In this document: one piece after another, positions 1 through 64,000 of the stretch
Layout: each line of letters begins with the position of its first letter
Numbering within the stretch: the first letter of the stretch is position 1
The notes under the pieces: generated by a model
What the model was told of the DNA's origin: nothing
The model's input: only the letters and a program-made list of their open reading frames with translations
Databases searched by the model: none
Source of the DNA: Eledone cirrhosa
Taxonomy: Eukaryota
DNA: 64,000 nucleotides
NCBI GenBank assembly: GCA_964016885.1
Contig: OZ024740.1
Location: 120,714,001-120,778,000, forward strand
Direction: 5' to 3'
Made by a program: the position numbers and the translations under genes

Positions 1-28449: not shown

Positions 28450-30262
28450 ATTATATAAATAACCTGAAACTCTTTAAACTTTATACATACAATGCATTTC
28501 GTATCTGTGTTATGTTGCTAAGTTCGCTTTCCAATCAGATGCCCGGGTTTCTAACTTTATAATTTTCCCTGTAAATAGTTTTCTTCAACATTACTCATAC
28601 ATTGAATCCTGCACATTTATGTAGTTATATTCTACGAATCGCAGTACGTAAGGATACTCATGACATTAGGCATGTGCACCACTATGGGAAACACAGGTTG
28701 ACTAATAAGTCATCCAGTGACTAATAAGTCATAACGTGGAACAGTGAAACAAAATCGTCAATATGAAAAGCATATTTAATAAGGGATAACGTCTTTCCAG
28801 ACATTCAGAGATAAAGGCTCATATACATCCCGTATCTCTCAGGGAAAAATTGCCTTTCCTTTCAAAAATAAATAAATATTGGTGTAGTCCAGAGAATCCT
28901 AAAATGGGTGACAGGGAATTTAAGATGTGCACTGGAAGTCAAGTAGTGTAGAAAGATGGTTGGCAGGCCTGCGATGATGTGGGGTAAAGAAACAAATGAT
29001 ACAAATTGGCATAAAACTGTCACATCTAGTTATTCAGAAAATGTTTGAATAATATGAAATAAAAAATATGTATTGAAATTTAACTTTCAATGTATTGTCT
29101 TTGCCCAACTTCACTCTGCTTGATAAAATACATTCTCTAAAAGTAGTCAAAAATGTATGGTAAACTCTTGTGTAGAGGGTATAAAGTTCTGTATTTCATC
29201 TATTTTTAATATCTTACAGTCTTAGTTCACATTCCATTGTGCTGGAATTTGACTTCTGGCCTACACTGCTGTGGTAGTCATAACGATTAATTAATTTACT
29301 TATAATACCTGGTGTGGACCATCACTACCGCACTGTTATGAATTGTGTATAAGGAAAATAAATCATAGTGATATTAAACTTTGTTCCATAAGTAATATAA
29401 AAACAATTAAGTTAAGGTCATACAATTACATTATATGTTCAAAATGATTCCCATTCGCATTAAGGTCAGCTCGATATTATTGTGTTTCTTTGTAATTGGT
29501 AAACTAATTATGGCCCACACTCTTGATAGAGTAAATTAACACTATTAGGTATTCGGGGCTGTTTCAATATGGTTACACTGAATTTATAACAACTAAAGTC
29601 AGGCCCATGCCATCAATTTCAATCAACCAAACATCTAACTCAAGACATACATGCACACATCTGTACATGGGCATTCACCTACCTATAAGTACACATGCAT
29701 GCATAGTCGTGTGCAGAAGCATACATATACATATAACTATGCACATATATCTACACACATGCAAATCCGTACAAAGTAACACATGCGCTCACACAGGCCC
29801 ATGCAGGACCCTATGAGGAGAAGGATTGATGGAAGTGAATGTGCCAATGCTCCTTTATAGTGTTATAGAGGAGGCAGATTGTCTGCACACACACACACAC
29901 CTACATGTATCTGACACATACACGCACACATGTACGTACTACATTCATATAACCAGACAAGAATCAGGGAAGAGCTTTAAGGATATCTGCACATATACAC
30001 ATGGGAAGTAAAATATGTAAACTTACATGTGAATAGTGGTAGGTTGGTGGTACAATGTTGGTGATAGGTGGATATACTAGGTGTGGGTAAGAGAGTAGGG
30101 TGTGGTTTTGTGGTCTCTACAAGTGACTCTTAGGGAAGCCTATGTGGGATTTAGATCAGGTACATGTCGCTCCGCAGGGATAAATGCCGGCCGGTTTGGG
30201 TACTAGCGCTTGGTAGGAGTGGGTCTCTAGACTCCACGGTCGTTTGTTAGTTTAATTGTTTG

Positions 30263-30337
<75 letters not shown>

Positions 30338-30366
30338 TTGTGTGTATGTATATGTTTGTACATATG

Positions 30367-30410
<44 letters not shown>

Positions 30411-30826
30411 TGTGCAAAAAGTAAACAAATAGCAGAGCAAACGACACAGTACAACGAAAAAATATATTAGTTTTACACTTGAGATTGAAGAAAAAGTATC
30501 TCAACGTGTCGGAGGCTAGAAAATAGAATCAGAAATAAAAGAAATAGGATAGAGGACAGTGAAGTGGAGCAGAAATGGAAAAATAATTCTTGGAGGAAAA
30601 GCAGGTCTGTTCATCTCTTATATCTACGTATCTTTTAGTTTGCAAACATGAGGAAGAACATGCTCAATACCAAGGTAGAGAATATTATATTACTGAGACT
30701 ACTCTCTGCTACTAATCGGAGTTTCAGGGATTACCAGTATGCGTAGTCAGAAACAACTCGTGAAACTCAGATTAGCAATATAAAGGGATTTCAGTAAAAT
30801 AATGAATCTCTCTCTCCCTCTCTCTC

Positions 30827-30895
<69 letters not shown>

Positions 30896-30896
30896 G

Positions 30897-30944
<48 letters not shown>

Positions 30945-31511
30945 CACAGAGAGAGAGAGAGAGAGAGAGGGTGGGGGGGGGGAGATTCATTATTTTACTG
31001 AAATATATATATATATATACACACACACATACATACATACATACAAATATGCATGCGTGTATGAAGTATGTGTATGCGTCATTATGTGTTTGAGTCGAGT
31101 CCGATTTTATGGTTACATCTATGCTTCTGTTTATACTCCGTCAGTTAGCTATTCGACAATCATCAATGGTTAAAGAATAAAGAAGGATGAGGCTGTTAAA
31201 TGATGAGTATATGATCGACTAAATCATAGTGGGGTACAGGCATGGTCACAGTCTAATGCCTGTAACCAAAAGAATTGGTGTAAAAAAAAAATTGCGCCCC
31301 ATAAAGAAATTCTCGTTGTAGTGAATAGTAATTTAGCGATTTTTGAAACATGATTCGGTCTAAACTCCACATTGGGCATATGTTTCTCTATGTGGACTTT
31401 GAGATAATTTGTCTTTAAAGTGTCTTATTTGTATTTTGACCACGCCATACTCAATTGTTTAGTAAAATAAAATAAACAAAGGCAATATTCAATTTGCGAA
31501 TATATATATAC

Positions 31512-31562
<51 letters not shown>

Positions 31563-31795
31563 CAAGTAAGACCCCGCCGGCTAATTCAGAGAATTAGCCG
31601 TCGAAACGGCTTGATCTCAGCCGTCGGGGTCTTACTTGTTCCTATTACCCACTCTACTACCCTAAGTATTGAGTACTTTGGTGCGTTATGGTCCACCTGG
31701 TTCCTTACCACTTTTCCTTCGTTATATATATATATATATTTATTAAAATATATATATATATTTATATATATTTATTAAAATATATATATATTTAT

Positions 31796-32255
<460 letters not shown>

Positions 32256-32266
32256 ATATATATATG

Positions 32267-32340
<74 letters not shown>

Positions 32341-32454
32341 TATACATATATATGTATACATATATGTATATATATACGTATATATATATATGTATATATA
32401 CATGTATATATATATATGTATATATATGTATATATATATATATGTACATATATG

Positions 32455-32519
<65 letters not shown>

Positions 32520-32546
32520 GTATATATATATGTATATATATATATG

Positions 32547-33203
32547 TATATGAAAGACGTAAATAAGAAAGTTATGAAAATTGACTTACTTACTAAAAGT
32601 TACTAAGTCAAAACATATATATCTGCTGACATAGGTATGCATCTGTATACATATGTCGGTAGATATATTAATTCTTTATAATTATCTCCAAACTATTTGT
32701 TGAGCAAAATTTGCCGAAATTACTACTGTGACTGATAGTAGTGGCTAGGCTCTGTCTTAATAGCACCCCCACTCCAAGCTGGTTAACCTCAGTGTCACGT
32801 GATTGATTCTTTTGAATTTGCCACTTGACCAAGAAGGCAGTGCATTTTTTAATGGCTTGGAATCTAGTCCCGCTCGCTTTTTTCCATCCACTGAATTATT
32901 TTTATATAAGTTCCCAATGTTCCCGCATTGCCTGGAAGCTTAGCCGAGAATAGACTCCCTGATGACGTAAGGCTTCTCTATAGTTATTACGTAACTATAT
33001 TTATCCCCTTACAGAAACTAATTAGTTGGAGTGAAATTTTAGTAAGTAAATCAATTTTCATAACTTTCTTATTTACGTCTTTCATATAATTGTTCTGCAT
33101 TCCCCTGCATAGAACCACAAAGTTACTAAGGCAAAACATATATATCTGCTAGCACATGTATGCATCTGTATACATATGTCGGTAGATATATTAATTCTTT
33201 ATA
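32547..33203 (+). mobile_element. HHR element: inverted stub plus 1.2 tandem units (523 bp period)
   Basis: 32547-32598 is the reverse complement of 33037-33088. 32597-32680 is directly repeated at 33120-33203. Confidence 0.85.
32954..33032 (+). ncRNA. Type I hammerhead ribozyme with extended helix II
   Basis: ACTCC-CTGATGA-c-GTAAGG...CCTTAC-a-GAAA-CTAATTAG-TT-GGAGT. Confidence 0.85.
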
Positions 33204-33219
33204 TATATATATATATGTA

Positions 33220-33259
<40 letters not shown>

Positions 33260-33261
<2 letters not shown>

Positions 33262-33605
33262 CGACACAACATACACGGCACAATTATTTCACCTCAATTA
33301 TTCCAGCTCTCTTTAAGATAACACCAAAACACGTTAAAACAGAAACAGACTCCATAAAATTCAAACAGTGTTAGTGTCAACACAGAAAAACAATATAGTG
33401 TAGGGTAGAACAAGGGAGAGACACAAAATAAAAGCCCAGTCACTGAGGAGGTCACATAATGTGTGACGAAAGAAATTTGACAATATATAAAGAACCATCC
33501 GGTTATCGGACTAACCAAACGGAAATTTATAATAAACTGAAGTGAAAACCATCTGGTGCGTTTTTTTTATTTGCAGCATGAACCTCCCAAAGTATAACAA
33601 TATAT
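33260..33605 (+). mobile_element. Non-autonomous Penelope-like element with an HHR at 33439-33481
   Basis: GTCA-CTGAGGA-g-GTCAC ataatgt GTGAC-GAAA-GAAA-TT-TGAC. It ends in CTCCCAAAGTATAACAATA-(TA)n. Confidence 0.82.
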
Positions 33606-34679
33606 ATAGATATATTTATTACGAACACCGCTGAAGCTTCGTTTACATGTAGTTAATCTTTCATTGTGTATCGACCTGTTGCGCGCGTTTCTCTAAGGAT
33701 TGGCTCAACTTTTTCTATAGAAGTTATGGACCTGATTCCATCATCGATCTGCTCTTCAGATTCTGTCTATGCATCTATATATTTTGCCTGTGCATCGAAT
33801 GCTAACTTTGGGACCACCACCAGTAATCCACTGATTCATATAGACTACACATACACACACAGACACACACGTATATAAACTCAACACTCTCTTATATATA
33901 TGTATATATATATGTGTGTGTGTGTGTGTGTATCTTGAATTCAATCGGGGGTAACCACAGTAAGTAAGGTACTCAATACATATCAGAGTATAAATGTTTA
34001 ATATAGAAATGGCTTCTACAGGACTAGAACTGTTTCATTCGAAGGAAATTATCAGGAAATCCTACTGTCAATGTGATATGGTATATTTATACATTTTCTA
34101 ATGGTAGGGGAGGGTGGTGATTGTGATGGGTGGAGATCATTGACTGTTAGTTTTAAAGAATGGGGATTCTTTGAAAAAAATACATAGTGATACAAATGCA
34201 GGCACTCCTAATTTTCAAGGTTGATTCATTCTTAGTAAACAAAGGGATTTCATTAAGTGGCTGTATTAACATGCTCTGCTAAAGGATGGTGAGGTCTGCA
34301 AAAATGGTCAGGTATCCCCCCCCCACCCCACACACACACATACATACACACACAGAACAATTGTCATCTGTCATTTACACATAGTAAACGTGGTAGTCGT
34401 TTAATCCTTGTTCAGCCATGATTAAACAGGCCCATTATAAAAATGTTTTCCACATATACCTTCAAGTCTTTTTATACATCAAACTACATTGTCCAATACT
34501 TTCTTTATGTAAAAAGGTAGGGTATAGTTTGAGGGAGATTTGTTTGAATTCTTTTCAGTAAATCGAACACCGATATAGAAGCTAGCTTTTTTTTTTTTAA
34601 GCAAGCCACAATAATTATTTATTTACAATAGTTTATAACTTTGCCTATTAATCTGTATGGTGAGCAAATGGGGTCCCAC

Positions 34680-34960
34680 GTGCTGCCCTCTCCACAGCCC
34701 CGGCGGAGAGGATGGAGAAGGCGTTTCCCCGGAGGATGGTAAGGGAGATGCGCTGGAAGAGTCATTCCAACTCGCGATGCTCACACCTGCGGATGGCCAA
34801 CTCAGCGCCTATGGTGAATAGGGAGGTAGCCCTATGGCCAAGGACACCAGAAGTCTCCACTGCCAAGGGCTCGACCGTGAACCTGTCGGTGAGCGACCGG
34901 TACTTGGTCGCTCTGATATTCATTGCCGTCACCTCACATTGGGGAAAATATCGTTAGATA
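34680..34960 (-). mobile_element. C-terminal restriction-like endonuclease fragment of a CRE-like non-LTR retrotransposon
   Basis: Minus-strand translation ATKYRSLTDRFTVEPLAVETSGVLG...LFQRISLTILRGNAFSIL, with one internal stop. Confidence 0.7.
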
Positions 34961-35834
34961 GCTGATACAGCAGGCAGACCAGGCGTTTGCCAGAAACCAA
35001 CCCCCTTTATTTTCTTATTTATTTTTATAATTTACATTATATTACATCAGAATTATGCTTAATCTAAGAAACAGTTTGAGTTATAAATTTACTCAGAGAA
35101 TATTTGATAAGTGATGAGAGAGGATGGACGATTTTACATGGATTCCATTATAATACGGATGTTTTCTTCTAGTCCTCTTCTGGATTATATTTCTAATCCT
35201 GTAAATTATTGTGGTTATTGTAATCATAATGGCTTTTATTTTTATTAGCGCAGCCTTTATAGTAGAATTGTTTTGTTGCTGTTATCGGTTTATTAGTATT
35301 TCTGTAGTTTCCGAAGATACGAGACCAATATCTCTAGAATAAAAGATACACAGAGACAACATGACAATTTCGATTCTCGATTGAAAACAAATCACTTCAG
35401 CTAGGCTGCTAAGGGCTTTGAGAGAGAGGCACATCTGTCAGACATTCCTCCTACGGATTTATGACCACATAAAGAAATCAATATTTCTATATAATTTGAG
35501 TAGCGACCAACGTAGAGCAAGATAGAAAGACAAACTACTAATGAGTCTTGTGTGTGTCTCAGATTTGATTTGTGATTGAAATCATATCATCTCGCTACAA
35601 TAATGCACGTGATACACTTGTGAAAATCATGGACATCACAGTTGTCTCTATCATCCTTTGAAATACAAGTAAAACATCTATAATAATAAATGCGAATTTA
35701 TGTGTGTGCGTGTTCGCATGGCTTTCTAGCGTCAGCAAATATGAATATTGTATTTAAATAATAAAGTAAATAAACTGCATCCACACTAGAATACAAAAGT
35801 TTCCTGTGAACTTATAAAAAAGCATTATTATTGT

Positions 35835-36440
35835 GGATTGGCAGTATTCGTAGAGAGTCGGACGCCATGCTTTGACGCATAGAGTTCCGGCCCTTGCTAT
35901 TCTGAGTTCAAATCCCGCCGGGGTTAACTTTGCCTTTCATCCTTACGGGGTCGATAAAATAAAGTACCAGTAATGCACTGGGTAATTTGCTGGCCTTGTG
36001 CCTAAAGTAGAAACAATTATTATTATATTCTGTGGAGTGAGCGGCGTAGAATAATGGACCACGGTCAGTTTCAAAGATTCTGTACTTTGGTTTACCGCTT
36101 ATGTGGCTCAGTATTCTACTGACGCAAGTATGTTATCGTGCCGTGAATCCTGGTGTAGTGACAGACGTCGTTTCTTGGGCATCTTATGCCTAGCAGAGTT
36201 CATCCTTCTCCTGGTCTGAACACAGCAGATCTCTTCCAGAGAAGGATAGAAAGTGAGAGAAGGGAGGCCCGAAAGACACAGAGGAATAATCGACCCCAGT
36301 ACTAGACTGGTACTTACTTTTATCGACCTCCAATGGAGAAAAGGCAAAGTTGACATCGATAGGATTTAAACTAAGAGAGCAGACAGCCAAAACGAATACC
36401 GGAAAGCATTCTATCCGACAACTCTGCCAATTCACCGCCT
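35835..36440. mobile_element. tRNA-type SINE (+, 35835-36025) and SINE (-, ~36283-36440)
   Basis: A-box-like TGGCAGTAT, B-box GAGTTCAAATCCC, and core ACTTTGCCTTTCATCCTTACGGGGTCGATAAAAT. Confidence 0.88.
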
Positions 36441-39400
36441 ACTTACAATCAAAATAATCCCCTATCAGAATGGTTGTTGTACATTGTTCAGAGCATAAGT
36501 GTCTGACGACGCTGCATCTACGATTTCATTAGGAGTGTAGATCCCGTGAATGGAATATACAACTAGGTTTCGATCACAGCTGGAGCAAATTCCTACTGAC
36601 TATTGTACTTAAAGCAAAAAACCAGAATGTTTCAACTTTCCAATTTCTTAATGCAAATTGTCACAAAAATGTAGTTGATCGACAGATTTCGATTAGCACT
36701 GGGAGCAGATTATATTATTCCTCATCTTAAGCAAAAGCGCATTAACGATACAATTTCCAATATATTGGATTTATAAACTTGAGCCTCCATGCATTTATAA
36801 AAAGTAAGAAGAAAAGAAGTATTTTAATAGCGTGATGACGATTACTTTGTTGCAGAGTTATCTTCTCGGTCAGAACTGCTTCCTTGATGCATGTCACTAA
36901 CGTCTTCCGAAAAATCATAAACATTAAAACCATCTATTATTCCCAGATTTGGTTGACTTGAACACCTTTGATCATAAGTCTGCCCACTGAAAGCCAACCT
37001 GGGTGCAGATATGACTACGTAGTTATGAATGGCACGTTGGTAAGTTTCTTCTAAAAAATCTCAGATCGAGCAAAGATATTGTATGGAAACCGTTGGGTTG
37101 ATGTTCCTGTTTGTGTGTGGTATGTATGATACATCGTCTGGTTTATAGTCACTACTTGGTCCAGGCTTGCCTTTAGTGATGCCAAATGTTTCAGCCATCT
37201 TCCTTCCACTAGTTTCATTGGCTCTGAAAGAAACCATGGATGATGCTCTTTTTACTCTGTTCAAGTAAAAACAAAAAAAAAAACAGATTTCCATTGATAT
37301 GTATATTACATAACAGATTAAATTTTATTTTTTCCCTGCATACCCTTTTATATACATCTCTATATGCAACATGACCGAATGGATAAGAAATTCGTTTCGC
37401 AATCATTTATTTCCAGGCATAATTCCACTACGTGACATTTTGGACAAGAATGTTTTGTGCTATAGCTTCGAGTAGAAAGTAGGTGAATAAAAAGTGTTTG
37501 GAAGTCCATCGGATGGTCTGTACCTACATTTCTAACCAATAACCTTTTCAAATTACTTAAGTATACATGCATCTGTGACAACATTTAGCTATTTGCACTT
37601 TAATTTCATCAGTGCTAGCCATTAAGCGATAGAGCTCTTATATAGACAAAATAATTATATCCGCACACATGTATTTTATATATTAGGCATGTTTTGCCAG
37701 GTAGCTTTGATTAACAGATCTTTCACTTTTCTTGATTGCTTCGAAATATTCATGTTTTCTAATGTATTACGTTACTAATACTTTTTTGTTGTTCAGTCGG
37801 GTGTGGGAGAATGACAATGCCCATAACATTTTTCAGTGTCTCTCGGACTAGTGAGAGGAAGACATCAATAAAGCAAACTCCTAATCCGAATGCTTGCAAT
37901 AGATTGGCCACCACGAAAGGCATTCAAGTGTCAAATAGTGGTGTTAAATCAGCCGATGACTTAAGCCGTTGATTGCTTTTGTCCACCTGCTATATTTGCA
38001 ATTGTTTCAGATCAATTAAGGCGGAGAATTTGCTGAGACATTACGTTATCTGTATTTGTTACTGTTTACTGCACCCTGAGTTCAAATCCCGCCTAGTTCA
38101 ACTTTGCTTTTCATCATTTTGATGTGAATAACTGAAGTACCAGACTAGTACTGTGTCAGTACTTTTCATCCTTCTTTACTCTGGAAGAAATCGGCTTTGA
38201 TCCGGCCTGGAGAGAGACGAATTCAGCCTATTATAAATGCCCAGGATACGCTGTGAATGGCGCCTCCCCGACTCCATCAGCAAATAATATATGTTTGCCT
38301 TTTTACTTCATTTTAACAAAGCCAGAATAATGTAATGCCAAGTTAATCTCGGCGGAATTTGAACACATAAGGTAAAGAGTTGGAATGCATACGGCGATTC
38401 TGCCGTCTCACCGCTCTGTATTGTAACAACCATAACAATACGCTATGTGTGTTTGTATATTACTTTATATGTAATTATGTCTAAAACGTTTTAAATGTTA
38501 CACATACACCCACCGAGAATTTCATATTTCACTCATATTGTTACAATTAGAAATGCGCTTTCCATTCACAAGAGGTTCCTGGGTGGGTTCTAACCCTACA
38601 TTTGGCTCAGTAAATAGTTATTTCTCCAAAATTATCATACATTCAATCTGATATGTCATTTGTACATATACGTTGAATATTCATGTATTTGTATCCTAGA
38701 AAAAAATTATGTAAATATCATCTTTAATTATTTCCACGTGTCAGTAATCAGCAGAAACTATAGGCTGTCCTTTGCGCAAATCATGAATTGTTCAAAACAC
38801 AAATTTCCCAATTCGTGTAATCCGGTATTCCTGGTCAATATGGGATACTAAATACTGAACTAACAAATTAAATATATTCAAAGCCATTGTCGTCATTATT
38901 GCCGGCACGCGGTCACTACTACGTACTAATGTCCTCCGCATATAGATTCTTTTTTCTCAAAGAAAATAGCAATAAATCTATCTAACCATTTGTTTGTATC
39001 GTGGTTGTTTTATTATTTACTTTTGGTGACTTTTCTGTTATTGTTGCTCCAATTGGTAATGCAGAGTATGATAGAAATGCAGCCAGAGATAAACGATTTG
39101 AAGGGAAATGGAATGAGATTGTTGGCTAATGTGTTACCGTATGATGAAAGTGATTGAGTGAGAGGGGTAAAAGATGTCGTACAGGAAAGGAACACATGGC
39201 TAAATATGGTGACGGAGAAAATGAAAGCGGGGGTGTTTGTAGAGGAAGAATGCAGACGATAAGGAAAATTGGAGAAGCTTGCAACGGGGCTTGCAAGGTT
39301 AATCTCTGATTGAAGAAAAACCGTTTGCTGTTATAGTGGTGTTTTGTAGTAGATGTTGTTATTAGTCCAAAATCAGCTCTGTTTTAGTAAATCACCGATT

Positions 39401-39827
39401 AAAATGTTATCAAAGCCGTGACTATATTGACTTAATTTTCAGAAATATTATTTCTAATAGTATCTATATTATTCAATGATACATTTCAAAGACGGCGAGG
39501 TGAAGAATCAGGTAAAATTAGCTGCTATTTCTAGCAGAGAAATTGATTGCATAAATGTATGCTGGTAGGATATCTAGTTGTGCTGTTGCTGATATTGTAT
39601 AGTCCCAGGTCAGCCTTGATCAAGCTGAAGTTTTCCAGCTGTGAACATTCCCTCTTTTTTCTTTGCGACATAAGAAGTGGTTGACATTGTTCTGCATATC
39701 AATCTATTCTCTCTTTTTTTCTCAAGACCGTGTGTGTGTGATAAAATAGATCTGACTACTACTTCCAGCAGGTTGAACAAACCCGTAGAGGCTTCTTCGC
39801 TAACTCATGTCTAAGCGATTGTCAATA

Positions 39828-40095
39828 GTAATTATAATGATAATAATGATGACGATGAAGAGGATAACAACAACAACGATGATGATGATGCCGATGACAA
39901 TGAAAATGACAATAATGATGATGATAATGACGACGATTGTGATGATGGTAAATATGACGACTAGGATGATGTTGTTTATAATGATGATAGCGATGATTAT
40001 GATCAATATGATGGTGACGATAATGGTGATAATGATGTTGATGATGATGAAGATGAGGTTGATTATACCGATGATGATGATGATGATGATGATGG
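39828..40095. repeat. (GAT/AAT)n low-complexity tract
   Basis: Directly visible. Confidence 0.95.
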
Positions 40096-40325
40096 AACAA
40101 CAAATATAACTTTTATTATTCAAATCCTATCAGTGTTGGGTTTACCCTGCGTCTTTCTGACCCAGCAGGAATGAAATAAATACCAGCAATATATTAGAGC
40201 CGGTCCCTTAAGTACATACACACATATATACTTATATATATAAAACGGAGGAGTTGTGGTAAGGAACCAGATGGACCATAACGCACCAGAGTACTCAATA
40301 CTTAGGGTAGTAGAGTGGGTAATAG

Positions 40326-40430
40326 GAGAAAGTATGATCCGACGGCAGAGCTCAAGCCGTTTCGACGGCTATTTAGTCCAGAAATAGCCGTCTAAACGGC
40401 TTGAGCTCTGCCGTCGGGTCATACTTTCTC
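40326..40430. repeat. Fold-back palindrome (49 bp arms, 7 nt spacer) of the AGCCGT stem-loop family
   Basis: GAGAAAGTATGATCCGACGGCAGAGCTCAAGCCGTTT... pairs with ...AAACGGCTTGAGCTCTGCCGTCGGGTCATACTTTCTC. Confidence 0.9.
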
Positions 40431-40461
<31 letters not shown>

Positions 40462-40484
40462 CACATACATATACATACATATAT

Positions 40485-41135
40485 AGAAAAGATAAAAAGA
40501 TAGCCCCGACAATAAACATTGAAAGTTATAACAATGTGAAAGACATATACACACATAATATGAATGAGTACTGGGGGAATGTTCCAGTCAAAAGCCCCCC
40601 AAAATGCAAGCATACAGACCAGATATAATGATATGGGACAGAGAAAAGAAGGTATGCACAGTAGTAGGCGTCAGCTGCCCAGCAAATGCCGATATAATAT
40701 TAGAGATTAGCGAAAATGAGAATATCTATGCAGAACTGATGGGAAATCTGCAGATACTCCACCTTGACTATACCTTCAGATTTATACCTGTGATTATTGG
40801 GGCATTAGGATATGTTAGTAACTGCCTCAGTACAAATCTTGAGAAGCTAGACGGTACAGAACCAGGAAAAACACGACTTGTTAAGGAATTACAAGTACAA
40901 TATATTAATGGAACTATAAATGTATGTAAAACATTCCCAAAACTCCTCATGTAATAACTGCGTATAAAACATGTACATATACAAAACATATGCACATGCA
41001 CACATGCACACATGCATAATATCTACCCAGTTGATGTTGTCTAGAGTTCAATGAAAGAGTCTTGTGCTTATGTTAGAAACCGACCTTCTCTCTATGGATA
41101 AAAATTGATAAAATTATAAAACCAGAAGAACATAC
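40485..41135 (+). mobile_element. 3' fragment of an R4/Dong-like non-LTR element (RLE domain plus 3'UTR)
   Basis: RPDIMIWD...VSCPA...IYAEL...FIPVIIGALGYV. The 3'UTR matches 53905-54215 in reverse. Confidence 0.85.
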
Positions 41136-41387
41136 ATACATACATATACATAACTACCAGATCATCGTCCGTTGGTTCCGAAGACGGGTGTTCCCGTTGT
41201 GTGACCAAACGATTACTTATATACATATATATTTAATTGTTTGGACACGCGAACGCGTACGTACATAGATGCACGCTGTACACTATGTGTGAGCTAATAA
41301 AATTAACAGGTATACGACTGAAGATTACACTGACACGTGTACTATCAATATAATTCTCATGGTGATTCAGTGTGACACATGTGGAAT

Positions 41388-41670
41388 ATAATTGTTTCTA
41401 CTTTTGGCACAAGACCAGCAATCAACCAGTACATTACTGGTACTTTATTTTATCGACCCTGTAAGGATGAAAGGCAAAGTTAACCTCGGCGGAACTTCTG
41501 TCGGTTTCGACAATGCGAGTTCTAGCTGTTGGATCAAAGGAACAGTCAACCTGTGAAGCTAACATGTAAGTGGTTTTGAATTCCTTAGACTTATGTGCTG
41601 TTAACGTAATTCTCGTGGGGATTCAGCGTGATACAGTGTGACAAAGCTCACCCCTTGAATTCAAGACACA
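41388..41670. mobile_element. SINE fragment (-) followed by a second dispersed repeat (also at ~42590-42750)
   Basis: SINE core at 41400-41495, then ...TTAACGTAATTCTC..GG.GATTCAGCGTGA.ACAGTGTGACAAAGCT. Confidence 0.7.
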
Positions 41671-43113
41671 GCCCATCAAATGCGCTTCCAAACAGCTTCC
41701 TCAACGTCACTCACAATGTTTGAGTAGACTCGAGGCTAAAATGAATGCAACTTTCCCAAAATTCCACCCACTGATATCAAACCTGGGACTTTCTGGCTAT
41801 GAAGCAAACTTCTTAATCATTCGGCTATGCTGCGTCTACATAACAACACAAACACCAATGACAGTGACAGCCAACAATAGCGAAAACAACGACTACATAA
41901 GTAGTAGTCACTATTCTAACAAACAACAAGAATTGTATGTACTACTAATACTGTTATCACTAGTGAGTGCCGATCACACAAGGAAATCATGTGGTCATGC
42001 TACAGGCTAGAAATAGCAGCAAAATCTTCGTCAAATCATATTGTACCATTTAAATGAAAGAAAAAAGGAACCTCACGTTGTACCATGTAGTACCTGAGAC
42101 ATATAATACGACTGAAGGGCCATGGGTGGAATTCCTCCAATCATAGCTTTATTCAATTACAATGCATCTAGGAATAAACAGCGACAACAACAAGCAGTTA
42201 CAGTAATGACATCAACAACAGCAATTCTACGTTTCTTGATAGACTTGCGAAATATAACAGCCTAAATCTCCCTATAATCGAACCCGATTTAGGAGAGGGG
42301 AAAAACTTATTGGTGAATGTAGACGTTGAATATATTTTATAACGACTGCTTTTGACTATTAGTCTGATTTAGCAATGACTAAACCCCAAGTTTTTTTTTT
42401 TAGCATGAAGGAAATAAAAGCAAACTACATAAAACCCCAATATATTTGAAAATGAAAATTGATGTATGGTATGAACTGAACACGGTAACGTGTAATACAA
42501 AACTAAACAATGAAATGTTTAAACACATTTTCTTGTCAATAGCAATAGTGATAACTGTATATGCGTAAGTCGGACCTCCGTCGTCTCCAACGACGATTTT
42601 CCCTATTAATTTAATCAATGGGAGATCCAGCTCATGAAAAGAAAATGCAAGTATCTCAACATTCAACAATCGTATGAACCCTTAACCCAACTCCCAGGGA
42701 GATTCTGCATGATACAGTGTATAACAAAGCTGGTCATTTGAATCGAACTCACGCTCTTACGATGGTAAGCCCAACAGCTATGCGCCTTCACGACAACAGT
42801 TATAACGATTTTCTAAAAGGCGCTGCAACAGTAAGGTCGTTAGTGCATCAAATAATATCCCTAACAAAACTCGTTTCTACGCTCTTCACTCGGATTTCGA
42901 ATATCACTAAGGTGGACTTCGACATTTATTTACTTTTTTTCAGTGTCGATAAAATACTGGTCCAGTAGTGGGTTCATACTTCTCTTCTAAATAAAAGAAA
43001 TTGGCTGTATTTAGAGCCAGAGTGGGATGCGCTTTGCGAGGTTTAATGTGCTCAATACACACAGGATATATCGACGGCATCACTCCGATTCAATGAGAAG
43101 TGACTAAGGAAAT

Positions 43114-43300
43114 ATAATTGTTTCTACTATTGGCACAAGGCCAGCAAATTACCCAGTACATTACTGGTACTTTATTTTACCGACCCCGTAAGGATGAAAG
43201 GCAAAGTTAACCTCAGCGGGATTTTGAACTCAGAATGGCAAGGGCCGTAACTCTATGCGTCAAAGCATGGCGTCCGACCCTCTACCGATACTGCCAATTC
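43114..43300 (-). mobile_element. Young tRNA-type SINE
   Basis: Full head-core-tail structure, near-identical to other young copies. Confidence 0.92.
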
Positions 43301-43479
43301 AAAGGAAATATAATGAAGTTATATATACATTAACACAAGGCATATATGTGTAGGGGTGGGAGCTAGTTCATAGTTGTGTTAAACTGGGTTTGAACTTGGA
43401 ATATAAAAGCTGTTATTTAGGCTGGCTCTCTGTCACTTAACCACCACAATATGGAAACAAAACAGTGGTAATCACAATT

Positions 43480-43972
43480 TAACTTCAGAAACATCAACAA
43501 CAGCAGCATTACCAAAAATATCACCAACTACAGCACCAATAACAACACTATTTTATCCGCTTCTACAACTACTGCTTCTCTTGTCGCTGTTGCTGCTGCT
43601 GTTGCTGCTACAGTTGCTGCTAATATTACTGCTGCTGTTGATGCTGTGCCTCGGTTGTTTGTGCTGCTGCTGTGCATCTGTTACTGCTACTGTTGTTGCC
43701 TCTGGGGTTACTGCTTCTTCTGCAGTAGCTACTGCCACCGTTGTTGAGGTTGGTGTGTTGCCATTGTTGCTGCTACTACTTCTGTTGCTGCTGCTACCAT
43801 TGTTGTTGCTGGTGCTGCCTCTGTTGTTACTGCTACCTTTGCCGCTGCTTTTGCTGCTATTGAGGATGATTTCGGGGAAAATATATGCAATTTACAGTTT
43901 TTACTTTCGTAGCCGCAATGAAAACAACAACAACAAGTACTACTACCACTACTACTACCACTACTACCACTG

Positions 43973-44008
<36 letters not shown>

Positions 44009-44320
44009 TTACTAGTACTGCTACTACTGCTGCTGCTGCAACCATCACTTTCTCTATAGAAACAAAACAACATGGGAGCTTCTGTTCCGTGAGTAGCAAC
44101 ACCACAGCTACGGCCGCTATTGCCGTTATCACAGAAACCACCGCCGCCAACATCAGTATCATGTTTATTGATAGTAATGCTATTACTCCTTATACCTCGG
44201 TCATCCTAACTACACATAGCCTCATGAGAACCCCTGAATCTCTCCGGTCGCCATCGTAGCAACTAGCGTCACAAACACCGGCATCACGTTTGTTATTATT
44301 AATGTTACTACTACTACTAG
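43480..44320. repeat. (CTG/TTG/CTA)n trinucleotide low-complexity region
   Basis: Directly visible; it gives the poly-L/T/S/V pseudo-ORFs. Confidence 0.9.
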
Positions 44321-44321
44321 G

Positions 44322-44510
44322 AAGGGCGGTGGATTAGCAGTATCAGTAGAGGGTCGGACGCCATGCTTTCCAGCATAGTTACGTCCCTTTACGATCTGAG
44401 TTCAAATCCCGCCGAGGTTGACTTTGCCTTTCATCCTTACGGGGTCGATAAAATAAAGTACCAGTAATGCACTGGGTATTTGCTGGCCTTGTGCCTAAAG
44501 TAGAGACAAT
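44322..44510 (+). mobile_element. Young tRNA-type SINE
   Basis: GGCGGTGGATTAGCAGTATCAGTAGAG...GAGTTCAAATCCCGCCGAGG...GGCCTTGTGCCTAAAGTAGA. Further copies at ~38020-38150, 42820-42970, 44720-44850, 45640-45750 and 62455-62565. Confidence 0.92.
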
Positions 44511-45603
44511 TAATGTTACTACTACTAATACTCCAGTTTGACATAGATTGAAAATACGGTTCAACCACCTCGGTCATTAGTACTACACTGCTACCACAAA
44601 CACTACCTTCACCACCACCACTAACAGCACCACTACCTAATTTTGCCACCTGGCGAAGCTCACCAGTCTTTAGGCTTGAACCCTGTCGACTTTTTTAGAG
44701 AGTAAAGAATAGACTATAATGATGCTTTATTTATCGAGATCAAAAGATTAAAAGTAAAGTTGACAACGCGACGGGATTTGAACTCAGAGCCGGACTGAAT
44801 CCCTCAAAACATTATATCAGACGCTCAAATTATTCAAGTCGCCAATCTAGTAATACTGCCACTAATGGTTTGTTATCTTAAATTATAGTGTCTCGTCCTT
44901 GGCTCTATTACACCGGCCGCTAGTCTCACTTTTAGCAACCACTACGACTACCAGCAATACGGTTGTTGTTAGTAATACGATTACCAATACTTTTGTTATC
45001 TAACCGTTTCGTTATCATATTTCTAATAAAATGCACCGCCTATATGTTTCAATTCATTTTGAAAGAATTTAATAATATAACATACTTTCTCATTATTAAG
45101 CTAGAATTTGGAACATGATACAATTTCTTACATAGAATTATGATCTCGTTAGGTGAATAAAACATCTCAGAAAAGATTTGTATCGTCGAACCAGGGATAA
45201 TTTCCGGTAGTTTGATACTAAATGGGTTTCATATTTCAAACGTCCTCTGCCTAACGATAACTTCTGGTGACACTGCTATCATATCACCAAAGTTTGAATT
45301 TAGTGATGTTGATTGATACCCATGGATGGAAAACATAATTCTTCACCAGGTTTAACACCATTACATGACATTTGGGAATCTCTGATTTTAGAATACATTC
45401 CTCTTTCCCTTCCAGCAATATCAGTGACTCTGTAAAACTTCAGAGGCACTGCCCTTCTCTCTGACTAAATAGCAAAATAAAACACTACTTTTGCAATGTG
45501 ATCCTCTATTCGTCTTGTCCAGTGGACCCGTGCCGTGAATGATGACGACAGCAACTCCGATTAAGTAATGACTTAAACTTTAATGACCCGTTCAACACAT
45601 GCC

Positions 45604-45643
<40 letters not shown>

Positions 45644-45928
45644 CGTTAGAACGTTGGATAGCATGCTTTGCGAGTTCAGATTCCGCCGCCGTCCATATTG
45701 CATTTCTTCATTTCTAGGATGATAAAATAGTACCAGTTAAGTACTGAGATGGTTTCTTACTCTATAATTCTTTCTCACTTCTCTTCTCTCGCTCTCTCTA
45801 TCCTTCTCTAGAAGAAATATGTCGTGTTCAAATCTGGAGAGGAATGGGCTCCGCCAAGATAAGAAATTGCCCTAGAAAAGACGTATATCAATAGGGCCCC
45901 ACTATAACTGCATCAGGAGTTACGGAAC

Positions 45929-46003
<75 letters not shown>

Positions 46004-46120
46004 GTGTATGTATATTTTGCAAGAGATGTCAATATGAATGCGCCTGTTATTTTTATCTAAATACATTTTTTTTCCAATTCCAACCCACCCGGCCCTCAAT
46101 CTATCTTATTTCTCATTCTT

Positions 46121-46156
46121 TCTTCTGATGAAGGACTAGCGTCCGAAACGTTAAGA
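46121..46156 (+). ncRNA. Minimal type I hammerhead ribozyme
   Basis: TCTT-CTGATGA-a-GGAC tagc GTCC-GAAA-CG-TT-AAGA. Confidence 0.88.
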
Positions 46157-46241
46157 CCCGCTTCCTGCTATATAAAGCGTTAACTTAATATATCCCTTCT
46201 ATATACTGTACCGATTGTGTTGCTATTTCTGTTTACCTTTT

Positions 46242-46340
<99 letters not shown>

Positions 46341-46410
46341 ATTGGTACAGTATATGGAAGGGATATATTAGGTTAACACTTGATATAGCAGGAAGAGGGT
46401 CTTAACATTT
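46146..46410. repeat. Inverted repeat (~70 bp arms) enclosing a microsatellite
   Basis: 46146-46216 pairs with 46341-46410. Confidence 0.85.
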
Positions 46411-46414
46411 TATA

Positions 46415-46482
<68 letters not shown>

Positions 46483-46891
46483 CCTAATAACTTATTTTAG
46501 TTATTATTGCGCCAACGTGAGGTATATGATTTTTAATGCAATGAAATACCTATGACCGTTGGTAAATCACTGATGAGGGACTCATTTTATAACATGTTAT
46601 TCATGTGCAACCATGCAGTATTCTTCTCCCCATTTTTTCATATATATATATATATATATGAAAATGTTCAGGACCCCGACGGCAGAGCTCAAACCGTTTC
46701 GACGGTGGAGGTGCGTGGCTCAGAGGTTAGGGAATTGGAATCACAATAGAGATGTTTTTCCTTCTAGGAGGAATTGTGACGAGTAGATAGTATCAGCAAC
46801 AGAATGACCAATAAAAAATGTGTCTCCTTGGTCCAATTTCAGGTGTTCTACCAAACTGAGCAAGCGATTGAGGTTTGAGATCTTGTGGATC

Positions 46892-46978
<87 letters not shown>

Positions 46979-47040
46979 CAGTAGTAATAGTTTCCTTTCT
47001 GCGTAAACGTACGTACCTGGTGTGTGTGTGTACACATATA

Positions 47041-47083
<43 letters not shown>

Positions 47084-47230
47084 GGAGTTAGTTTCACAAC
47101 AAAGGTGAAACACGTTTTCTAGAGTATGGTTCGCTAATTTGAGGTGGAACTAAAGCTATATCAAACTCGTACTCTAGACAAAGTGCTCTACTCAATACGG
47201 ACATAACCTCCTGTTTTTTTACTATATATA

Positions 47231-47525
47231 TATTGTTATACTTTGGGAGGATTATCCTGCCAATAAAAATACGCGCCCCTGTTGGATTTCACTTCCATTT
47301 ATTATACATTTCTGGTTGGTTGATTCAATAACCGGATGGTTGATTATATATACAATAAATAAACAACCATCCGGTTATTGAATCAACCAACCGGAAATTT
47401 ATAAATTGAAGTGAAAATCAACAAATGCGTGTTTTTATATTGACATCATGCCCCTCCCAAAATATAACAATATCTGTTTCAACACATGTTTTCAGATGAA
47501 ATCCTGCAAAACAAATTAAAATACG

Positions 47526-47530
<5 letters not shown>
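47231..47530. mobile_element. Fold-back palindrome of the 20.8/33.4 kb Penelope-like family, lacking the HHR
   Basis: 47231-47347 pairs with ~47355-47471. The shared 3' tail runs to 47530, followed by (TA)n. Confidence 0.88.
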
Positions 47531-47589
<59 letters not shown>

Positions 47590-48499
47590 TTCGTTTTTTA
47601 ATTTGTTGTTAGGAGAAACAGACAACATCACATCTTCCTTTACTATAACGACTCTATATGTCTGCAGCTTCACTTACTCTTTTTTTTATCCCGCTCCTTG
47701 AGGGGCGATGGAACTGAGGGGGCTATGCTCCCGCTTCCCCATAATTATGTTTTTTTTTCCTAAACTACCAAAACACACATCTATTTGTATATGCTGTACA
47801 GTTTATGTGCATGTTATGTTTATCACATATCGAATCGAAGTTTTTTTTTTCATATCTTGGTTGATATTTGATAATAACACTGTAATATATGATGTTAACT
47901 TTCATAGTAAATTTGTTTGTCATTTCATGTCTATTTCTCCACATAACATTATTTGCCAATTGCTAGTATGTGTATTCAGAGACAGATTTCCTAGCTCATT
48001 TTACTATAATCACTTTATAATTATTGTAAGTTGTAAATGTAATATGACTTGCTTGGACTCATATTAATTTTCTGACAATATTAGAGTGCAAAGAGCTAAA
48101 CTAATCACAACAATTAAATTGACCAAATTTGTCCACACACCCAATTCAGAAATGCTTCCACCATATATATATATATACTCAAGTACCAAATAGTAGAGGG
48201 CTGGGGTCATTTGCTGAAATTCTTATAAGCGGCGGTGGGGAATCGGTAATTGTATAATGTACGTTTGTAAATATGGGATTTATTAAAATGTTCTTCTTCT
48301 GTCATATATTTTTTTCTTTTAATGTAAAATAAAATAACTATTAGATTCTCCAGTTGCTGTATCGATATGAAACACTTACTATAATATTTCACCAGAGAGA
48401 GATTATCAAATTTTAATAAGCCAGGATTGGAATGAAAACGAGGGTGGTGTGTGGAAAACATTTGTAAAAGTAATAAGCGGAGGGAGGGGAAATTATTAC

Positions 48500-50845
<2,346 letters not shown>

Positions 50846-50859
50846 TCTAAAAAACCTAA

Positions 50860-51100
50860 AGTCTGTCTTAAGCCAGAAAGCACATTTGGCCAGTGCTTAC
50901 CCCGGTTTTAGATCGTGAAGCCACTAAGAGTACAAGACTCCGTCGTCCCCTCCTTGGACAGGACGCCAGTCCATCGCAGGGTTAATCCCCCAGCTCCCAG
51001 CTATTCTTGGTACTCATTTTTAGCCTACTATACTGGAGCAATGTAAAATGAAGTGTTTTGCTCAAGAACGCAACACGCAATCAAGGATTCGAACCAACGT
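50860..51100 (-). mobile_element. Second SINE family (CORE/V-like centre, L2-like tail)
   Basis: TGGACAGGACGCCAGTCCATCGCAGGG...GGTACTCATTTT...AAGTGTTTTGCTCAAGAAC.CAACAC...ATTCGAACC. A related fragment lies at ~61740-61830. Confidence 0.7.
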
Positions 51101-52116
51101 CTATATTTTATTTTTTGTTTATTTGATATAATAAATTCTTTTAAAGCTTATTTTCTTTTATAGCTGAACTTCATTTGAATATCTAAAATTTAATTAGCGT
51201 AAAATGTTACTTATGTGATAGGGTCCGGGAAATGCACCATAAGTAATTTAAGAATCAACAAATGTTGGTTCGTCCCCCTCACATTTTTAAGGCAAACGAG
51301 GCCCCTGGCACTAGTCGTTTAGTTCGTGGCAGTGAGTGGGGTTAGGAGAATTGTTGTTATTGTGGTTGTTGTTGGTGGTGGTTGTGGTATTACTATTACC
51401 CTACCCTGGATGTGGTTGTTGTGGTAATTGTCATTGGTTTTGTTATTGTTGGCGGTTCTAGAGTTGTTGATATCGCTACCACCGCCGCCGCAGTGACCAC
51501 GGTCACTCAATTGTCATACCCGCCCCACCTTAGCCAAATAAATGATACTTCAGACCGCTTGCCCTATCAAGTAGGCTTCACGTCTATCCAACATCATTTA
51601 CCGATCCCCTGTTTACTGTCGTAGTAGTATCAAAGAGACACGCTTCGTCCACCGCATTCTACTACAATCCTTGTCGTCACTATCGTTGCCGACAGTATTG
51701 TTGTTATTGTTGTTATTATGTTTGTTGTTGCTGTCTTAGTTGTTTATAGAGTCATCGCCAGATTTTATTTTACGTCTATTTTGTTCTCTATTCTCCCCTT
51801 GGCAATTCTGTCCATCTTAATATTTTTTTTTTTTTTTATTTTTTTTATTTTCATTTTATAACTTCCCTATTTGCCTATCCATTTATTTATCTCCTTCCCT
51901 CCACACCCCAAAATAAGTGTACATAAAGGAATCATTTGAGTTCTTTCATCAGTTAGATTGTGTTCCCCGCTTACGAACGCACATCTGATAAGATTACGGT
52001 TCGAAGTCTAGCCCCGAACATTATGATCAAACCCAGGTCTGATCGATATCGAAACAAATGTCATATGCAATAAAGTTTACTTATGGTACAGCCTTGACTT
52101 CGTTCTTGCTCACATG

Positions 52117-52185
<69 letters not shown>

Positions 52186-52984
52186 CCGGCAAGGGCTGGG
52201 TTTGGGATTCTGTCGATCGATTGGTTATTGATTAGGCGATACCCGGTGATGAAGCCGCATAAGCTGATTATGCATTGTTGCATAATATATGCAGACGGAG
52301 GGTGCAGTGCACATTACTGCTGTTTAAATGTGGCCGAAACTCGAGGCCGGGAACTATTATAGGCACCCGTTTTACGTGTGTTGTATTGAAGCGAATAACT
52401 ATGTGTATACTCTGGGAATGTATCTTACATTGAGCATTGAGCAGGCTGAGATACAATCGGTCCTGGCATTGATAAATATGCTGGGTCCGTCAACTCCTTA
52501 TTATATATATATATATATATATATAGCCGTAGGAGACGCAAGTGTTTTTCCAAATTGGTCTGATTCTAACACTTTAATATTTCTTCTTTTACTTATTTCT
52601 TCTTTTCTTCTTTTAATATTGTAAAAACTTTAACCTAAAACGTCAGATCATTTCTTTCTCTTTTCATTAGACGTAAATATTTTCATTCGTGTACATTTTT
52701 TTTTAGCTTTCTGCTTATATAACTTGTCCACCACATGTCTTTTTTTCTTCTTTTGTTTATCCTTTTTTAAACTCTCCCGTTGTTCAGCTGTCTCTTCTTT
52801 CACATTATTTCCCTCGTTCGATTTGTGCCGTGTTTACTGCCTGAGCTCCTCCTTCCCCCACAAACACTTACGCATGTATGTTATTCTCCTTTCCTTAATT
52901 TTAAGTTTATTTTTGAACGGCCACCTTCCCGGTGGCAATGATGTAAAGAATGGAAATTGTCCTCATTTCCTGTCTAAACATACA

Positions 52985-53800
52985 TCCTTTGAATCGTTTA
53001 GAAAGTTTTAGAAATTTGAATGTTTCAGATAACGCGGCCATTTGTAGCTTATGAATTAAGGAGTGATGTTCTTTCTCCACAAACACAAGTTCAATTATTC
53101 GTTGGTTCAGGCTGGTTGGTGTGTAGCCTGCAGTTTCAATAATGAACGTATATCTTAGATATTGGGTTTTCAAACTTCGTATCAATGGTCCATAGTTATC
53201 CCCCTTCTCTTGCATTTTTCTTACTACATTGACATCCAGTGGGCAGCGACTTAGAAGTCAACAAAGCATATTTTTTTAATGTGTGGTCCTAAACAACATT
53301 ATCAGGTCGGTTGTGCTTTAATTTGCTGACAGTTTTCTTTTTTAGGATCCACCAATATTCCTTCCATTCATCAGACTCAAAATATTCCTCCCTATGTGTT
53401 CGTTTTAGCTGTCACATCATGTCTCATATGTGGGGTATAACGAGGAAACATTATTTCACAGTTGGCAAATATATGGTTAACATCTTTAATCTTTATTTTG
53501 CAAAGCCTACATTTATTGTCAATTAATGAGTCTTCTTTTCTGCAGCAGGTACTTGGTAGGGATCTCTTGTTCCTGAATTGCATGGGGATATACTTCAAGG
53601 TAGAATGTTATTTAGTCTATGATTTTCGTCACAAATATCCATTTACAACCTTCTCAATGAATTGGACAGGTTACGTATGTTCTTCGAGCATTAAGAAGAG
53701 TCCTCCAATGATACTAGGAGAGAGATTTGCAACAGGTTTTATTTCACGTAGAAATATTAGTATGTAATCTTACCGCATTCTGTAGATCAACATTTCCATT
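52985..53800 (-). mobile_element. Decayed R4/Dong-like non-LTR fragment (CCHC knuckle plus RLE)
   Basis: KCRLCKIKIKDVNHIFANC...RHDVTAK; KHNRPD; CPLDVNV...EKGDNYGPL. Confidence 0.85.
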
Positions 53801-53904
53801 ATATGGTATGTTGCCTTCATATAAAGAGTAACTACGCATCGTAACGCTTGCAATTAATTATGTATGCTGGTAAGTATGTAACTATATATGTATTTATTTA
53901 TGTA

Positions 53905-54215
53905 TATACGTTCTTCTGGTTTTATAATTTTATAAATGTTTACCAATAGAGAGAAAGTCGGTTTCTAACATAGATACGATACTCTCTCATCAGAATTTAC
54001 ACAACATCAACTAGGTAGATATGTCTGCATCTCTGCATGCATGCATGTGTGTGCAAGTATGGATGTTATTGTATGTGTGGATGTGTATGTTTTGAGTTAT
54101 ATGTGTACAAGTGTATATGCAGTTATTAGATGCAGAATTTTTGGAATGTTTTACATATCTTTACTGTTTCATTAACGGATTGTACTTGTAATTTCCTAAC
54201 TAGTCGTGTTTGCAT
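53905..54215 (-). mobile_element. 3' end and UTR of an R4-like element (same family as 40.5-41.1 kb)
   Basis: The reverse complement matches 40870-41130. Confidence 0.8.
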
Positions 54216-54274
54216 GTATGTCCTGATTTATACCGTTATTTAGCGGTTCGAGTTCGCTAAAGTAAGTACTTGAC

Positions 54275-54334
<60 letters not shown>

Positions 54335-54919
54335 GAGATAGGTTATAGTATTAGCTATATTCCCATTTGCTCACATTTACTCACTAAATGAGAATATGGT
54401 ACGAAATATTATCGAGCAAAGCTGTCTCAGAATGCTAACTTAGTGTATATTCGTAATGTGGCGTTACCACACGTACGTCTGCATACGTGTTTCTGCCAGT
54501 GCAAAAAGTTACAAACAATGCAATTTGCAGCTTGCCGAAAACTGATACTGCGTTGGCTTCATCAGCAGACACTGAATTATGGAGAGAGAGAAGAAAGTTC
54601 GTTCTAACTCTTTGAACGTGTAAGATAAATTAATGATTTGACAGTGTTGTCTGTAGGAGGCAGTGACGTCATGTGAGGGAAAATGGTCTTTCTTTCGCCA
54701 TAGGATAGTGGTGGAAAGCGGGAACATTTGAAATCGAATATATTTCAGTTAATCTTGGGTGGGGTTTGATGTTTTTTTTCTAATTTATTCTTTTATTAAT
54801 TCTTTTATTCTGCTAATGGTTTCACTTCTTTCCTGGGACACTCTCTTCAAGAGATGTAGTCCATCACATCAGCCCATGTAAATGTAACAGTACAGAGGAC
54901 CTCCTCAGCAGAATCAATT

Positions 54920-56657
54920 AGTGCAACAAAAACAAAAACCTATCTAACTGCGTAATAGGTAGTATGGACGTGGTATCAATATACCCATCCATTAACATTG
55001 ATTTTGCTGTACTAACAAATGTGATTTAGAATGTAGCACAATGGAAAGCATCCAGCAGATAGCTAACTCCATACACCAGAGTATAACTGTAACTATTGAC
55101 TTCCCTTAAAAACACCCAAACAATAGACTACCTGTATTAGACACGGAACTCTGGATTAAAACTATAGACGAGAGGGCCCAAATTCTTCACTCACACTACG
55201 CTAAACCCATGGCCTCCAAATACCTGATAATCAAAACCTCAGCAATGTCCAGTAGTGCTAAGTTTAATATTCTGATAGCAGACTTGGTAGGAGTGATGAA
55301 GAACGTATCCCGCATATGCGACCCAACAAAAATGGAAAGACACATCCAACACTTCGTCAACCGCATGCAGTTCTCTGGTTACAATCAAAGAGACAGAATC
55401 AGAGTATACAAAGTATACCACGGAGAAGAATAAGACCCTAATGGAACTGGACATGAAAGGAATTTGCCCATTATACAGGAGCAAATCATGGAATAGCTTA
55501 GACAGGACTAAACATAAGATAGGGAAAGCCACCTCATGGTACGACAACCAGAGATACCAGTGTGTCATGTTCGTGGACGCTACCCCTGGAGGGAAATTAG
55601 CTAACCAGTGTAGAAAGGCCCTGAGAAAGACCCACTTAAAGATTAAAGTGGTAGAAAAGCCAACAACTACCATAAAATCCGTGATCAGCAAAACATACCC
55701 TTTTCACAAAACCCACTGTACTAATAGGAAATGCGTTATATGTAAAGTAAACCCCCAGATAAACTGTAAAACTAGAAACATAGTCTATAGCATAAGATGT
55801 ACAGAGGGTACTTGCAGAAACATGACAACAACATACATAGGCGAGACAGCTCAAAGCATAGGAGAAAGGATAGGCCAACACTGGGGGGAATTAAAAGGAC
55901 GAAAACAAAACGGTTCAGAACTATACGAACACGCCAGACAACAACATGACGGTAACATAGACAACATAGAAATTAAAATAATATCTAACATAGAAATGAC
56001 CCAGCAGATAGGCAAATAAGAGCGGCAAGCGAAATAGAGCTTAGAAGGCCAAAGTTAAACGGAAAAAATGAATCGAATAACAACAACACCCAAACAAACA
56101 ATACTGACTTAATATAAATATAAATAAATAAATAAATAAATATATATATACACAAGCACAATAACAACAAACACATATAAACACACACTAGTAAACTAAG
56201 ATAGAATACAATAACCAAAATACAGTCACCCAAACGCGAACACACACCAAACACTATACACACACGCAAACGCATGCGCAGAGAAGAAGCGAAATATAAA
56301 TAAATAAACAAACAGATAAAAGAAAAATGGCGTAGACATACAATACAATAGGAGGAACATAATAGTACACTGATGATGTTGCATATGTGCAACGAAGGAA
56401 CTTGTTAGACTATATATGTGTGTTTATATCTATATTATATCTGTATTTTTGACCGTTGGTCAGTCAATGGTAAACATTGAGGACCAAATGAATTAACTGC
56501 GGAGATATAAAAGATATAGAAGCGAAAACCAACCCAACAATGAGTGTGTTCTGTTATTATTTCTGGCAATACTATTACAACAATATGACCCTCCCCAAGT
56601 ATAACAATATTTGTTTCGACACACGATTTCATATCAAAAACATCGAAAAGCAAATTC
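54920..56657 (+). mobile_element. Penelope-like element (Naiad/Neptune-type), internally deleted: RT remnant, GIY-YIG endonuclease and pseudo-LTR with degenerate HHR (56367-56405)
   Basis: IGSMDVVSIYPSI; LPVLDTELW; HYAKPMAS; Cys-rich linker CTNRKCVIC...C; NIVYSIRC...YIGETAQSIGERIGQH...YEH...H. The 3' end abuts (CA)n. Confidence 0.92.
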
Positions 56658-56665
56658 ACACACAC

Positions 56666-56789
<124 letters not shown>

Positions 56790-56817
56790 GCACACACACA
56801 CACACCCACACACACAC

Positions 56818-56906
<89 letters not shown>

Positions 56907-56912
<6 letters not shown>

Positions 56913-57590
56913 AAATATTTAAAAAAAGAATAATAGATACAATATACCAATTTTTTCTTAGTCCCGACTGTACAGTTTCGCTGGTCACTATGCAAACATG
57001 TTATATCATAGATATGTAACATTGTTGTGAGGTAAGCCAGCTTATCAAGAGAGCACCTCAGGGAAGAGCCCTAACTACATACGTCTGTAGCATGCGAGAA
57101 AATTTCAGTGATACACCGGTCAAGAAAGGGGATTAATCCCTTGTAGCAGTGAAAATATCTCAGAAGGCGGATTGTCTCTAACTCCCTGACGGTAGAGTAA
57201 CCACGGAAGTATAGTGACTGCTTTAAAGCAAACACTATATACACTTCTAGACAACCTTACCACCCTTCTGTAGCCTATGTATCATATCAATATCTCCCTC
57301 CGCCTTATGAGATATTTTCACTGCTACAAGGGATTAATCCCCTTTCTTGACCGGTGTATCACGTGATAGAGTCTCCCTCCGCCTTTCTGAGATTTTCTCG
57401 CATGCTACGGACGTATGTAGTTAGGGCTCTTCCCTGAGGTGCTCTCTTGATAAGCTGGCTTACCTCACAACAATGTTACATATCTATGATATAACATTTT
57501 TGCATAGTGACCAGCGAAACTGTACAGTCGGGACTAAAGTGAAAAGTAGGTATATTGTATCTATTATTCCTTTTTATAATATTTTATATA
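56907..57590. mobile_element. Large fold-back palindrome (~260 bp arms, 127 bp spacer) with a long-helix-II HHR variant in each arm (56962-57065 -, 57430-57533 +)
   Basis: The arms are near-perfect reverse complements. HHR: TTCC-CTGAGGT-GCT...AGC-GAAA-CTGTACAG-TC-GGGA (A9U). Confidence 0.88.
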
Positions 57591-57970
57591 ACTCTGATAT
57601 CGTGTCAATTTAATTATTTCGATTATCTTGTCTCTCATAATCATAGAGTAACAATGGTTAAGGTCGACAACATACAATCTCACATACTTGCGAAAAATAT
57701 ATGTTTATATATACATGTATATGTATGTATACACATATATTTGTATACCTCTCATTATTGTATATACATATATATATATATATATGAGGAACCAGTAAGA
57801 CCCCGACAGCTGAGCTCAAGCCGTTTCGACGGCTAATTCTGGATATATATATATATATCCCCCACCCCCACTCTCAAGCGTGAACCTAATATTAACACTT
57901 TGTACTGCCTCTTCGCATTGTTTTCGTTTTTTTTTTCAGTTTTAACTATAATATATATATATATATATAT

Positions 57971-58306
57971 ATATCATAGGTATATATTGAGTTAGAAACT
58001 CATATTAGTCTCTTACAATTAAATAGCTCAGGGGAATAGATTTTTCCGAGCCGTGTAATATAATTGAATATAAAAGAGATATAAACACAGATATATACAT
58101 ATATGTGTTCAAATCTTAAGGGACAAGATTCACTAGGGTGAAAAAAATACCAACTAAGAATATTAGGGTTTGCCAGACTCAATTTAAAAGAATAAATCAA
58201 GAAAATAAATATAAACCGATATTGGGGCTCGGAAAAATCTATTTCCTTGAGCTATTTAATTGTAAGAGACTATTTTGAGTTTCTAACTCAACATATACCT
58301 TTGATA
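57971..58306. repeat. Inverted repeat (~80 bp arms, ~175 bp spacer) at the head of the double-HHR element
   Basis: 57971-58050 pairs with 58226-58306. Confidence 0.88.
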
Positions 58307-58472
58307 TATTCAGCTACTTCAGTTTGAAGAGCTAATTTAAATGTCGAGTAAACTTGACAGTTATTTTTAGTAGTATAGGTTTATGAGACACGCTAGGTTC
58401 ATGTGCGTTATTTTATATACGCACACTATTCAGTCTTCTAAGATACTTAGAAGTGAAGGGTTTATTAATTTC

Positions 58473-58552
58473 ACACCCACTGATGAGCAAAAGAATTGTT
58501 AATTCTCTTCACTAAAATTGCGAAACAGCATCACCAAAAGCTGTCTGGGTGT
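58473..58552 (+). ncRNA. Canonical type I hammerhead ribozyme (GUC site, predicted cleavage after 58545)
   Basis: ACACCCA-CTGATGA-GCAA...TTGC-GAAA-CAGC atcaccaaaa GCTG-TC-TGGGTGT. The core is intact and all three helices pair fully. Confidence 0.93.
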
Positions 58553-58688
58553 CTGGCAGTTGCCCCAATTGGTTTAGTTTGCTAATATCAGCCAGTCTGC
58601 TAATATGCTAATCAGGCCGAACAGTCACTGTATATTTTAGAAAATATATTTTCACTAGCACTGAGAGCTGGCAGGTGAACAGTGAGCT

Positions 58689-58728
58689 GTACTGATGAAT
58701 GGTGATACCCAGAAACATTAGTGTCTGC
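58689..58728 (+). ncRNA. Second type I hammerhead ribozyme (GUC site)
   Basis: GTA-CTGATGA-a-TGG tgatac CCA-GAAA-CA ttag TG-TC-TGC. Confidence 0.65.
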
Positions 58729-58910
58729 TGTTCTGTTTACATGCCAACACAAGAGCACGAATGAAGTGTTCATTCTACTGACATGGCTTTAAAAATGAGG
58801 CTTGTTTGCGTATTTGCAAACGAATCGAATGTTATTATTAATATTCGAAAATGTCAGATACATTTATTGTATTCAGCCATGTAGAGCGAAACTTTTCTTT
58901 TATATATTTG

Positions 58911-58973
<63 letters not shown>

Positions 58974-59039
58974 TATATATATAATTGGTGTGGGATGCTT
59001 AAAGCATTCGGATGCGGTAGGCCGTTTGTGATATATATA

Positions 59040-59060
59040 TACCAAGGATCTCACACATTT

Positions 59061-59114
<54 letters not shown>

Positions 59115-59141
59115 GTTAGAAAATGTGTGAGATCCTTGGTA
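59040..59141. repeat. 23-bp perfect inverted repeat enclosing (TA)n
   Basis: TACCAAGGATCTCACACATTTTC ... GAAAATGTGTGAGATCCTTGGTA. Confidence 0.88.
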
Positions 59142-59715
59142 CAGTTAGGTATATTTTTAAAAAAGGAAAAGAATGACTTCACTTATAGTTCTAAACAATT
59201 TAATTTAATTTTATAATATTATAATTTTACAATTTGGTTTGGTAGATCTAATAAGTTCTTTGTTAACTTCGGTGGGGAGATTTTTTAAAGATACTTGGTT
59301 AACTTTCCTGGAGAATTTTCTCACATTCGTCGGATAGGACTGATATAAATTCGATTGCTTTTCCACTTACTCAATGTTTTAAATTAACCAGTATCATCAA
59401 GATACCAAACAAAAGGAAAGCCCAGCGCACACTAATACGTTAAATAGTGATAAAAACGATTTTGTGTGGGTAGAGATTTCGATTCTCTGGCCCCGAACAA
59501 ATGCATTAGTTTCTGTTACTATATTTGCTAGTGACAACCCATATGGGACTGGCGTGTACAGAAGTTAAGCAATGCTATTAAACATTACGTAATTGACTAA
59601 GAGCAGCAGCATCAGCAATGAAATAACCTCTCGCAACAGGTCAATAAGACTCTACTTCAGTAAAATTCTACTTCGGTATGAGTACTCCTTCGTCTCAGCC
59701 GTCAACCACACACGG

Positions 59716-59783
<68 letters not shown>

Positions 59784-59851
59784 CATATATAGTGGTTGGA
59801 TCTATAAATCAATTAATAGTAATTCTATTATATATATATATATATATATAA

Positions 59852-59945
<94 letters not shown>

Positions 59946-60022
59946 TGGTAGCTAAGATGCTTCCATAGGTGGTATGCCGGTTGAGCACTCTATGCTCTTA
60001 CAGAGCAGAGTATGATAGAATA

Positions 60023-60252
60023 GAAAACGAAAAATCAGTGATGCGTCCGAAGTCAATTTATTGTGTGTTACAATTGTTTCGCCGGCGGACAGCTCGAGAC
60101 GCGATCATTGTGTGGATCTGTCTGATTCTGGACCCGCAGGTTCGACGGACACGTCTAATGATTTCGGAGCATATGCGGGTCCAGAATCATACAGATCCAC
60201 ACAATGATCGCGTCAATAAATTGAGTTCAGATGCATCACTGATTTTTCGTTT

Positions 60253-60254
<2 letters not shown>
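60023..60254. mobile_element. Fold-back palindrome with a degenerate HHR on the minus strand
   Basis: 60023-60138 pairs with 60174-60254. The right arm lacks the ~34 bp segment carrying GAAACAATTGTA. Confidence 0.85.
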
Positions 60255-60334
<80 letters not shown>

Positions 60335-60339
<5 letters not shown>

Positions 60340-61009
60340 TATGTACACGTACATACATATATGTATTGTCACTGTTGAACAAACGAGCAACGATGGTTGC
60401 TGGACACTACGGCTTAATACGGGATGTTTGTTTACAAAAACACCGAGCATTATAATAAATGTTCGGTGAATCCATACGTACATATATATAGGTGTGCATG
60501 TATGTATATATATATACATACTACTGTACGTCTGTATACATATATGTATGTACGTGTACATACTTATATTTAAGTAACAGCCGTACTAAGAGTGGGAAAT
60601 GAAATTTCGCTTCATTTTTTCCGTTTATCGTTTTCGGTGCACCCGGCTGATTAACCCACTCGATATGCAAATTGTGCTACTCAGCCGTTAATATGCATAA
60701 GGTAAGTATATACGTTCAACAATCTGCCAGGAAGGTATACGTTGCTGACGATAGCTAATAAGCTTGAAACTAGTACAGCGTTCCTTTGTCAGTGTTGAAC
60801 AAACGAGCAACGATGGTTGCTGGACACTACGGCTTAATACGGGATGTTTGTTTACAAATACACCGAGCATTATAATAAATGTTCGGTGAATCCATACGTA
60901 CATATATATATGTGTGCATGTATGTATATATATATATATATACATAGTACTGTACGTCTGTATACATATATGTATGTACGTGTACATACTTATATTTAAG
61001 TAACAGCCG
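60335..61009 (+). mobile_element. HHR element: inverted stub plus 1.5 tandem units (420 bp period)
   Basis: 60366-60583 is repeated at 60786-61009. 60335-60366 is the reverse complement of ~60535-60566. Confidence 0.9.
60739..60781 (+). ncRNA. Minimal type I hammerhead ribozyme (GUA site)
   Basis: ACGTTG-CTGACGA-t-AGCT aata AGCT-t-GAAA-CTAG-TA-CAGCGT. Confidence 0.9.
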
Positions 61010-61154
61010 TTTATATATATATATTTAAAGGTTAAACAAGGTTAAATGAATCAATCAATGAATAACGTTTTACAATAGATTAGAAGCACTCCACAGGGAA
61101 TGCCATGACTGAATTTTAACCATCTACTTAGTCAAGGTATGTCATGCATCATCT

Positions 61155-61221
61155 TATTTTATCTGATGAGGACGTACTGTTGAAGATAGCTCAGTACCTC
61201 TGAAATATGTATAATAAAATA
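61155..61221 (+). ncRNA. Type I hammerhead ribozyme
   Basis: TATTTTAT-CTGATGA-GGAC GTACTG...CAGTAC CTCT-GAAA-TATGTA-TA-ATAAAATA. Confidence 0.75.
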
Positions 61222-61274
61222 TACTTGATCACCCGAATGTCTATTTTCGTTAATATTTTGAATTAATATTCCAA

Positions 61275-61318
<44 letters not shown>

Positions 61319-62783
61319 TTGGAACGATCTGATCGACTAAACTTCTTGAAGGGTGTGCCCCAGGAACTAAGTGAAACCATTAACAGAATAAAAGAAATAA
61401 AAGAATGAATTAGAAAAAAAACATTAAACCCCAAAGTGGAAAGAAAACATAACGCACGCCCCCATACCAAGAGAAATTAATCCAACATGATTCGATACTC
61501 ATAGACAGATGCATATTCATGTATGCATATGTGTTCGGCATGCGTACATAGATACACGCCGTACATTGTATGTATGTGTGTGAAACTCCGTCAGTTCCAA
61601 AGACGAACGTATTAGTTGTTCGAACATCGGAACAAACTGCTCGTAAAATGAACGGGCAGGTGAGTGGGCATTCCACATACACACGTGCTCTTAACGCAGA
61701 TTCAGCATGAAATAGTGTGAGACAAAGTTGTATCTTTGCTTTTTATTTTTTCACCTGAGTGGTTTGAAACAACGTGAAATAAATTGCTTTGCTGAAGGAC
61801 ACAACACGCCGCCGGAATCGAGCGCATGACCTTACGGTACACACACACATATACAAGTATGCATATCCGTATATGTAGATGGACACACATGCGAGTACAG
61901 ATGTATAGTGTACGTTTACACATATACACATCTACACATACATGTAAGTTAGTGTTTATGTATGCTCGAAAGACTAGAAAACTATCTTCATTTACTTTCT
62001 CTTTTCGTTTAATCCAACCCTCTCTACATTCTCTTAAATTAATTAATTAATTTCTAATTAATCTATTTATTTGTTCATTCGTTCAATTCATTCATTCGTT
62101 TCTTCCATTCTCTTTCTCCATTCATTCATTCATGCATTTTTCATTTTTTCTCTCACTCTCAAATTTTATTTCTTGTTTTTTAATGCATCTCTCACCTCCT
62201 CTCTCTAATACACACACCACCCTTTTCTCTCCTCTCTCTCTCTCTCTGTCTATATATATACAAATAAATTATCGAGAATCGGAACTTCGGCCCACGAAAT
62301 AACGAAACACAATCTTCGAAATGTGTGGCAAAGTGCTCAATAGTTTGGATAAACCAGAGCTATAACTAACGTTTAATACCAACACACTATATATATATAT
62401 ATATATATACAAAGATCGGAATTAAAGTATTCCGCAGTTCACAATAATAATAATTGTTTCTAATTTTGACACAAGGCCAGCAATTATCACAGTGTATTAC
62501 TGGTACTTTATTTTTATCGACCCCATAAGGATGAAAAGCAAAGTTAACCTCGGCGGGATTTGAATAATAATAATAATAGCTCGAATAGTTCTCCATACAG
62601 TAACGGTTAAACCCACATGTAATAATTTTTTACACACATCTCACTGTGTAACACACTTCTCTCTGTGTAATACATTTGTATATATATATATTAATTAATT
62701 TTAAACCCTGCATATATGTTAAACCATTTTAAAACGGTTTACGCTTAACCGATAGTGTTAGTAGTCTCATTCACGCATCTATC

Positions 62784-62823
<40 letters not shown>

Positions 62824-62824
62824 T

Positions 62825-64000
62825 TGCTTTAAGTATCACTTTAGAAGGAGAATCAGGGTGGAGAGAGAGGCACTGCACCCCAGTAAATTTACTGAAAGGT
62901 GGGTGAATGAAGCGAAAATGGTCCGAGTGATTGGGCCTTCTCTGTTTATAAGCCTGTAGGTTGAGGAAGAGAGCAAAAGGAAGAAAGGACCACTTGCACA
63001 ACACGCTTCTTGAGTTGAGGGTTGTTCTATCGACGGGGTATTAAACAACCCATTTGTGGCGCCTCCCCCCTATTGGGGATTTCGATTGTTGAAATTGTTT
63101 GTTTTTATATTTTTTACACGACTGTATGTAAAATCCCCGGCATGTCTTTGTATTGTCCCCTTTTCTTGTTGCGCCCTTGTGGCTAATAAAGAGATCTATC
63201 TATCTATCTATTTGCACATTTTGGAAGAAGAATCAGGATGGAGAGAGAGGTGCTGTACCCCAGCAAATTTTATAAAAGGTGGGTGAATGTGGCAAAGATG
63301 GTCCGAGTGGTTGGGCCTTCTCTCTATATAAGCCTGTAGGTTGAGGAAAAAGGGGAAGAGAGGAAGGGAGTACTCACTCTTGGTGCTCCTGGAGATGAGG
63401 GTTGTACATATTTTCGGGGTGTGTACAACCCCTCTGTAACGCCTCCCTCCTATTGGGGATATCAATTGTTATTTGTTATTTTATTAATAGTTTTATTTTC
63501 ATATACCTGTATGTAAACTCCCCATTTGTATTTGTCCCCTTCTTTTGTGCCCTTGTGGCTAATAAAGAAATTTATCTATCTATTTGCAGATTTTTTCGGG
63601 GGTATGCGTTTCCCATATGTAATGTCTCCTCCTATTGGGGAAAATCGATTGTTTTTTAAATTGCATTTGTAATAGTATTTTACACGTTTTTATTGTGTGT
63701 AAGCTTCCCCCTTTGTATTTGTCCTCTTCTTTTGTGCCCCTGTGGCTAATAAAGAAACATATCTATCTATCTATCTATCTCTTTTTTTCAAATACCACTT
63801 TGGAAGAAGAATCAGGATGGAGAGAGAGGTGCTGTACCACAGCAAGTTTTATGAAAGGTGGGTGAAAGTGGCGAGAATGGACCGAGTGAATGGGCCTTCT
63901 CTCTATATCAGCCTGTAGGTTGAGGAAAAGGAGGAGGATAGGAAAGGAGTACAAACTCTTCGTACTCCTGGAGATGAAGGTTGCACATTTTTTCGGGGGT
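62825..64000 (+). mobile_element. Tandem array of 5'-truncated L1/Tx1-like LINE 3' ends separated by (CTAT)n
   Basis: Three units encode FKYHF(R/G)RRIR(V/M)ERE.L..SKF..RWV..A.M.RV.GPSL.ISL*, then a UTR ending TGTGGCTAATAAAGA-(CTAT)n. A fourth, shorter UTR-only unit lies at ~63586-63780. Confidence 0.7.

What the first reader, a model, noticed from the sequence alone, without database searches (positions are those of the whole stretch)
58473..58728. Two different hammerheads 180 nt apart on one strand
Seen: a fully canonical HHR (7-bp helix I, stable non-palindromic helix III, GUC) followed by a second, sequence-unrelated GUC HHR. Predicted cuts after 58545 and 58725 would excise a 180-nt RNA with ligatable ends. 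A stable helix III implies monomeric activity, unlike typical minimal PLE HHRs. The homologous copy at 20498-20790 starts downstream of the first cut. This is the best candidate here for an active ribozyme.
Basis: partly seen in the sequence, partly recalled or inferred. Interest (0 to 1): 0.75.

Follow-up and report, generated by a model that had tools for sequence, protein, structure and literature searches.

The report
Chance junction of two ribozyme repeats
The two predicted self-cutting RNA motifs belong to two different high-copy jumping repeats that meet at this spacing only here in the genome, so the proposed 180-base RNA is likely an accident; the lasting point is that the first motif's family keeps an unusually long extra base-pairing that likely braces or gates its cutting.

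Summary
Both hammerhead (HHR) motifs are at the stated places, but they are not one unit. HHR1 belongs to repeat family A (unit about 505-525 bp) and HHR2 to unrelated family B (unit 437-444 bp). The exact motifs occur 427 and 2,364 times in the 3-Gb genome; together at this spacing, once, here. The 180 nt is 24-26 nt of A, a junction and a 5'-truncated B. HHR2 has an A·A mismatch at the base of helix II, a palindromic helix III and two substitutions against its family's majority. As a monomer it is predicted to fold into an inactive hairpin (13 kcal/mol more stable). HHR1 is canonical and likely active in its family. Six subfamilies keep helix I paired with different sequences. All keep an interrupted 13-20-bp pairing between loop II and the 5' flank, with compensatory changes, likely a pseudoknot brace. 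Copy 5' ends are modestly enriched at the cut. Both families look like non-autonomous Penelope-type/retrozyme repeats in (TA)n; no autonomous partner was found in 50 loci. No RNA or cleavage data. This scan noted similar retrozymes and pseudoknot-braced HHRs on other DNA of this genome.

The parts
57951..57974 (.). (TA)n target, left flank
   Evidence: sequence
57965..58228 (-). Family A inverted arm (reference positions 337-595), running to the family's 3' end at the left (TA)n
   Evidence: 6.2% from column majority
58226..58569 (+). Family A (subfamily A1) forward arm, reference positions 7-344, carrying HHR1
   Evidence: 4.7% from column majority
58452..58471 (+). 5' flank strand that pairs with loop II of HHR1 (distal 9 bp at 58452-60; the proximal part carries a U·U in this copy where most copies have C-G)
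58473..58552 (+). HHR1: type I hammerhead, canonical core, predicted cut after 58545
58494..58513 (+). Loop II strand complementary to the 5' flank (predicted pseudoknot or switch)
58570..58586 (+). One-off A|B junction
58587..58905 (+). Family B, 5'-truncated copy of a 437-444-bp unit, ending at the family 3' end
   Evidence: 4.8% from column majority
58684..58733 (+). HHR2: type I-like motif with A·A at the base of helix II and palindromic helix III; predicted cut after 58725; predicted inactive as a monomer
58906..58984 (.). (TA)-rich target, right flank
   Evidence: sequence
20497..20801 (-). Second, independent family B copy with a degenerate HHR2; holds no family A sequence

Best explanation
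The two hammerhead motifs sit in two unrelated high-copy non-coding repeats (A and B) whose motifs meet at this spacing only at this locus, likely through one Penelope-type insertion event, so the 180-nt RNA is likely not a biological unit. Shown: the family split, the uniqueness of the pair, unit lengths, tandem and inverted arrangements in (TA)n, and covariation of HHR1's helices and of the loop II/5'-flank pairing. Inferred: each family is transcribed, cut by its own HHR into unit-length RNA (A about 515 nt, B about 437 nt), possibly circularised by a host ligase, and copied by a borrowed Penelope-like RT/GIY-YIG enzyme at (TA)n. At this site, likely, one DNA end copied A RNA from its 3' end back to position 337; the other end copied B RNA and then jumped onto the A RNA at position 344. 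HHR1 likely cuts as a monomer. The part of the flank pairing next to helices I and II likely acts as a pseudoknot that docks them. The full 13-20-bp helix is probably too long to coexist with helix II and may be a folding intermediate or brake. HHR2 would need a second B copy (dimeric helix III), which this locus does not supply in cis.
For: A and B matches split at the junction: the 40 scored candidates for 58430-58800 match from about 58587 on, those for 58320-58586 end at 58569-58575. Pair pattern: 1 hit, control 0, against 427 and 2,364 single-motif hits. Among the 299 loci fetched, only the window and L006 (different junction, 666 nt apart, (TA)n between) have both HHRs within 1 kb on one strand. 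B dimers: 4 of 4 checked same-strand pairs are 437-444 nt apart. A-superfamily dimers are 525 and 545 nt apart. The arms abut at reference 337/344, both outer ends are family 3' ends in (TA)n, and divergences are alike (4.7, 6.2, 4.8%). Helix I of 6 bp or more in 70 of 84 distinct copies, with different sequences per subfamily. Flank:loop II pairing of the variable part: the cognate assignment is the best of 720 subfamily permutations; 77 of 84 copies beat at least 99 of 100 shuffles. On 15 rows, 90.8% of cells are paired and 6 pairs change on both sides; slid controls give 37-56%. The superfamily pattern has 1,125 hits, control 0. 5' ends at 0/+1 of the cut: 3 of 39 A1 copies (0.23 expected, P about 0.002). 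HHR2 active fold is 13 kcal/mol above the minimum here, with a median of 6.6 in 48 B copies.
Against: No RNA evidence and no cleavage assay. Under uniform placement only 0.005 pairs are expected at this spacing (0.17 within 1 kb), so the junction needs shared targeting or co-insertion rather than pure chance; the window was also picked because of the pair. The pair search used exact motifs, so diverged recurrences could be missed, and DNA searches scored only 40 candidates each. No A or B terminal match to 50 GIY-YIG loci (about 10,600 candidates exist), so dependence on Penelope enzymes is inferred. No unit-length same-strand A1 dimer among the first 100 of 427 listed hits. B copies also show 2-3 of 40 5' ends at their cut, so family HHR2 may cut in some context. 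With its flank, a nested-fold program puts HHR1 in an inactive fold (it cannot model pseudoknots). In one search the count of pairs with two-sided change was reached by 46 of 500 shuffles, the rows are related, and only A2-A5 were aligned.
Confidence: 0.82

Rival explanations
1. Sequential insertions: A and B inserted at different times into the same (TA)n, and a later deletion (or priming inside an existing B) removed the spacer. This is still a one-off with no 180-nt unit.
For: L006 shows A, (TA)n, B nested in one microsatellite. Many families share these targets.
Against: No (TA)n at the junction. The forward arm ends within 8 nt of where the inverted arm begins (344 vs 337). Divergences are similar.
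Confidence: 0.3
2. One reading: HHR1 and HHR2 act together to release a functional 180-nt linear or circular RNA.
For: Both motifs are on one strand, 180 nt cut to cut. Hammerhead products have ends that RtcB can join (PMC7229834 section 16). The spacing is unlikely under uniform placement.
Against: Single occurrence. The segment is a splice of two families. HHR2 is non-canonical, carries two substitutions here and is predicted locked. The hybrid helix I is only 2 bp.
Confidence: 0.05
3. The flank:loop II pairing is not a catalytic brace but an inhibitory or timing switch, or a structure read by the borrowed reverse transcriptase, that keeps HHR1 off in unit-length RNA.
For: The pairing totals 13-20 bp while only about 4-9 nt return to helix II (the geometry is inference). 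The flank is transcribed first. Predicted probability of the distal helix is 0.96 and of helix I 0.0 in a nested model. The distal GAAGUGA stretch is near-invariant, though this is partly imposed by the search pattern.
Against: The covarying proximal pairs start directly at the ends of helix I and helix II, where stem I-II pseudoknots are known to raise activity (PMC3088659, passages).
Confidence: 0.3
4. The junction is an assembly artefact.
For: The region is repeat-rich. No listed contig piece of three runs of one sample crosses the junction (the tool states that a hole proves nothing).
Against: It lies in a chromosome-scale contig (one search gives 443 Mb for C1), with a coherent two-arm structure and both outer ends at family 3' ends.
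Confidence: 0.04

Closest known systems
Metazoan non-LTR retrozymes (Cervera and de la Pena 2020, PMC7229834: passages plus sections 14 and 16 read, supplements not opened; Li, Clavereau and Pollet 2026, bioRxiv 10.64898/2026.07.22.740005: parts 1-3 of 5 read, supplements closed)
   Same: Non-coding, AT-rich repeats with one type I HHR per unit; monomers and dimers; co-exist with PLEs; mollusc (mussel) examples lack the usual loop 1-loop 2 contacts.
   Different: Units of 437 and 505-545 bp exceed the 170-400 nt of the 2020 paper but lie within the 51-972 bp of the 2026 preprint. Copies are mostly dispersed partial tandems with inverted arms. The long covarying loop II/5'-flank pairing was not in the parts read ('pseudoknot' occurs 0 times in PMC7229834). 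No circRNA shown here.
PLE pseudo-LTR hammerheads (min-HHR and palindromic-helix-III variants; Cervera and de la Pena 2014, PMC4209133, parts 1-2 of 4 read)
   Same: HHR2 has an unpaired nucleotide after A9 and a small palindromic helix III, so it is predicted to work as a dimer. Insertions are partial tandems with inverted 5'-truncated arms at (TA)n (PMC8557442, passages).
   Different: HHR2 lacks a G10.1-C11.1 pair directly next to G12 and has a long (about 16 bp, bulged) helix I. HHR1 has a stable non-palindromic helix III. No RT/EN ORF was found linked to either.
Pseudoknotted type I hammerheads such as human C10orf118 (Perreault et al. 2011, PMC3088659: passages and section 8 read)
   Same: [quoted passage not shown]
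   Different: The reported pseudoknots in the passages read are 4-6 bp. Here the complementarity runs 13-20 bp in two or three covarying segments, in a high-copy animal repeat superfamily.

Membership tests
Type I hammerhead (HHR1) | Core C3 U4 G5 A6 N7 G8 A9 / G12 A13 A14 A15.1 / U16.1 H17 in type I order | tested here: met
   CUGAUGA, GAAA, GUC
Type I hammerhead (HHR1) | Three helices closing the core, G10.1-C11.1 | tested here: met
   7, 4 and 5 bp; helix I kept with different sequences across subfamilies
Type I hammerhead (HHR1) | Stem I-stem II tertiary contact | tested here: inconclusive
   Covarying flank:loop II pairing; whether it braces or blocks is untested
Type I hammerhead (HHR1) | Self-cleavage | not testable with these tools
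   Indirect only: 3 of 39 copy 5' ends at 0/+1
Type I hammerhead (HHR2) | Conserved core | tested here: met
   CUGAUGA, GAAAC, GUC
Type I hammerhead (HHR2) | Paired 10.1-11.1 (usually G-C) next to the core | tested here: not met
   AG...CA in 42 of 48 distinct motif copies; this copy can form U-A only after an extra A
PLE-type dimeric HHR (HHR2) | Short palindromic helix III able to pair between two copies | tested here: met
   10-bp self-duplex, -8.8 kcal/mol; same helix III in 44 of 48 copies
Non-LTR retrozyme (family B) | Tandem units each with an HHR | tested here: met
   4 of 4 checked same-strand pairs 437-444 nt apart
Non-LTR retrozyme (family A) | Tandem units each with an HHR | tested here: inconclusive
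   Met in sister subfamilies (525 and 545 nt; 547 and 543 nt). For A1, partial tandems of about 489-525 bp but no unit-length dimer among 100 of 427 listed hits
Non-LTR retrozyme | Expressed as circular RNA | not testable with these tools
   No RNA holder listed
Non-LTR retrozyme (the 180-nt A|B segment) | Repeated unit bounded by two copies of one HHR | tested here: not met
   One occurrence, two different HHRs
Autonomous Penelope-like element | RT and GIY-YIG ORF flanked by the pLTR | tested here: not met
   No ORF of 100 aa or more overlaps 57100-59500. A or B did not match as a pLTR in 50 GIY-YIG loci, a small share of the genome's PLEs
Non-autonomous PLE derivative | Partial tandems, inverted 5'-truncated arm, microsatellite target | tested here: met
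   features from PMC8557442 passages

The most novel reading that the evidence does not exclude
Family A is a superfamily of animal retrozyme-like elements, with at least six subfamilies, whose type I hammerhead is braced or gated by a 13-20-bp covarying helix between loop II and the 5' flank, a natural two-state ribozyme; and this locus records a Penelope-type enzyme switching from one family's RNA to another's within a single two-ended insertion.
Probability: 0.4. Interest if true: 0.55.

Novelty: new variant of a known kind. Interest (0 to 1): 0.36.

Why it matters
The headline claim (a designed two-ribozyme cassette releasing a 180-nt RNA) falls, and the elements are of a known kind. What remains useful is a natural series of six diverged hammerheads with a long covarying loop II/5'-flank helix. 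It allows a direct test of how animal type I hammerheads without the usual loop-loop contact reach activity, or delay it. A junction between two families in one insertion also bears on the open question of how Penelope-type enzymes make tandem and inverted insertions.

Tried and rejected
Rfam on the whole window gave mostly microsatellite-driven miRNA hits (best 150 of 316 shown); on 58400-58800 only Hammerhead_3 at E 1.2. Sequencing runs: no RNA holder listed. Three contig runs of one sample and unknown kind were laid: they hold both families and no listed piece crosses the junction, which is not evidence either way. Autonomous partner: A and B were compared with 50 GIY-YIG loci (30 best hits plus 20 long-ORF places); tail matches were low-complexity T/TA runs or separate insertions. 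A genome pattern search for A1 dimers could not be run because the gap was too long, so dimers were judged from position lists (first 100 rows each) and 7 fetched stretches (L286, the 329-nt A1 pair, did not print as two full motifs). Pfam on 17 window ORFs: RT fragments at 2399-3460 and 9473-10144, no GIY-YIG. A possible pairing of the HHR1 3' strand with HHR2 helix II (8 bp) has low predicted probability (0.01-0.2) and was dropped as the reason for HHR2 inactivity. A permuted (type-SGC) wiring, noted by the scan for other families, does not apply: the strand order here is canonical. Paper searches for an octopus/cephalopod HHR description or a pseudoknotted retrozyme HHR returned no listing that names this family; not all listed papers were opened. 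The words 'twin priming' with 'Penelope-like' returned 3 unrelated listings; the twin-priming geometry is recalled from LINE-1 work. In one search subfamilies A1 and A6 were left out because MAFFT mis-registered them, and the two A3 rows are shifted by one column. In the B cut-site count L257 is an ambiguous hit; both counts are given. L276 and L277 may be one duplicated insertion.

Full report
Observation. The sequence and a descriptor scan confirm two hammerhead-like motifs on the + strand. HHR1 (58473-58552) has a canonical core, a 7-bp helix I, a 4-bp helix II with a 27-nt loop, a 5-bp non-palindromic helix III and GUC at 58545. HHR2 (58684-58733) has the core and GUC at 58725, but a 3-bp helix III with a self-complementary loop and no G-C pair at the base of helix II. 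The cuts are 180 nt apart. Rfam recognises neither at threshold.

Two families. Searching the 3.0-Gb own genome with 58430-58800 returned copies that match only from about 58587 (40 of 2,069 candidates scored). Searching with 58320-58586 returned a different set ending at 58569-58575 (40 of 2,026). A query across the junction was spanned by 1 of 41 matches, the window itself. The exact 15-mer of HHR1 occurs 427 times (control 1) and the 14-mer of HHR2 2,364 times (control 31). The two together at 180-210 nt spacing occur once. In the 299 loci fetched, the only other A/B neighbour within 1 kb on one strand is L006, with another junction and (TA)n between. The copy at 20497-20801 is family B only, which is why it starts after the first cut. 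Uniform placement predicts 0.005 such pairs, or 0.17 within 1 kb. The meeting therefore reflects shared (TA)n targeting or co-insertion, but it is not repeated.

Anatomy of the insertion. Between two (TA)-rich runs lie an inverted A arm (reference 337-595, 3' end at the left run), a forward A arm (7-344) and a 5'-truncated B copy whose 3' end meets the right run. The three pieces differ from their family majorities by 6.2, 4.7 and 4.8%. The A arms abut in RNA coordinates, and both outer ends are 3' ends. The simplest reading (inferred) is a single two-ended insertion in which the cDNA primed on B jumped to the A template where the other cDNA had stopped. Sequential insertion plus deletion is the main rival. 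Partial tandems, inverted 5'-truncated arms and microsatellite targets are PLE hallmarks (PMC8557442, passages). The genome has about 10,600 GIY-YIG candidates, but neither family matched as a terminal repeat in the 50 loci examined.

Family B and HHR2. The unit is 437-444 bp, with same-strand dimers carrying two motifs (4 of 4 checked). The motif has AG...CA at the base of helix II in 42 of 48 distinct copies and the same palindromic helix III in 44 of 48. That helix can form a 10-bp duplex between copies, as described for PLE hammerheads that act as dimers with low activity (PMC4209133). As a monomer, the core's CUGAUG pairs with the helix III strand. The active fold lies a median 6.6 kcal/mol above the minimum in 48 copies and 13 kcal/mol above it in this copy, which differs from the majority at 58700 and 58729. 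After both cuts the hybrid helix I would have 2 pairs, so self-ligation is not expected; RtcB could join such ends in principle (PMC7229834 section 16). Against full inactivity, 2-3 of 40 B copies begin at 0/+1 of the cut (0.19 expected).

Family A and HHR1. The A1 unit is about 505-525 bp. Diverged relatives found beside PLE loci led to further subfamilies. A pattern fixing only the flank octamer, the core and the first and last bases of helix II gave 1,125 hits, control 0. Among 84 distinct copies sorted into six subfamilies (one unassigned), helix I reaches 6 bp or more in 70, with a different sequence in each subfamily. Loop II is complementary to the 20-25 nt just 5' of helix I. For the variable part alone, the cognate flank-loop assignment is the most stable of 720 permutations, although A2 flanks pair better with A1 loops than with their own. 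For the whole pairing, 77 of 84 copies beat at least 99 of 100 shuffles. On a 15-row alignment of A2-A5, 90.8% of cells are paired, 6 pairs change on both sides (46 of 500 shuffles reach that count; 0 of 500 reach the 23 cells), and slid controls pair 37-56%. The proximal segment begins directly at the ends of helices I and II. There, stem I-II pseudoknots are known to raise activity, including a 5-bp one in the human C10orf118 hammerhead (PMC3088659). The full helix of 13-20 bp leaves only about 4-9 nt to return to helix II, so it is probably not all formed in the active state (inference). A nested-fold program favours the flank helix over helix I. Without the flank, the A1 active fold is a median 2.9 kcal/mol above the minimum (22 of 23 copies) and 1.7 in this copy. 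Of 39 A1 copies chosen by sequence after the cut, 3 begin at 0/+1 (0.23 expected, P about 0.002) and 8 within -6 to +8 (1.8 expected). This is modest support for cutting in cells; the numbers are small and stalling at structure could contribute. Dimers with two HHRs exist in sister subfamilies (525-547 nt), and A2 copies are 97-100% alike, so that subfamily is young.

Comparison. Both families work like non-LTR retrozymes or non-autonomous PLE derivatives (PMC7229834; bioRxiv 10.64898/2026.07.22.740005, which also reports that only 1 of 9 Xenopus dimers cleaved in vitro). B meets the tandem criterion; A meets it in sister subfamilies; expression and circles are untested. The 180-nt segment is not a retrozyme unit. 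Searches listed no paper naming these families or a long loop II/flank helix in retrozymes; supplements were not seen and could hold such motifs. Earlier notes of this scan describe retrozyme arrays and pseudoknot-braced HHRs of other descriptions in this genome; sequence look-ups with A and B returned nothing.

Verdict. The motifs are real, the two-ribozyme cassette is not. HHR1's family is a new structural variant of a known kind. Interest 0.36.

Noticed in passing
L152-L181 (subfamily A3), e.g. L153:1566-1690: A whole subfamily (1,926 first-look candidates) shows U4>A in the core (CAGAAGA) in nearly all 30 loci aligned, while keeping helices I-III and the flank pairing. Hits were ranked by likeness to one such copy, so the share is biased. 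U4A is not among the variants named in PMC3088659 section 8.
   Followed up: partly
L121-L150 (A2), L118:4130-4316 (A4), L182-L204: Subfamilies A2, A4 and A5 have a roughly 64-nt helix III region (20 contiguous pairs in L118); A2 copies are 97-100% identical, so recently active.
   Followed up: partly
window 4307-4367 (-) and 61155-61221 (+): Two more type I HHR-like motifs of other families (8-bp helix I, palindromic helix III, AUA site). The 4.3-kb one recurs in several fetched loci and may also pair loop II with its 5' flank.
   Followed up: no
window 32951-33035 (+) and 26975-27056 (-): Weaker HHR-like descriptor hits, probably decayed copies or chance.
   Followed up: no
L100, L104, L105, L108, L115 and L106, L110, L118: HHR motifs lie in or near GIY-YIG loci: one recurrent minimal form with palindromic helix III downstream of the nuclease, and one with a stable helix III.
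   Followed up: no
window 57000-57500: Large inverted-repeat structure (about 57000-57130 against 57370-57495, with internal repeats), typical of a two-armed insertion of another repeat.
   Followed up: no
window 2399-3460 (-), 8536-10144 (-), 19500-20440 (+): LINE-type RT fragments (one followed by a PHD finger; one beside a C2H2 ORF); the 19.5-kb one is recognised by eye only.
   Followed up: partly

What the first reader, a model, noticed from the sequence alone, without database searches (positions are those of the whole stretch)
60335..61009. 420-bp ribozyme monomer in 1.5 copies starting at its own cleavage site
Seen: an intact minimal HHR between two direct repeats, a first repeat beginning just 3' of the equivalent cut, and an inverted stub in front. 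Relatives at 24.1-25.1 kb and 32.0-32.3 kb are also inverted. The monomer carries internal TA/TATG tracts, so it creates new targets for further insertions, as seen at 24451. This would be a self-reinforcing nesting cycle (inference).
Basis: partly seen in the sequence, partly recalled or inferred. Interest (0 to 1): 0.7.

Follow-up and report, generated by a model that had tools for sequence, protein, structure and literature searches.

The report
Two-armed Penelope-type hammerhead repeat insertion
This is one shortened copy of a 420-base non-coding repeat with a predicted self-cutting RNA motif, present some ten thousand times beside TA microsatellites and likely pasted in by Penelope-like retrotransposon enzymes; the kind of element is already known, and copies do not as a rule start at the cut site or pile up inside each other.

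Summary
The anatomy is real: an inverted stub (60335-60366), then 1.5 copies of a 420-bp unit with one minimal type I hammerhead (predicted cut after 60775). The exact 31-nt hammerhead occurs 10,046 times in the genome. Copies form tandems and head-to-head pairs, with 3' ends at two fixed sites 59 nt apart that run onto (TA)n. This is the footprint of a non-autonomous Penelope-like element (non-LTR retrozyme), a published class.

This copy starts 11 nt past the cut; 96 of 110 informative passes cross the cut and none stops exactly at it. Only 1 of 348 internal tract passages clearly holds a nested Penelope-type end.

The notable feature is a pairing rule: head-to-head insertions carry one tail-less and one tailed end in 43 of 45 callable cases, and 9 of 9 in an autonomous family. 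Units within an insertion are often mosaic, which argues against one monomer circle as the sole template. No helper element and no RNA data were found. The scan reported this family and the two-end pattern before on other DNA (e1-8665316).

The parts
60257..60334 (.). (CT)19(TA)n tract; left target flank
60335..60366 (-). Inverted 5'-truncated arm ending at site A (tail-less end, unit position about +218) on the TA tract
   Evidence: 32/32 reverse-complement match; end type
60366..60584 (+). First direct repeat; starts at +11 from the predicted cut; holds two short internal TA tracts
60571..60628 (+). Tail: the 59 nt between end site A and end site B, intact in the first unit
   Evidence: family ends; loose TA ends behind 60628 in run contigs
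60585..60785 (+). Part of the unit present once at this locus (distal tail, hairpins, hammerhead)
60739..60781 (+). Minimal type I hammerhead: 6-bp stem I, 4-bp stem II with U.U at its base, palindromic 2-bp stem III; predicted cut after 60775
   Evidence: 10,046 exact 31-mers genome-wide
60786..61010 (+). Second direct repeat
61007..61024 (+). Right end: likely a site-B end with 40 nt of the tail lost between two CCGT words, then (TA)5 (inferred)
   Evidence: sequence; compare normal B ends
24070..25133 (.). Older relative, head-to-head (B end left, A end right), with a 2 x 310-bp hammerhead element nested in its internal TA tract at 24451-25062
32012..32252 (.). Older relative, head-to-head (B-type end left, A end right)

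Best explanation
This is one 5'-truncated, two-armed copy of a young, non-coding 420-424-nt hammerhead repeat family that is likely mobilised in trans by a Penelope-like (PLE) reverse transcriptase/GIY-YIG endonuclease. Shown: tandem units, variable 5' ends, two fixed 3' ends (A at +218, B at +277) that run onto (TA)n, and one A plus one B end in head-to-head copies. Inferred: the enzyme, probably as a dimer, nicks both strands of a TA tract. One nick primes reverse transcription inside the RNA at site A and the other at site B, and both cDNAs run towards the RNA 5' end until they are joined head-to-head. Here the A arm ran only about 35 nt, while the B arm ran 1.5 units across the hammerhead and stopped at +11. 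The template is inferred to be a multi-unit RNA in which the hammerhead is mostly uncut at the time of copying. Long arrays were often extended later at the DNA level (inferred).
For: Ends: 43 A+B, 1 A+A and 1 B+B among 45 callable pairs, out of 68 head-to-head pairs in 135 loci; 22 have an end at neither site and 1 is at a locus edge (p 3e-11). A second sampling from junction lists gave 24 of 25 A+B (partly the same loci). Genome-wide exact junction counts: 4,681 A and 4,127 B. TA tract of 8 nt or more at 147 of 182 3' ends against 9.7% background. An autonomous 1,238-aa RT+GIY-YIG family in this genome has its own hammerhead and two ends 60 nt apart, and 9 of 9 callable inverted pairs are A+B (5 more not callable). 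The two arms of one insertion are closer to each other than to other copies (median 3.1% vs 5.2%, 34 pairs, p 2e-6). Published: partial tandems, inverted 5' copy and a tail at one end (PMC8557442, PMC3846280, passages); two internal RT start sites bounding the tail, both strands cut and extended, hammerhead cleavage not needed in vitro (PMC11167929, parts 1-2 of 4).
Against: No autonomous element sharing sequence with the unit was found, so the helper is unidentified. The tail is 59 nt against 30-40 nt in the papers read. 22 of 68 pairs have an atypical end, including this copy's own right end. Only 15 of 57 single-armed copies have a TA tract at the 5' flank, which simple insertion into a tract does not explain. 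The units of the two arms fall into no clean register. No strand-biased A>G signature of an RNA stage at rare sites (53 vs 46).
Confidence: 0.82

Rival explanations
1. Rolling-circle retrozyme: dimeric hammerhead cleavage releases a ~422-nt monomer that circularises, and the enzyme copies this one circle round and round from both DNA ends.
For: Some insertions have identical units in both arms (L263: 11 segments sharing 7 non-CpG variants, none private; L255, L266). The unit folds strongly (z -7.4 against 60 shuffles). Circular RNAs are shown for other animal retrozymes (PMC7229834, passages).
Against: 15 of 27 insertions with three or more segments are mosaic, and in 8 of 21 two-armed ones a non-CpG variant carried by only some units occurs in both arms. 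One monomer circle cannot give that without template switching or later gene conversion. Identical units are equally expected from a homogeneous source array. Minimal PLE hammerheads cleave poorly in vitro (PMC4209133, parts 1-2 of 4).
Confidence: 0.3
2. One reading: cleaved RNA defines the 5' end of insertions, and the internal TA tracts feed a self-reinforcing nesting cycle.
For: 2.2-fold excess of 5' ends in +2..+21; nested insertions at window 24451 and in L082; 8 of 348 internal tracts have expanded.
Against: 96 of 110 passes cross the cut and none stops at +1. 1 clear and at most 10 possible interruptions in 348 internal passages. Tracts flanking the family are not significantly enriched for further insertions either (16 of 177 vs 52 of 851, p 0.18).
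Confidence: 0.1
3. A satellite-like repeat spread by DNA-level processes, with inversions from fold-back repair at its palindromes.
For: Arrays of 13-24 or more units and alternating dimer periods point to DNA-level expansion (L264, L267, L262, L061). The unit is rich in palindromes.
Against: Thousands of dispersed copies with two fixed 3' ends, variable 5' ends and strict A+B pairing shared with a coding PLE.
Confidence: 0.05

Closest known systems
Metazoan non-LTR retrozymes (Cervera and de la Pena 2020, PMC7229834, passages; Li, Clavereau and Pollet 2026, 10.64898/2026.07.22.740005, parts 1-3 of 5)
   Same: Non-coding tandem unit of a few hundred bases with one type I hammerhead per unit, thousands of copies, proposed to be a non-autonomous PLE derivative.
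   Different: The hammerhead is of the minimal PLE type with U.U at the base of stem II; most copies are short, truncated and often head-to-head; this locus has only one hammerhead; circular RNA is untested.
Insertion units of endonuclease-positive PLEs (Craig et al. 2021, PMC8557442; Arkhipova et al. 2013, PMC3846280; passages), including non-autonomous Chlamys derivatives such as MRC1
   Same: Partial tandem, inverted 5'-truncated copy, tail at one end only, (TA)n bias.
   Different: No ORF; tail of 59 nt; here the one-tailed-end rule is counted (43 of 45).
Poseidon element PAc of the green anole (Frangieh et al. 2024, PMC11167929, parts 1-2 of 4)
   Same: Two internal RT start sites downstream of the hammerhead bounding the tail; AT-rich target; both strands extended.
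   Different: In vitro, start sites did not differ between strands in bulk; pairing within one event was not reported in the parts read.
Minimal PLE hammerheads (Cervera and de la Pena 2014, PMC4209133, parts 1-2 of 4)
   Same: Short stem I, palindromic stem III that would need a dimer.
   Different: Stem II is only 4 bp and lacks the conserved G10.1-C11.1 pair.

Membership tests
Non-autonomous endonuclease-positive PLE | Partial tandem (pseudo-LTR) with variable 5' truncation | tested here: met
Non-autonomous endonuclease-positive PLE | Adjacent inverted 5'-truncated copy | tested here: met
   68 head-to-head pairs in 135 loci
Non-autonomous endonuclease-positive PLE | [quoted passage not shown] | tested here: met
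   43 of 45 callable pairs A+B; 59 nt rather than 30-40
Non-autonomous endonuclease-positive PLE | Microsatellite or AT-rich target | tested here: met
   147 of 182 3' ends on (TA)n
Non-autonomous endonuclease-positive PLE | Hammerhead upstream of the 3' ends | tested here: met
Non-autonomous endonuclease-positive PLE | Sequence shared with the pseudo-LTR of an autonomous partner | tested here: inconclusive
   none found in 120 loci from two PLE protein searches, a GIY-YIG search and a hammerhead pattern search; these sample only the top hits
Metazoan non-LTR retrozyme | Tandem non-coding units each with a type I hammerhead (two or more in a row) | tested here: met
   met by the family (56 distinct full units); this locus itself has one hammerhead; only TA-derived long frames cross the unit
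Metazoan non-LTR retrozyme | Canonical hammerhead with loop 1-loop 2 tertiary contacts (2020 definition; the 2026 preprint also admits minimal forms) | tested here: inconclusive
   minimal architecture, no Rfam hit; tertiary contacts not modelled
Metazoan non-LTR retrozyme | Self-cleavage of the RNA | not testable with these tools
   needs an in vitro assay
Metazoan non-LTR retrozyme | Expressed as monomer-length linear and circular RNA | not testable with these tools
   no RNA holder listed

The most novel reading that the evidence does not exclude
PLE integration is an obligately asymmetric double-priming reaction: in one event the two cut target strands are handed to different start sites on the RNA (A and B), for non-coding passengers and coding elements alike, and the template is often a mixed multimer rather than one monomer circle. 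The inverted repeats and the one-sided tail of PLEs would then be one mechanism, testable by pairing both junctions on single molecules in the existing in vitro system.
Probability: 0.5. Interest if true: 0.6.

Novelty: new member of a known kind. Interest (0 to 1): 0.33.

Why it matters
The element class is published, so the locus itself is ordinary. Its value is as a high-copy, young record of how Penelope-like enzymes integrate. The near-strict one-A-one-B rule turns a qualitative remark in the literature (tail often at one end only) into a sharp prediction. The mosaic units bear on the assumed circular-RNA route of animal retrozymes. My six searches showed no paper counting this rule or describing a cephalopod retrozyme, but subscription papers and all supplements were unseen.

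Tried and rejected
Rfam scan: no hit. RNA: no RNA holder listed; four contig runs were laid and show only presence, in two further coded organisms as well. Helper search: PF26215 is not in the library. Two PLE protein searches, a GIY-YIG search and a degenerate hammerhead pattern gave other families and older relatives but no coding element sharing the unit's sequence. The first hazard estimate (19 ends in +1..+21) was inflated by alignments breaking at the unit boundary; nine breakpoints were corrected. The first structure string misplaced stem III and was redone. Empty-site search in held loci was mostly uninformative; two insertions in non-TA sites (L057, L106) have no TA tract, which argues against obligatory new TA synthesis (read by eye). 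Classical twin priming with the first cDNA blocked at the second start site: inner junctions do not cluster near A or B (by eye). RNA-editing scar, a lead from e1-8803865: the A>G excess (90 vs 55) rests on two lineage markers; rare sites give 53 vs 46. A putative splice donor 45 nt before the hammerhead is not kept in older subfamilies. A 22-bp match at 56056-56077 to a coding PLE fragment is antisense and was not pursued further. Rows dropped before counts: overlapping fetches of one locus, and three segmental duplicates.

Full report
Observation. The window lies in a 3.0-Gb, TA-microsatellite-rich animal genome; the organism was not determined. At 60335-61014 there is a 32-bp inverted stub, then 1.53 copies of a 420-bp unit. 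One minimal type I hammerhead lies at 60739-60781, with the predicted cut after 60775. Rfam has no hit and the isolated fold is unremarkable. Nine natural variants from three families keep all three stems, with 97% of cells paired and 8 of 12 pairs changed on both sides. The base of stem II is U.U in this family, not the G-C reported as conserved (PMC4209133), so 'intact' is a prediction.

Family. The exact 31-nt hammerhead occurs 10,046 times and a downstream 21-mer 7,676 times. I examined 135 non-redundant loci: 25 from the best BLAST hits and the rest taken by position along contig C1 from the two pattern lists, plus a few refetched wider. 49 of 56 distinct full units are 418-427 nt, and 53 cluster at 96% identity. 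Copies range from fragments to arrays of 24 or more units. Two further coded organisms hold related sequence.

Ends. 3' ends fall at two sites, A (+218 from the cut) and B (+277), each running onto (TA)n: 147 of 182 ends have 8 or more nt of pure TA, against 9.7% of background positions. Exact junction counts are 4,681 for A and 4,127 for B. Of 68 head-to-head pairs, 45 have both ends callable: 43 A+B, 1 A+A, 1 B+B. Pairing the first listed junctions over 69 Mb of C1 gave 24 of 25 A+B (partly the same loci). Unpaired arms end at B 43, A 31, other 11 times. The two older relatives in the window are also A+B. This copy has an A stub on the left; its right end reads best as B with 40 nt lost between two CCGT words (inferred).

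Comparison with a coding element. [quoted passage not shown] Its site B has the same TAT|CGT context, and 9 of 9 callable inverted pairs are A+B, with 5 more uncallable (read by eye). It shares no sequence with the unit, so it is a mechanistic model, not a shown helper.

Start at the cut. This copy starts at +11. After correcting nine breakpoints, 14 of 110 passes end within +2..+21, none at +1, and 96 cross the cut. The rate is 2.2 times the rest (one-sided p 0.006, uncorrected), but +64..84 and +106..126 are similar. The stretch is also the 3' strand of a long predicted hairpin around the hammerhead, where an RT could stall without cleavage. A minor share of cleaved templates is not excluded.

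Nesting. The 24451 case is real. In the sample, 322 of 348 internal passages are intact and 8 only expanded. Of the other 18, read by eye, 3 are intact, 1 is a false anchor, 4 are junctions or deletions, and 10 break at or near the tract; only one (L082) clearly holds a Penelope-type end. Flanking tracts abut another known end in 16 of 177 cases and unrelated tracts in 52 of 851 (p 0.18). About 15,000 units against some 3 million tracts (extrapolated from this window) cannot drive a feedback loop through internal tracts. These comparisons are not age-matched.

Template. The arms of one insertion are more alike than unrelated copies (34 pairs), so they come from one event. Of 27 insertions with three or more segments, 12 show no partly shared non-CpG variant and 15 are mosaic; in 8 of 21 two-armed ones a partly shared variant occurs in both arms. 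That fits multi-unit or switched templates, or later gene conversion, better than a single monomer circle, though young identical arrays (L263) fit either. Alternating dimers in L262 and L061 look like later DNA-level expansion. No editing bias at rare sites.

Mechanism. Inferred: trans-mobilisation by a PLE protein that cuts both strands of a TA tract and primes internally at A on one strand and B on the other. Internal two-site initiation, extension of both strands, a predicted dimer and dispensable hammerhead cleavage are shown for PAc (PMC11167929, parts 1-2 of 4). A tail at one end, inverted copies and microsatellite bias are described in PMC8557442 (passages and section 11) and PMC3846280 (passages). 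The retrozyme class and its PLE origin are in PMC7229834 (passages) and 10.64898/2026.07.22.740005 (parts 1-3 of 5). PMC4209133 was read in parts 1-2 of 4. No supplements were read; they may list related families.

Verdict. A real new member of a known kind. Earlier notes of this scan, consulted after my own counts, describe the same family and the two-end pattern; my mosaic-unit count qualifies their circular-template reading.

Noticed in passing
window 61030-61275: 3' end of another hammerhead family (core at 61163) running onto (TA)n, directly right of the finding; relatives at window 4359 (-) and L071.
   Followed up: partly
window 59945-60256: Another high-copy repeat with inverted arms, ending on the (CT)n(TA)n tract into which the finding is inserted; no hammerhead seen by my scan.
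   Followed up: no
window 54900-56660: Decayed coding PLE fragment (RT thumb, GIY-YIG, pseudo-LTR end on (CA)n), sister to the young 1,238-aa family.
   Followed up: partly
L180:1853-5566: Young autonomous Neptune/Nematis-type PLE, about 4.07-kb tandem unit, 96-97% identical copies (47,099 first-look candidates), N-rich N-terminal insert.
   Followed up: partly
window 21900-22070: Head-to-head pair of hammerhead-like cores (21933 -, 22036 +).
   Followed up: no
L178 (-), L026, L078, L206: A homologous ~467-nt hammerhead family with the same layout, G-C at the base of stem II and a 75-nt tail.
   Followed up: partly
single-armed copies across the sample: Only 15 of 57 5' flanks carry a TA tract against 147 of 182 3' flanks; target loss or insertion at tract edges is unexplained.
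   Followed up: partly
L263, L265, L266, L255: One haplotype (38G 182G 255A 408C) marks near-identical arrays: a very recent lineage.
   Followed up: partly
L288, L293, L297, L298: Much older (68-80%) relatives of the unit with a different hammerhead stem II and III.
   Followed up: no
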